Part shown: positions 1 to 64,000 of the stretch, in pieces
Numbering within the stretch: the stretch's first letter is position 1
How the letters are laid out: every line of letters starts with the position of its first letter
Origin: Marsupella aquatica
Taxonomy: Eukaryota; Plantae; Marchantiophyta
DNA length: 64,000 bases
Assembly (NCBI GenBank): GCA_973895155.1
Contig: OZ316898.1
Span: forward strand, 19,727,292 to 19,791,291
Reading direction: 5' to 3'
Program-made: the position numbers and the translations under genes
The notes under the pieces: generated by a model
Told to the model about the DNA's origin: nothing
The model's database searches: none
The model's input: only the letters and a program-made list of their open reading frames with translations

Positions 1-367
1 TATGGGAAAGCCCGCTGGCTCAACACTTGACCCGTAACTTCCCGCAACTTTAGGCAGAAATTTGGAAATCCAGGAAATCCAGGACTCTGGAACTCCGGAA
101 AGACACGACTGAAAACATGTGGGAATTGCTCCTGACGTGATGATCGCTGCTGCATTTGAGGCGGCGGCTGAGCAAGAATTGAGGAGAAATAATATATGCT
201 ATGAGGCAAGTGAGGCCATAACTCCTGCCTTATAGGGCAGGTCAAAGTTACCTCCCCCATTTTTAAAATTCTATATCTGGTCAAATAACTTGAGTTATAG
301 AATATATCACTAATTTATATATCACTAATGATCCAGTTGAGACGCCCTAGTACTGCCTCCTTGGGTT

Positions 368-516
368 TAGGGTTTCGAGTTGCAGGGTGTACTTCAATTC
401 CCAGTACCAAAATGTAAGAACTGGTCTTCCTGTAAAGCCCCTCCCTCCATTTCCAGTCATTCTGAAGAAAGCCTTTGTACATTGCGGACATTACGGCCCT
501 CTTGGGTTTAGGGTTT
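368..516. promoter_or_regulatory. Two telo-boxes (TAGGGTTT at 368-375 and 509-516) upstream of the SSB gene
   Basis: Exact reverse complements of AAACCCTA; telo-boxes are common in plant replication and translation gene promoters. Confidence 0.5.
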
Positions 517-896
517 GGGGTTTGGAGCTGAAGGGTTTACGTTTCGTTCTGTCGCCGAGCTCGGACTTCAAACGCCAGCTGAGCTTCAATTCAATTTGTG
601 GATCTTGGCACCCTCGACCGGACATCACACCGAACATCGACAGATTATCGAGCTCGCAGCCAACCCGGTTCTTTGAAAAGGTGGATTCAGTTGAATGAGC
701 ATTGGTAGATTCATGCGTGGGCCGTAGTTTGGTTTAATTTTAGGAGAGTGTTTGTGGGCGGTCTCTTGAATTCCAGATGCTGGATTTTGTTGTCTCCTTT
801 TCACAGGATCTAATGGAGTAGTTGTTGTGTCCTGTACAATCACATTTTAGGCCGAGTGAGAAGCCTAGGAGCGAGGTGCTGGTTGGCAGACTGGTC

Positions 897-1610
897 ATGG
901 CGTCTTTGGCTGCGAGAACGGCACACACCGTCTCTCGATCCTTGGCTGGAATTTCGAGGAGCGTGGGAGGGTCGTTGTCATCCAGTGTGTTGCAATACAG
1001 GAGCTATTCTGATGAGGGATTGGATGGTCGTGTCCCGCTAAGCCCAGAGCCCTCATCAGCAGCAGATCCAGTAGTGGAAGTCCCAAAGCCGGATGGATTT
1101 GGAGCAGAAAGACCGGTCTATGAAAGGAATGTATATCCACCGAGGAACTTTCGAACTCCTCGTGGAGTGTACAAGGCTATATTGTTGGGAGAAGTGGGTC
1201 AGCTTCCAATTCAGAAAATTCTGAAGAGTGGAAGGTCGGTCACAATTTTCTCGGTTGGCACCGGTGGGATGTATAATAATAGGAGGCCTTTTGAGGGAGA
1301 AACGCCTGAAGAGTTTGCGGAACGGAGTTACACTCAGTGGCACCGAGTAGCTGTGTATCAAGACAGAGTTGCATCGCTGGTCATGCAACATGTCAAAGTA
1401 GGGTCGCAGGTGTACTTGGAGGGAAATATTGAAAGCCGGGTCTATAATGATCCACACTCCGGAATCGTGAAGCGCATACGGGAAATTGCTATCCGAGCTA
1501 ATGGCCGGTTGATGTTCATGGATACCCCGATATCAAAAGTGGCAGCTCAACCTGCTGCTGAACATGTGCCACCTTCTGCACCTCCCTCAGCTGCACAAGC
1601 TGAAACTTGA
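897..1610 (+). CDS. SSB: Organellar (probably mitochondrial) single-stranded DNA-binding protein, intronless CDS
   Basis: ATG at 897 after a likely 5'UTR intron acceptor (ttttag 850). Arg/Ser-rich transit peptide; SSB OB-fold motifs RGVYKAILLGEVGQ, QWHRVAVY, VKVGSQVYLEGNIESRVY. Confidence 0.92.
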   Translation: MASLAARTAHTVSRSLAGISRSVGGSLSSSVLQYRSYSDEGLDGRVPLSPEPSSAADPVVEVPKPDGFGAERPVYERNVYPPRNFRTPRGVYKAILLGEVGQLPIQKILKSGRSVTIFSVGTGGMYNNRRPFEGETPEEFAERSYTQWHRVAVYQDRVASLVMQHVKVGSQVYLEGNIESRVYNDPHSGIVKRIREIAIRANGRLMFMDTPISKVAAQPAAEHVPPSAPPSAAQAET

Positions 1611-2925
1611 GGGACTGCACGTAGTTTGTTACAACTGACTTTTACACATTTAGATTTACGTCTACGATAGGGCAATTACTGATGACAGTCAAGTGTGGAA
1701 TACTGGTAAGGGCACATGTTCTTTGAGTTGCCCATATCAACGGCGAAAGGCTTAGTCCGAAAACCCTATTTCTTTCAAAGGCAAATTAACAGGCAAATAT
1801 TTTCAATTATCATGTGATTCTCATTGATACTGTCTCTCTTGGCCAACTGTTTTTAGTTGTTCACGTTTGCGGATTTAATTATCTTCCTTGATCTGTTCCC
1901 ATTCCTATTTAGGAGGGCTTTGTAGCGCGTTGGTTGTACAACGGGGCCCGTCAATTTCTGGATGGACGTATTGACGTGCTCTCGTTCGAGATACTTATTC
2001 GTCCACCACTCAAATGGTGAATTTGGAATCCATACATTAGCAATGGTACTTTGGGTTACATACATCGACAGCAGCAGTCCATATTCATGTCATTTACACA
2101 TCAAACCATATCAAGTCAACGCTGAAGCCTTCAGGTGACTGATCTGAAACGTTCTTGACCGTGATTTGCTTTCCGATACTCGCATGAGCTTTCAGTGGTC
2201 TGGATCTAATTTCAAGGACCTATTCCCTGAGTCAGCTCTCACTAAATTTTGCAAATGAACTCTCATTGTAACTGCCTTTTTCACTGCTTTAGGTTTTGTC
2301 CCCGTATTTGGTGGACTTGGACTGTCCAAGCTTTCTGACGTGTAAGGTATTCTTATAAGAAAAATGGATTTAGTCCTCCAGTACCCTCGCTCAGTTTGAC
2401 TGCTATATTCAGGCAGCTACTTTGATGCGACTACTTTGAGGTATCCAGCCCAATTGGGTTTCTACATTGGATCATACGTGTAGGCATGCACTTTCAATTG
2501 ATGTCGTCCAACTTCTAAGCCGAAGTTCACTTTCAGACTCACAGGGCACTCAAAGTCTAAAGCGTCTTCATTCGAAACAGAGCTGATACAAATCTGAGTT
2601 GAGTGTTGGTGTGGCAGCCCATTTAAGAAAAACTTGAGGATCTTTGCCAAACATCATACTCGTACCTCTTCACCTCTCCCAGTAGAAATTTCCCGAAGCT
2701 TGTTCACTCCAAACAGGAATCTCTTGAAGCTCGTTCATTGTGCCAACCAACGGCAGCAAGATATATTAATGAAAAGACCCTAGACATAGTAAACAAAATC
2801 CTAGCGAGAGCACATTCTAAATGATGTGATCTACTTAAGTTGCGTTTTTCAACTCCAGGGACAAAAGGTGTTTATCTCTATAGGACGAACCTCCTAATCA
2901 TTTGAATGCATATTGCAGAATTGAA

Positions 2926-3759
2926 CTAACCCACCCTGAACGAGTCCCGGATGTCCTTCAGATTCGGGAAGAATTTCTTCCACTGACGACCATTTCCACT
3001 AGCACTGAAGAGATAGAGCCGATTCCCGGCAGCAGTTGCACTGATCAACATGTGGGGAACTTCCAGTTCATATTGATAATACGTGCGGCCGTCATAGTTC
3101 TTCACATCCATGCTCTTCACCTTCCCCTCCACCGTCGCACCTGTCAGCTCAGGTCCAAAAGCGTCAATAACTTTCTGCGGAACACCCACATCTTCAATCT
3201 TTACATTGTCCCCGAGATCGCTTGAGAAACGGAGGACTGGAGCCACTACAACGCTGATATTTCCCTCTGAAGAGCTCTGGAAACGCAAATCAATCTCCGT
3301 TCCTCCCAGGTCAGCTATGGAGACCGGAATCTCCTGCCAGTCGGTGGGAACTTTGAAACTGTAGGGAATGATGGGACTCCATCCAACGCCATGCCCTCCT
3401 GATTTCGCATCTGGCCTCCGATATGTCCTAAGGCCCACGTCGTCGGGATCCGATAGCCCTGGAACTCTTCCAGCGAGCATGCTCTGCCCCACTGCAGCGG
3501 CAGTCCCTATACCTTGACCCAGTAATTCATTCATCGCCAACAGTGCTGATCCCAATTGTAGAATGGTCGCTCTTCGAGTTGAGGAACCCACCATACCCTG
3601 CTGGTCCGAATTGCAACGGACGCCCACAGATGCTAGTCGAAGGGGTCGCCGAGGTGTCCGAGCATTCGAAACCTTTTTATTCAAAGGATTCAAAAAGTTG
3701 GAATTGAAAGCAGCAGCAGCAATGGTGCTGCAGCCCGTGTCTAGGAGTGCGTCGCCCAT
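2926..3759 (-). CDS. PPD4: PsbP-domain protein 4 (thylakoid lumen), intronless
   Basis: ATG at 3759. Transit peptide with twin-Arg (TRRATILQLG) and AxA; GGHGVGWSPIIPY, VPVSIADLGGTEIDLRF and ATAAGNRLYLF motifs as recalled for At1g77090. Confidence 0.9.
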   Translation of the reverse strand: MGDALLDTGCSTIAAAAFNSNFLNPLNKKVSNARTPRRPLRLASVGVRCNSDQQGMVGSSTRRATILQLGSALLAMNELLGQGIGTAAAVGQSMLAGRVPGLSDPDDVGLRTYRRPDAKSGGHGVGWSPIIPYSFKVPTDWQEIPVSIADLGGTEIDLRFQSSSEGNISVVVAPVLRFSSDLGDNVKIEDVGVPQKVIDAFGPELTGATVEGKVKSMDVKNYDGRTYYQYELEVPHMLISATAAGNRLYLFSASGNGRQWKKFFPNLKDIRDSFRVG

Positions 3760-5460
3760 GTCTCCCACTGTACCTCTCTCCAAATGCAAATCTCCGAATT
3801 CTGCTCCAAAAAATCAAAACTCCAGAAGTAAATCGTGCCCCTCCCTCAGCTATCTCTTCCTCCCTGTCTCAAAGAAGTGTGACCAGGATGGCGACGTGGC
3901 ACATCCTCCTGCCGACTCGTTTGCCTGGTTGTGGTTCAGACTTTCAGTGATTCCATCTAATGGTGGGGTTGGGAAGTTCTTCTTAGACTTGGAAGCGCTG
4001 ATTGAGCAAGTGTGTCCCTGATCGACGTTTCGTTGTTCCTCCCGTTCTGAGACACCAGAGGTGATCACATTCCAAGGTCGGGTTTCTGAGTGTGTTTGAG
4101 CTTCCAAAGCGTTGGTGAGTGTCGGGAATGGAGTGCAAGTTACGGCCTAGCGCTGCGTCCCTACTTTCTGGAAGTTCTCTCCCACACGTTCCAAATGGGC
4201 AGGGTTGACATACTAGCTTCTTATCTCGTCTCCTCGCCTTTCCTCTAACCAATCGCGTCTGCTCCACTCGTTTTATCATTGATTTTGGAAACTAGCGGTC
4301 AACATCACGTTGGGACAGAAGTGGTTTCGATTTCCATTCAAACACTTTTGGATTCTTGTAGGACGCTTGTCCATTACTAACACGCAAAAAACTAGTTCAA
4401 CTCTAGAAATGTTTCTTGGGATCTGCTCTCCATGTGAGAACCATGTCACGCCAGAATCTAATGAATTATAATCTTTGGGTTTGCTTAATTAATTCCGTCT
4501 TGCTTACAGTGGTGCATAGGCAATTCAAACTTTCATAATAAATAGTCGCTTGGCCTCCTCCATCCCCTCCTCTTATAGAGAAATTAGATAAAATGTAGTC
4601 ATGTATGTCGGAAAATGGCCAAAATTGTGTTGACCCTGGTAGACCTGCTCAGTCCCATCCAACATTGAAGGCATTTGAGATTCGTAGCAGGTGTATTTCA
4701 AACAAATAAAGTGCGATAAACACCATCTTGCGTTATGGGTGTGCAAAGATTTCGATTAGTACTTAAGTTCGAAATCCAAAATCCTTGAGGCCAATAACAC
4801 ACAAAAAGGAGGAATACAAGGAATTTGGGCATCTGGAGATGCCTTAAGAATGATTACTGTACATCACGTGTAAAAAATGCGTCAGTTAATGACTGGTCGG
4901 AGATACTGGCTTTCCTTTACTAACAAAGGAACTACTTCACAAATCGGCTCCATGGACTGTCAACAGAAGAGAATGGATGAATTTCTACATGAAAGAATCT
5001 TCTCAATGGTTAATGTGTAAAGGGATGTTACTAAAATCGGTATTGTAGCAGTAATTCAAGGGAAGAGAAGCAGACCACAGACACCAACTTCTCGTCCGCT
5101 GTTGGACTGCAGTGACGACGGCTTGGACACAAGGTCTTATGCTGTGTGTTCCGTTATCCATGCCGAACGCGCAAGTGCCCAAGGTCCGCTTCATCGTGGC
5201 CATAGACAGGGCAATCTGCCACAGTTGGTTACTGTCTTTCCTTCACAACGTACAGTAGCTACCGAAGTAGGAGGAACGACATTGTACCATGCTAGAAATC
5301 CTTCCAAAGGTCAAATGTCGAATAAGCCCCGGCTCCAAGGGAATCAATCATGCTGATTAGACCACCATCTCTCGTAGACCACCATGCCTGGCAAGTCTCA
5401 GTCGGGTGGACTACTTAAGAAAGCTCTTGACAGAGAACTTATGTGGCACTTTGCGGATCC

Positions 5461-7511
5461 TCAGAGTTGTGCTCGTAAGAGATACCGTCGTGGTCGACAC
5501 ATGCTTCGGGCATCTTTCACAGCTTCTTCTTTCTCGTAGATGAAGCCCGCCTTCTCATACAGTTGCCGGGCTGATATGTTGTCAACCACGACATGCACAT
5601 AGAGATCACTGACTCCTGAGTTCACCATGACTAAAAACCATTAGATAATCATACGAAAGAAAAAAGGAAATCCTATAGCAGTGATTTCAGTACGGAGAAC
5701 CTTCGTACTGCTGAACTGCGAGCTCATTTGAGTATATGTCCCAACTAGAGGTTCCTTAGTTACCAATTCTCCTAAAAGCCACCTACTCTTTCAAACAGAG
5801 TGTCGTCCAAGAGCATCGAACACTCAAAAGCACAGCCCAGCCTGTACAGGAGCCTTCAAAGTCACCTCAATGCCAATCTTTAAATGGGCAACGATGAAAA
5901 GGTGTTTCTTCTGACACAGTGGATAGAAAAGAAAGAGCTTGTCCATACACTAGCGACACATGTCTCGAATAATACATAATCCTAGTCTACACAATAACCT
6001 GGTATTGCTGATGCAAATACACCTATATAAATAAAATCCATGACATATACTAGAAGCTTCACAGGCAAAACCATTGTTTGAGATGAAAATTTGAAGTACC
6101 CCAGAGCTTGGCAGTCTTCTTGACATGTTGCATGAGTAACATACCAACCCCTCGTCTGCGGACTTCTTTTGCCACACATACGTTAGAAAGGTACGCTCTG
6201 CCCTGTTCAGCATCCGGACCCTGTCAATAGCCAGGCAGAAGTAAGGACAACATCGCATCACAATCATAAAGGCAACAATATCTGGGTTGGGAACTTTTTT
6301 TCCTATCAAGTTGGGAGGCAGTTCATTGACGTGACTTCTTCCCACAATATAAAGCCATGTTAGTCCACTCCTCATCGATTGGATACTAACTTTGCAGAGA
6401 GGAGTAGTTGAATCACAGGACCACCACAGTAGTAACTAGCGTGGAAAGTAAGATCGTCTAGTCTGAAAGAAAAGAGGAACACGAAGAAACCTGTGGATGA
6501 TCTCCAGTGAGCTCTCCTGGTAGCAGTAGCCCCTGGTTTATATCGAGGGTCCCAACTACAACACAATCTTCTGCCAGAGATGGAGAGATCTGCAAAATAA
6601 CGATGCAAATGAATTCTATCCAGATCAACTCCTAGAATTGTGAGAATACAGATTCAAGTGCCGTGATCACTTCTCAAAGCACATCAAAGCAGGAACCTGT
6701 CTATTGAGTATTCTCTACCTTGCAGTACGATTGTAGCAAGTCACTGGACGTATCCAACATATCAGAGATAGGGCACAAAGCGATCACACAAGTCGTGCGC
6801 TTGTAACCTGATTCCATCCCCCCTACTTTTCTGGTTAATGTTGTCCACTCATCTTCTGCCTTCATCTTCTGGTGCATCTGTCGGATAAAAAACCGCCAAT
6901 AGTTAGTACATATAGGCCTACACGTATTATGCTCATTGCATTGGCCATATTTTCTCACTTAAATTTGTTCCTTAGAAGCTTGGGAAGTTCTGACTAGGCA
7001 GAAGCATGCGTGGAATGCCTCTCCTTTGTTGCCTTCACATCGGAAAGCTTCACTGTGAGAAGATCAGAGCTGGGACTGACATGGGCCACAGAGAGAGAGA
7101 CAGACGTACCACGAGAGCATCTCTCGACCGGCCTTCAGGGTATGAGTAGAAGCTTCGCGCCCTCAAAGTGGCTGCTGCTCGGAGTTTCTCCTCTGTTCTG
7201 GCAGTCTCCAGCACAACATTCCACTTGCCTGCCGGCGATTCCTCCAAAGAAGTCTGGGCATGCTGTAGGGTTTCCGTGACAGCCTGAAACTTCACGCACT
7301 TTATGTCGGCAGGAGCTGCTTGGCTTTGAAAGTGAGTGGACACCAGTGGACTAGAAGGAGATCTCTTCGATAAGGGAGAAAAACTCACTGGTCTTTCCCC
7401 CGTCCCCCCTGAGAACCCGTGAGTGAATTGCCTGTCATGGGAACCTCCCCCTCCCCCTTGCTGTAAGGACGGTGAACGCAACTGAGCCAAGGAGGCCATT
7501 ATAGCTGGCAT
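5461..7511 (-). CDS. Plastid GCN5-related N-acetyltransferase (At4g28030/GNAT7-like); exons 7511-7110, 6877-6719, 6589-6491, 6220-6100, 5615-5461
   Basis: All GT-AG junctions keep frame. Motifs VVVGTLDINQ, RAYLSNVCVAKEVRRRGVG (acetyl-CoA motif A), LYVHVVVDNISARQLYEKAGF, RPRRYLL. Confidence 0.88.
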
Positions 7512-10500
7512 TTAAGAAGATGCTCTGGTTGAGGTTACCCTATCAGATTAACTTTGAAAACAATTCCAGCCAATTCAATTATATTCACTTTGCGTATAGC
7601 CCCTTTCAATGACGATGCCCCTTGCAGATATTTGCTCTTGGTCCAGCTGAGCCGTGTTGGTAAATGGCTGTCGACCACGTTTTCGAGGGGGCTAATGTAG
7701 ATGGGTCTGAAGGGATGATCACAATGTCCTCTGCTGAACACTTGAACGACGACTTCATAGCTTTCAACAGATTCTCATACTCACAGCCGCTCCCAATTTC
7801 TTGCCCTTTGAGCTGGAATCTCATCTTTGTCCTGCTAGAAAAATCCAACAAATGATGGGTTCAATCTCTCGTCAATCCATTTATGCGCGCCACTAAAGCG
7901 ACCACAGGAATTTGGTTACCTTAAGAGCATCATGGTGACGCCCGACATTTAACCCCGCTTAGTTGATTTTAGAGAGCTGGCCCCAGCAGCAGCTTGAAAA
8001 TTGCGTATTGCGCGCGAGAAAGGAAAGGAAAGGAAGGAATAGAACAGAACAAGAAAGACGACACGGTGAACAGGAGCGAAATGACAAACCCTCTATCTGA
8101 AATCCAATCCAACCAGTGATTTTCCGAGCAAACTTTGAACGCTTGAAACAATTGAATGCACCAAGCCGGAAACAAGACAATGCAACCAGAAATGGACAAG
8201 TACTTGCAATTGTCAAGGAAGAAAAACGAATGTACATACAGGACAATAACACCAACGTAAGTCATGCTCTCTAATCAACACCAGGTAGAATACGAACTGA
8301 CCCGGGCGAGTTCTGATATCCGTTGAAATTGACTCATTCACAGATTGCTTTCAGAGAGACTGAAAAAAACTCGTTTCTTGACCGATATCCAAGAAAAGCA
8401 AAAACCTTAATTCCCAGATTGCAGTCAGAGAGAAAACTACGAGGCAGAGACTCAGAAGAGAGAGATTGAATCCTTGGTCCCATGGTGAAAGAGTAAGACT
8501 AAGAGACACGGAAATGGCCGAGGCCAGGCTCCAGCAATTCCCATGCCTGCACCATGCCTGGAAAGGAAAGCGGAGGCACTGGCAAGAATGAAAGCATGAA
8601 TTTCACAATCCAGCGTCATAGAAGGAGAGGAGAGGAGAGAGAACGATTTTCTGAGCCAGAGGTCGTGAAGTTTACCATGCCTGGAAGAAAGTTTGCAAGC
8701 AGGAAGTCGAGCGCCCACCTCTCTTCCAGCTTTGGGAACCCACATGGGCAGCAGACATGGACGAGCTGGTTTTTTGCTCACCTCACCTCTCCTCTCCTCG
8801 AGTTGGCAACGGAAAAGCTTTCCAAGATTAGATACTCGGAACAGAAAAAGTTTTTCTTTGCGAGAAGATTAGAACCATCCATCGCCACGGTGATGGAAAC
8901 GAGGGACCATTTTTCTGAGGCACCCTTCTTCCCCCTAAGAGACCGCCATGGCCTTCTATTCAAATACTGGCCATGGGGAGACGAAAAATGGGCGCAAAGC
9001 ATTTGGTCAGAATGGGCACGAAAAATGGACCTTTCAACAAAATGGGCACGAAAATGGGTTTCGGCATTGTCATATGATTCATGAAGTTATTACTTTTGTG
9101 CTCATGTAGAAGTTATGGCCAACAAACACAGTGTCAAAACACAATGTCAATATTCAAACACAACGCCCGGGCTCGAGTTATATTTGAGTTATATTTGAGT
9201 TCAAATGTGTTTTTTTTGCCATGGGACCCAGAAATTCATTTTCAGACAAACGTGTGGGGTGCTGTGTTTGCAAGAAGAAGCCATTTCCCCTTGGAGTTTT
9301 GCCCATACTAATTGCCCCTACTTTAGAGGCCTCTAGTCAAATTCACGTGCTCAACCCTCCCATGCAATTCACCGTGGAACTCAACCAGAGTCTTGAGTTT
9401 GCCGAGCGGTAAGCTTTTGGGTTTTTTTATTCTTGGTTGCTTTTGTGGCAGACTTTTGTCTGGGCTTTTGGCATTTTTGTGGCCTCTTCTTGATTGGGTC
9501 TTTCACTTGTGGGATCATGTCTGCTGGTAGGGCGCCACTTGTTTTTTCAGCAGTTTGAAATAAATTGGATAGGATAGCCTCAGAACCTTGAGGTTTAGGT
9601 TCAGAGTCCATATGGGCTCTTTCTAATACAAAGGACATAGTTTGTTCAACCCACCATCTGTCACTTAAAATGAGGAAGGACCAAATAATTATGAGTTTTT
9701 CTAGTTAGCACCAGTATTCAATTTTCAAAGTGAACAACCTACCCTAAGTTGTGACTAGCATCAGTGCCAGTCCTTTGAACCTAAATAGAGGTGTGCGCCT
9801 TTTTCAGAGACTCAATTTGCCCCCAATCCCTGTTTCACCCTACCACCCCCCCCCCCCAACTACTTCAGTTCTCGCTTCAGTTACGCCCTTGGAATCATGG
9901 TCTAGAGGCTTCACTCTAGACCGTAAGCCCCAAAGAGTAACTTTTAATTGCAATTATATAGTTCAACGTGATTGTACTATGTTTTGTTACTCACTGGTCA
10001 AGAGTGAGGTTCCATAGAGGAGCGGGTAGGAGTACAAACTGGGCCAGGCAGGTGGGACCAAGTGATATGGTGATAAGTGTCCTCAATGTATAGGGGGTGA
10101 GGAGTATACATGGGGGGGATGGAGTGCCTTTTCCCCGTACACTTCTCAGGTGTTAGGATTTACTCTTAGGTCTAGAATAACGATTGTACCGTAGTTAGGG
10201 CTAACCTTAATTGCAGACTAGGTTAGGTTAGTCATGTTGTGTGCACACTATACCCAAGCGGTAGTTTGCTTGCCTGGAGCGTAGGAACTCAGGCTCATTG
10301 TTACTAAGCCAGTTAAGAAATAGGGAGAGCTTGTGCTGTGAATGCTTGGTATGGCCGGTTGGCCTAGAGTGCAATAAAGCTCTTGTGTGTTCCCGTGAAT
10401 GTGAAGGTGAACCACATATCTCTGTGTCGACTCTTGTGCGTTGGATGGTTCATGGGCTTGTCGTTGCAATTATCGTCTATGCTCAATGCCAAAGAGTACC

Positions 10501-11189
10501 CCCTTATGGAATTCCATCTTCCCCTGAACACAACACCATACGGTGCATTCTCATAGTGAGCCATGGGGCCCAGTATTTGAATAGAGAACCTTGGGCACTG
10601 CATCTGAGTTTTAAAGGTCATGATGATTGTTGTGTTTGAGAACAAGACATTGCACTTGAACAATGAATGCTTCCAATTCTGGCTATGGTGGTTCTGTGTA
10701 CCTATCATATGGCTCAAGTCAGGCCCTATGTCTAAATTGACGGCCACATATGAACACAACGCCCTATAATTGTAGAAGAAAATTCACTTGGACACAAAGA
10801 CGAACCAAACAAGAAATGTTGCAGCAAAGCAGAAGGGTCTTACAATTTTTGCCATTTTCACCAAACTCTGCAACATTTCATCCCAAATCAACTGGTTTAA
10901 CCTTAAGGTTCATTTCTGATTGGCGTCCAAGCAATGTTAAGGAAACCCAAACCCCGGCCCAAACACAACATTTTTATGATTTCTAGTAAGATAGAAAACA
11001 TCTTCACTTGTCTGAGCACCCCAACAAACGTCTAGGTCCACCCCAGAGTTCCACAGATTCAAATTCAATATGTGCACCTCAAAATCACCTTCTCATCCAA
11101 TGTCTAAAAATGTACATTTGCCATAGTTACTCATAGTTACCTCACTCGGCTTTTCCCATAGGTACCTCATAGTTACTATGGGAAATTGG

Positions 11190-11760
11190 CCATAGTTACT
11201 CATAGTAACCTCACTCGGCTTTTCAGGTTTCTGCTCACTAGTGTTTTAGTTTTCAGCTTCTTAGTGGACTTTTGTTATTGTGGGGGACTCCTTGGCTTGT
11301 TGGGCACCTTAGGTCTTCTGGGCGCTTTGAATTTTTTTGCAGGGGACTCCTTGGCTGTTGAGCCTCCCTCTATCAAGCTTTTCAGTTTTCTGCCCAGTAG
11401 AGTTTTGTTTTCAGCTTCTTAGTGGTAGTTTATTTTTGTGGGGGACTCTTTGACTTATTGGGCCTCTTAGGTCTTCTGGGGGCTTTTTATTTTTGTGGGG
11501 GACTGCTTGGCTTGTTGGGGGTTTTAGTTTGCAGCTTCCTAGTGGGCTTTTATTTTTGTAGGGGATGCTTTGGCTTCTTGGGCCTCCTGGGTAGTGTGGG
11601 GGATTTTATTTTTGTGGGAGGTTCCTTGGCTTTGTTGGGCCTCTCGTCTTCTGGGGGCTTTTTATTAGTGTGGGGGACTCCTTGGCTTGTTGGAACTCTG
11701 GGTTTTATGGGGCTTTCCCTTCTCCTCTGGTCTTTCTCATGCGAGATCCTGTCTCCCAGT
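11190..11760. repeat. Degenerate low-complexity tandem repeat (unit like tttgtgggggactccttggcttgttgggcctc), related to 9410-9560 and 57380-58270
   Basis: About 7 degenerate units visible; spurious Leu/Gly-rich ORFs. Confidence 0.6.
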
Positions 11761-11776
11761 TTGGAGTCAGTGTCCT

Positions 11777-12192
11777 CTTTTAAACCACAACTGCCACTAT
11801 AAAGGGGCCTCTTTTAAACCACAACTGCCACTATGAAGGGTTACAGGTTACCTGTAAGTGGCATTGTAAAGTGCAGATGTTCAGGAATGGGCTTTGAGCT
11901 CCACATAAGATAGTGAGTGCAAAACCTTTTATTGGCAAATGCCCAAGGAAAGGTCCACAACTGCCACTATAAAGGGCCTCGTTTAACCACAACTACCACT
12001 ATGAAGGGTTATGGGTTACCTGTAAGTGGCATTGTAAAGTGCAGATGTTCAGGAATGGGCTTTGAGCTCCACAAAAGATAGTGAGTGCAAAACCTTTTAT
12101 TTTTATTGGCAAGTGCCCCAAAGGTGTCGCGTGTTACACCTTTTTATGGTGAGTAGTGAAACATAGAAGGGGGCTTTTATAGTGGCAGTGTG
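11777..12192. mobile_element. Partially duplicated copies of a ~210-bp MITE family (same family as 35009-35219)
   Basis: The end motif aaccacaactgccactataaag occurs four times, with an inverted copy ttttatagtggcagtgtg at ~12175-12192. 11985-12192 aligns as the reverse complement of 35009-35219. Confidence 0.75.
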
Positions 12193-12645
12193 ATATAAGT
12201 CAATTGTCTAATTTTGCAAGACAGATGGGATGCGACTCAAAACCATATCCAGAAATGTACGAAGAAGGAGCATGGTCAACCGTGGGCATGCCAAATAAAA
12301 CTGACAAAGCGTGAGAACAGATGGACCACAATCATTAACGTGGGGAAATTCGTTGGTTTAAAGCGGATAGAAGGGACTGTACTTTTTTCTCAGAAGTTTG
12401 ACTCTCCACGCTACACCTGGATTGTTTAGTTGTAAGTCAACTGAGAGGAGGAATCGAAGACCCCAAATGCACGAACGTGTCATGAGACATGAATGACAAA
12501 CCAGCAGCCACATTACGTTTCAAGTTGTCACCATTGAAGATCCCGGCGGCAGCCGAAAAGGGAGTAATCTATCTCGTTTCAAGCAGGTTCGCAGGATATG
12601 GACTGAAAATAACGACTGTGGAGTGACACAATGACCAATGTAACC

Positions 12646-12926
12646 GAAGAAGTTTTCAATCAAGCGATGTGGGAACACGACCAAGGTAGAAGAACAAGTT
12701 TTCAATCAAGCGATGTGGGAACACGACCAAGGTAGAAGAGGAAGTTTTCAATCAAGCGATCTGGGAACACGACCAAGGTAGAAGAGGAAGTTTTCAATCA
12801 AGCGATCTGGGAACACGACCAAGGTAGAAGAAGAAGTTTTCAATCAAGCGATGTGGGAACACGACCAAGGTAGAAGAGGAAGTTTTCAATCAAGCCATGT
12901 GGGAACACGACCAAAGGTAGAAGAAG
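12646..12926. repeat. Minisatellite, 6 x 46 bp
   Basis: agttttcaatcaagc starts at 12651, 12697, 12743, 12789, 12835, 12881; no spacers. Confidence 0.95.
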
Positions 12927-13523
12927 TCGTTGTTAGTTAAGTGAGGTGTGTACACTGGATATATCATTGGTAGCTCGAGAACATCATGTTCGCAGGTACC
13001 ATCCGATGAACTCGAAAAACTGACGAAACTGACAAAGTTTTCAATTAAGTGAGGTCTGTATGCACTACAGGGAATAGCAAGGATAGCTCGAGAAGATCAT
13101 GTTCGCAGGCACCACCATCCGATGAAGTCGGACAACTGACGAGACTGACGAAACGAGGGGCATACTTGAAGAAGTTTTCAATTAAGTGAGGTATGAATAC
13201 ATTGGGAATATCCAGGGCAGCTACTATACTTCGAACAATAATGTCCCGAGAACATCCCATTTCCTAATTCCTAAGGAGATAATTATGCCCCTCATGTCTG
13301 TCGCGAAACTGGGCATATCGTCGAGGGTACAGATCTCCAGATCTAAAAGAGAATGTACAGTGCATCTCATTTGTCTCCCAACTCCTGAAACTTTACATCG
13401 CAAAGGCAAGATAAAGGACACCTTTGGTTCCTCAGTCCCCTCCTTTACTACTACTATGGGCTAGTCTTAATACTTAGCTCATCATTCTACCGCCAACTCG
13501 TCCTCCCCAGCTCGCTAGCTAAT

Positions 13524-15273
13524 CTACCAGGGGCCGGAACTAGTCCGTCGTAACCTCGCGGACAAGACGTCCTTCTTCTTCTTTGCATTAATGCTTTTCA
13601 GAACCAGTTTCTTGTACTTTTGAATGTCCTGCTCCTGAACATACAAGAAATATGCAAGAATTAGATTGATCTGCAGAGTCTCATCCGGGAAATTCTTTGC
13701 GTACATGCTTAAAATACGACAGGAGAGATTTGACAGAACACGCGACAGAAGCAAATGATAGACCAGAAGAAGGTGCATGCTAAGTACCCGCTGAGTCTTC
13801 AGCCTGTTGTTTTCTTCCTTCAATAGTGTCACTTCTGCCTCTAATTCAACGGTGTACGCCTACACATGAGTCACAAACAAGCGGAGATCAGAGCCTGGTA
13901 GACTATGAGGTGGGAACACATGCAGCCCACAGAAAAATATGAACAGTTTGGTAAAATTGCTAGAGAATATCAACCTGTTTCCTGGCTCGGGACCTCGCTG
14001 CAGACTCCCTATTTTTAATCATCCGTCTCTGTCTCCGTTCCACGACCTTCTCCACAGGCCCGTCCGCACCTCTCTTCCTCCCTCGCATGGATCCGTCAAA
14101 ATTGCCCACGGGGGAGAGGTTGCCATGACTATTTCCCACTTCATCAGAGCCAGCACTATGTGATCCAGGGGAATTCGTAGCAAGGGCAAGAGCCATAGGG
14201 CCTCCCATCTGGATACCCAATTGCCCCAACCCCGGCGCTAGAGTACTGGCCATTCCGGTGTAGCCCCCATTGGAGCTCATGATGGGCTGCATTCCCCCGT
14301 TGGCAACCCTTGCCTTCATAGCGTAGGCATCGGCCTGCGCTTGAAACAGCTGCTGCTGTTGCTGCTGGTGAGCCTGATGCTGTGCCTGCTGCTGGCTGAT
14401 ATTGCGCAGCCAATCGACCTGGCCCTGCACTGCTTGCGGCTGCGCGATTTCACCGTTCGCAAATCCCGTGCCATTTGCAGGCGAGAGAGAGAGCGTCGCA
14501 GCCAATGACCCTGGCCCCATCCTTTCCCTCCTATCATTCCCTCGATCACTAGGACCCCCGGCTCCATTACTGCCAGTGTAGGGGGCAAAGAGAGAGTAAG
14601 GAGTCGAGGGCTGTGCCGCAAGTCCACCATCCTTGACAACCCCAGCCTTCACCAAAAACGCTTCCAGTGTCATTTCCCCATAAGTCTGGCGCCGTGAATC
14701 GCTGCTGGTCATGCCAGGGCCCGAGCTAGTGCCAGCATCCGCTTCCGCCTCTGGCGCGAGGTTGGGGTTCGTCTTTATAATGTCCCGCCACACTTCGTCT
14801 ACGGTTTTTCTGCTTATTTGCCTGGAAAGGCTGAGAGAGCCCTGTCTGGCCAAACTAGGCTGTCTAACGAGGCCCTTCTCAGAAGCCATGTGGCTGCTGG
14901 AAACCAGCTCGCCCGGCCCGGCATCACCGTCGGCATCACCACCCTCCCCGCTGCTTATCGACATCGCAGAAGCCATAGCTTGGCTCTCCTCCATAGTCCA
15001 GATATTTTTCAGAAATTCGTCCATGTTCATCGACCCAAATGCCTGCCCTGGGCCTCCCGGCTCCATCAGGGAGCGCTGCAAATCATCCAACGTGACCGAA
15101 TATATCGAACCCTGCCTAGCCAACGATTGCACCCTGGAAATTGAGCCTCCTCCCCCTCCTCCTCCAGCCATGAGTGCATTTCCGTTTGCCGTGCCGCTAC
15201 TGCTCTGTGCATGGTTTGCCATCGGTCGCGCATGAGCCTGCTGTGGTGCCTGCGCTTGAGATTGCAAACCCAT
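13524..15273 (-). CDS. ABI5: Group A bZIP transcription factor (ABI5/ABF-like); exons 15273-13975, 13859-13788, 13634-13524
   Basis: C1 LARQGSIYSVTLDDLQ, C2 LARQGSLSL..SRKTVDEVWRDI, C3 RQTYGEMTLEAFLVKAGVV; bZIP VVERRQRRMIKNRESAARSRARKQ|AYTVELE; C-terminal RRTSSGPW; typical 72-nt exon. Confidence 0.93.
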
Positions 15274-15318
15274 CGAACTCCACCACAATCCGTCAGCACA
15301 TCCTCTCAACGCAACCAC

Positions 15319-15358
15319 AACTCAACTCAACTCAACTCAACTCAACTCAAATCAACTC
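15319..15358. repeat. (CTCAA)n microsatellite in the ABI5-like 5' leader, followed by CT/GA-rich tracts to ~15800
   Basis: Read directly from the sequence. Confidence 0.85.
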
Positions 15359-15848
15359 CTCGATCCCCACTCTCCCTGCTCGCTTTGTGTTGATGTATCG
15401 GCCAAATCAACGATCAAACATCGGTAGGGAAAACGCAGAGGAGCGCGCACAGGAGGGACGACGACGAGGGCAGAGGGAGGGCAGGGGCCCTCCCTACCGC
15501 GCCTGGCGAGCGACTCCTTCGACCTCGATCGATGATATTCCAAACAAAAAAAAGCCAGAACTTGACTTCGCTCCCTCCTCTCTCTCTCTCTCCTCTTCTC
15601 CTCCTCTGTCCTCTCCTCTCCTCTCCTCTCCTCTACTCTCGTCTCCCCACCTCACCTCCTGCTCCGTGGCGATGGAGTGGTGTGCTCGGCAGACGAAGAG
15701 TGCGAGCACGACCGACACGACGAATGTTCCTCTCTCGATGATGAGATTGTGGGCGCTCTGGCTCTCTCGCTCTCTAGCCCTCTCTCTCTCTCTCTAGTCT
15801 CTACCTGTCCATCGCTCTGCTTGCCACCGGGCGGCTCCTCTGTGCATA

Positions 15849-16550
15849 CCACACTTCCCCCTTCTAAAGTTACTCCTAGCTACCACTCAAAAGTACACTA
15901 AAATATATACTACAGGAGTTTTTCCCCCACCATCATGGAGCAAAATGGCGGGGGTAAAAGAGAAAAGCGCCACACTTCCTTCCCTTCAGAAAGTTTACCC
16001 TAGCTACCAGTAGAAGTAGTTGCCCTCCTGAACATAATGGAGCAAAATGGCAGGGGTAAAAGAGAAAAGCGCCACACTTCCCTTCAGAAAGTTTACCCTA
16101 GCTACCACTAGAAGGAGATTTCCTCCTGACCATCATGGAGTAAACTTGCAGGGTAAACGAGAAAAGCGCCACACTTCCCTTCAAAAAGTTTACCCTAGCT
16201 ACCACTAGCAAGTTTACCTCCTGATAATCATGGAGTAAACTCATTTTTTCCTGATAAGCATGGAGTAAACTCGTTTTTTCCTCATAATCATGTAGTAAAC
16301 TTGCAGGGTAAAAGAGAAAAGGGCCACACTTCCCTTCAAATAGTTACCGTAGCTACCACTAGAAGTAGTTTTCTCCTGAAAATCGTGATTGGAGCAAACT
16401 AGTTTTTTCCTGAGAATCATGGAGTGAACTTGCAGGGTAAACGAGAAAAGTACCACACTTCCCTTCAAAAAGTTACCCTTAACTAAGTGATTTTTCCTGA
16501 AAATCATGGAGTGAATCATGGAGGAAGGTCTCAGGGTATAAGAGAAAAGT
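15849..16550. repeat. Degenerate tandem array of ~6 units (97-155 bp) upstream of the ABI5-like gene
   Basis: ccacacttccc...aagtttaccctagctaccact...catggag...gggtaaaagagaaaag recurs at ~15849, 15970, 16072, 16169, 16324, 16453. Confidence 0.88.
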
Positions 16551-16970
16551 GAATGGAATGTGGAGAAAGGGGCACTTCTTGGACACTTTCCCCCTCATAT
16601 ATCTGGCAGGATAGAAGAGAAAGTGGAATTTGGAAAAATGGGTTCTTCTTTGACCACTTTCCCCTTTGTATATGGTCAGTAGAGATTTAAATGATTACCT
16701 CTCTCCAGATATCTCAAAGACTGCTCAAATTCTCATTCCCCCCCTCCCTTTCTGACTGGATGTCAGTACCATGCGAGCAAACCATAAGTTTGTGGATGTC
16801 TTTTCATGTCGCCAAGAGAATTGAGGAAAAACTAAATATTCACTGCTTTTTGTAAATTTGGTATGAAATTAAGGTTACCAGTATGTAACCATTTCTGAAG
16901 GTCCCTGTTATTTTTCCTTTATCTATTGCTTCGAATGTCATGATTATTATGTTTTTCCTTTACACATTTA

Positions 16971-17320
16971 AATATAGGGTAATGACGGTTTGGTCCTGGG
17001 TTACTAGTCTGTAACCCTATGACCAGAAAGTGAAGAAATGCTGACCGGTGGCAGCCGGGAAGTTTTTCTGAGCTTTGTGGGAACAGGTTATTTTCTGGGC
17101 AGAGGGATATGGAAATGGTGGCACCTAATAGAAAAGGTTACACACCGGTAACCTTGCTTCCTGATAGGAATTACATACTACAATGATAGTGGGTTGAACT
17201 CTACTCCCAGAATGCTCAGAAAAGCTTCCTCCCTACAGCTGGTCAGTTTTGTTTTTCACTTTCTGGTCATTTGGTTATAGCTTAGTAACCTTGTGCCCAA
17301 ATGGTCATTATCCTATACTT
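16971..17320. mobile_element. Old foldback/MITE-like element with ~120-bp inverted arms (16971-17086 and 17201-17320)
   Basis: tatagggtaatgac...atgaccagaaagtgaa...ttttctgagc pairs with gctcagaaaa...ttcactttctggtcat...gtcattatcctata. Confidence 0.7.
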
Positions 17321-18292
17321 ATACCAGTATAGTAAAGTCATGTTTATAGGCCATTGTGTGCCGGTCTTAGTATATAGTAAGGGGTCCCAAACCTCAAGAT
17401 TTGATGGACTTTAATTTAATTGGTAAGGTTACCAGCCAATAGAGTTATGAACCTATCAAATTCATAGTCCATAACTTTTTGGCATGAAGATTGGTCCATG
17501 ACCATAAGTCACTCTGGAGGTTAGTGACAAAAAGCTTTTACATAAACCCTGTGAAATAGCTATGGCCAAAAGCCATCATTTGTAACTATGAAGCTTGAGA
17601 GTCCCTAGTAAAGTACTCTTTGCAACCTCTTGCATTGAGGGCCATAATGCTCTGGTAACAAGAGCCTAAATTTTCATAACAAACTGATCCCACTTTGCAG
17701 GATCTGTCGTAATAAAATGTCTCAACATCAAAGAGCAGGAGCCTGGGGAAACTAAGAGGAGTTATCCTTAGGCGAGGGTTTATGACACGTCTCCTGGAAT
17801 TATCTAAGCTCAAAATTGACCCCATAGGTATTGTGAAAGGAAGTGAGCACCTTCTGTAGTTGCCAAGCTGCTTGCCATTTTCCTCTGAGACAGGTTCTCA
17901 CCTGCTTGCTCCTGGCCAATCTTTGGGAGATTGAATTGCGTTTTTGCTCCCAAGGTTTCCCAAGGATTGACGAAGGTGTTTGAGTACAATGCTGGCTTAA
18001 CTCCTGCTGTGTTGCATGTACCAAACTTTCAATGTTCTGACGCATCTGCTATGGCTTCGTCCATTTTGTGTGCTTCCGTCATCTTCCGAAGGTTCATTTG
18101 TGGTTCGAGGGCCTTTACTTATGAATTGTTGGATTTGGAGATTGTAATGGGTTTGTTCTCTTCCCAGTCCTGGCTGGACTCATTGATGCCGCCGATAAAT
18201 TGAATCCCGCTCATGTTTTCATCAGAGGAAGCAGGTCAAGATGTCATTAGTCTTAGTCTGGGCTCAATTTGATTGGGCTCCAGTGACCATGA

Positions 18293-18549
18293 TGAAGAAA
18301 AATTTCTCATGTATATTAGTCCCCTAATGATGGGTCATTAAGTACAGGTCTGGGACGAGAGAGTCCCGCAGAATACAAGTCGATAAGGAAAGCATGACTG
18401 GACAGGAGAGTTGCAACGAGACTAGACAGAGCGGACAAGAGCTGCATGCAGCGTGCCTAATATAACCAGGCAGCCCACCTTAAACAAAGGGAGCCTGGTT
18501 GTCCTAATTAATCCCGGTCAGCGAGATTTACGTATGCTAAATTCCAACA
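18293..18549 (-). repeat. Complete 3' LTR (257 bp); only 67 bp of the 5' LTR remains (21312-21378)
   Basis: 18483-18549 equals 21312-21378 with one mismatch. Confidence 0.88.
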
Positions 18550-18710
18550 CCCCCTCTCGAGCTAGGCTCGATAGAAACTCAGACACAGCTGTCATAGAGG
18601 TGAGGTAGAGAATCTAGACAATCAATAAGCGGTGAGTAAGGTTGATAATGTACCCCGATGGGTAGAGAGCTCAATCAAAGACTAGTCGATTGAGTGTCAA
18701 GCAAGGGAAG

Positions 18711-19196
18711 ATGGCCCAGGAGAATATCACACTGCGAGAGTCATGTATCTTTTTGTTGCTGGCAGTGATGGGATTCGTCTCTACGTTCCTGCGATATCTA
18801 CACAGTTTGTTGCAATCGGCTGAGGGGCCAGCAGATTCTGCTGGTGACAATCGTTCAGAGATGGTGAATGGATCAGGGCTAAACGAGAAGTGGCAGTCTC
18901 AAGAACTTGTAACAGTGCCAGATGTCACAACAGTGTCAAGTTGAACGTCAGATGCAGTCCGTGCTCCTCCACTAGACAGCCCAGTTGGCCTAAGTGAGAT
19001 GCCGCCGCGGCGCTACTATGCAGTAGTGGTTGGATTTCGACCAGGCATCTACTTATCGTGGGAGGAGTGTCAGCCTCAAGTCTCAGGATTTAGAGGCAAC
19101 AAATTTAAGTCGTTTAGAACTCGATCTGAGGCAGAAGAGTATTTGAGCCGTGAGACTAGTCTGCTTGGTCGGACTGGTGGAAGACAAATGGTGTAG
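18711..19196 (+). pseudogene. Antisense extra ORF in the copia element: N-terminal TM helix, linker and RNase H1 N-terminal/Caulimovirus P6-type hybrid-binding domain; one in-frame TGA at 18942-18944
   Basis: ORFs 18690-18944 and 18999-19196 share a frame and are joined by 18 sense codons. YYAVVVGFRPGIYLSWEECQPQVSGFRGNKFKSFRTRSEAEEYL fits the Cauli_VI/HBD consensus. Confidence 0.78.
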
Positions 19197-19256
19197 GTGA
19201 AAGTACTAGACAGTATGTTTACCAAGAGAATTCCACGAAGATTCAGAAGTGTATCA

Positions 19257-21123
19257 TCACGTTATAATTGAAGATGGTTCGATCGTTGCAAGTTCTTTTG
19301 CTGACCTCATTCCGATTGCTTGCCGATGATGCTCAAACTTGATTCTCGGTAGAACCTTCGTGAGGATGTCGGCTGGTTGATCATGTGTAGAGACATGTTG
19401 AACTAAAAGCTCACCAGCTAGTACTCGCTCTTGTATAAAGTGGTGATGAATTTCCAGATGCTTGGTTCTTGCGTGGAAGACAGGATTTTTTGCCAGTTTC
19501 AATGCACTGATGTTATCGCAGCTTAGGTGCACGTCCTGCTGAGTGGGTATATGAGCAGTTGAGAGATCAGATGCAATCTTGGCATCCTTGCACAGTTTTA
19601 TATTGGCTGGTGTGAGTTTTTGTTGTCGTAGCTCCTCAATAAGGCATTTCAAATAGACACCCTCTTGAGCTCCATCTGACAATGCCCGGTACTCAGCTTC
19701 AGTGGTTGACCTAGACACCGTGGGTTGCCGCTTGCTGCTCCATGTGATTGGTCCTGAGGCAAGGGTGAACAGGTACCCTCCTGTTTACCTTCTCGTATCG
19801 GAGCATGAGCTTCCCCAGTCTGAATCTGTGAATCCTTGTAGCTTAATGTCGGGATATTGTTGAAAGAATATCCCAAGGTCTTTGGTGTTGCTGATATACC
19901 TGAGGATGTGAATTGCTGCTTCCCAATGGGCTTGTTGGGGTTGAGACATAAATCTATTGACAAGTCCTACCGCAAACAAGATGTCGGGCCTTGTATTGGT
20001 CAAGTAAATGAGTTTTCCTACAAGTTGACAATATGTTGTTGAGTCGATATTGCTGGTGCCAGTCTCAGCCGAGAGTGTGAGCCCTTCGGGAAGTGGAGTT
20101 TTTGTTGATCTGCACTCGATCATATTGTAGTCTCGCAGCAACTGTGTCGAGTACTCAGTTTGATGCATGAGTATTCCTTGATTATTCACCGAGAAGTCCA
20201 CCCCGAGGTATCTTTTCACCGGCCCTAGATCTTTCATTTCGTACTTTGCGCTCAGCTTGGCCTTGAGATGATTGATCAGATCCTTGCTGGTACCAGTGAT
20301 GAGAAGGTCATCGACAAACAGCAGTATCACTACTAATTCTCCATCCCTTTTACACACATAGAGATTTGGATCAAGAGAGCTTCGTTCACAATCAATTGAA
20401 CGAAGAAAGGAATCTACCTCATCATACCATGCTCGTGGACTTTGCTTGAGTCCATATATGGATTTGAGAAGTCGACATACTAGATTCTCCTTCCCCTTGA
20501 CTTCGAAACCCATTGGTTGATCCATGAATATAGTTTCCTTGATTGTTCATCGTTACCACGTCCATTTGAGAGATTGGCCATCCGTACGCAGCAGCTAAGG
20601 CAACTATAAGCCTTACAGTGGACCATCTCACCAATGGTGCAAATGTTTCCTGAAAATCCAGTCCCGGTCTTTGCTCATTCCCTCTGGCCACTACTCGTGC
20701 TTTGTGTCGGATGTTTCCCTCATGATCTATCTTATTCCTGAGAATCCACTTGGAAGAGAGCGATTTCTCACCAGGTGGAAGCTGAACCAAATCCCATGTG
20801 CCGTTGCACTTGTGAGCATCCATCTCTGATTTCATTGCTTCTCTCCATTGCGTGTCTTGGATGGCGTCTTCGAGGTGGATGTCGTTTGAAGAGTCAGCTA
20901 GTAGTGCAATGGCAATATCCTGATCTGCAGTTGCAACATACATATGATGACCCAAAAAACGGTGATTATCTGACCTGATTCGAGTGGAAGGAGGTCGGCG
21001 TGGCGGTAGAGGCTTGGATTTGAGTAGTCGCGTGGTGATTGATGGAGCCGATATATCTGGAGTATGCTGGAGTGGCTCCTGTACTTCTTGATCTTCCGAT
21101 TGATTTTCTGCTTGAGGCCCCAT
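19257..21123 (-). pseudogene. Copia pol remnant (RT + RNase H) with frameshifts near 20545 and 19785; gag/PR/IN deleted
   Basis: KARVVARG, ETFAPLVR, QMDVVT, LKSIYGLKQSPRAW, LFVDDLLI, TRPDI, SRSTTEAEY, HARTKHLEIHHHFI, QPADILTK. Confidence 0.93.
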
Positions 21124-23600
21124 GTCTTCTCTTTCTTCTTGTTCTAGTGTTGAGTCCCCCTCTTGAGGGTTAATGAGACCCTCACTGACGAGAGAGGGAG
21201 ATGGGGTTGATGAGATTTGGTCATCAAAAGAAAATACATCAAAGAGACTGATAGATGAGTGGGGTACGGAGGAGAAGTCCCCAGGTGTGGTTTCAGGAGC
21301 CTGGTTGTCCTAACAAAGGGAGCCTGGTTGTCCTAATTAATCCCGGTCAGCGAGATTTAAGTATGCTAAATTCCAACACATGAATGGAAAGAAATCAGAG
21401 GGATTGACACGCCACATTGGGGCTGGATTGGGTCTGCTTGTATATACGGAAATCGTTGCCTTATGCTGCTCTCAGTCAGATGGTTGCCTAAACAGCATTT
21501 GACGGTGCGAATGAATGCTATTTTCATATTGGTATGTATTGGGCGGGTGGAAAGGGGAGGTGGGTACCTAAGTTTGCTAGTTCATTAATTACAAGTGCTG
21601 TCCAAGATACCATTGATTATATTCTGGATGAGGAACCGAATTATGAGCATTTTATAGCATGCGATACGAGTGTTTGTGCAAAGTGTATTTGATCAAAATT
21701 AGAAAAAGGATACTATGAAATATTCACTGCTGTTCCACAGGAATTCGAGGGCCATAGAAGCGAGGATGACTGGACTCCTTTTCTACTACTCTATTTATTA
21801 TCAGTTTCATAGAACTTTATGCACTTCTTTTTCGCCTGCGTGATGCACAGATCATTGCGGCTCTGAAGGGTGCTTTACTATCAGTTAAACGTCAGTCTTG
21901 TTTACTTTGAATTGTTCGAACCGATTCAATTTGAGACAGATCGAGCCTCTGTACTTTTACAGAAGTGAGATGAAAAACAAGTCTGTCATTTGATTTTGTA
22001 ATTCTGGCACCTCCTAGTTGTGGTCGGTCTTGGGGAAAGGGCCCTGGGGCATCCCTAACAACAATCATGACTTCAAAGTAAATCTCATTAAATATCTGTG
22101 TGCCAACGATGATGAAAGAAGGATACTTATTCTCCATCGGGGTTCTCAGGGACTTCAAGCTTCATTTTGTTTTCTGTGTCGTCGCAACAATGCAAGAAAG
22201 CGAGCATGATAGTTCGTCGGGGTCCAATTAGTTTAGCTTTGAGTGCAGGTGGGCACTTTGCCTTCTTCATTGTTTAAACACATGGGACTTCAAATGTTAT
22301 TATGTTTCAGGTACTCAAGTAGGAAATTGTTCAGTGATTTTTTGCCCACTTCTTTTTAGAAAATTTCCTTCATTCATGTTCACGTTCTGTAAAGCCATCA
22401 GCTGAAAGCGCTTCAGCTAGGAACTGGGAAACTCCCAAACTATACTTAAGCATCAGGATACTCCTGGAAATGGTTTCTGCCGACGGTTGAAGAGTTCGTA
22501 ATGTTTTGGGATCCACTTAGACCTCAAACACGGAGGTACGTTTGTTCTGTCAGGTCCCACTAGATGCGTTCCTTTCAATCTTCATGAAAGTAGTCCTCAA
22601 GGACGGTGAAAAAAACTAAGGACAATGCAAATCCTACCTTGGACAAAGTCATGAATGCATTTGAAGTCCAGTGTCAAATGCATTGAAGAATACCAAGCCA
22701 ACACTACACTGCAAATCAATATTAGAATAATCCAGGGTCTGAAGACAAGGTTGGACAAAAACGTTTAGCTAAAATTTGGACATTCCTCTCAATCGTTAAA
22801 TAAACAGATGGGATCACAGATTCAATGCATATATGAAATGCAATTCACCGATTTGAAGATTTCCTCTCACTAGCCAACTGAACAGATGAAAGCACCGATT
22901 GATTGCATATATGAAAGAGAGTTCACTCAGGAACCGGGAAGTTATATGCGAACACATGTTCACAACAAGCTTGCTTATAGGAGATCTCATTCTCTTTGTC
23001 AGTGCAAATTAGCTTTCTAAAATTGAAAGACAGTACCTGTCTCGGTAATTGAGCTCATTCTAACATCATTAGAGTGTGAAGTCGCAACTTGAAGAAAGAC
23101 GGCACAATTTCACTAATGATGACAACCGAAGGAAAATCGTCTTGCTCTTACGTGCCTTCGATGCTCAACGCTCAACTTCCCAACGGCTTGTGCCTATAGT
23201 AATGATCGTATGTGAATACCTACACTTCGTTTCTGTTTCATTTGTTTTCCAGTCTGCGATTCCAGTTTTGATTAGGGTTTCATTCTTTTCCAGCTTTCCC
23301 AGTCTAGGGCTAGTCATTTGCTTTTGATTGTTCAAGTTCCACATATTAAAAATTGGCTTCAAAGCATGGCATCGTAGGACCATAGAAGCACTGTCTTGCA
23401 AAAATATCTTTGCCTCCACATCCAGGCAGAGCAGCCATTGTCTAATTGCAGTCACCACTGGTCAACAATCGTTTGATCATAGTTAGTCAATTCTGGAAAC
23501 ATTGCAAATTTACAATTCAGATGTATTTATCAATGAGAACCATATGTCGGCTGTAATATGAAGTGGAAGCACCTCACAAGAATAAACGAAACTCACGACT

Positions 23601-24848
23601 TTATTTTCCTGTAGTCTCTTCCAAAGAGTGCCCGTAATGCCACTCCCGTCTACCCAGATCTTGTCTAATCCTGTAGAACTCCTCTGCATCCTCCAAAATC
23701 TGCATGTCCAGCTTCACAACACTCATGCCTTCCTCGGCCCCCAGCTTGCCCAACGCCCCCTTGAATGGTAGCGCAACCTGACTTAACCCGGCATAGTTCC
23801 CCTTATTCGGCTCCCCCTGTGGTGCACCTGCATTGACAAATATCACTGCACAAGTATTCTCAAAAGCCCTTGCCACAAGAGTGCTGTCCAGGAACAAAGC
23901 CTCTGCAAAGGGATTTTGCCTGAGGCCAGCTTCACTGCAGTCAGCGGTCCACCAGGCCGGAATTATGATGAGTTTTGCCCCAGAGGAGATCATTGCCCGG
24001 AAGGCTTCAGGGAAGGCCAGGTCCCAGCAGATGAGAAGGCCTACTCTACCGAGGGGGGTGTCAAAGGCTTCATGGGGGCTGTGGCCTGAGGATGTCAGGT
24101 ATGGGCGCTCCGGATGCCAGAGGTTTTTCTTTTGGTATGATGAGAGGATTTCGCCTGTGTTGGAGATAAAGTAGACTATGTTTACCAGGGTGTCATTGCG
24201 TTCCTCGACGATTGTGCCGGGGACGATGCAGATGTTGCACTCTTTGGCAAGGGAACAGTAGGAGTCGAGGTAGTGCTGGGACTGGGCACAGAGATCTCGG
24301 AACTTGGGGTCGTCCGGGACCCAACTTGTGAGATGGTACTCTGGGAGAACGGCAAGGTGGCAGTCCTGGGAGGCGGCCGAGCGGATGAATTCACACGCTC
24401 TGGCGTGGTTGGCCTCAATTTGCATGGGCTGCAAGTACAGAGTGAGAAAATTATGCTAAGAAACATGAAATCACATGCTTGCAGGGCTTGTCTTAATATG
24501 CATGGGCTCTAGGGAACCACACAGTGAGCCATGGCAGCTAAAACGAAGGTACAATGACACTTGGACGAGCAATATGAGGCGACAGTAATTCCATTCTAAA
24601 GAAGAATTTTACTGAAGTGCACAAGAGCGACCTTTCAATAGGAATTCGGGAGCTGGAATCAGAGGAGTATAATTTCTCTACATGCTTAACAAGAATGGGG
24701 ATGAGAACGTTCTTACGTTAGGGTAGAGCTGAATGACTGCAACTTTATATACAGGCGCCGTATCGGGTGTGGCTATTAGCTCACTGGCGTGATCGCCATT
24801 ACTCACACTGTAGCGAACATGCAGTAAAGAGATGACAATAGTGGGCAT
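23601..24848 (-). CDS. Carbon-nitrogen hydrolase (nitrilase superfamily), fungal type; exons 24848 (or ACG 24761)-24717 and 24428-23601
   Basis: Catalytic triad motifs LPEY, YQKKNLW, ICWDLAFPE, plus ARAFEN; a phase-0 GT-AG intron (24716-24429) joins APVYKVAVIQLYPN to PMQIEANH. Confidence 0.85.
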
Positions 24849-26490
24849 GTCAATAGAATTCACACGATGACGGTGTATCAATTATGCAAAAGCAGAAAGA
24901 AAAAGTTTACGAGGGTTCCAAAGACGGAGATGAATATCAGGCAGAGATCGCGGCCACTAGGGAGCGGGAGTTCTCTCCAGTGCACCTTTCAAATTCAGGG
25001 AATGCCTTGATGAAGCACTACTTTGAGCAAAGTAGACATTTTGGTTATCGATAGTCGTTGATCAAATGTAGTCTTTAATCAAATGATAGTCTTATTGATT
25101 ACCCACTCCATGACGTTGTGTGGGTAATCAAACCCAAGGACAAAGAATCAATAGAGAAGAATCGATGTACTTGCACTAGTTTTATTTCTAGAGTCTGAAA
25201 GTAAATCTATGGGCAATAGGAAGGATCCAAGAGGGTGTATATTCGACCATACTTCCTGAGAACATATCAAGACTAGTGCTGACGAAGCTTCCGGTGACGT
25301 TATTCGTAGGGATCAATCAATGGAAACTGTTGCACAATTACAAGTTGCAATCAGGAATAACTGCAGGTTAGCAGAGGAAGCAATGCCTTATATGTTGGAA
25401 TTTTTACAGAGATGCAAGGGAACTGGCCCAGTCGAGTCCAGATACTCAAAAGGACGAGTCTAACACAGCTATTGCACAAATTCGAGATGTTTCACTTTAG
25501 GGAGTCTGTGATATCCCCTGCCCGTCAATTAACTCTCGACCTGACTCTCAAAACCAGAGAATACCTATTCAATTCGTTCACCCAGCTAAGAAAACAGTTG
25601 GCCATCCTTTGAGCTGCTCAGCCGTAATAGGCATCTATGGTCCTCTGGTATATCCAATCTTCGACTTCGAGTCAGATTTGCTATGACAATCCCCAACCAG
25701 CAGAACGACCAACCGTCACGATGCTTATCAACGAGATGCTCAGATGATAAGCACAGGAAACGAAGGAGTTCCTGTTACTCAGAACAACGATAGTACAAAT
25801 CACCAGCTCCTTGGCAAGCATCACCAGCCACCCAAAACAGAGGCACCTTCATACCTAACGTCAGAGAATGGCTTCATAGATCGAATTGTGGGTAAGGAGA
25901 CACCGTTACAACAATAAATCGCACCTGAATTGTGACATCTCTTAGGTCGAAGCGGTCCCCTCGTCCTGCCTTGCCTAGCTTGTCTGTCACGAGCGCCAAT
26001 TGCGCCGAACTTCAGGACCGCCAGTGCAAACTATCGGCTTCGAGCCAGATGTGGGTTTTTTTTGCCAATTTGGACTTCTGGCGATTCTCGTCAAGTCGCG
26101 GGAGCCACACCATGGCATCCCAGCTCGGATTGTAAAGATCTACTTTACATGCGTGCCCACTGCCCAGTTCTGCCCCAGTCCGAAGCCGACTTTTGTCTTT
26201 GGCACGGTCTTCCTAGCACTCTTTGTATGTCAATCTGCCTTTTCCCCTTCCTTCCCCCCCCCCCCCCCCCCCCTCTCCCCAGCCCCCCTTTATTATTGGG
26301 AACCTGTCTCCTGGTTCGGCGTCTTTGCCTTGTGGCAACTGTGATATAAATCGATATATATCTGCCGCTTCTAATTCTACTAACTTGGACAGCTCAGAAA
26401 TGGGACTACCTACAGTACATTGCCTGCTTCCGTGCCACTGCCGCCGACCGCAAGCCCGCCCTCCTACAGTAGCTGCCTTCCTGCCGCTTG

Positions 26491-26613
26491 CCTAGCTGCC
26501 TTACTACCTTATTACTACCTTCCTACCTTGCCGCCTTGCGTGCCTGTTCCTGCCTAGCTGCCTTACTACCTTATTACTACCTTCCTACCTTGCCGCCTTG
26601 CGTGCCTGTTCCT
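26491..26613. repeat. Direct duplication, 2 x 62 bp
   Basis: cctagctgccttactaccttattactaccttcc... at 26491 and 26553. Confidence 0.85.
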
Positions 26614-26676
26614 GTACCCAAGTCAGCATTTCTGAGTTACCGTTCAGACAGAAGTCCAAAATTAGCTGAGAAAATT

Positions 26677-26849
26677 GAGAGATTTGCTTGGTGGGACCCC
26701 AAATGAAAATGTTTTATTTAATTGAACCCTTGAAAGTTTAGGTCCGTCTATTCAAGGTAAATCAATGGAGGTAAATCAATGGTGTGAATCACTCAGGGGT
26801 CCTATCAAATAAAACATTTTCATTTGGGGTCCCACCAAGCAAATCCCTC
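26677..26849. mobile_element. 173-bp Mutator-like MITE
   Basis: ~43-bp near-perfect TIRs (gagagatttgcttggtgggaccccaaatgaaaatgttttattt); 10-bp TSD tgagaaaatt at 26667-26676 and 26850-26859. Confidence 0.85.
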
Positions 26850-27484
26850 TGAGAAAATTGCAAATCCCTCTGAGAAAATTGTCCCCAGAGTACAGAAGAC
26901 TATATTTGGTAGACCTTCGATGTTCCGGGTTGGAACTCCACTTCGAGTTCGAACTCAGCTAATTCTGTTTCTGCTGTTCGCTATGAGTTACGTACAGTAC
27001 TGTAAGACTGAAGACGAGAGGGCGCGAGAGAATTTTGGAGCTGAGGCAGAGGACCCATTTGAGCGCGCCAATTCCGAGTCGTGCAGAAAGAGTTGAGGAG
27101 GAAGAGGAGGAGGAGAACGCGAGATCGAGTCACACTTGTTGTCGATCGGGGACCAAAGAGCTTTGTTTCGATCACCAAAGAGATTTGTTTCGATCAGGGA
27201 TCGTGTTTCTTACGACACTTGCGAACCAGAGCTGCAAGATCAGGCTCGAGAAGTGGCTGCCTAGCTCACTGATACAGTCCTCAGGTACGCATTTCTTTGA
27301 TGCTTGCCAGATCCCGATCGCCGTTTCGGTCCTGTAACGCTTGATTTGACCATGCGCTCTTTTAAGTCTTAATGCCCTCTTGATGAGTACTCAACCAGGC
27401 CGAGCAATCTTGTGCTTTATCCGGGTGTTTAGGGTCTTACCTGGGCTGTCGGGGGCGGTCTCACCTGATGCGGGCGGGGACTAG

Positions 27485-28025
27485 AGAGAGTACACCTTCT
27501 GCACAACGTAGTTTGTTACGTACGTGAAATGCTCGGGGCCAGACTGCTAAATTTCTCCATAGAATAGAATAAATGATACAAGAGCTGCGCTCAATTTCCT
27601 GATCAAGGGGCCTGGTTTAGAAAATGTTGCGCGATTGGGGTGATGGGGTTTAGTGATGGCAAGTTGTGATCTCGTCAGCATCCTGCTCAACTTGGACGAT
27701 AGCTCGTCATTTTGTACTTCGTGGATTCTAGCAGAACATTCAATAGCTGAGGTGTTTTCGTCTGCTCACTCATTTAGTTGGGATATAACACGATTAGATC
27801 TCCACCTGTTGTTGGTGTCGGTTTGTTCATTCTTTACGCTTCTCAGTTTAGATTTGGGTCGGAGCTAGTCAAGTACTACAGCTGCTTTCGGTTCTAGTGT
27901 CCGATTGCTCTGCGATTGATGCTGACAATCATAGGTACTTGAATTGAATCCAATTCTCTGAACGACACAGAGCGGGAGAAAATCAGTCATCAGTTTCCGA
28001 ATCCACTCTACTCTAATCGATTAGT
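27485..28025 (+). repeat. ~540-bp dispersed direct repeat, copy 1 (copy 2 at ~31548-32100)
   Basis: Colinear blocks such as tttgttacgtacgtgaaatgct, gcgattggggtgatggggtttag, aaaatcagtcatcagtttccgaatcc. Confidence 0.85.
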
Positions 28026-28371
28026 GAACGTGCTAGAGGCTACAAGATAGTCACCCCGGACATGGTAACGGTTTGTCTGAATGGGAATTATGCGACTTAC
28101 AGGACGGTATCAGCTCAAATTGCCCTGACTTGCTCTCATCTGTACTGGGAACAAGATTCCCGAGAGCTATGCATCATCGGGTAGCTGCTACCTCATTGGG
28201 GGTTTTGGGTGTTCAAGCGTAGACAGTATTTCGAACACTGTTATCACTGCGAGACTCAATCTGACTTGACGACGGATCTAGCCGTTTGCTCTACTGTGGC
28301 TCCGAAAATCTCTTCTGGTTCTTCTGCATGATCTTTACCGCGGCTTCATAACAACTCGACCTGGCAACCAA

Positions 28372-28810
28372 TTCGGATCGTGCTCCATGCGACGTCCAAG
28401 TGTAACCTGAGGGATCCAGGTTTCGGTCCCAGATCCGAGTAGTTAATTCACGTATGGGCGATTCTTGTAACTCAGCACAGAGAGCTCTGCTTAGGTAGAG
28501 GTGTATCCCAACTAAGATCCATTATTGTCGTCGTAGTTCCAGCCGCTTCCTGAGACGAATGATGACTGGGGTTCGGATCGTGCTCGATGCGACGGCCAAG
28601 TGTAACCTGAGGGATCCAGGTTTCGGTCCCAGATCCTGAAAGGTTTAGGACTTGGACCTTCTGAACCTTGAGGTCATCCGAGTAGTTAATTCACGTATGG
28701 GCGATTCTCGTAACTCAGAGAGAGCTCAGTTTAGGTAGAGTTGTATCCCAACTAAGATACATTATTGTCTTCGTAGTTCCAGCCGCTTGCTGAGACGAAT
28801 GATGACTGGG
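28372..28810. repeat. Tandem duplication of ~200 bp; the second copy has a ~43-bp insertion
   Basis: ttcggatcgtgctc...tgagacgaatgatgactgggg present twice. Confidence 0.88.
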
Positions 28811-29381
28811 GCACGGTACGACAAAGCAGTTGCGATGGAAAGATCGGAAATATGGACATGAGTAGATTAGGAATGTTATGAGAATGACGTGTTCTATCGT
28901 AAGTGTTTTCTGTCAGTTAGAGGTTTCAGGTTCGACTATTAGAAGCTCTTTAGTCATTCATTTTTATATCCGGGTTGGATTTCTGTACTTTGGAAATATG
29001 ACGGCTACCTCAGGAAATTGTTTAAGGTCGAATCTTCTCAGACATTTGAGTCTGTTTTAGTCGAATCCATTTTGCGAGTTTAGTTTCGGTGCTTGGAGCT
29101 CTACAGTTATTAGCAGTGTTTTCAGACAACCCGTTTTCGTGGTTGTGTTGCATCCATGGCCCGTTTTAGCTCCAATTGGACTGTCGTATAATTGAACTAA
29201 TGAGGCACAAGAACAAAGTGCAGTATAAGCTTCGTTAGAATTGCCTTGACTTGAGCCTGGTTATATCTTTTTCTGTCCTGACGTGATGCTTGTGTTCACT
29301 GGGGGGCCTCTCGTTTGTATTTCCCACTGAAAATCGGCACTTACGTACTGAATCCAGGCTACGGTGAAATATCTGGACGAA

Positions 29382-30383
29382 ATGTCGGAAGGGATTGTGA
29401 AGAAGGTCACGGAAGGGGTGGCCCACTTAATACATCCAGAGGTCAGAATTCTCTTTGACATTTCATTCTCTTTTGGAAACTGTATCAGCTTGAGGTAAAT
29501 TGTCCCCAAAATGGACTCTTAACGGCCACCGCTTTTTCCCCAACAAGTAAACTCTGCAGGATTAGAATTCGACCACGTTCACGACATTGGGATTGATAGT
29601 CTGTATCACCGTTGAAACTAACTTTGTGCGTGACAATGTTAAGATTTCAAACAGTCATCAACTCTATTGCTGTTGGCTGCAGCGCAAGGATGACAGAACG
29701 GACGAGAAAGTAGAGAAGCACTCGGAAGACAAGAAAGAGAAGAAGGACAAGGAGGGCAAGGATGAAGGGGTCGTGACGAAGCTCACGGAAGGAGTGTCTC
29801 ATTTGCTGCATCCAGAGGTCAGATCTCTTGTAGATTTCCTTCTCATTCGGGAGCTGAATTTTCTTGGTGAATCATTGTCTCAAAAATGGACTCTGTACGT
29901 CAGACACCTGTTTAGTCTGCAAACTCTAGAGGAGTCGCAAAATTCCGAGACGGAACGTCTTGTATTCTCGAAACACAGCTCTATTTTCTTTCCTGACATT
30001 ATGGAGTTGACATCAATTGTGTTGTGGCAGGGGGAGAAGAAGGCCAAGGAGGAGAACGAGGACAAGAAGGACAAGAAGGACAAGAAAGACAAGAAGGACA
30101 AACATGACGAGGGAGATGGGCATGAAGGAAAGGAGAAGAAGGATAAGAAAGACAAGGGAAAGGATAAGAAGAAAGACGAGAACAAAGAGAAAAATGATGA
30201 CGGGGATGAGAAGGAGAAGGAGAAGGAGAAGAAAGAAAGAAAGAAAAGAAGGACAAGCACTCAGAGGGTGACGAGAAGAAGGAGAAGAAAGAAAAAAAAG
30301 AAAAGAAGGACAAGCACTCAGAGGGAGACGAGAAGAAGGAGAAGAAAGAAAAGAAGGACAAGAAGGATAAGCACGACGAATAG
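29382..30383 (+). CDS. Lys/Asp/Glu/His-rich hydrophilin, KS-dehydrin-like; exons 29382-29441, 29683-29817, 30031-30383, with an apparent 1-nt frameshift near 30237
   Basis: Phase-0 GT-AG introns; repeated amphipathic motif EG(I/V)V(K/T)K(V/L)TEGV(A/S)HL(I/L)HPE; KKDKKDK repeats. A probable non-coding first exon ends at ~27284 (cag|gtacgc). Confidence 0.7.
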
Positions 30384-31547
30384 GCATGTGCAGTATGCAA
30401 AAAAATAGTTTCACTTGTCTCTTGGTGATAGAATGAACTTCTCATCGTCCCTTAACAGTGGTAAAGTTACAGAGGAACATGTCAGCAAATGATACCAAAA
30501 TTTACGATAGGAAATACAAGTCTTTTGAGGTTTGGTTACTGCATGTACAGCGGATTGAGTAAATTGTAGGTGAAGTATTCCTCCCAAGTACTTTGTAATG
30601 ATTCTCAGGGACATCATCGACAGTGTGCAAGGATGCCCTGCTTAATAACGTGCGGCCATCAGTTCTTCATTCCTTTGTTGAAGATCCCTATACTTTCTTC
30701 ACGGGTTGCTTGTAGACTTTGAAGGATTGAGAACGTGTTGTGCAGATTGTGCAGATTTCGACACTGTTGCGGTACAAGTTATCAAACAGGAGAAAGCAAA
30801 AGAAACAGGCACTAGATCTTTTGTCAAGGTTCTTGAGACTTCCACTGATAAACAGATGAGTTTGGCAACAGTCTGATTCATGATATCGAGACTGTCGTTT
30901 TGCTTGAAATATAACGAGAGAGGGAGGGAGACGTACGTACATCAGTGATGGTCATCTGTATAAGCCCTTTGGCAGCTACGATGATTGAAAAGTTCCTGCA
31001 ATGAAATTTATATCCGCTTCAAGGCATTTTGTTGGAAATTTTTTGGTAACTGTATGGGGGTCAGCAGATCCTTATGGAAATGGTAGAAGTCGAAAAGCAC
31101 AGGTCGATCAATGTATATGAGGGTATATGATGCTGGTGATCACTCCAACATTCTAATTAAAGCGATTTCACGAAAACAGAAATCCGTCGGTATCATCAAG
31201 TGTGCAAGTTTCTAGAAGCGACGGAGTTACGTGTTAGCGCATTTCAGCTTTGACCAACCCTCAATAAGATAGCTTACCATAGTGAGGCTGACCTACCTTT
31301 AGCTCCGGAGTTCCAGACTTCTAGGCAACCGGGACATGAGTGTCCAGAATGTATACTAAATTGACTAAAGCTTCTTAAGGATCCGCGCATCTCTCTTTTC
31401 TTAGCCCGCAACTGGGTCGATAAACTGGGCACGCCATGATTGTGCAAGTTAAGTGGAATCGAAGAAAAACAAACCTCAATGGAGTGAAAATGAGCTCAGT
31501 TTCATGAAACACAGTAACAGGTGACGTTCTGGGTACTGAGTATAGAT

Positions 31548-32100
31548 AGAGTGCCCCTTCTGCACATATGATTTGTTACGTACGTGATTTGTTACGTACG
31601 TGATTTGTTACGTACGTGAAATGCTGGAGGCTTGACTGCTAATTTTCTCCGAATAATGTCATCAAGGCTGGATATATCAGTTTGCTGGTCATGGGGCCCG
31701 GTCTTGAAAATGTTGGGCGATTGGGGTGATGGGGTTTAGGAATGTCAAGTTGTGATCCCGTCCGCATCCTGCTCTACTTGGACGACAGCTCGTGAGTTTG
31801 AGTTCGTGGATTTTAGTAGCACTACAACTGAGGGTGTTTTCTTCTGCTCACTCACTTACTCGGTACATAACAACACGCGATTAGATCTCCATCTGTTGTT
31901 CGTGTTGGTTTTGTTGGTTTTATAAGCTTCCCAGTTAGATTTGGGTCGGAGACATTCACATGTGCAAGTTGAGTGTCTGAACGCTCTGCGATTGATGCTG
32001 AAAATCGCAGGTAGTGGAATTGAATTCTATTCTGTGAAGGACACAGAGCGGCAGAAAATCAGTCATCAGTTTCCGAATCCTCTCTACTCGTATCGATTAG
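31548..32100 (+). repeat. ~550-bp dispersed direct repeat, copy 2, with an internal 3 x 16-bp expansion (gatttgttacgtacgt)
   Basis: Aligns with 27485-28025. Confidence 0.85.
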
Positions 32101-32109
32101 GACACCTCA

Positions 32110-33850
32110 GAGCTGGGTACTTCCATGGTTAGCTTGAAAAAACTTTGTTGATCTCGAAGCAGACTATAATCAAGAAAAGCATCGATGAGTGCACTGTCCT
32201 CACTTGATGGACCACTCCGGCAAATGGACTTTGGCTCACAGAAGTTTTGCTTGATCACTTCAAGGTTAAAGCCAGAATTCTCCTCGATCTGCATTGTCCC
32301 TGACCCAATACTGCGGATGGACTATGCCCAAAGCATTCAAGAGGTCAATTCTAGGAAACCATGTTTCAAAGAGCTTAATCAGCTTAGCAAAGCATTCAAG
32401 ACGTCAATTCTAGTAAACCATGTGTCAAAGAGCTTAACAGCTTAATCAATGTTGACGCTACTTCTTTACACTTGGCTCACAGAAGTTTTGCTTGATCACT
32501 TCATTCCAAGGTAAAAGCCAAAATTCTCCTGGATCTGCATCATCCCTGTCCCAATACTGTGGATGGACTATGCCCAAAGCATTCAAGAGGTCAATGCTAG
32601 GAACCCATGTGTCACAGAGCTTATCAATGGGCTCACAGAAGTTTTGCTTGATCACTTCAAGGTAAAAGCCAAAATTCTCCTTGATCTGGATTGTCCCTGT
32701 CCCAATACTGGGGATGGACTATGCCCAAAGCATTCAAGAGGTTAATGCTAGGAAACCATGTGTCAAAAGAGCTTAATAAATGTTGATGTTACTTCTTCAC
32801 ACTGCTTCTTGACAGTACAAACAACATGGTAGAATGCGTCGTGTAACTGCTGACGCATGGCCCAGAATCTCATCAAACCAATAGGGCTTGCCAAGTTCTC
32901 CCTTAGTTAACACTTTGGTTACGGCTCTATTTTTTTGGTTAGGGGGGTACGTATTTTGGTAACCTATAACGATTTTGTTCTGGCCGTAAGTGTGTTTTAT
33001 GTCGTGAGCCGTAACTCAGGTACAACTGTGCTTTGACACGCCCTAATGGGTCAAATAGGTGTGGTCTCCAATCCAAAAGGAGAGATATTTCACACCAGTT
33101 TACAAATCAGTCATCCACTCATGACTAATAGTGTGAGACTGGCTAGCTACAATCTCCTGGAATGAATTAAATGCCCCTAAATGAATCGGTAGCCTAAAAG
33201 AGGTTTGCAAATCAATGTAATAACAATGCAATTCTGCCTGATTTAGGGTTTAGGGTTTACGACAGTAATGAAATCTTGGATCATGACATCCCTTGATTGG
33301 GCGAATTGAATCAGGTAATGCACAGATTTCAGCAAAGGCAACAAACTTGGCAACTAGGAGACACATGTCTTCAAGCGCACCATGTGAAAATTTCTCTCCG
33401 CCATGCCCCAGCCTGAATTCATGGTCGATGTGTGGTTTGTGTCTCTGGAACTTTCAACTGTTGAAACAATTTAAACATGGCTTCATAGTCAGTCATGGGA
33501 TGTCCCAAAGTGAGCATACTAAAAATTAAGAAGAGTAAACTGAACAGCTTCCTCTTCCACTCGAGACTCACTGCCTCCTGAATGGGCCTATGGATAGGGT
33601 CTTGTGGTAGGCGCAACAACAACTTCTCATTCATTTCATGCTGAGTGGTACACCCAAAAATAAAAGGTACCCTTTGCATACTTCTTGCCTAAAATCACAA
33701 TGTCCTTCTATGCACGCATCCAGCCAGCATGTTTTCAAAGACCATTGATCATAAAACTTCTCCCTCCCGTCAATCGGCCTTCAATCTTGGTGAAAATTGT
33801 GCACCGCACCTGGGTGACCACACCTTCAGAGTCCACTGTAGCTCCATCCA
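32110..33850 (-). mobile_element. Decayed hAT/ZNF862-like DNA transposase fragments, with an internal triplication at 32232-32800
   Basis: Fragments QVRCTIFTKIEG..KHAGW, KRKLFSLL..LGHPMTDYEAMFKLFQQLKVP, LLNALGIVHPQYW, QQSFFKLTM resemble bryophyte ZNF862/hAT transposases; many stops. Confidence 0.65.
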
Positions 33851-35008
33851 GGTTGGAAGTGGCACCGGGAGTGGCACTTCAGCTCATAGTTCCGCTTCCT
33901 CTTCTTACCTGCTCCTCAACCTTGGCTACTTCAATGTCTACAACATTTGGGTCTGTACCCTCCATCCCATTACTGAGAATCTCACAGACTGTGGAGGAGA
34001 ACCACACTAGAAGAAACCGAGCCTTCTTGAGACCGGAAATTACTCAAAGGCCACACTAGAAGCTCAGCCGGCTTGAAGAGAGGCTCCGGACGCCCCAAAG
34101 CTTTGAGGTTGTTGCTCCACTCCTGTAGCTTGCACTTGCTCAGCTCACTCTGCCACAGAAGTACTAGACTCCTTGCTGTTGCACCTCCCAGCAGGTTGAC
34201 GCTCAACGTTCACTACCCCAACTCACTCAAATTTGAACACCAAAAACTAAACAACAGAAGTGTGGTATTTCCCTTGCTCCTGGCACCGCCCGTGAGGGTG
34301 TTCCTTTTGGCCCACCCTAGACACTGAACGAACGTAACTTGTACAATAAGCCCAACTTCTCCAGCTCGCGATTGCAGTCTGCCAAACTCCGAAAACCGAT
34401 AGCACAATGTCCTTGGTTCTATGTCGCAACTCCCTGGTCCTCCACAGCCCCTCGTCCATGGCAGTGCTGCAACAAAATAAGCTCCCCGGTCGCAGGTCCT
34501 CAGTTGTTGGTCACTCTGTCATTCACATAAGCTTGTAGTAACCTGGCCTAAACACACAGTTGAGTCCTCCGATGACAAAATCCCTAAACCTTGGCCCAAA
34601 TGCGAGCTCTCAATAGTATAACCTTGCAGCATTCAACTGGAAGCGCACAGTGGAGAAGAGCTTCAAGGTCACACCAATGCAGGATTCACTTGATGCAGGA
34701 CTCACTTGATGCAGCACACACTGCGCTTTTCATCGATGCTGCAACTTCAGCCTGAGTGAGAAACTGCCTTGCATTTTTTCCCTCACAAAGAATGCGCGAT
34801 CGGCTCCTTCGTCGTGACTAACATTAAACCCTAAACCTGGTTTAATGTAAGCGCAATTGCTTACAACCGTGAGATCCTCCTTTTTTTGGCTTACAACCGT
34901 CAGATCGCCGCTAGATTAAGGCAAGCAAGTGCTCTTCAAATAATTGAGTGCGCATGCTCATTTATTTCCATCAAATTCAAAGTTTGGGATACATGGATGA
35001 GGTCCTTT

Positions 35009-35219
35009 TAAACCACACCTGCCACTATAAAAGCCTCATTCCATGTCTCACTACTCACCATAAAAGGTGGAACACTCGCACCTTTTGTGGAGTACTTGCC
35101 AAAAAAAGGTTTTGCAGCCAGCACCTTTTGTGGAGCTCAAAACCCATTTCTGAACTTGTGGTCTTTACAATGAGAGCTACGGGTTACCCATAACCCTTTA
35201 TAGGGGCAGGTGTGGTTTA
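35009..35219. mobile_element. 211-bp MITE with 23-bp TIRs
   Basis: taaaccacacctgccactataaa ... tttataggggcaggtgtggttta (1 mismatch); related copies at 11777-12192. Confidence 0.8.
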
Positions 35220-36999
35220 CGGTATCTCACTTGAACGATGTACATGAAGGTTTCTGGGGCATGGCAATAAGTAAACCCAACCTGCATATGCGAGTGTGAA
35301 ATTGGGTGATAAGCAGGCCCTTTGCATGGCACGCCCAGATGACCTCGATAGAAAAATTAGAGATTGACTACAAAAAGCATTAAGTTAGCTTAGCAAGCTT
35401 TGACAAAGCCTTTTTTTGTTTGACTGGGGCTGGGGCTTCATTGTGTCTAAATGGGGGCAGGAGTAATTATGGTTTAAAATGGTATGACTAAACTATTATT
35501 AAATTCATGTAGGATGACATATGGTGTATCCAAATTCATATGTATTGGGTCGGATCCCATACTTTAAGGTTTAAGGGTTCAAATGTAGTTGTCTCATAAG
35601 TTGTACTCTAATGTAGAGTCACTTGTATAACTTCAGCCTAATTGCCTTAACTGAGTTATAGTTGCAACTTTCCTAAAAGTTGTAAACATGACTCAGCAAA
35701 ACTTCACCAAAACTCAGTCAAGAAGGTGTGACTAACATGACACCAACAACCTTGGAGTTGCTATTTCATGAAGGTCTCGGACAAGTCATTCATGGGAGGG
35801 TCTCAAAACGGGTGGGTTTCTTCTAGTGCCACCTGGAGATGATGACCTAGAGCCATGAACGACAGGCAAGCCATTAGGATTGCAAGGCTTCAAACAATTA
35901 ATACTCAGCATCTCATTGCAACATTTAGTACCAATATCAACATTAGGGCATTCAATAACATTAGAACTGTCAAGAAAAGGCAAGACGCAACCAAACGCAG
36001 TCTATTGCAGCAATGAGATGTTGCTATGCTACACACTCAACAAACTGTCAATTAGAGTGAGGCAACTAAGATGCAATGTAGCCCAAATGCAAATGTGTGC
36101 AGCAACAAGATGTTGTAACTAAGTTACAGTCAAATGCAAAACTCTATTAACAATTATGCTCAATCACCAGAAGTCCACAATGCTTTGAAGGATTGATGCA
36201 AACTTTACTGAGGATGAGTACTCACTGAATCCACTGATGACATAATGGAAAAGAAAACCCACTGAAGTATTTGTAGTTGATCGACTCCACAAAATTCTCA
36301 TTTCCGAAGTAAGTCATGTCCTCCAAATGCTACTTATCACACAGAGAAGGTTGCATCTCTCACAATGCACCACAGCTTCATCTCCTGCTTGTGCTACGAG
36401 CAGGATTCATGGAATAGTAGCGCAGAAGCTCCCCCCCCCCCCCCCAACACACTGCAAACGCTCCCAAAACCTCAGTATGATGACAGCGCAAAAAACACAA
36501 CACTCAACTTCCATTCTGACTAAAAAACAAAGACATTGAAACCAATTTCCCTGTTGGCAAGGCAATTAGAGGAGAGGCAGGACTAAGAGCGCAAGAGTAA
36601 GAGTTCTTGTGGAGCGGTGCAGCTGATTGTGCCTTGATTTCATGTTGCTTGCTAAACAAATGAGTTCAAGAAAAGGATTGGTGGCAAAGTCACCCCCGCC
36701 CCTCCTGATGTGGGAATGGTGGCAATTTCCCCAAGTGGTAATTAGATCACTTCCACTGAAGTAACATATGCAATCAAATATACTTAGAGTAATTTAATCA
36801 TTTTGATAAAGACTTATTAAATTATTAATGAATACAATCTATTGGAAAACACTGATATATCAATCACAATCCATCCAAAGGTTAAGTTTTCTTTTCACGC
36901 CTTTCTTCCTTTATTGAAAGTTATGTTTTAGTTTTCCATTGTTTGTACAATTACAATATCTAATTGTTTTTTCTACTTGTCTCAAACACACATAGTTTT

Positions 37000-37189
37000 G
37001 TTTGGTACTTTTTATATAAAGGACCCTTTTTGTTTGTGACCAATAGTGCTGATATGGCATCATGTGCTTCAAGGGATATTGGAAGGACCTTCTTGTTTGG
37101 TACTTTTAACCTTCTTGTTTGGTACTTTTTATATAAAGAACCCTTTTTGTTTGTGACCAATAGTACATGCTGATATGGCATCATGTGCT
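37000..37189. repeat. Direct duplication of ~70 bp (period ~117 bp)
   Basis: tttggtactttttatataaag.accctttttgtttgtgaccaatagt...gctgatatggcatcatgtgct present twice. Confidence 0.8.
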
Positions 37190-37689
37190 ATTTTGGAAGG
37201 AGCTTCCCATGGGGTCACTAATCAGAACTCTCATACACTACCCACAAAACCCATGCCACACACGCTTAAACACTTGGAGGGGATTGAACCTGTGCTAGGC
37301 TCATGTCCTAGCCAAGTCACAGTATTGCACTGAGGGGTTCTTAGTTGTTCATATTGGAAGGGTGAGCAAACAAGAGAAGGCTGCTTCACTTTTGAAGTCG
37401 GGACTCACCACACTTCACATTCCTGCCCAAGATATCGAATATTGAAGGTCCTTCCTCAATTTCGATCAATAGATCTCGTGTCAGTAACTTAAAAGGAAAA
37501 GCATGTTTTGGTTCATAATTCGCAACTATGTGGATTGAAATGTTCCAAATCTCGCATTGCAGCAAATCAAAAATATCTATACATGAAAGTGACCATCTGT
37601 TAATCTGGAATCCGTTGGTTGTCAATTGGATTTTATCGCCCTTGCCAACAATAGTAACCATCGGTGGGGACTATGAGCTTTGCTAGAAA

Positions 37690-38785
37690 GGTAAAGTAAC
37701 CCCAGATCCTTTGCCCATTCATTTCAGCCTGGGTCTCGATCTCAGGACAGATTTGATGGCCGTTTGATGACTGTCAACATAGATTCGTGCTACCACGCTG
37801 CAGCATCGTGGCAATTCCTTCTACAGACTAATGAACACAAGGTTGAAATTTCTGGACCTAGAGCTTGACACTAGAAACGTCTGGCCTGCTACTACGTACG
37901 TATGGGCCAGAGATTCGTCTGTGCTTTCGTCTTGAATGCCAATTCAGTGCATTTGCATGTCACTGAACCTGTCACGGGAGTTAGCGGCCATAAAGCTTAC
38001 ATGAAGCTGTTTACCATATCCCGGGGTCGATCAACACCCCTCAACCTGTAGTTCCAGACTGTCTTAACTCCACAGGTTCCATATTGCTCTTAATACTGAA
38101 GCCTTAACAGTCGACTTTAGCCTAGAGAATGCAGGGAAAATGCCTGCGACTACTGATAAGTTTTTAGACTGCGGGAACCTTCAGCGAACCGTCGTCACGA
38201 GAGCCGTCTGAATCAAACGACTTATGTCAACGAGTTTATCTTCCTCTGACTTATGTCAACGAGTTCATCTACCTCTGCCATCTGAGTGCCACTAGACAGT
38301 ACCGTAACAATAACTATGGCAGGGCCTGACGTACTTTTCGCTCCTTTCTCATAACTATTTCTGGGATGATGTATACTGAACCAAAAACAGTCGCAATGTG
38401 AGTTATATGTGGTACGATATGCCAGCTCGATCACTTGCAAAGAAATGATTAAAAAAGATTGTATGAACGGGCCCGCAAGACCAAACGTTAAGCTGACGAG
38501 CGTTGGCGAGCCGGTCCACAGTTAGAAGAAAGAGTCCGCTAACTTCGAGAGGGACTACTTAAACCCATGCAGGAACTCGCATATATCTCATTCCTTGGCG
38601 GCTCGGCCTTCCACCATTGTCATCTTCGGAGGGAACTTGCATCGCGCTCTTCTCATGGTGGCTGGAATCAGGAGTGATCTTCGGAGGGCACTCGCGTGTA
38701 CGTAGCTCATTGGTGGCGTCGAATCAGGAGTTGAATCAGGTACAACTCGACAAGGAGGCCTGCTCGAGATAGCGAAGCTACTTAG
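37690..38785 (+). repeat. Left arm of a ~1.1-kb diverged inverted repeat (right arm ~43435-44500)
   Basis: Colinear reverse-complement matches, e.g. ggccataaagcttacatgaag, tgtggtacgatat, gaatcaggagtgatcttcggagggcactcgcgt. Confidence 0.85.
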
Positions 38786-39111
38786 GGAGGTTTACGTACT
38801 GTAGATTTGTAACACTCATCCAGAATTCAGAAAAATTTAAGCTAGAGAATACGTACTTTCTGTTCATGTTGTCTATGACAAACTAATGCCACGCTTATTA
38901 CTGTGCGCTTATTAATCTATTTCATTTATCATATACGCTAGTGGTCTCACTGCTCGTAACAAGTCCTTGGAATGGATGTACATAGTTTTAGCTCGTGGAG
39001 CAAGGTACTTGTCTGCCAGAGTAGCTATGTGGTTCCAAATTTATTAACAAAAGAAACTTACAGATGGCTCGTGTTAAAATTCTTGCAGGGCCTTTTGGCA
39101 GTTTGTGAAGG

Positions 39112-39729
39112 ATGGGGAGCTTGGTCGGCCCAAAAGGTATCATGCACGCGTTACTGCTGTTATTTCTATTGCAGCAGTCCTCGACCCTCGTCGGGGCATA
39201 CGTTGATATCACTTTCTTTGAGAGCACTTCGAGATGCAGTGGCCTCGGCTCCTCCTGCAGCGGTATCAACAGCGATGTATGCTGTTTTTCCAGCGATGGG
39301 ACCGGTGCTGTGGCGGTCACAACGAGCTCTGGAGCTGGTTGCCTCGGAGCCAGCTACTTCACTTATGGAGGCTGCACGCAAGGCAACTATATAGATTCGA
39401 GCTTTGGCAACTACTGCTTCGACGATCCAGGTTACTCGAACGCTGAAGCATTCTGGTTCAACTCATGTCAGAATCGACGCCGGTCACTGCTAGGTGGACT
39501 TGAATCTAAGGCAACAACTTGTACTGGCCAAATGAAGCCCAATGCTGTTGTCTATACTGAAGATGGTACGAAGGGCCACTGGATACTCACCAGCTCCAAT
39601 ACAAGCGAGTTGTACTCGCAGCTCAAGAATGTCAATGAGGCTGAGCGATTGGTTTGGATCAAATCTAAGGGTGCTAGTTACAAAGCACTTGATTCGAAAA
39701 TGCAGCTAGCAAGCGAGCAGCACGATTAA
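39112..39729 (+). CDS. Secreted Cys-rich protein of unknown function (205 aa, intronless)
   Basis: Signal peptide ending LVGA; 8-Cys domain (C-x6-C-x7-CC...), RRR site, then a second domain CTGQMKPNAVVYTEDGTKG. Confidence 0.8.
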   Translation: MGSLVGPKGIMHALLLLFLLQQSSTLVGAYVDITFFESTSRCSGLGSSCSGINSDVCCFSSDGTGAVAVTTSSGAGCLGASYFTYGGCTQGNYIDSSFGNYCFDDPGYSNAEAFWFNSCQNRRRSLLGGLESKATTCTGQMKPNAVVYTEDGTKGHWILTSSNTSELYSQLKNVNEAERLVWIKSKGASYKALDSKMQLASEQHD

Positions 39730-41893
39730 GCATCTATATAGTTATGTATACAGCGGTGATTGCTAGTTACACATAGATGTGTTTGGCTGTAACCAGACTC
39801 TCAAGGTCGTCGGATACTGGATGTATATTAACACGAAATATAAATAAGAGCTTGTCTTGTCGTTGTAAAATTGGTACAGTCTCTTGATTCGAGGGCAGCC
39901 AAATTCCCATGATCGAACCGACACAAGTGTATTTGAATTAGGATACTGCAACAAACCAACAGTTTGCCTGAGAAAGCGCAGATTGCAACGAACAACAATA
40001 GAATTAAATGAGGCATCATTTGAGTTTCATCAAATAGGACGTTCAAGCGCCATGAGATGGGTTTGGTTTCCATTCCATGCTATACAACCCACGAGTCCTT
40101 CCCCGATTTTCTGCGGCTGAAGCGCAAACTTAATGATGGTGCGCACACACATATACTTAGTAATCGGATCAGGTACGTGAATTTCATTACGTCGGTAGTT
40201 ATATATGTATGCGGTTCAGAAAGTTGTGGAAGTTATATTTACTCCAGGAGTTGGGTAGTCTCTTGGGCCTCGACAAACCAACCCGTAATGACTTTAGACT
40301 TGGAGCACGTGCCATGGGAAATCCATGCTAAAGAGCTACAGAGAGTCGTACCGGCTGTAATAATGTCCTGGTTGCTTCATCTATAGACGAATCTATATAC
40401 TGCAAACGACATTATTATAGCTAACGGCTCAGTCTGATAATCTGATCGACAGGCCGATACTCTCTCCCTCTCTCTACACAGTTTTTCTGCGAATCTCCCT
40501 CACCCTCCCCAGAGAAGACTGTAGAGTGAGGTCCGGCGTGCCACGATAGAAGATGGATCAAACGTGCCACCCCACCCGGCCCGGCCCATCCATCAGATCG
40601 ATCGGACCATCAAATGAAATCGTCCAAGTTATTGGGGCCCGAGTAGTCGTGGTCCCAAAATGATGGAATGTGCTGCCGCGTTCGGACTTCCTTGTTTTCT
40701 CTTCCCCGCTAGATCTTACCGTCGTCGTTCTCGGCTAGACGGGCGGAACTAGTCGTAGCATGATCGTCGTTTCAAATGACGATTCGGCCGGCTGGCCAAG
40801 ATTTGCATTCCTTTATTAATTCTATCCGAATTAGCAAATTTCGACCTTCGATTCACAACTTGGACGGCTCGATAACTGGAACATGAACAGCAGCAAGAAC
40901 CGCAAAGTCATGCAGTCAGTGTCTGGACACCGGAGAGGGCGGACAATGAAGGAGATCGGGCACCGCGGGCTCTTTCTGTTCCATTGATTTCGGTAGCAGG
41001 CGATCAATTCAGCCCCATTAATTTCAATGTTGAATGAATTGGTCACAAGCAGTACTAGGCAAACGACATGGGAGCCGGAAAATGTGGCAACGGACACGCA
41101 TGCTTGTAAACCATCGTGAACGGGTCCAATGGTCTATGATGTTGTTCCAGCTCCAGCTCCAACTGCGACTAGTGCGAGACGGTTTTGGTCGAGCTAGTGA
41201 CCTGTGTTGTAGAACGGGAGCTGGCCAGAGCTGCATGGGTCAGTGATGGTGTTTCAGCTCCAGCTTCCTCTCGATCAATCGTAGGCACAGAAGAACGGAC
41301 GTCAGCCTTGCTCAATGCGTGGAGTAATCTATTTGTCAAAGATTTTGTGTACTAGGCATTCTGCCGTATTGATCGCACAGGCACTCGGACTGAGTCCCTC
41401 GATCACTTGCCCAGCTCGAGCTCGGGAGTTGCCTTTCGCGCGCTGTAAACGATTCAGATGATCGATCAACTTCTTAAATATTCTTGTCGATCGATCGGAC
41501 GACTGCTCTCCCACAATCTCTTGATATTGGGATGCCTGCAGGTTTACGATTGGTCGGATGGTTTACTCCTTTCGAGATATCGTTCCTGCCTATGTAAACA
41601 TCCATGCCAGCATCATTCTACGTACGCGTGTAATCATTCTGCTTGTGGATTTTATGTCGAAGCTATTATTCCATAAGACACATGCTTGAGGTCGCATTCA
41701 ATCTACTGTTCAGGCGATCGATGCGATTCAAGTTCTTCTCTTTTAGGAGCTCTTTAGCCGTGTAGTTCAAAGCAATTGAAGAAGAAACCGATCTTCGTAT
41801 TAATTGCCGCCTCTTAACATTCATAGTCGATGCTCTCGAACAAAATACAGGAATATATACATCGCTGCAGATCAACCTGTCCAGCATTTAACC

Positions 41894-42541
41894 ATGGTGA
41901 GCAACGTGCCTGTTGCTCGGATACTTAGCGCAGCTGCTGGAGTCATACTAGTGCTATGGAATGTCTCTACGGGGTTGGCCCAACTCACACCGACAGTGCC
42001 AATATTTGTGAGCGGGAGCGCGAAAATCACTTTGACGAATGACACTTTCACGGGGCGCACCACTGTGATTGCGCTGACCTCCCCGCGCTATGCTTACGAG
42101 CTCGCGTTGATCCAAGATGGGTTCGGGAGGGACACGAAGTTCCAGTATTGCTGGGCGGAGGTCCACGACACAACCACGGGGTCCAACTTAACGTGGCGGG
42201 CACCTTGCAATCCTATCAAGGTCGATGAATGTTCGCTGGTACTCACTTCGGATGGCGATTTCCGCCTCGAGGTGGCGTCTGGCAGTGCAACAGCTGTGCC
42301 ATTCCTGAGCGGCACGGGTGGCGAGGGCGTGGTCGACGTCCAGCTCACAGATCAGGGAGATTTGATGCTCGTCAAGGCCGACAGCACCCCGGTTTGGCAC
42401 TCTTCGGATAATATCCAGAGGCAGGAAAAGTGCAAGGAGGCGTTCCATCCGCCAAATGGTGCCCATCGGACGAGATTGGCATGGTTCGGTGTGGCATGCT
42501 CAATCGCCCTTACTATCATGGCTCAGATTTTCTCGGAATAG
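41894..42541 (+). CDS. Secreted bulb-type (GNA-like) lectin-domain protein, probably GPI-anchored
   Basis: Signal peptide; LTWRA..CSLVLTSDGDFRL..SGTGGEGV..VQLTDQGDLML....PVWHS; small residues (NG A) followed by a C-terminal hydrophobic tail. Confidence 0.75.
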   Translation: MVSNVPVARILSAAAGVILVLWNVSTGLAQLTPTVPIFVSGSAKITLTNDTFTGRTTVIALTSPRYAYELALIQDGFGRDTKFQYCWAEVHDTTTGSNLTWRAPCNPIKVDECSLVLTSDGDFRLEVASGSATAVPFLSGTGGEGVVDVQLTDQGDLMLVKADSTPVWHSSDNIQRQEKCKEAFHPPNGAHRTRLAWFGVACSIALTIMAQIFSE

Positions 42542-43434
42542 ATACCAAGCTCTTGCCCAATTCGATACACCTAGTATTGTGTAAAGACGTGCTTGCGACC
42601 AGATTTAGCTCGGGGCATGCTCAATCGCCCACTATCACGGCTTAGATTTTCTCGGAATTAGATACCAAGATCTTGCCCAATTCGATGCCACCTAGCCCAG
42701 ATTTAGCTCGGGTTCCATCTTTCCTTGTCTATGGTGACCTCGATATGCTGATCGAGTGAGCAAAAATTTGCCCGAACGGTACGTCCAATGGCGTGGCAAA
42801 TTTACGTCGTCTTCGAGAGTAAATTCACACAAGGGATCGGTGCTGCAGAATTCTCAATTAAAGTGAGATACTATATATGGCGTTCACATCTTATTTACTG
42901 GTTGACATAGTAGATGGCATTAGTTTACTCTATGTACCTTGACTAGTGGATACAACGTAACGGGTAGTTCAGCAGTGAGTATTGTACCCACTGGCAAAAG
43001 CTCCAAACCCTGCGGTGTATTTGTATGGACGAATCCCAAGTGAAGGCCAAGTGCTAGCTACAGTAGTAATTTGATTATGTTCCATGGACCATATTCTGCC
43101 CTAGTTTATTCCTCGGCAACAGCCAAATCAGTGTCAAGAAATTATTGTCAAGAAATTAAAGTTAAGAGCCTTCGGATCGAGACAAACAATGACTTCTGAA
43201 ACCACCAATGTCAGGCTTCATTTTATTCTTTTGTGTCGACCAACCATGGATTACAGTTTTGGATATACACTCTCACCCCGTACGGATAATTTAAGACTCG
43301 CTTAAGATTGTGCAAGATCATCCTCATTCCTATCTTGTCTGTGACTCAGCAGCATAATTGTGGAGAGATGGCAAGGATTCCAATCGGCCTGTCAGATAAC
43401 CAGACTGAGGCACTGTAGCTGTAGCTTGAACCTG

Positions 43435-44500
43435 CGTGTAGCTTCTCTATCGCGACTAGGCCTCCTAGCTTGTTGCGTTAAATACACATTAGATTGGACT
43501 CCTGATTCGAGCCACCAAGAGTTCATCAGCTAGACGCGAGTGCCCTCCGAAGATCACTCCTGATTCAATTCGAGCCACCAAGAGATTGCAATGGTGCGTG
43601 GAAAGCGAGCCGCCCAGTAATGAGATGCGAGTTCTCGGACCTGTATCGGCTTAAGTAGTCCTCCGAAGAGGAATCTACCTGACCCTTTCTTCTAAATGTG
43701 GACCGACTCGTCAACGATTGTTCTTCCGGGTCCATCCAATCTATTAAATAGATATCTGTGCAAGTGCATGAGCTGCAATATCGTACCACAAATAATTCAC
43801 ATTTCGAAAGTTTCGGATCTTAATATATGTGTTCAGAGTCGAATCATTATTGAAAGAGGGCGAAGTACATCAGGCTGCCATCGTTATCGTTATCAATGGT
43901 ACTGTCGATCGGCACTCTGACAGAGATCAATAAACTCATTGACATGATTGGTGTGTTTCAGCTCTAGGGCTCTGGTGACAACGACGCTTCCTCGATATTT
44001 CCCGCATTCAAAAACTGCAGTTCACGGCTGCATTTTCTGGGGTGAAGTCTGTTAAGGCCTCAGTACAGCATTATGGAAGCATTGTGTAACGCGTGGAAAA
44101 AACTCTGGAACTGCAGGTTGAGCGGTGTTTGATCGACCCATGGATATGGCAAACAACTTCATGTAAGCTTTATGGCCAAGAAGGCCTCCACAGAGCTTGC
44201 CAGATGGTCCCACATAAATAGTCCTTCCAGGCTCAGTGACGTGCAAATGCATCTGATTCGCAATCAAGACGAAGGAACACAAGATCTACTAACTAGACCT
44301 GGCCTGTACTGGAAACTTCCAGTATCAAGCGCTGGGTCCAAAACCTTCAACCTTGAGTACATAAGTCTAGAAGGAACTGCCGCGACGCTGCGTGGTGGGA
44401 CTAATCTACACTGACAGTAATCAAATGGCGATCACATGTGTCCGATAAAAATCCAACACTGATAAATGAAAATGGACGAAGTATTTCGGGTTTTCGTTAG
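43435..44500 (-). repeat. Right arm of the ~1.1-kb inverted repeat
   Basis: Reverse complement aligns with 37690-38785. Confidence 0.85.
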
Positions 44501-46637
44501 TAAGGACGTTAATAATGTAATCAAAATTCTTCGATACGATTAGCCTTTGACCTCTACATTTCGAGGTTTTCACTCGCAATGCAAGGAAAACCTCACAATC
44601 ATGACTCAGACGTCAAATGCATTCTGGCCCTTCTCAAGAAAGGCCAAAGAATGGGAGGAAATAGAAATCACGTTGTTATCTCAGACCAAACTGAGTAGAC
44701 CCTGTCATGGTTCTATGAGGTTGCGGGTTGGTTTGCATTGATGTTTCCGAAAACCTGCTCCTTTTCTCACCTCCTTCTCGAGTGACGATATTGTTACTGG
44801 AAAAACCAGATAAATTGTCAGAGCAATGATGATATTGTAATCTTTTTCCCCAGGTCATTTGGCAAGCTCAGCCGCAGTGCATCCATGATCACCAGTACGT
44901 AAGATAGTTTCGATGCTATTCGTTTCTAATACCTTGCTCAACAGATGATCTGTATTACGTATATCTAGGCATCCCTGCAGAGTCAGCTCGGAGCAAGTCG
45001 GATCGGGAGGAGCAAGAATGAATTTTTAAATTTCGGACTGCGTCATGTGTTTTGGTGCGCGACTTGGTAAAGAAAGATGTGGTTTTAGAGGCTCGTGGCA
45101 CTTTGACGATGTGGAGCCATCTGACAATATCCTCCAAATTCTTCCTACAAGGAAATGGGTCAAACGGCTGAGGAAATGCATTAAAAGTGTCCTGCTGTAC
45201 AAAACTCTTCAGTGACACGGGTGACGTTGAAGCTTCTGGTCGATATCATATCGATGGCCCTGTTTCGTGTTCCCTGGACTAGGAGATGTAACATGGGCAG
45301 TTCGCAGCAGCTAGAGCTGCGAACCAGCAACTGTATGTATGGACGAAGATGCCAAGCGCTAAACAACAGTTAGATGGGTATTTGCTCCCGAGAGTTCTTC
45401 ACAATCTTCTGACTCATCGGCTATAGAATGAAAGATATATTTGGAGTGTCTGGAACAGTAAACTACCCTCATAAACATAACAAGTCACCAACAAGTTCAC
45501 AGCTAGATCTGTGTACTACTTGTGGAACCAAACTGTTTTGGCCTTCGGCCGAGAAGTTTCTCGAGGTTAAGAAGAGCCCGCGCCAGAATCTGCTGAACAT
45601 TTTGCTATTAATTAGAGAATTTTGAAGTACTGGTGGACACACAAATCCTCGTCAGCAGTGAGTGTCAGATGGGGAGGGCACTACTTGAAACCTTTGCCTC
45701 GACTTTGCACATTCGCAGGATGCACAAGTTCACAACGGTGACTGTCATTATCGTCTCCAGCGTGTAGATGATGAAATCAACCAAATTTGGATATTCAAAT
45801 ATAATTTCAAGTTCCATTCATCAGAATTCATGGATTTTCAGCGATCTCGGCAGGGCCCATCATAGTTCGACAGACCCACGGAAAGTGCATGTCTTCGCCA
45901 GCCAAATTGTTGGGAGACAATTCTTCGGAAGCAGACTCTGCGTTTATGATGAGAAGAGAATTCCTGGCTGTCTACCCGAGAGAGTCTTCCAAGCGGTCTA
46001 TCTTTGACATTTTCCATCTCTGGAAATGGGAAGTGATGAGACCTAGCCAACTCTCTCTCGGAAAAGTTCAGTCCTCCACCATACAACGCGCACAGCAGTA
46101 TAAACCAAATCGAGGCCCCAGTCACTGTATGCACGAAGGTCAATTCAACTGTAGCAAGAGCGAAATGCCCCTGCATTGAGCTACCCATAGGGGTCAAAAT
46201 CTCTCAGGCTCCACGTTTCTTGGGACCATGACATGAGAAAGATCCTCTCTTAGTCAGCACGTTAATGAGCTGCCCAAACGGAACAAACTACACAAATTTC
46301 GTAGAGGCAGACATCAGAATTGTTGAAACAAAGCTCGAACATTAATGAGAGCTAGACTTCTTCAGGCAGTTTAGTATGCAAACACTGATGAATCAATCGA
46401 CGTCCTATGATGTGTAAGGTCGTGTCTGCTTAATTGATAGGCAACCTTCTGTGTTGCATTTAATGGTATTTCTCACCCGCTTTCTGTCAAAAGGTACACA
46501 CTGCTTCTCCGGAGCCAGAAAGATATTCCAAAAGTGTTTCCTTCCCCTCATGACAGTATTGAAGAAGCGGCGAAGACCCTAGGAGGGCTACTCGAGCATC
46601 TCCCTCTGACTCAGCTCTATCATCTCCAGCCGCTTAA

Positions 46638-49600
46638 TCAGTTCTCTGAACCTTCCAGTCCAGCTTGGAGTTCTTTGGCCTTGTTCAGCGTCTCGAGACA
46701 CTCCCTTTCCATTTCTACGAGTAACATACAAAACTGCTCTGTGTTCCGTACTTCCTGAGAGAAGGCGAAACGAAATTCCCTCCACTTCTTTTCTCCTAAG
46801 GATTGTGATGACAGCTCCTCCTGCTTTGTATCAACAGGCTTGCTTTCTTCAACTTTGGCGAGAAGGTTGATTCCCCACCTATCTGCTGCGAAAATGTAAG
46901 CATCCTGAACACCCGCCAAATGAGAAGTTATTCAGTTCGTGTGCGAAGAGACTGCCAACTGAGAGAGCAGCAACTGAAGGAACCAAAAACAGAACCTAGG
47001 TCTGACTTTGTGGAAAGCAATTCAATAAAACTTATTAGCCACAGAGTAAGGACACAGATATTTTACCTCGACTCGTACGTGCATGTACACAGCACAGAAC
47101 ATGATGAGAGCCAATCTTCGAGTATCATTTTGGTTGATGCCTTCTATAAGTCCGGCTAATGCTGGACCTGGACATAGACACGGTGAAATTGAGAACAAAG
47201 TAAACCCTACCGCAAGCGTTTACTGAAATATTTGTTACCCGAAACCACAACAAAGTGGAAACCTCCCAGAGCTTCTCTCTCAAATACATGGATAGAATTG
47301 TCTGTGCAAAATACTCTACGGAGTGAAAATCATTTCACTCTTAAGCTAGAGTCCAAAGAGTACAGAAAACTTACATAGATGGTCCACAGTAGCAGCAGCC
47401 AGGTCAGTCACTTTCACCTCATGCCTCCCCCCTACCACATCCACATACTCGCACGTCCTTCATAACCCATCACCAATCCACTCATCAACATCGGTAGAGC
47501 ACTCTGTTAGATTCTAGGTGCCATCATTCAAGAGAATTGTAGATGATCATGTAAACCTTTCTGCTAGTGGAAAACCAGTTCCCTGTCTAACAATCACATC
47601 CAGGCTCCAACTAGGTGTCTCCGGACATATAAACTGCATGTTCCCTTGCAAGAAAGCTTTAAAAAGAAAAGGTACCTGGGATTTAGGCTATATATGCTGA
47701 ACTCATCCATGGAGGACTGTATCATTGCATCGAAAGCTTTGAACCTTGCATCAACAGCACTTCCTGCCGCTTTCAAAATACTACGAGTGCAAGGTCCAGC
47801 ATTCTCTACTGCATGTTTAGTAGATGATAGCAACCTCATCACCCTTTTTCTGATGTGTTCCGTCTGCTCTACACCCACCCACAAACTGTGAACTCATATC
47901 AGGATAACTCATCTCGTATTGGGTAGGTCCCGAGCATCGTGAGAGCACCCGTACTACGGGACACGAGAATTCATATGCAGAATTCAAGGAATGTAGACTC
48001 TAAGGACTGCAACATGAACGGCAACAAAAAGTACCTCGGAAGCAGGAATCGGGTCGAAAAGCCCCAGCACAATCACACGTGGTGGAACCTGCATCCTCAA
48101 ACATAGAATTGCTCGTTCACCAAAAGGCTTTTCAACTCACACCTGAATTCAGCTTCCTAGCTTGTCCTCTACCATCCATCGGCTTGTTATATCTTATCAC
48201 AACTATCAAACATTCATCACAAACACGCTCCCAGTAAGACCCCGGGATTTTCACATTCTAGAGTAAAATGAATTGTAACAAAAGACAAACTAGATATTTA
48301 TAAAATTCATTCGTCAATGAGGTACTACGTAGCTTTAGTCGTCCTGATTTAAATTTCAATTACTATTGCACAAATGAATTACAGACTTACATATCCCACT
48401 CCTCTGAAGGCATGGATGAGCGGTCGAGGGTCTGTATGACCAACAACAAGCGATCCTCGATTGTCCATAAGCAAATTCTGTCCAAGGGACCAGAAAACAA
48501 CACACTTATCATCAAGCCTGAAAGTATCCTACGGAGCGGTCATCAGACCGAGAACATCCATAAGTCAAATATAGAATCGGATTAACGACTACAGTAGTGG
48601 CGGCAGTGGTGGGCCTAAAGACTGATGTACTGACAAAAATATTTGATGAAGTAGAGGGGAAAACCATAAAGAAATATGATAGTTTCACTTGTGAACATAA
48701 ATTACGGTGTCCGTGGCATGCTGAAAACTCTCTCAACAAGTTTAAGATATTTGAAACTGACTATGTGAGAGGAAATGGTCTCTTTTCAGTAAGCCAGATA
48801 GTGGAACTTTCCAAGTTGCAGGGAAAGCTTGAAACTAGAGCGGCTGGAAGAAAAAAAATCTCTCATAATATTTTACCATGGTTAGCAAAGGGGTTAAACG
48901 TGATTGGAATATCCTTCCACTCTTTAAGGTTTGAAGGAGTTTGTCATCACTACCAAAATGGAGAATTTTATGTCTGTCCAAAAAAATTGAAAAACAGATT
49001 TACTCTCAAGCAAAGGATGCGCACCGATGCGTGGGGACTGTCATTTGGAAGCCAGACAAGTACTTGTCCGCTAACCAGAGCGTATTGAGCTAAAGATCCA
49101 TGAACTTTTTCTTGGTCTGCATACAAAGGACTGTTCGTTAGTTGGAGGAAGCTGACAGAAACAGGAGACACTTTTGATCAACCATAGTGTAGGCGGAAAT
49201 TCATGATTACCCTACATTCAAGATGCACGTGAGAGGTGACAAATTTTCCAATACCTGGTACCACTGAGCTTAGTTGACCTCGCCAATTGGCTGCAAGAAG
49301 GTTCTGATAATAATCACGGATGTAAGTAACGAGAAATTCTCTCCCAGCTAAGGTACTCAGATTTCTTTCAGGCAAGTAAAAATTCAAGTGTATAAGAAGT
49401 GTGCATGAGATGTAAAAGTGATTAAAACGACCTATAACATGGATTCCACCTTGCATCTCTGAATAAGAGGCAGGCTTGCTTCTTCGTTGACTTTCGAGCC
49501 CTTTCTTACATCTTCAACCAGACCCCTCTCCGTATGAATATGCCCTGCTGGTCAAGGGGAAACCAGGTGGCCAGACACTAAACCAGTAAGTAGAGGAAAC

Positions 49601-49909
49601 ACATAGATTTGTGAATCATGAGCCTGTCGGCAGCAAGCAGATTGATCCTAACGAGTAAGTACACATGGAGCAGAGCTCTCTTCTTCTAGTCAACTACAAG
49701 TAATAGATGAGGGAAGACAATACCATGCAATCAAAATCCTTTGAGGACTTATTCATCCCTGAACCAGAAATTCTACAAGACATCAACTCCAGAATAATCA
49801 ACTGCTGGGGAGGATCAGAATGTAAGAATCACCACTCACGGAAACAAAATGCCCGTGAATTCAGAGGCGTCTTTGCCCTCAGCAGACGCCCCACCATGCT
49901 CTTCGACAT
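46638..49909 (-). CDS. At3g04020-like FMN-binding split-barrel-type protein with organellar transit peptide; exons 49909-49840, 49544-49450, 49303-49255, 49116-49025, 48477-48391, 48088-48035, 47863-47676, 47457-47375, 47167-47067, 46904-46638
   Basis: All nine GT-AG introns are phase-compatible. Motifs QRCKNLLAANWRGQL, NLLMDNRGS, LIEGINQNDTRRLALIMFC, WREFRFAFSQEVRNTEQFCMLLVEME. Confidence 0.85.
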
Positions 49910-50232
49910 AGCTCGATCTCTGCCTCTATCTCGAATTCTTTTTGAGAGTCGAGGACTGTTCCCAATCGTTTCTCGGAACCCCGTTCTACTGACATCAGGG
50001 ATCGTCTCTCCTTGCCGCTGCAGGCTGCTTATTATTCACAAATCTCCTCCCCATCGCCAAACTGCAATCCAAAATGCTGAAACTCTCTCCCTCTGTGAAG
50101 AGAATTGACATCTCCGCGAGCTCGCTCTCCCTCTGTACAGCACTTTGGTCTCTTCTCACCGTCGACCTAACGCCGTCACCGTCCTCCCAGCTACGACGGC
50201 GTCATTATTCGGACGTATTGATATTGACGAGG

Positions 50233-50324
50233 CACAGACGGCCGTCAGTCACCGTTAGAGACTCACAGATGGCTGTCAGTCACCGTTAGGGACTCACAGA
50301 CGGCCGTCAGCCACTGTTAGAAAC
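50233..50324. repeat. 3 x 31-bp tandem repeat in the upstream region of the split-barrel gene
   Basis: cacagacggccgtcagtcaccgttagagact at 50233, 50264, 50295. Confidence 0.85.
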
Positions 50325-53306
50325 TGTGCAGTTCCCCTATCTCAAAGAGGGCCTTGTATTCAGGTTTTGATTATCTGTATTTACTTTTTTGCTTTTGCAT
50401 GGTCTTGTGTTCCAATACTTATTTTGTGTTTGATTACTGGTGTTCTTATATGATTCAGTAATAAATTTTGTACCTTTTGTGCCCAATGTAAAACACTTTA
50501 AGATCAAAACTCAAACACATCACCCGACATAGTTGAGTTCAAATGCGTCACTGGACCCAAAAGAAATCCATTTTTGAACACAACACCATGGCGATTGACT
50601 ATTCATCGCAACAAATTGACCTGGGTAATCCATATCAACAGTAAGATTTGTGGAAGATTAGGGAGAACCATAAGATCTTGCAAATGGGCACTTGAATCCA
50701 GTCAGGGTTATGAGAAATCAGACTATAAAATTGCAATAAAGCTACTCTTGGGGGCCTCCTGTTTGGAGTGAAGCAAGTTGAAGTTGGGGGTGCAAGTGGA
50801 AATGGGGATGGGGGCAGGATGAGTGTTGAAAATGGTGCAGAGATTGAATGTCCTCACCTCTATTTTCTCAAAGAAGGGGATTCGGGCTAAACCCTAAACC
50901 CTACATTTCCCCCTTTGAAGCAAACCAGCTTTTGAAGGGTAGAATACATTCGCCAAAGGAAAAGTGGCACCCAGTTCTGTCTCTTCACTGCTTCCACAAG
51001 AAAACTTCAGCATACTTCCAACCCAAATGCCGCAACTGGAACACCTCCTTTCATTATGAATTCCCCTGGCCGCAACTATTCAAATATCTTCTCAACCACA
51101 CCAGCAATAGAAAACTAGTAAAATATGTAGAAAATAATACTATGCATGCAATTATTGTAGGCACCAAACTACAAAAGTGTGGCAAAAGTAATCTCCCACC
51201 CCATTGCCAACTAGTTGGCACCAAACTACATTGTTTTCAAGATTGCCTTCACATCCACAGCCTGCTTGGGCAAATCTTGTATATGAATAACTATTTAGTT
51301 TTGCTAAATAACCATAGCCCTCGAAAGTCTGGAAGTCACTCTAAACTGTACTGGAGAGCAGTGAGTTGCAGTCTTGAGGCTTTACTCAACCAAAGCCCTG
51401 GAAAGTAACTTTGTATCACTCTTTGTAAGGAAGGAGTTCATGGGTTCTTTGGGTTGGGGCACTAAAACTTGACGTGCCAGCTGTAGACTGGACCGGTGGA
51501 AAGGTGAGAGAAGTTATGCGTTCTTGCTGTGGGCTTGTTACTTCTGTGCATTCCTTTTGGGATTGTCTCCTCCCTATTTCCTTGCAGGGACCTCCAAGAT
51601 TTTCTAGGTAGCTCAAGTGCTCGTCAATCATAACCGAAGGTGATCCCATCTTCTTGTACACACTTTTCGCCTGCTGTGAATTTCCAAATTGTTGCACTGT
51701 GATTTTATCTATCCCAATAGGTGGATGGATGTCTATATATTTGCTCCATCCACCTATTTGTTTGGTGGAAATTCTCTATGCTGGTCTACTATCTTTGGTG
51801 CATTCTTCTATGCTGGCTCTCAAATTATAGTAGACCAGCACCAAAGATGCAGACCACCTGAGGTTTAGGGGTCAGAACACAGGAAACACCCTCGGTATGA
51901 ACCTACAGCCCCGCTTGGTTGTGCTTCCAGAAGTAGTGCACCAGTCAAGGAAGCACGGCTGAAGAATAAGGGAAGCACCGCTGGCGTCTGAGTCCTTAAG
52001 GTAGTAACCCTTGAATCAAAGAATCACCCAGTTGATCTACATATTTTACACTATTGAGCCCAACTGGTCAGCAACAAATCAATTGTAAAGAGAAAGATTC
52101 CCGAAATTGCTCACAGTCATCATCACCACCCATGTTCTGAATTCACTCAGAAAACCTTATGTTTCAGACAGATCTGACAAGTAGATGAGGCGAGCCTGTT
52201 ACTCAGATCGTCACTTGCACGCAAACTTTTATATTCCAGCCTAAATAATTAAAACGAACTGCCACGAGATTCCAAACAAAGCATTCCTACAGATAGTTGC
52301 GCACTACCTCAAGAACTTCCGAACTCCATAACCTACAGAATTTCGCAGCACATAACATTCTGGTCAAGACACTAGCGAGCCATTGTTCGAATGAACTAAG
52401 ACACCCACTTCTGAATCTTGGCGCGACAACTGAACACCACATAAAATGTAAGACAAACCCATGTATCGCTACATCGCCAATACAGCTTCCACAACCATGA
52501 AACTCACATTTCCTTGTTTATCTTGACCAACGTAAGAAAAAGCAAATTACCACATCTGCGAAGATCTTCATAGAGCCTGAATCGGAACTAATTCTCAAAA
52601 AACAACCATGACCAACGTCATAGCTAGAATGGTCTACAACGAAACATACAGACTGCCAACGTCATAGCTAGAATGAGAGACCTCTGAACTGTCAGTCAGA
52701 CCTTCAAATATTTTTCAATATCAGAAGAAAGGAAAGATAATGGTACAAATGCATCTAGTGCACAATATGTTGAAGCCTACATTAGTCTTCAAAAAGAATG
52801 GACACCTTCAAATAGAAACCAAAGGCTTAGAAGAAGGCAGTTGAAAAGAGTATGTAGGATCTTGCAGGTGCTTGAGCTGATCAATATTTACAGAACTGTA
52901 TTACACCATGACTCTCCAGATGTGTATGACACGTATTCTTTGTAAAGAAGTTGATCGTCAGTGATGAGGCTTCCCAAGAAGATACCCAATACATGAAGCG
53001 GGCACCATTTTGTACATAGTCAGGAAGATTACAAGACGGCAGGATTGCTGTCACTGTAGAAAGAATACCAACTATAGGCCAATGCACCAGTCTTTGCTGG
53101 TCGTCTGATCTAACTTGGTGTCGGCCTGCTTGCACTCGTGTGATCTTGGGGCCTTCTGACATACAAAACTGCTGGCCCCTGCTTCGTTTGCATTCCAAAC
53201 CTGACCTTACACTTAAACCCATCGACTTATTACCCCCATCCCGTTTCTTCTGTAATGTGACAAAAAGAATTTCAATAAGAGGGTATGTTACAAGAGATTT
53301 GTTTCT

Positions 53307-53965
53307 TTAAAGCTTATCTAGCACTATGTCCTCCGGTTGTGGGTTATCATAGGGTGTGTACTTTCTAGCTGTCCCCTTACACAATTCCACCGGGTACTTC
53401 TTCGCGTTCTTTTTTAGCTTCCTAAGTGCTGCTTGACCCAAGTCAACCTCACACACGTCAGCAAGGCGCACTAGATAGAGCAAAACATCTGACAGCTCCT
53501 CCCCCAAATGTTCTTTCTCAGACGCGTTCCAGCCTGGCAATCCTCTTGGGACCTCGCCTTTCCATTGAAAGATTTCAGACAACTCACCAACCTCGCCAAC
53601 CTGTAGACGCAGGGCAGGCTGTTACTCACGAGAGTTGAACTATAGGAATTGCTCACCTCCAGTGTCTCCCTAAATTTTACACATTCATGATAGGCTCCCT
53701 TTAATGAAAAAGCTCAAGGAAATCCAGAATCTTAGTTTCATTATTTCTTTGCAGATGTAAATCGATTTGTAGCACAGATCAATTTCCTTAATCAAGACTG
53801 GTGTACTTACGAGGGCAAGAAGAACATTGCGCGGGCTATGGAACTGGTCCCAGTCTCTTTCTCGAGCAAAATCTGCCATTCTCCTTTGGAGGTCCTTGAT
53901 TGTCACTGATCCCATTGCTAATCCACCAAAGTTATCATTTTCCTTCTTGAGGATAGCTTCAGTTT
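53307..53965 (-). CDS. dCTP pyrophosphatase 1 / MazG-like domain; exons 53965-53811 and 53600-53307 (possible own ATGs at 53984 and 53915)
   Basis: FARERDWDQFHSPRNVLLAL|VGEVGELSEIFQWKGE...HLGEELSDVLLYLVRLADVCEVDLG...KLKKNAKKYP. Confidence 0.92.
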
Positions 53966-54912
53966 CTGCCACAAGTATACACATGTTATAAAAAAATTAA
54001 TCCTGGACTAGCGTCACAATACCCAGTAAGAAAGCTAGAATAGAAACTCATCAAGGCAACTAGCAAAGAGGCTGCCTCATCAAACATATTACGTGACAAA
54101 GACACAGACACGTCAGCCTGGAAAAATAAATATTCGACGTCCATTGCAAAGCAGAACAGCAAAATCTGTCGCCACACTTCTACTTTATGCCACACGTTTT
54201 CACGAGTTTGCTACGAGCCCTTAAATCGAAGGAAGGAAAGTTCCACAGAGTACCCCGACAGTCACCGCAGACAAGAGAAAACAGAGAAAACGGGAAGCAT
54301 TATGAGTTTGGCATAAACAAACAACAGGAAGATATTTGTCATGGTCTATATCTTGACATAGTATATACCCATATCTTATGTGATAAATGAGGTGAACGCT
54401 ACCATCGCGTAAGTTTAAGAAGTCTTAATGCATACTCGTTGAATATATAATCTGACATGAACGATCGACAATCGACAAATCTGGGAAGGTTCGGTGAGAA
54501 GTTGAGGCAGTTGATGACCCACAACTCCCAAACCAAATGGAAACGTAGGTGATGATTTGCTCTGAGACATAACATAATGGAATACTACCAGAAATGACTG
54601 TGCATTGACGGTAAGTGCGCTCACTTATCTCCACAGTCATTTCAGCCAACGTAATTTAAGAAAAGGGTTCTTCAAGTTTAGGTAGAATGAGTATTGAATT
54701 TCAACATCTGACTAGTTTCTTGGATAGAAAACTGGTGACATATTTTATATAATTCTCTGTCCGGCATTATAATATTATGTTACTTTATGTTTAGCTTTTC
54801 ATTTCTGTTTAGCAATCTGACCAAGATCCTAGAACTTGCACTCTGACTTGCAGAGAAAATTAACGATATGGACAAAGGGCATACAATTGTCACAGGTCAG
54901 TGCAATACTCAC

Positions 54913-55579
54913 TTGCCAGTGACGCTCGCGTGCGTTGAGGCGATGCCGCCACGATTGATAAATTAGGATGGTGCTCTTCGGGCTCACCCGAACCGTTCTC
55001 AGGCGAAGTCGCCACGAACTTGAAGGAGGACGCCAGCATCTCGTCCATGCGGGGAAAGAAAGGCCAGAGAGAGTTCACAGCGCCAGTAGCCGCCTGCCTC
55101 TGCTTCTCCACTTTGTACCGACGTTTGAGGTTCTCCATCTTCCACTTACATTGCTCGGCGGTTTTGGCCGATCTCGAACCCTCGCACTTCAAATTGACAT
55201 ACCTCGCTACATCCTCCCAATCATTGCTCCGCAAATTGCCCCTACTCAAACTCACATACTTCTCTTCGTACACCTCGAGAAGGTAATTCACAGCCGTCTC
55301 GCTCCAGTCCGTCGGATTCTCTTTCTTCCTCTCTTCTCCGCCCACTATCTCCCTCTTGGCCTTCTTTAGGCCCTTGGCCTCTACAGCCACCGGTGGCTGA
55401 TGCACGACTAGAGCTCCTGCTGCTACTAATCCTGCCCCCAGTTCTCCACCACCACCAACGTGCCCTTCCCCGTCCTCCGGACTGCCCCCCATCCCCCCCA
55501 CAGCGTTATATGCCGAAAGATGTTGCTGCTGAAGATGCGGGTGCTGATGATGGTGCTCCCCACCCCCTCCACTCGCCAT
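54913..55579 (-). CDS. Trihelix (Myb/SANT-like, SIP1/ASIL-type) DNA-binding exon; probably exon 1 of the dCTPase gene
   Basis: DWSETAVNYLLEVYEEKY...GNLRSNDWEDVA...KTAEQCKWKMENLKRRYKVEK...WPFFPRMD; strong donor GTGAGT at 54912. Confidence 0.85.
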
Positions 55580-55940
55580 TTGCTTCTTCCTCGCCACTGC
55601 TGCACTCTTTCCTCCTTCCCCCTCTCAGCTTTCGTTGCTTTTCCTCCCTTCCTCCTTGTCCTCTCCGGAGAACCTAACCAATATTACTCCTCCCAAAATC
55701 TCGTTCCTCTCCTAGCCTTCTTCTCCTCCTTTTGAGCTCTGAAGCCGTGGCCTCGACTTGCCTTTCTTGCCCTGCCTGCCAGCCTTCTCAATCCCCGTCC
55801 CCGCGCCACATCCCCGGACCGCGATGACCACCACCACTCCCACGAGAAACTCTCTCCTCGCCAGTCTTCCCCCTCAGCTTATCCTCCCTCCTTCTCGCAA
55901 ACCTAAACCAAAATAATCCACTTCCTCCCAGTAGAATCTC

Positions 55941-56715
55941 CTCCACTTCCGTCCTCCCTCGTTGCCTATCGTCGTCCCTGCATGCTCTACGCAATCAACA
56001 ACACCCGTCCCTGCGGCAAAATTTCATACATAGCCCCAAGTTGCCAAATAATTGCCCTCGCAACCGATCATCAATTGCTTGTCCGAGACGATGATACACA
56101 CCGCAACCACCGAAAACGCTCCTCTCGTCTGATTGGATCGACCTTTCGATCGACCCGCAACAGCCACGCTGCATGCACCCAAGGAGAGAGATGTCTCGAA
56201 ACGAGACTGCAAGCTACACGGCCACCGGATGGCTGTCGTCCATAGCAAGGAAACAAGCAAGCAAGCCAACAAACGGGAGAGAGGGACGAGATGGGCAGAA
56301 ATCAGAGCACAACACCGCAAAATCGAGGAAATCAGCGCCTCTCCGATGAAACTCGCTGAAATCAGAGAGGGGAGACGAGGTAATCAGAGAGGGCAGAGAG
56401 ACGACGAAGGTCGAGGCGATGGAGTTTTGGAGGTTGAGGCGATGGATGCCGAGGGATACAAAAGCCCGGAAGCGAGGCCGAAAAGAAAGGATGGTGGTGA
56501 TGGTGGAGAAGGAGAAGGAGGAGGACGAGGAGGAGCATCGACGAACGAGAGCGACGGTGGCAGACGGCACCGATGGACGGCATCGCGGAGGCTGTCGCGC
56601 GTCAGACGAGGCCCGACTGCCGCCAATCGCGCGCAGTCGCGTAGTCAGGACGGCAGGCGGACGGCGTGCGGACGGCGCGGGGCGGACCAGTTCGTTGGCG
56701 TACGTTGGTCGCTGC
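55941..56715 (-). repeat. 5' leader/promoter region of the trihelix gene, homologous in inverted orientation to 62765-63465
   Basis: Colinear matches such as ctgcggcaaaa, aaccgatcat.aattgct, aaacgctcct..cgtctg.ttggatcgacc, ggaggacgaggaggagcatcgacgaacgagagcgac. Confidence 0.88.
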
Positions 56716-56734
56716 GGATGGGGAGATCCAGACC

Positions 56735-57075
56735 ATTACAGTTTCCAGTTACTGTTTACAGTTGCCGTTTCTCCTTACAGTAGCTTTTCACGGTTTACAG
56801 TTGCAGTTCCTTTTCTCTGTACAGTAGCCTTTCACTGTTTACAGTTGCTGTTCCGTTTCTCCTTACAGTAGCTTTTCACTGTTTACAGGTGCGGTTCCGT
56901 TTCTCCTTACAGTAGCTTTTCACTGTTTACAGTTGCTGTTCCGTTTCTCGTTACAGTAGCTTTCACTGCTTACAGTTGCGGTTCCGTTTCTCCTTACAGT
57001 AGCTTTCACGGTATACAGTTGCTGTTCCCGTTTCTCTTTACAGCAGCTTTCACTGTTTACAGTTGCTGTTCCGTC
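56735..57075. repeat. Minisatellite of ~7-8 x ~44 bp
   Basis: ttacagtagcttttcactgtttacagttgctgttccgtttctcc repeated. Confidence 0.92.
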
Positions 57076-57339
57076 CTGTGCCTTTCCTGCTTTGGTGTAC
57101 CGGACTCAGTACTGTAGTTACTGTATTTTTCAGTTCACGTTGTATTGTTTTCGTTGAAGTTGCTTGAAGAGCCTTGACGTCAGCGAATTAGGGGAGGATA
57201 ACCATGCCTACTACCACATCACGTCAACATACTACTACAACAACAACAAAGAATTCAAACCGGGACCTCCACCAGCTCACCTGCCAAATCAATCTATCCC
57301 CCCTTTAAAAAACTTAACATTAAAAATGATTATTTTAAC

Positions 57340-58265
57340 TTTGACACCTCTTCAGCACAACAAAGGGTTTTATGCCCACTTATTTTAAATGAATTCTTGT
57401 ATTAATTTTTTTCCTTTTTGCACAGGAGTCCTACCAGACTTTCGAGTTTTCCACTGAGTATGGCTTTTTGTCTGCTCTTTTCCTTTGTGGGCTTTGTTGT
57501 GGTTGACTTTGTGGGCTTTGTTGAGTCTGACTTTGCTGTAGCTGGAATTTATGGGCTTGTAAGGCCTCTTTGGTCTTCTTGGGGCCTCCCCCCCCCCCCC
57601 TCCTCTTTTAATTGGGATTTTTTGCCATTGGGATCTTGTGTTGCCCAGGTTTGGCATTTTTGTCTTTGGCACTGTGATATGTGTAGTATGCAAATCGTAG
57701 GCAAGGAGATGTGCCACCTACTGTAGGTGTGGGCTTAGTTCTATTGCTCTCGTCTTGGGCATCTATTTCTTAGGTCTCAGGCACTTCCATAATTGCTTCC
57801 ATACTGACAACACGGTTACAACAATGACATGGATCCATTGACAGTGTTTCTGTAACAACACGTCTTTAGCACACCAATGTTTTGATATGCACTTGTTTTT
57901 CAGAATTTGTTTATTGTTTTTGTCCTTTTTATACAAGAGCTCTACCAGGCTTTTCAGTTTTCCGTGGAGTAAGGCTTTTGTCTTCTCTTCTCCTTTGTGG
58001 GCTTTCCTTTCTGACGTTTGTTGGCTAGGATTCATGGGCTTGTGGGGCCTCTTTGGTCTTCTTGGGCTCTTTCCCCTTTCCCTCGCCCCCCCCATCCCCT
58101 TTAATGGGTTTGTTGCTTTTGCAATCTTGTGTCTCCCAGGCTTAGCATTTATGTTCTTTGGCAGTGTGGTATGTATAAAGGTGTGGCTAGATGCAAATCG
58201 TAGGCAAGGCGGTGTCCCACCTGTTGTAGATGTGGGCTTGGTTCTATTGCTCTCATCTCGGGCAT
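57340..58265. repeat. Two diverged ~400-bp direct copies (~57340-57763 and ~57865-58265) of a dispersed repeat
   Basis: Shared ggcctctttggtcttcttggg, atgcaaatcgtaggcaagg, gttctattgctctc; resembles 11190-11760. Confidence 0.75.
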
Positions 58266-61200
58266 CTGTCTAGTGGTTGCAAGCCAAAAACTAGACCAGG
58301 GGTTTTCCTTGCGTACAAGCTAGCTAGTTGAGTAGCTTGCTCAACTATGGTTTCCCCTTTAGAAACACAAAAAGGCAATCCTGTATGCTAGCCTTGTCTA
58401 TTTTGTCAACATAACTTTTAAGGGTATATAATGCAGTAGTTGGATTGTTGGAACTGCTTGGATTGGATTGGCAAGCTTGCAGATGGATTGCCAAGGGTGT
58501 CCTAACACCTACATCTGGCTTTTGTTACCCTTGGTGTCATCTATTGGTCCATCACTAATTTTCTAGCACCAAAGCTGGAGTGTTTTTGCATACGGTCCTA
58601 GACATTTAAATATCATTATAGTATGTGATTCCGCCAAAATTCTCACATGATTTGTTTACAAAAATGTACCGGGGGCAGAGGGGGAGGAGCATACACGGCA
58701 TAGGATTTAAAACTTACTACTTTTTGTGTCTTGTTATGTTTGAAGGCATGCCATCCAACCACACAGACCCCCGCACACACCGCAAGGAGATCACTCCAAA
58801 TGGTTGCAGCCATCTCCCCGCCCACCTCATGAGCCGTCCCAGCCTGTGCACCACCCCATTTGGCCTCTCCCCTTCAGTAGTGACCTCCCTGACCAGCAGC
58901 CATGGGCACAAAAAGTGGATGCCCAAGAGCAAAGGGCACAACTGCTGGTCAGGGAGGCAAGGGGCACTTTACAAATGAGGCCCAACAGGTTCATTGAGAG
59001 GTTTTTACCAGGGCTGCAACAGAGCCCTCACTTTTTATGTTCCATTAGTGCTCCAGACCTGACCAAGGCAGAAAAATGAGTATAGTGCACTGCAGACTTT
59101 GTGTAAAGAGAACAGACGGGGCAGGCTACAAATGCAAGGGCAAGACAGCCACAACATTATCACACCTCCTTTGGTGCGATAGTCTTTCGCCCGGTTGAGA
59201 GCGCCAGGCCTGTTTAAAAGTACCCAAACCATGGGGCCATGCAGGTTCCGGCTTGCCTGACTCAAAACTTGTTGCAATAAGTTTCTAAAGCAAATGAAGC
59301 CCAGGCAGGTTGAATGAACGGTTGAGATACACTTTATGAAGTTCAAAATATAAGTAAAGTGTTGTACCCGTCTTGTAAAGTGCCCCTAAACATGGATGGG
59401 TGGGGCTTTAGTCCTTAGGCATTTCCATACTGACAACATAGTTGCAACAATGACATGGATCCATTGACAAGAATTTTGTAACAACACAACCACAACAAAT
59501 ACTTGCAACCCATGTCAACATCCGAGGATGTATAATCAGAAACGGTTGTAGCGAGGGTTGTAGACCTACAATGAACTTGCAGAGTGACTTCACCAGAGAT
59601 TTCAAAAAAAAGTTGAAGGAAAATGGCAGAAAGGCAAAAAGTTCATTAAAACACATCAATGAATTGATCTAAGAAACAAACTGGCTACCATTTGATCAAT
59701 GGAAGCCAGGGTCAGTTAGTGCTGGAAAACTATTCTGCAGAAATGTCTTTAAAGTGCAAAATGACCCACCATACATCCAAAGTTGTTGGGACGATGACTT
59801 ACAATTGCTTACAACTTAGTGCAACATTGTTGTGATCTGTCTAGTTAGTAGGGCAACACATCTTCAAACACATCTTCAAAGTCTGCTTCCCAATGAAATT
59901 CATTAGAAGGCAATCTTTGCCTTTCCCTATGTGTGTACGGTAGTTTTCTAGCACAAAATTGAAAAACACAAAATAAAGTTGAATGAAACTACTTCTATTG
60001 CTTTCTATCTCATGGCAATGCTGACTACATTAACCCAATTTTTAGTCTTCTTCTTCACTTTTTTAATATTTATTTGTTGGAAGAAGTCAACCATAGTTAC
60101 GGCCTTCTGTAGACATAAAAGCTCTTACTCTAAGACATTTTCTACAATTAGTTCATAGATCCCATCTCCCTCTAGCAATTCTTAAATTCAATGAGAGACA
60201 AGTCCTTGGGAATATTTTTTGAAGTGTTGTATCTGTTCAAAGTTATGTGTCTTGTTGCATTAGTCCTACGTGACCACCTATGATTATGTGAACAAAGCTG
60301 GTGGAATCATGGACAACTTGGAAGATGAAGGAGTTTGGATCTCTATCTTAGTGCTCATCCTTCCCCTAGAACTTAAAATAGCTTGTACCTTCATGAAAAT
60401 TGAAACTAATTGCCTAGATCAACTTCAATCTTGGATTCTTTCCATGTTGCGATTCCTATTTATCTCCTACTTGTTTTCAAATCATTGTCTAATTATGCAC
60501 CCCAACCGGAGCATTCCAATACATGAGCATCATTTCCGGTTTTTTTCTTCTTGCCTTGCATCAAACATGAATAGTTAAGTATTTGTTTTTTGTTGAAAAC
60601 ATTATTGTGAGTTCCTGATTGTGACTGAACCTGATGATGTGGCTCAACATGGTGCTAGAGATTTTGGAAGGAGCTTCCCATGGGGATCTGTAATTAATGC
60701 TGCACAATATGACAAATGACCAAATCATGGTGCTCCTGTAGCATCTGAGGTTGCTTACAGGCTACATCGAAGCCAATTCTTTACTAGCAATAGTTTTGGA
60801 AAAACATTCCATTGTTAACTGTTTTCCTTTTGTTTACCATTTATTTTCATTCTAAAAAGAATACATTTAGTATATTTAACGCAAGGAACTGCTAGTTTTG
60901 ACAAAATACTAGAAGATGAGAAAAATATTGTTTTTGGGAGACCAGACTCTTAGAAATAATCTCCAGAGGACATTTAATATACAATGAAAAACACACTTTC
61001 ATGCAAGTAGAAATAATTTAATCACATTCTGACTTTGGATTAAAAAAAGAGAAACCTTCCATGACTTCCATTAGCAAGCTATGCAACTGGCTTGCAGATG
61101 GAGGAACCCCTAACTTTGTATTTGTGTATTTTTTCATATAAATAATTTCCCAATACATTTTGGAGTACACCCATGGACATCCCATTTAGAAATAAAACTC

Positions 61201-62764
61201 ATTGCCACACTAGAGTTCTGGAATGAAGTTGTCAGATAGGGGATTGAATTTAAGATTTACTGGTCACAAGTCACCTCATGTCTGACCACCAGGCCCACTC
61301 AAGTATTGAAGTTTCATTGAACTATATAATTTTGATTGAAAGTCACTCTTCAAGGCCTATGTTTTAGATATTTGTGCCCAAACTGTGCACAAATGATATC
61401 AAGATAAATACCAGTCATGGGACCTCTATTTTTGTCCAGCAGGCTGCAGGTGATGTAGCACTCTCTATGTTGGGAGGTGCAGGCATTAAAACCCACCAGA
61501 GAGCTCTATGTTTTTTACACAAACCCCACCCAAAGTAGGGTTCAACCAAAGCCCTTCACACTTGGACAAAAAATAACAATAGCTTACTTTTTGCGGGCAG
61601 CAAATGGGCAAAAAAAAATCCAATGCCATAAATGACTTTTCAGGACACCTCCCTCATTGTTTAGATAGAAGTGTCTAAGGTTTGACTAGTGGTGCATTGT
61701 TGAAATTGAGGGTGCAAGTGGAAATTGGGGATTGGTGGAAGGGTTTAGGCCTCTAGGGCCAACTTGAGCATGAGCATTGAAATAATAGGCCTTTAAATAT
61801 TCAGGTGGCAACTTTGGACTGACTGAGTGTTTCGTGCCATTCCCCCCTCCAGAGCCAGTCCTGACGGCTACATTTGAGGAGTCTCAAGGGCAAGGGCCAA
61901 AAAGCTTCCAGCCCTTGCCTTCCGAACCCTTTGAAAGATAGAAAAGACAAGAAGGCAGGACTTGACTGCCCTGTAGAATTGAGTGTTAGCGTCACACTTA
62001 TTCACTTCCCTGATTATATGCAGATTTCAGATCTCATTTTTTCACTTCAAATTTGGTTCCATAACGGCCGATTTTTTGAGGACTCTTGCATATGCAAGAC
62101 CACCCTTAGGGCCAACTTGCATGTGAAGTGTCTTTAAAAAAGCCGCCCTTAACTCGAGTTGTGCAAGGATGTGAATGAATGAGACCAAGAATGAGATGTT
62201 TCTGGCAGTACCCCCTCATGCATCAGGCCTGACGACATAATTTGTGGGGTCCTAAGGGCAAGGACCAGAAAGTTTTCAGCCTTTGCAGGTCGTGATCTTG
62301 GCCTTGTGAAAAAACAAAAACAAAAAAAACTATACACTTGTTACAAACTCTCTCGTAGTTGGGAAGTACAAACTCTCTAGCTTGTAACCGTTTCAGATTG
62401 TCTGAACATAGGAGTGCGACATTTTCTCAAATGTATGAAGAGCAGAAAGGGCCGCCCTTAGTCCTTAGGGGGGAGGGGGGCGGGCGGGGGAGGGGGGCGG
62501 GCGGGGGAGGCGCCGGGGGTTGCTCATCCTCTCTGTTTCAGAGAATGGACACTCCTTTACCTTCAGTGCCATAGAAATACAAATGGAAATGTTGCCCACC
62601 TTAAATCACCACTAAGCATATAAAAGGGAGAAGTGTCCAAGAGTTTTTCCTTTTTCACATTCTTCTCCTCTACCCTTCTCCCTTGAGACTTTGCTCAACA
62701 ATAATTTCAGAAAAAACAAGTAAGTGTAACCATCATGGCTAGTTCACACCTTGGAGGTAACTGA

Positions 62765-63465
62765 GCAACGACCACGAACCTGCCCGCCCGACCGCGCACC
62801 GTCCTTCGACTGCGCGTGACTGGCGGCAGTCGGAGCCTGGTCTGACCCTCGTCAGCCTCCCCTCTGCCGTCCATCCTTGCCGTCCGCCATCGTCGCTCTC
62901 GTTCGTCGATGCTCCTCCTCGTCCTCCTCCTTCTCTTTCTCCTTCTTCACCATCACCACCGGCCATTATTCTTTTCTGCCCTCGCTTTTTGTGTCCCTCG
63001 ACATCCATCGCCTTCACCTCTTCTCTTTCCTCGACTTTCATCGAGGCGTGCCGATTTCCTGGATTCGGCGGTGCTGTGTGCTCCACTCCGCTCTGATTTC
63101 CGTCTCCCTGCGCTCCTTCCTTCCTTCCTTCCTTCCTTCCTCCTTTGTTTGCTTTCGTGCTATGGACGCCGGCCATCCGGTGGTCCTGTAGCTTGCAGTT
63201 CGTTTCGAGACACCTCTCTCCTCGGGTGGCTGCAGGGTCGAATGGTCGATCCAAGCAGACGGGAGGAGCGTTTGCGGGTCGTTGCTTTGGGTATCGTCGT
63301 CATGGAAGAGCAATTCATGATCGGTTTCGAGGGTAATTAAATTAGCAAGTTGGGGTGATGTGTACGAAGTTTTGCCGCAGAGACGGGGGTTATTGATAGA
63401 GTAGGGCATGCAGGTAGAGGGACTCGTAACGAGGGGAGGGACGAAGGAGAGACGGCGGAAGTGGA
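62765..63465 (+). repeat. 5' leader/promoter region of the filamin/RRM gene, inverted homolog of 55941-56715
   Basis: Reverse-complement alignment with 55941-56715. Confidence 0.88.
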
Positions 63466-63613
63466 TGTCAATTTGGGCCAGGAGTGGAGATTGGGCAGTT
63501 TGGGATCGCTGCATTTTTGGTTCTGCTTTCCAGGAGTATTCTGAGCTGAAAATGCTGTAGAAGGGGAAAGGCAGGGAGCGAGTGCTCGAGGCTGACGTAG
63601 AGGCACCGAAGAG

Positions 63614-64000
63614 ATGGCTGGGAGAGGCACAGCGCTGACTCGACCAGCATGGATGAAGCACGCAGAGGAAGCGAAAGTGAAGGATGAAGAAGAGAAGGCA
63701 GCAGCTGCTCGGGCAGCGTTCGAAGCAACGTTTAAGGACTTGGACCAAGGTGCTCCAAATGGAGATCCTTCTTCAGACAGCGAGGCGGATGAAGCAGACC
63801 GACTTGCGAGGAAGCCGATAGGGCCTGTGGAGCCGAGCAAGTGCACTGCGGCTGGAACAGGGGTTGGGGGAGGAGCAGCTGGTGCAGCCGCCTCGTTTGT
63901 TGTTGTGACGAAAGATTCTGATGGACGGAGGATTTTGCATGGAGGAGCTTACATCCGAGTTAGAATCACTCCTGGAGCAGGTGTGGGTGGGGCTGAACAG
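63614..64000 (+). CDS. 5' part of an At3g23900-like filamin-repeat/RRM protein (runs off the window; absent from the ORF track)
   Basis: MAGRGTALTRPAWMKHAEEAKVKDEEEKAAAARAAFEATFK...KPIGPVEPSKCTAAG...SFVVVTKDSDGRR...RITPGAGVGGAEQ matches the recalled N-terminus of this plant family. Confidence 0.88.
   Translation, partial: MAGRGTALTRPAWMKHAEEAKVKDEEEKAAAARAAFEATFKDLDQGAPNGDPSSDSEADEADRLARKPIGPVEPSKCTAAGTGVGGGAAGAAASFVVVTKDSDGRRILHGGAYIRVRITPGAGVGGAEQ

Follow-up and report, generated by a model that had tools for sequence, protein, structure and literature searches.

The window analysed here, a stretch of 64,000 nucleotides from the liverwort Marsupella aquatica (contig OZ316898.1, positions 19,727,292 to 19,791,291), contains on its minus strand a Ty1/copia retrotransposon with the duplication TCATG at both ends. 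Inside this element, on the plus strand, lies a frame that starts with a hydrophobic helix and ends with a hybrid-binding domain (HBD) of the RNase H1 type. The features of the element are, in order of position:

18288-18292 (no strand; 18292-18288 when read on the minus strand): target-site duplication TCATG, 3′ side; the same 5 nt stand at 21383-21379
18293-18549, minus strand: 3′ LTR of 257 nt with TG...CA ends, TGTTGGAAT...TTCTTCA
18550-18558, minus strand: polypurine tract (PPT) GAGAGGGGG, which abuts the 3′ LTR; a related element, L004, has the matching tract GAGAGGAGG before its LTR
18711-18941, plus strand: N-terminal part of the accessory ORF, with the start MAQE..LRES, the hydrophobic helix (residues 12-30) and the start of the linker (from the translation, the family alignment and the codon model)
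18942-18944, plus strand: in-frame TGA in the variable linker, the sole lesion of the ORF in the window; in intact relatives with 153-165 codons the frame runs without a stop
18945-19196, plus strand: C-terminal part of the accessory ORF, with the rest of the linker, the HBD (Pfam match 19011-19142), a short tail and the stop at 19194-19196 (from Pfam Cauli_VI and PDB 3BSU)
19257-21311, minus strand: copia pol remnant, with the end of the INT-RT linker, RT and RNase H (RVT_2, E 8.8e-25 and 3.4e-36)
21312-21378, minus strand: truncated 5′ LTR, its first 67 nt, fused directly to pol sequence (from its match to the 3′ LTR)
21379-21383 (no strand): target-site duplication TCATG, 5′ side

The accessory frame (18711-19196, plus strand) thus comprises 77 codons, the TGA, 83 further codons and the terminal stop. 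It is antisense to the copia element and tail to tail with pol, between the pol stop codon (19257-19259, minus strand) and the PPT/3′ LTR. A first-pass annotation of this DNA had described a 161-codon frame in this position and orientation, inside an element bounded by target-site duplications, with the TGA at 18942 as its one lesion and 18 open codons behind it; all of this was borne out when the coordinates were read again. The ORF begins MAQENITLRES, followed by a 19-residue hydrophobic stretch, and the 18 open codons past the TGA lead to an ATG at 18999, the start of an intact 65-aa ORF.

The annotation had also recognized an intact-looking RNase H1 N-terminal domain, and the Pfam comparison agrees: residues 5-48 of the 65-aa ORF match Cauli_VI (PF01693) over model positions 1-44 of 44, with an E value of 4.4e-21 and 75.3 bits (cut-off 21). 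In the PDB, phmmer matches the domain to 3BSU (E 8e-8), 6VRD and 1QHK. Cauli_VI is the only Pfam match; no catalytic RNase H domain (PF00075) follows the HBD before the ORF stops. Throughout, the pieces of the ORF on either side of the TGA were searched and aligned separately, and no mended or consensus sequence was used. An exact look-up of the 65-aa ORF returned no record, and a homologous-protein search with it was empty; the length window of this search excluded the 150-250-aa relatives that a search of the whole library later recovered.

The host was taken in the first-pass annotation for a complete copia element; it is instead an internally deleted remnant with 67 nt of 5′ LTR, from which gag, protease and integrase have been deleted. 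Its assignment to Ty1/copia follows from RVT_2 in the window and from the order of domains in relatives (gag, PR, rve, then RVT_2), together with the end features of the window copy, namely an LTR with TG...CA ends, a PPT and a 5-bp duplication. With the primer-binding site (PBS) deleted in the window, this site, TGGTATCAGAGCC, a match to initiator tRNA-Met, was observed in L004 alone. The 3′ LTR has its initial 67 nt repeated at 21378-21312, with one mismatch within a 68-nt match, and the PPT/LTR junction is 91-93% identical to those of two relatives, L001 and L003. Within the pol remnant there are a single frameshift, near 20546-20548, and a single in-frame stop; aligned by tblastn with the pol of the relative L005, the remnant matches in two frames with 48% and 65% identity. 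At the deletion junction (21296-21334, minus strand), the LTR text AGGACAACCAGGCTCC-CTTTGTT is followed by a second AGGACAACCAGGCTCC and then by pol text. This 16-nt direct repeat suggests that a template switch or a microhomology-mediated deletion eliminated PBS, gag, PR and INT together with the remainder of the LTR. Judged from its sequence, the window copy of the element is dead, lacking gag, PR and INT, and the accessory gene, with a stop in its linker, is non-functional. Because decay extends across the host element, the TGA in the accessory ORF belongs to a general, fairly light decay.

Other observations in the window lie outside this element. On the minus strand, positions 13960-15318 form an open frame of 452 aa with abundant Gly, Ser and Gln and with a bZIP basic region (RRQRRMIKNRESAARSRARKQ) at its end, probably exon 1 of a host bZIP gene of the ABI5/ABF type. 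An 88-nt repeat occurs three times at 16106-16477 (75-89% identity, spacing 129-155 nt), and a perfect 62-nt tandem duplication lies at 26489-26612.

Related copia loci with the antisense gene

A HMMER search with the 65-aa ORF against 1.8 billion cluster representatives returned thousands of RNase H1-type matches, among them four single-domain proteins that are 69-78% identical to the query and carry the domain at the C-terminus. The window ORF and these four relatives share one layout: a start of the form M-A-[QH]-E..[ST][LIM]R, a helix LLLA..GF.S...YLH, a variable linker, the domain, and a tail ETS.L.R.GG. For three of the four (L001, L003 and L004/L005), a minus-strand copia pol ends 50-71 nt from the gene; the fourth, encoding P0049 on L002, has an intact ORF on a contig that ends before any pol. 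One of the four, P0137, whose contig is L004, is found in four sequencing runs, beside an intact 1489-aa gag-PR-INT-RT polyprotein. Copia pols likewise adjoin the genes of two weaker relatives, P0153 and P0154, in L006/L007 and L008. The Logan contigs among the relatives derive from the runs SRR18067351/352/379/441/462 and SRR33208269.

We also approached the family from the opposite side, searching with the pol of L005 and examining the loci that encode four of the polyproteins closest to it. In three of these loci a Cauli_VI gene stands antisense right behind pol: L011 (another Logan run), L012 (a JGI metagenome) and L013. Their pols are 47-52% identical to the L005 query and 40-43% identical among themselves. 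Altogether, ten further copia loci in public assemblies have the same kind of gene in the same place, with pol identities of 40-77%; the accessory ORF is intact in six of the ten (153-205 codons), and three carriers adjoin intact gag-pol polyproteins of 1489-1527 aa. The gene stands 50-100 nt from pol or overlaps its 3′ end in L001, L003, L004/L005, L006/L007, L008, L011, L012 and L013. Beyond the HBD, a C-terminal tail extends for about 15 residues in the window ORF and for 10-20 residues in intact relatives. The annotation had proposed that the gene belongs to the element and moves with it, and had associated relatives without the segment, or with random stops in it, with a one-off captured fragment. 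The first proposal is supported and the refuting outcome did not occur: ten further loci have the gene, intact in six of them, and it is under strong purifying selection.

Several of these loci differ in their state of preservation. L004:1-5467 is a circular unitig with identical 30-nt ends that contains the whole internal region, one LTR of roughly 288 nt, the PPT and the PBS; it appears to be an intact copia element with the accessory gene, in which either the two LTRs were collapsed in assembly or a 1-LTR circle was captured. In L003:76-831 the accessory gene has decayed, with the conserved Trp changed to Arg and the stop lost, giving an extension of about 70 codons. The gene in L013:4200-4712 has decayed as well: helix and domain are separate ORFs, the domain ORF overlapping the end of pol by 77 nt. 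A 900-nt contig of JGI metagenome 3300056830 encodes, at L009:101-505, the 134-aa protein P0163, which has the helix-linker-HBD layout; there is no pol within 400 nt downstream of this gene. Scanning metagenomes with the alignment of the four proteins yielded 408 pattern matches, none of them confirmed.

Selection, descent and loss

Over the span of the ORF, the accessory frame has no stops in seven related loci (and one in the window), as opposed to 2-22 stops in each other frame. Differences between lineages fall mainly at third positions, with counts of 196/195/528 at codon positions 1/2/3 in the domain and 159/79/214 in the helix. Pairwise NG86 estimates for the domain give dN of 0.14-0.37 with dS saturated. 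Under a Goldman-Yang model, omega is 0.03 for the domain (48 ungapped codons, 11 lineages; omega=1 rejected with 2dlnL 340) and 0.24 for the first 33 codons, which comprise the start and the helix (5 lineages; omega=1 rejected with 2dlnL 27); because synonymous sites are saturated, the absolute values of omega are rough. Under these models, neutrality is excluded for both parts. The linker cannot be aligned between lineages. The bias toward third positions, the single stop-free frame of six and an omega far below 1 together indicate constraint at the level of the protein, and we conclude with high confidence that the frame is an accessory gene of a copia clade, protein-coding, selected and present across the family.

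To place the carriers relative to one another, we used a quick maximum-likelihood tree of the RT-RNase H region, in which W denotes the window copy. W, L005, L006, L008, L011 and L013 form one pol clade (SH-aLRT 99), and L012 is adjacent to it (SH-aLRT 90). Nested inside the carrier clade, next to W, L005 and L006 (SH-aLRT 99), is L010, a gene-less element from Calypogeia fissa, the liverwort that is also the source of the nearest named pol in the search with L005 pol. L010:5653-10978 (GCA_965154635.1) is a complete copia element with 245-nt LTRs that are 100% identical and a 1519-aa polyprotein; the accessory gene is absent from it, the space between pol and 3′ LTR being only 174 nt. Since this element is young and has no gene, the gene is dispensable for at least one lineage. 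Domain identity is similar in size to pol identity, and the two increase together (Spearman 0.57, from non-independent pairs). The simplest reading of these patterns would be one old gain, co-descent with pol and at least one loss.

These data bear on two simpler accounts of the frame. It could be a one-off capture of a host RNase H1-like fragment that is now decaying, and the stop codon in a dead element and the empty homologue search with the 65-aa ORF are what one would expect of such a fragment. The same gene is present in ten other copia loci, however, and is intact in six, with an omega of 0.03 in the domain; furthermore, the nearest HBDs outside such elements belong to RNase H proteins of oomycetes and fungi, present in multiple copies, and reach no more than about 40-55% identity. 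We therefore reject a one-off capture with near certainty. Alternatively, the antisense RNA alone might matter, as a regulatory or dsRNA-forming transcript, with the open frame incidental. Antisense transcription from LTRs is common (PMC7264820), which lends this idea some plausibility, but an RNA-only function does not account for the third-position bias, the one stop-free frame among six or the low omega, and we regard it as highly improbable. A selected protein-coding gene thus remains our reading of the locus.

The predicted protein and its known counterparts

The gene encodes a product of about 150-200 aa. An AlphaFold run on P0012, the closest intact relative (80% identical to the window over 56 codons of the HBD region), with an 11-row family alignment predicts one helix at residues 2-44 (pLDDT 91-98 over 11-40), a disordered segment at 55-97 (pLDDT <50) and a compact beta-beta-alpha-beta-alpha domain at 101-159 (pLDDT 87-97). 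The helix-linker-HBD architecture described in the annotation is thereby reproduced in a model, and it recurs across the family. By Foldseek, the predicted domain superimposes on 3BSU, in which the human RNase H1 HBD is bound to a hybrid (target TM of 0.9, rmsd of 0.7 Å, 40-42% identity), and in a viral library it matches transactivator/viroplasmin proteins of several Caulimoviridae.

The likeness to the RNase H1 HBD (PF01693; 3BSU for human, 1QHK for yeast) extends from the full Pfam match and 40-45% identity to solved domains to four of the five contact residues compared. The binding surface of the human domain consists of W43, K59 and K60, and hybrid binding is lost with W43A (PMC6846478). 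Aligned by phmmer with 3BSU, the copia protein has the same residues as human Y29, W43, F58 and K59, so that the Tyr, the Trp, the Phe and the first Lys are shared, whereas the second Lys, K60, is replaced by Ser; the F58 equivalent is His or Gln in some members of the family. The two proteins differ in organization. RNase H1, a host gene product, has its HBD at the N-terminus and a catalytic domain after it; the retrotransposon-encoded copia protein has its HBD at the C-terminus, after a hydrophobic helix and a disordered linker, and has no catalytic domain.

Caulimovirus P6/TAV, the protein behind the name Cauli_VI and a suppressor of silencing, likewise carries the domain in an accessory, non-polymerase protein of a plant reverse-transcribing element. 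Its HBD has been modelled on 3BSU (PMC7102451). TAV is nevertheless a different kind of protein: it is about 420-540 aa long, includes other domains as well and has its gene on the sense strand of a Ty3/gypsy-related pararetrovirus, whereas the copia protein has 150-200 aa and is encoded antisense. The two have only the domain of about 45 residues in common, 14-46% identical where aligned, and good alignment with TAV models is confined to the HBD region, so the copia protein does not share the large multi-domain organization of TAV, with its transactivation and further RNA-binding regions.

In its position, the gene resembles antisense ORFs known from other LTR retrotransposons. Extra ORFs of this orientation lie between pol and the 3′ LTR, as a lineage-wide feature, in RIRE2, Grande, Retand and other Ty3/gypsy elements of the Tat lineage (PMC7264820, PMC4408406, PMC6317226). 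The copia gene agrees with these ORFs (aORF-3R or eORF-3′R) in that it is on the opposite strand, lies between pol and the 3′ LTR and is common to related elements; by this placement, it joins the known class of LTR retrotransposons with an antisense accessory ORF. It differs from them in its host, as they belong to Ty3/gypsy elements, and in its domain, as they encode PMD or transposase-28 domains or none that is recognized, in place of an HBD. A survey of plant LTR elements counted extra ORFs of at least 250 codons only, and a 160-codon ORF would therefore have been missed; the only extra ORF that it lists as a lineage feature of copia elements is the sense-strand eORF-3′F of SIRE, and the supplements of this study (Neumann et al. 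2019) contain no Cauli_VI or hybrid-binding term (PMC6317226). In a non-exhaustive coverage of the literature on PF01693 or the HBD with LTR retrotransposons and on Marchantia copia ORFs, no description of this domain in LTR retrotransposons was found; the same domain has been captured by a fungal Helitron (PMC4289320).

Two further comparisons help define what is unusual about the gene. Tat-lineage Ty3/gypsy elements carry an extra RNase H (aRNH) domain, with no HBD mentioned (PMC4408406); this too is an acquisition related to RNase H, but it is catalytic, sits inside pol and is on the sense strand, whereas the copia elements have a non-catalytic module in a separate antisense gene. HTLV-1 HBZ and HIV-1 ASP are, like the copia gene, minus-strand protein genes at the 3′ end of an LTR retroelement. 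Both are driven from the 3′ LTR, and ASP is small, hydrophobic and membrane-associated. They overlap env or other coding regions and have no sequence or domain kinship with the copia gene, for which a promoter in the 3′ LTR is only presumed.

Possible role of the protein in the element

The reading that we favor, with a confidence that only somewhat exceeds even chances, is that a copia clade has a conserved accessory gene, decayed in the window copy, whose product would bind nucleic acid duplexes in the service of the element. The mechanism that we envisage would begin at an antisense promoter in or beside the 3′ LTR that drives the accessory gene. The protein would bind A-form duplexes, either the RNA:DNA hybrids of reverse transcription or dsRNA formed from sense and antisense transcripts of the element, and, having no nuclease domain, would leave them uncut. 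Its N-terminal helix would hold the bound duplexes at a membrane or in an oligomer. The element would benefit in that its intermediates are kept from host RNase H1 and from Dicer-type silencing, or are concentrated where particles assemble. This duplex-binding mechanism on behalf of the element is tentative, an account that we consider possible and short of probable. The replacement of the K60 equivalent by a non-basic residue, and of F58 by His or Gln in some members, weighs against it. Of the interpretation given in the annotation, an accessory gene that belongs to the element is thus supported, and tethering at membranes, shielding of replication intermediates or a counter to silencing may be its role.

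Two points in this mechanism allow other interpretations, one concerning the helix and the other concerning who profits from the protein. The helix may be an oligomerization or partner-binding helix, with Gag or particles for example as its partner, rather than a membrane anchor, and the protein may be soluble, in particles or in the nucleus. Pointing in this direction, AlphaFold draws a continuous 43-residue helix that is longer than a membrane span, the charges flanking the hydrophobic part give no clear topology signal, and in distant members (L009, L011 and L013) the helix is charged and only amphipathic, with Hessa-scale simple sums of 3-9. Membrane anchoring therefore cannot be a universal feature of the family. 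In seven lineages, however (W, L001-L004, L008 and L012), the helix is transmembrane-like: it contains a stretch of 16-19 residues with 0-1 charge, the Kyte-Doolittle means of its 19-mers are 1.9-2.6 (2.04 for residues 12-30 in the window) and thus above the classical threshold of 1.6, the Hessa-scale sums are -0.9 to +1.7, and the hydrophobic stretch is under selection. We take a purely non-membrane helix to be a serious minority possibility, if an unlikely one. As to who profits, an HBD without a nuclease could equally inhibit reverse transcription or help it, and the antisense gene might serve to limit the element's own copy number, the HBD and the element's own RNase H or RT competing for the same RNA:DNA intermediate, or the antisense RNA feeding silencing. 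There is a parallel in Ty1, which limits itself through p22 and antisense RNAs. In the copia elements, the convergent layout would make the antisense mRNA fully complementary to the genomic RNA, the domain lacks a catalytic partner, and a lineage has tolerated loss of the gene (L010, with its identical LTRs); for plant aORFs, antisense transcripts have been discussed as possible inhibitors (PMC7264820). The present data do not separate inhibition from help, but strong purifying selection over a long time in many lineages fits a benefit to the element more easily, and we regard self-restraint as improbable. A duplex-binding role for the element therefore remains the account that we prefer.

To our knowledge, copia elements are regarded as structurally uniform and as encoding gag-pol only. 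Against this background, a bolder version of our reading, which we consider doubtful and offer as speculation, is that a clade of bryophyte Ty1/copia elements keeps its own nuclease-free, membrane-tethered, hybrid- or dsRNA-binding antisense protein across about 50% amino acid divergence of pol, as a counter-defence or a factor of the replication compartment. If true, this protein would parallel the P6 viroplasmin of caulimoviruses by convergence and be the first product of a copia accessory gene with a defined fold for nucleic acid binding. A small antisense gene that has co-evolved with pol over deep divergence, built on the same module as the caulimovirus viroplasmin, suggests that reverse-transcribing elements of plants repeatedly need to deal with RNA:DNA or dsRNA duplexes outside the particle. 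The gene also demonstrates that a 250-codon cut-off leads surveys to overlook real accessory genes, and it offers a compact handle, accessible in a model liverwort, on how retrotransposons face host RNase H1 and RNA silencing.

What the first reader, a model, noticed from the sequence alone, without database searches (positions are those of the whole stretch)
53307..55579. Predicted fusion of a trihelix DNA-binding domain with a dCTP pyrophosphatase
Seen: the trihelix exon (ATG 55579) has a strong phase-1 donor (GCA A|GTGAGT, 54912). The dCTPase region has a phase-1 acceptor (T-tract..taac..tgtggcag|AA ACT, 53966). Removing the 947-nt intron gives one 371-aa ORF: His/Gln/Gly-rich N-terminus, trihelix, linker, then a complete MazG-like dCTPase. 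Unspliced, the trihelix ORF stops 7 codons after the donor and lacks the C-terminal coiled coil usual in SIP1/ASIL proteins. Known: plant DCTPP1 proteins are normally small standalone enzymes, and a trihelix-uridylate-kinase-like fusion (At3g10030) exists. Inference: a DNA-tethered nucleotide-sanitising enzyme (e.g. for modified dCTPs) or a nucleotide-sensing transcription factor. In-frame ATGs at 53984/53915 could give an enzyme-only isoform.
Basis: partly seen in the sequence, partly recalled or inferred. Interest (0 to 1): 0.82.

Follow-up and report, generated by a model that had tools for sequence, protein, structure and literature searches.

The report
Liverwort trihelix–dCTP pyrophosphatase fusion gene
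This liverwort gene joins a plant DNA-binding (trihelix) domain to a complete enzyme that destroys dCTP and modified dCTP; the joint is conserved across distant liverworts and sits in public annotations (Marchantia MpTRIHELIX24), but I found no paper that discusses it as a fusion.

Summary
On the minus strand, three coding exons (55579-54913, 53965-53811, 53600-53307) add up to 371 codons. The first carries Myb_DNA-bind_4 (trihelix). The last two carry a complete MazG-like DCTPP1 core with its metal-binding acidic residues intact.

The fusion is not a chance pairing of splice sites. Deposited proteins of Calypogeia fissa (two copies), Marchantia polymorpha (MpTRIHELIX24 = Mp1g29240), M. paleacea and two Riccia species have the same architecture. 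In the four related genomic loci I read (C. fissa twice, M. polymorpha, R. sorocarpa):
- exon 1 ends in phase 1 at a "caa|GT" donor;
- exon 2 is exactly 155 nt;
- the 19 linker codons at the start of exon 2 are under purifying selection;
- C. fissa and M. polymorpha have no in-frame ATG just upstream of exon 2.

M. polymorpha and both Riccia proteins also lack a Met in the linker.

Outside liverworts only standalone (136-170 aa) or otherwise-fused dCTPases were found.

No transcript evidence could be reached, and no paper discusses the fusion. The function, probably a DNA-bound, likely tetrameric dCTP/modified-dCTP pyrophosphatase, is inferred.

The scan had not noted this before.

The parts
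55580..55956 (-). Conserved purine-rich leader upstream of the ATG (probable 5' UTR and proximal promoter)
   Evidence: blastn of the C. fissa loci L003 and L004 aligns from window 55956 down through exon 1 at about 86% identity. The sequence is read. The transcription start was not determined.
54913..55579 (-). Coding exon 1 (667 nt, ends in phase 1): His/Gln/Gly-rich N-terminus, basic stretch, trihelix domain, Ser/Pro-rich tail
   Evidence: It is 92% identical to C. fissa P0155/P0002 and 74% to Marchantia P0004. Exon 1 length is 1 mod 3 in all five loci.
55037..55309 (-). Trihelix (Myb_DNA-bind_4) domain, residues 91-181
   Evidence: Pfam PF13837, E 1.6e-16, profile positions 3-89 of 89. The domain is 96% identical between Calypogeia and Marchantia over 116 residues.
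53966..54912 (-). Intron 1 (947 nt, phase 1, GTGAGT...CAG) between the trihelix part and the dCTPase part
   Evidence: The homologous intron is 848/850 nt in C. fissa, 3073 nt in M. polymorpha and 722 nt in R. sorocarpa. It is 67-69% identical to C. fissa, against 92-95% for the exons.
53811..53965 (-). Coding exon 2 (155 nt): 19-codon linker, then the first helix of the dCTPase
   Evidence: Exactly 155 nt with no indel in all five loci. Linker dN/dS is 0.12-0.33.
53601..53810 (-). Intron 2 (210 nt, phase 0, GTAAGT...CAG) inside the dCTPase domain
   Evidence: The position is conserved in all five loci.
53307..53600 (-). Coding exon 3 (97 codons plus TAA): catalytic core and C-terminal KYT tail of the dCTPase
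   Evidence: Pfam MazG-like, E 4.3e-10. Translation. Alignment to mouse DCTPP1.
53487..53594 (-). Stretch holding the four metal-binding acidic residues (GEVGEL and GEELSD motifs)
   Evidence: They align with mouse DCTPP1 E63, E66, E95 and D98 (the residue roles come from my knowledge of the RS21-C6 structure papers). They are invariant in 15 plant sequences.
52629..53306 (-). Conserved sequence downstream of the stop codon (probable 3' UTR)
   Evidence: The blastn alignment to C. fissa L003 and L004 runs on at about 84% to window 52629. The poly(A) site was not determined.

Best explanation
Gene structure. This is one gene of a liverwort closely related to Calypogeia fissa, with three coding exons. 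It is the ortholog of Marchantia polymorpha MpTRIHELIX24 (Mapoly0107s0039, Mp1g29240). It encodes a 371-residue protein made of four parts:
- a low-complexity N-terminus with basic stretches;
- one trihelix (Myb/SANT-like) DNA-binding domain;
- a linker of about 60 residues;
- a complete DCTPP1-type (MazG-like, all-alpha) dCTP pyrophosphatase.

Origin. The fusion arose once, at or before the common ancestor of Marchantiopsida and Jungermanniopsida. A trihelix exon came to be spliced onto the DCTPP1 gene at, or right after, its old start codon.

Most likely mode of action (inferred). The enzyme core oligomerises as DCTPP1 does in animals, as a tetramer with shared active sites. It therefore carries several trihelix domains. 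The protein then sits on DNA or chromatin in the nucleus and hydrolyses dCTP and modified dCTPs (such as 5-methyl-dCTP) to the monophosphate.

What is shown: the domains, the intact catalytic residues, the conserved splice architecture, and purifying selection on both domains and on the linker.
What is inferred: splicing in vivo, enzyme activity, oligomerisation, DNA binding and localisation.
For: Domains. Pfam hits per exon. The dCTPase core aligns with mouse and human DCTPP1 structures at E 9e-38 over 115 residues with the acidic metal ligands kept. Those residues are invariant among plant homologues.

Same architecture elsewhere. The exon-1 query retrieved four fused proteins of 363-370 aa: C. 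fissa P0002, M. polymorpha, and two Riccia species. Each carries PF13837 plus PF12643/PF03819. Cluster look-ups added C. fissa P0155 and M. paleacea P0158, both 371 aa.

Sequence-level proof that exon 2 is internal coding sequence:
- Phase-1 donor 'caa|GT' and a phase-1 acceptor at homologous positions in five loci.
- Exon 1 length is always 1 mod 3 despite indels.
- Exon 2 is always 155 nt.
- The first 19 codons of exon 2 have dN/dS 0.12-0.33.
- M. polymorpha and both C. fissa copies have no in-frame ATG between the nearest upstream stop and exon 2.
- M. polymorpha and both Riccia proteins have no Met in the linker.
- Read-through peptides after the donor are 7-23 residues long and unrelated between species.
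- Exons are 92-95% identical to C. fissa; introns and flanks are 67-75%.

Single origin. The fused dCTPase domains form one clade (100/98 support) with short branches.

Restriction to liverworts. A HMMER scan of 1.84 billion representatives put no other trihelix-dCTPase protein among the best 150. Two word-index searches with the trihelix part found liverwort proteins only.

Expression of the Marchantia ortholog. Columns that read as RPKM values show about 24-30, and a promoter-reporter line scores non-zero in most columns (supplements of PMC6174852 and PMC11132968).
Against: No transcript spanning the exon 1-exon 2 junction could be examined. The short Logan contigs that carry parts of the gene (L002, L086) are collinear with genomic DNA, introns included, so they say nothing about splicing. 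The JGI contig behind P0003 gave no DNA, but its protein reads on past the junction position into unrelated residues.

The deposited gene models may partly copy one another through homology-based annotation.

The AlphaFold model was too poor to use (mean pLDDT 45).

Whether liverworts lack a separate DCTPP1 gene is not established. None appears among the best 120 of 1531 hits, which is weak evidence.

Enzyme activity, oligomeric state, DNA binding and localisation are untested.
Confidence: 0.8

Rival explanations
1. The fusion gene is real, but it works chiefly as a transcription factor. The MazG-like core would serve as the oligomerisation module, replacing the C-terminal coiled coil of SIP1/ASIL-type trihelix proteins. 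It might also act as a sensor that couples DNA binding to dCTP levels. Catalysis would be secondary.
For: The ortholog is catalogued as a transcription factor, MpTRIHELIX24, and a promoter-reporter line was built for it. The trihelix domain is 96% identical between Calypogeia and Marchantia, which points to a tightly constrained binding function. No coiled coil follows the trihelix: the secondary-structure call shows only a disordered linker, from a low-confidence model. That DCTPP1 cores are obligate oligomers comes from my knowledge of the 2OIG and 7MU5 structures.
Against: All four metal ligands and the substrate-pocket Trp and Tyr residues are kept. The dCTPase domain evolves more slowly in liverworts than in other plant lineages (short branches). 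A mere scaffold would not need that. No standalone DCTPP1 of a liverwort was seen that could carry the enzymatic duty.
Confidence: 0.3
2. The locus mostly yields separate products, and the fused mRNA is a minor form. One product would be a trihelix-only protein, through retention of intron 1 or polyadenylation within it. The other would be an enzyme-only protein, from a start site inside intron 1 using ATG 53984 or 53915.
For: In this window both in-frame ATGs exist. Unspliced, the trihelix ORF closes after 7 codons, so a stable short product is conceivable. Intron 1 of M. polymorpha is 3 kb, room enough for an internal promoter.
Against: ATG 53984 is missing in both C. fissa copies and in M. 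polymorpha. The Met at 53915 is missing in M. polymorpha and both Riccia, where the first Met lies inside helix 1 of the enzyme. The linker codons upstream of these Mets are under purifying selection. That makes sense only if they are translated from exon 1. The read-through tails are not conserved.
Confidence: 0.1
3. These are two neighbouring genes (a short trihelix gene and a standalone DCTPP1) wrongly merged by gene predictors. The error would then have spread between liverwort annotations by homology.
For: No RNA evidence was reachable here. The trihelix-only ORFs in short contigs (P0001, P0003, P0159) look like complete small proteins.
Against: Those short ORFs are simply exon 1 read on past the donor: L002 is collinear with the genome into the intron, and the P0003 and P0159 proteins run on past the junction position into unrelated residues. 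Without exon 1, the conserved linker codons of exon 2 have no start codon in M. polymorpha. Phase compatibility, the 155-nt exon 2 and same-strand adjacency are kept between Jungermanniopsida and Marchantiopsida.
Confidence: 0.05

Closest known systems
MpTRIHELIX24 (Mapoly0107s0039 / Mp1g29240; BBN00444.1, 'dCTP diphosphatase') of Marchantia polymorpha, and the C. fissa proteins CAM6126819.1 and CAM6093629.1
   Same: Same domain order, same two intron positions and phases, and the same 155-nt exon 2. Exon-wise identity is 92-99% to C. fissa. To M. polymorpha it is 74% over exon 1 by BLASTP, then 38/50 and 86/97 aligned residues for exons 2 and 3. These are orthologs.
   Different: Another species. 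The low-complexity N-terminus differs in length. Intron 1 is 947 nt here against 3073 nt in M. polymorpha. Those entries are unstudied annotations: listed as a transcription factor in one place and as an enzyme in another, never discussed as both.
DCTPP1 (XTP3-TPA / RS21-C6), the animal and plant standalone dCTP pyrophosphatase (PDB 2OIG, 6SQW, 7MU5)
   Same: MazG-like all-alpha core, E 9e-38 to mouse DCTPP1 over residues 29-143. The acidic metal ligands, pocket Trp and Tyr residues and the C-terminal KYT tail are kept.
   Different: Standalone proteins are 136-170 aa in Klebsormidium, Sphagnum, lycophytes, ferns, gymnosperms and angiosperms. Here about 220 residues with a DNA-binding domain precede the core, and the junction falls where the standalone proteins start ('MKGE…' against 'A|K-T-E…').
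At3g10030, the Arabidopsis 'trihelix/aa-kinase chimera'
   Same: A single trihelix domain sits N-terminal to a small-molecule enzyme fold in one plant protein (table in PMC5526864).
   Different: The partner there is an amino-acid/uridylate-kinase family domain, not a MazG-like pyrophosphatase. No relation between the two trihelix domains was tested here. The word-index searches with this trihelix found no non-liverwort relative.
SIP1/ASIL-type single-trihelix factors
   Same: One trihelix with the spacing W…(R)GNL…W…KT..QCK.K..NLK+RYK (read; the clade pattern is from my memory).
   Different: The C-terminal coiled coil typical of that clade is absent and the dCTPase takes its place. Clade membership was not tested, because no reference sequences could be fetched.

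Membership tests
DCTPP1 / MazG-like all-alpha NTP pyrophosphatase (PF12643) | Profile match above Pfam's gathering score | tested here: met
   Exon 3 alone scores 40.1 bits against a cut-off of 27, E 4.3e-10. PF03819 scores 23.9 against 22.
DCTPP1 / MazG-like all-alpha NTP pyrophosphatase (PF12643) | Full-length homology of the core to solved DCTPP1 structures | tested here: met
   P0155, which is 98-99% identical to the window over exons 2 and 3, aligns at residues 244-358 with mouse DCTPP1 29-143, E 9e-38.
DCTPP1 / MazG-like all-alpha NTP pyrophosphatase (PF12643) | Four acidic metal ligands (E63, E66, E95, D98 in mouse numbering) | tested here: met
   The GEVGEL and EELSD motifs are aligned and identical and invariant in 15 sequences. 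The residue roles come from my knowledge of the structure papers.
DCTPP1 / MazG-like all-alpha NTP pyrophosphatase (PF12643) | Tetramer formation and hydrolysis of dCTP and 5-modified dCTP | not testable with these tools
   Needs recombinant protein. The monomer AlphaFold model was of low confidence.
Trihelix (GT-factor) family, Myb_DNA-bind_4 (PF13837) | Profile match above the gathering score | tested here: met
   60.9 bits against a cut-off of 27, E 1.6e-16, covering profile positions 3-89 of 89.
Trihelix (GT-factor) family, Myb_DNA-bind_4 (PF13837) | Three helices with the conserved aromatic residues | tested here: met
   Trp in TDW, NDW and CKW. Helices are predicted at 95-112, 120-134 and 139-170 of P0155, from a low-confidence model.
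Trihelix (GT-factor) family, Myb_DNA-bind_4 (PF13837) | Sequence-specific binding to GT-type elements | not testable with these tools
   Needs DAP-seq or EMSA.
SIP1/ASIL clade of trihelix factors | Clustering with SIP1-clade reference proteins, and a C-terminal coiled coil | not tested
   No reference sequences were reachable: the searches with the trihelix part returned liverwort proteins only. No coiled coil follows the domain. A linker and the dCTPase do.
Liverwort MpTRIHELIX24 orthogroup (trihelix-DCTPP1 fusion) | Same domain order, same intron positions and phases, high identity over the full length | tested here: met

The most novel reading that the evidence does not exclude
Liverworts have replaced the free DCTPP1 enzyme with a chromatin-tethered one. 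The trihelix domains would park a tetrameric dCTPase on DNA, where it removes modified dCTPs arising from DNA turnover before polymerases can re-insert them. Candidates are 5-methyl-dCTP and, in a lineage with massive 5mC and 4mC reprogramming in sperm (bioRxiv 10.1101/2021.02.12.428880), possibly N4-methyl-dCTP. This would protect methylation patterns locally. The ortholog appears in a list shared by antheridia, antheridiophores and archegoniophores in PMC6174852.
Probability: 0.2. Interest if true: 0.75.

Novelty: new variant of a known kind. Interest (0 to 1): 0.55.

Why it matters
Enzymes that cleanse the nucleotide pool are thought of as free, soluble proteins. A version tied to a DNA-binding domain, and kept across both major liverwort classes sampled, suggests one of two things. 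Nucleotide cleansing may be done locally on chromatin, or a metabolic enzyme has been turned into part of a transcription factor.

Either reading is directly testable in Marchantia, which has easy knock-outs and a named gene (Mp1g29240). It also bears on how DNA methylation patterns are kept clean of recycled modified cytosines.

There is a practical warning too. The gene is listed as a transcription factor in one catalogue and as 'dCTP diphosphatase' in another, and neither label tells the whole story.

Tried and rejected
- Transcript evidence: none obtained. The look-up of encoding contigs for the Marchantia protein returned genomic contigs only. The Logan contigs L002 and L086 are genomic skims with introns. 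The JGI contig of P0003 gave no DNA.
- AlphaFold on P0155 with a 25-row alignment gave mean pLDDT 45. No fold search was run on it.
- The bacterial promoter/terminator scan of intron 1 does not apply to a plant and was ignored.
- ESM Atlas on the trihelix part gave only generic Myb/SANT-like clusters.
- Literature: no text hit for Mapoly0107s0039, Mp1g29240 or MpTRIHELIX24. The 'trihelix' plus 'dCTP' search gave no relevant paper.
- The joined (spliced) model of the window itself was not built, searched or folded. The exons were searched apart by reference, and the near-identical deposited proteins P0155 and P0002 stood in for the whole.
- In one search the exons of the public loci L001 and L003-L005 were concatenated inside a script, only to find which splice sites reproduce the deposited proteins.
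Full report
**What is in the sequence.**
On the minus strand an ORF opens at ATG 55579 and runs to a donor GCA A|GTGAGT (GT at 54912-54911). That makes 667 nt, ending in phase 1. If unspliced it closes 7 codons later (SEYCTDL*).

An acceptor follows 947 nt downstream: a T-rich tract, then tgtggcag|AA ACT, with AG at 53967-53966. It opens a 155-nt exon (53965-53811) that ends at CTC|GTAAGT.

It is 210 nt and phase 0 (53810-53601), and it leads to the last exon (53600-53307, stop TAA).

The exon lengths sum to 1116 nt, that is 371 codons plus stop. The split codon A|AA reads Lys.

Pfam, run exon by exon, gives:
- Myb_DNA-bind_4 for exon 1: E 1.6e-16, residues 91-181.
- MazG-like for exon 3: E 4.3e-10.

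I did not build, search or fold the joined model of the window. The exons were used apart, by reference. The near-identical deposited proteins stood in for the whole.

**Is the join real?**
A search with exon 1 alone returned six protein clusters, all from liverworts. Four of them, 363-370 aa long, carry both PF13837 and PF12643/PF03819: Calypogeia fissa P0002, Marchantia polymorpha, Riccia sorocarpa and R. fluitans. Cluster look-ups added a second C. fissa copy (P0155, 371 aa) and M. paleacea (371 aa).

Both C. fissa proteins have exactly the predicted junction, …SLA-K-TEAILKK…. The window's three exons are 92%, 98% and 99% identical to P0155. The window therefore comes from a close relative of C. 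fissa, not from that assembly.

**Evidence that does not lean on other annotations.**
Annotations can copy each other, so I fetched the genomic loci L001 (M. polymorpha), L003 and L004 (C. fissa) and L005 (R. sorocarpa). I derived their exon structures from the sequence.

| Locus | Exon 1 | Intron 1 | Exon 2 |
|---|---|---|---|
| Window | 667 | 947 | 155 |
| L003 (C. fissa) | 670 | 848 | 155 |
| L004 (C. fissa) | 670 | 850 | 155 |
| L001 (M. polymorpha) | 643 | 3073 | 155 |
| L005 (R. sorocarpa) | 655 | 722 | 155 |

- Exon 1 length is always 1 mod 3.
- The donor is always caa|GT.
- Exon 2 is always 155 nt with no indel.
- Intron 2 is always at the same codon boundary.

Against C. fissa the exons are 92-95% identical. 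Both introns and the flanks are 67-75% identical.

The first 19 codons of exon 2 form the linker, ahead of the enzyme's first helix. They show dN/dS 0.12-0.33 in all comparisons, so they are translated in this frame.

M. polymorpha and both C. fissa copies have no in-frame ATG between the nearest upstream stop and exon 2. The M. polymorpha and Riccia proteins also have no Met in the linker. R. sorocarpa, like this window, does have an in-frame ATG 7 codons before the acceptor. So in M. polymorpha those conserved linker codons can only be reached from exon 1.

The peptides obtained by reading through the donor are 7-23 residues long and unrelated between species.

Together this makes a wrongly merged pair of genes very unlikely.

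**What I could not get: RNA.**
- Look-ups of the Marchantia protein returned genomic contigs only.
- The short Logan contigs with parts of the gene (L002, L086) are collinear with the genome, introns included. They are genome skims.
- The JGI contig gave no DNA.
- The metagenome scan was swamped by dCTPase-only matches.

Indirect support comes from two papers' supplements:
- The M. polymorpha ortholog is listed as MpTrihelix24 = Mapoly0107s0039. Columns that read as RPKM values show about 24-30 in one comparison, and the gene appears in a list shared by antheridia, antheridiophores and archegoniophores (PMC6174852).
- It is listed as Mp1g29240, with a promoter-reporter line that scores non-zero in most of its columns (PMC11132968).

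No paper text in the library names Mapoly0107s0039, Mp1g29240 or MpTRIHELIX24. 'Trihelix' with 'dCTP' gave nothing relevant.

**The enzyme half.**
P0155 aligns over residues 244-358 with mouse DCTPP1 residues 29-143 at E 9e-38, and similarly with the human enzyme.

The GEVGEL and EELSD motifs are identical. They hold the four acidic metal ligands (E63, E66, E95, D98 in mouse numbering; the roles are from my knowledge of the RS21-C6 structures). They are invariant in an alignment with Klebsormidium, Sphagnum, lycophyte, fern, gymnosperm and angiosperm enzymes. The pocket Trp and Tyr residues and the C-terminal KYT tail are kept too. By sequence the enzyme should be active.

In a tree the six fused domains form one clade (100/98) with markedly short branches. 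That fits a single origin and strong constraint. The backbone of that tree is unresolved.

**The DNA-binding half.**
The trihelix domain is 96% identical between Calypogeia and Marchantia over 116 residues. Yet two word-index searches found no relative outside liverworts.

Its pattern (TDW…RGNL…NDW…KT..QCKWK..NLKRRYK) recalls SIP1/ASIL-type factors. That is from memory, and clade membership was not tested.

No coiled coil follows the domain. Next come a conserved SSFKFVATSPENGSG motif, a variable Ser/Pro stretch and the linker.

The AlphaFold run was of low confidence (mean pLDDT 45). I used it only for its helix calls.

**Range.**
Standalone dCTPases of 136-170 aa are the rule from Klebsormidium through mosses to flowering plants. 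None of the best 120 hits is named as a liverwort protein. That hints that the fusion may be the only DCTPP1 of liverworts, but does not show it.

The N-termini of several standalone proteins ('MKGE…') align with the junction 'A|K-(T/A/P)-E…'. This suggests the acceptor arose at the old start codon. That alignment of short tails is weak.

A HMMER pass over 1.84 billion representatives placed only the liverwort cluster as a trihelix-dCTPase protein among the best 150. The remaining hits were standalone, tandem-duplicated, or fused to other domains.

**How it most likely works.**
Shown:
- one conserved gene;
- both domains and the linker under purifying selection;
- catalytic residues intact.

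Inferred:
- the core oligomerises like animal DCTPP1 and so presents several trihelix domains;
- basic stretches and the DNA-binding domain place it in the nucleus on DNA;
- there it hydrolyses dCTP and modified dCTPs.

I put about 0.8-0.9 on the single fused gene. Given that, I put roughly 0.4 on a tethered active enzyme as the main role, and about 0.3 on a transcription factor that uses the core for oligomerisation or nucleotide sensing.

An enzyme-only isoform from ATG 53984 or 53915 is unlikely to be a conserved feature. The first ATG is absent in C. fissa and M. polymorpha. The second is absent in M. polymorpha and Riccia.

**Comparison and novelty.**
The gene is an ortholog of deposited but unstudied models. 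One source labels it a transcription factor and another labels it 'dCTP diphosphatase'.

The nearest described analogy is the Arabidopsis At3g10030 'trihelix/aa-kinase chimera' (PMC5526864), which has a different partner domain.

I rate it a new variant of known kinds: a DCTPP1 with a DNA-binding domain, or a trihelix factor with an enzyme in place of its coiled coil. It is moderately interesting and readily testable in Marchantia.

Earlier notes of this scan call the genome a liverwort, which agrees with my own hits. The scan had not noted this fusion before.

Noticed in passing
P0075 cluster, P0094 cluster, P0106, P0147 (proteins): Other DCTPP1-type cores are fused to nucleic-acid or interaction modules. 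One has a C-terminal KH domain (375 aa, seen on many JGI/ENA contigs). One has an N-terminal RanBP-type zinc finger (8 ENA members). One has a homeodomain (one Logan contig). One has a SAM domain (Reticulomyxa filosa). Joining this enzyme to binding modules may be recurrent.
   Followed up: partly
P0007, P0009, P0011, P0013, P0015 and others: More than 20 of the best dCTPase hits match the dCTPase query in two stretches. Many of them carry two full MazG-like cores in tandem on one chain of 220-320 aa, including a transcriptome-derived MMETSP protein.
   Followed up: partly
window 53984-53966 and L005 just upstream of 5378: Both this window and Riccia sorocarpa have an in-frame ATG 7 codons before the exon-2 acceptor (MCILVAE and MCVLIAE). 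C. fissa and M. polymorpha lack it. Probably chance in a T/G-rich tract, but it would give an enzyme-only product from an unspliced internal transcript.
   Followed up: partly
window 19788-21123 (-): A Ty1/copia-type reverse transcriptase (RVT_2) is split over two overlapping ORFs, so it is a frameshifted retroelement remnant.
   Followed up: no
window 822-1607 (+), 2929-3789 (-), 13963-15318 (-), 23604-24434 (-): Long ORFs or exons match the SSB family (probably an organellar single-strand-binding protein), PsbP, the start of a bZIP domain at the end of a 452-aa ORF (below Pfam's cut-off), and a carbon-nitrogen hydrolase.
   Followed up: no
window 55600-55960 (-): The leader upstream of the ATG is a long purine-rich (GA/GGA) tract conserved with C. 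fissa at about 86%. It gives strong strand skew (GC skew down to -0.55 on the plus strand).
   Followed up: no
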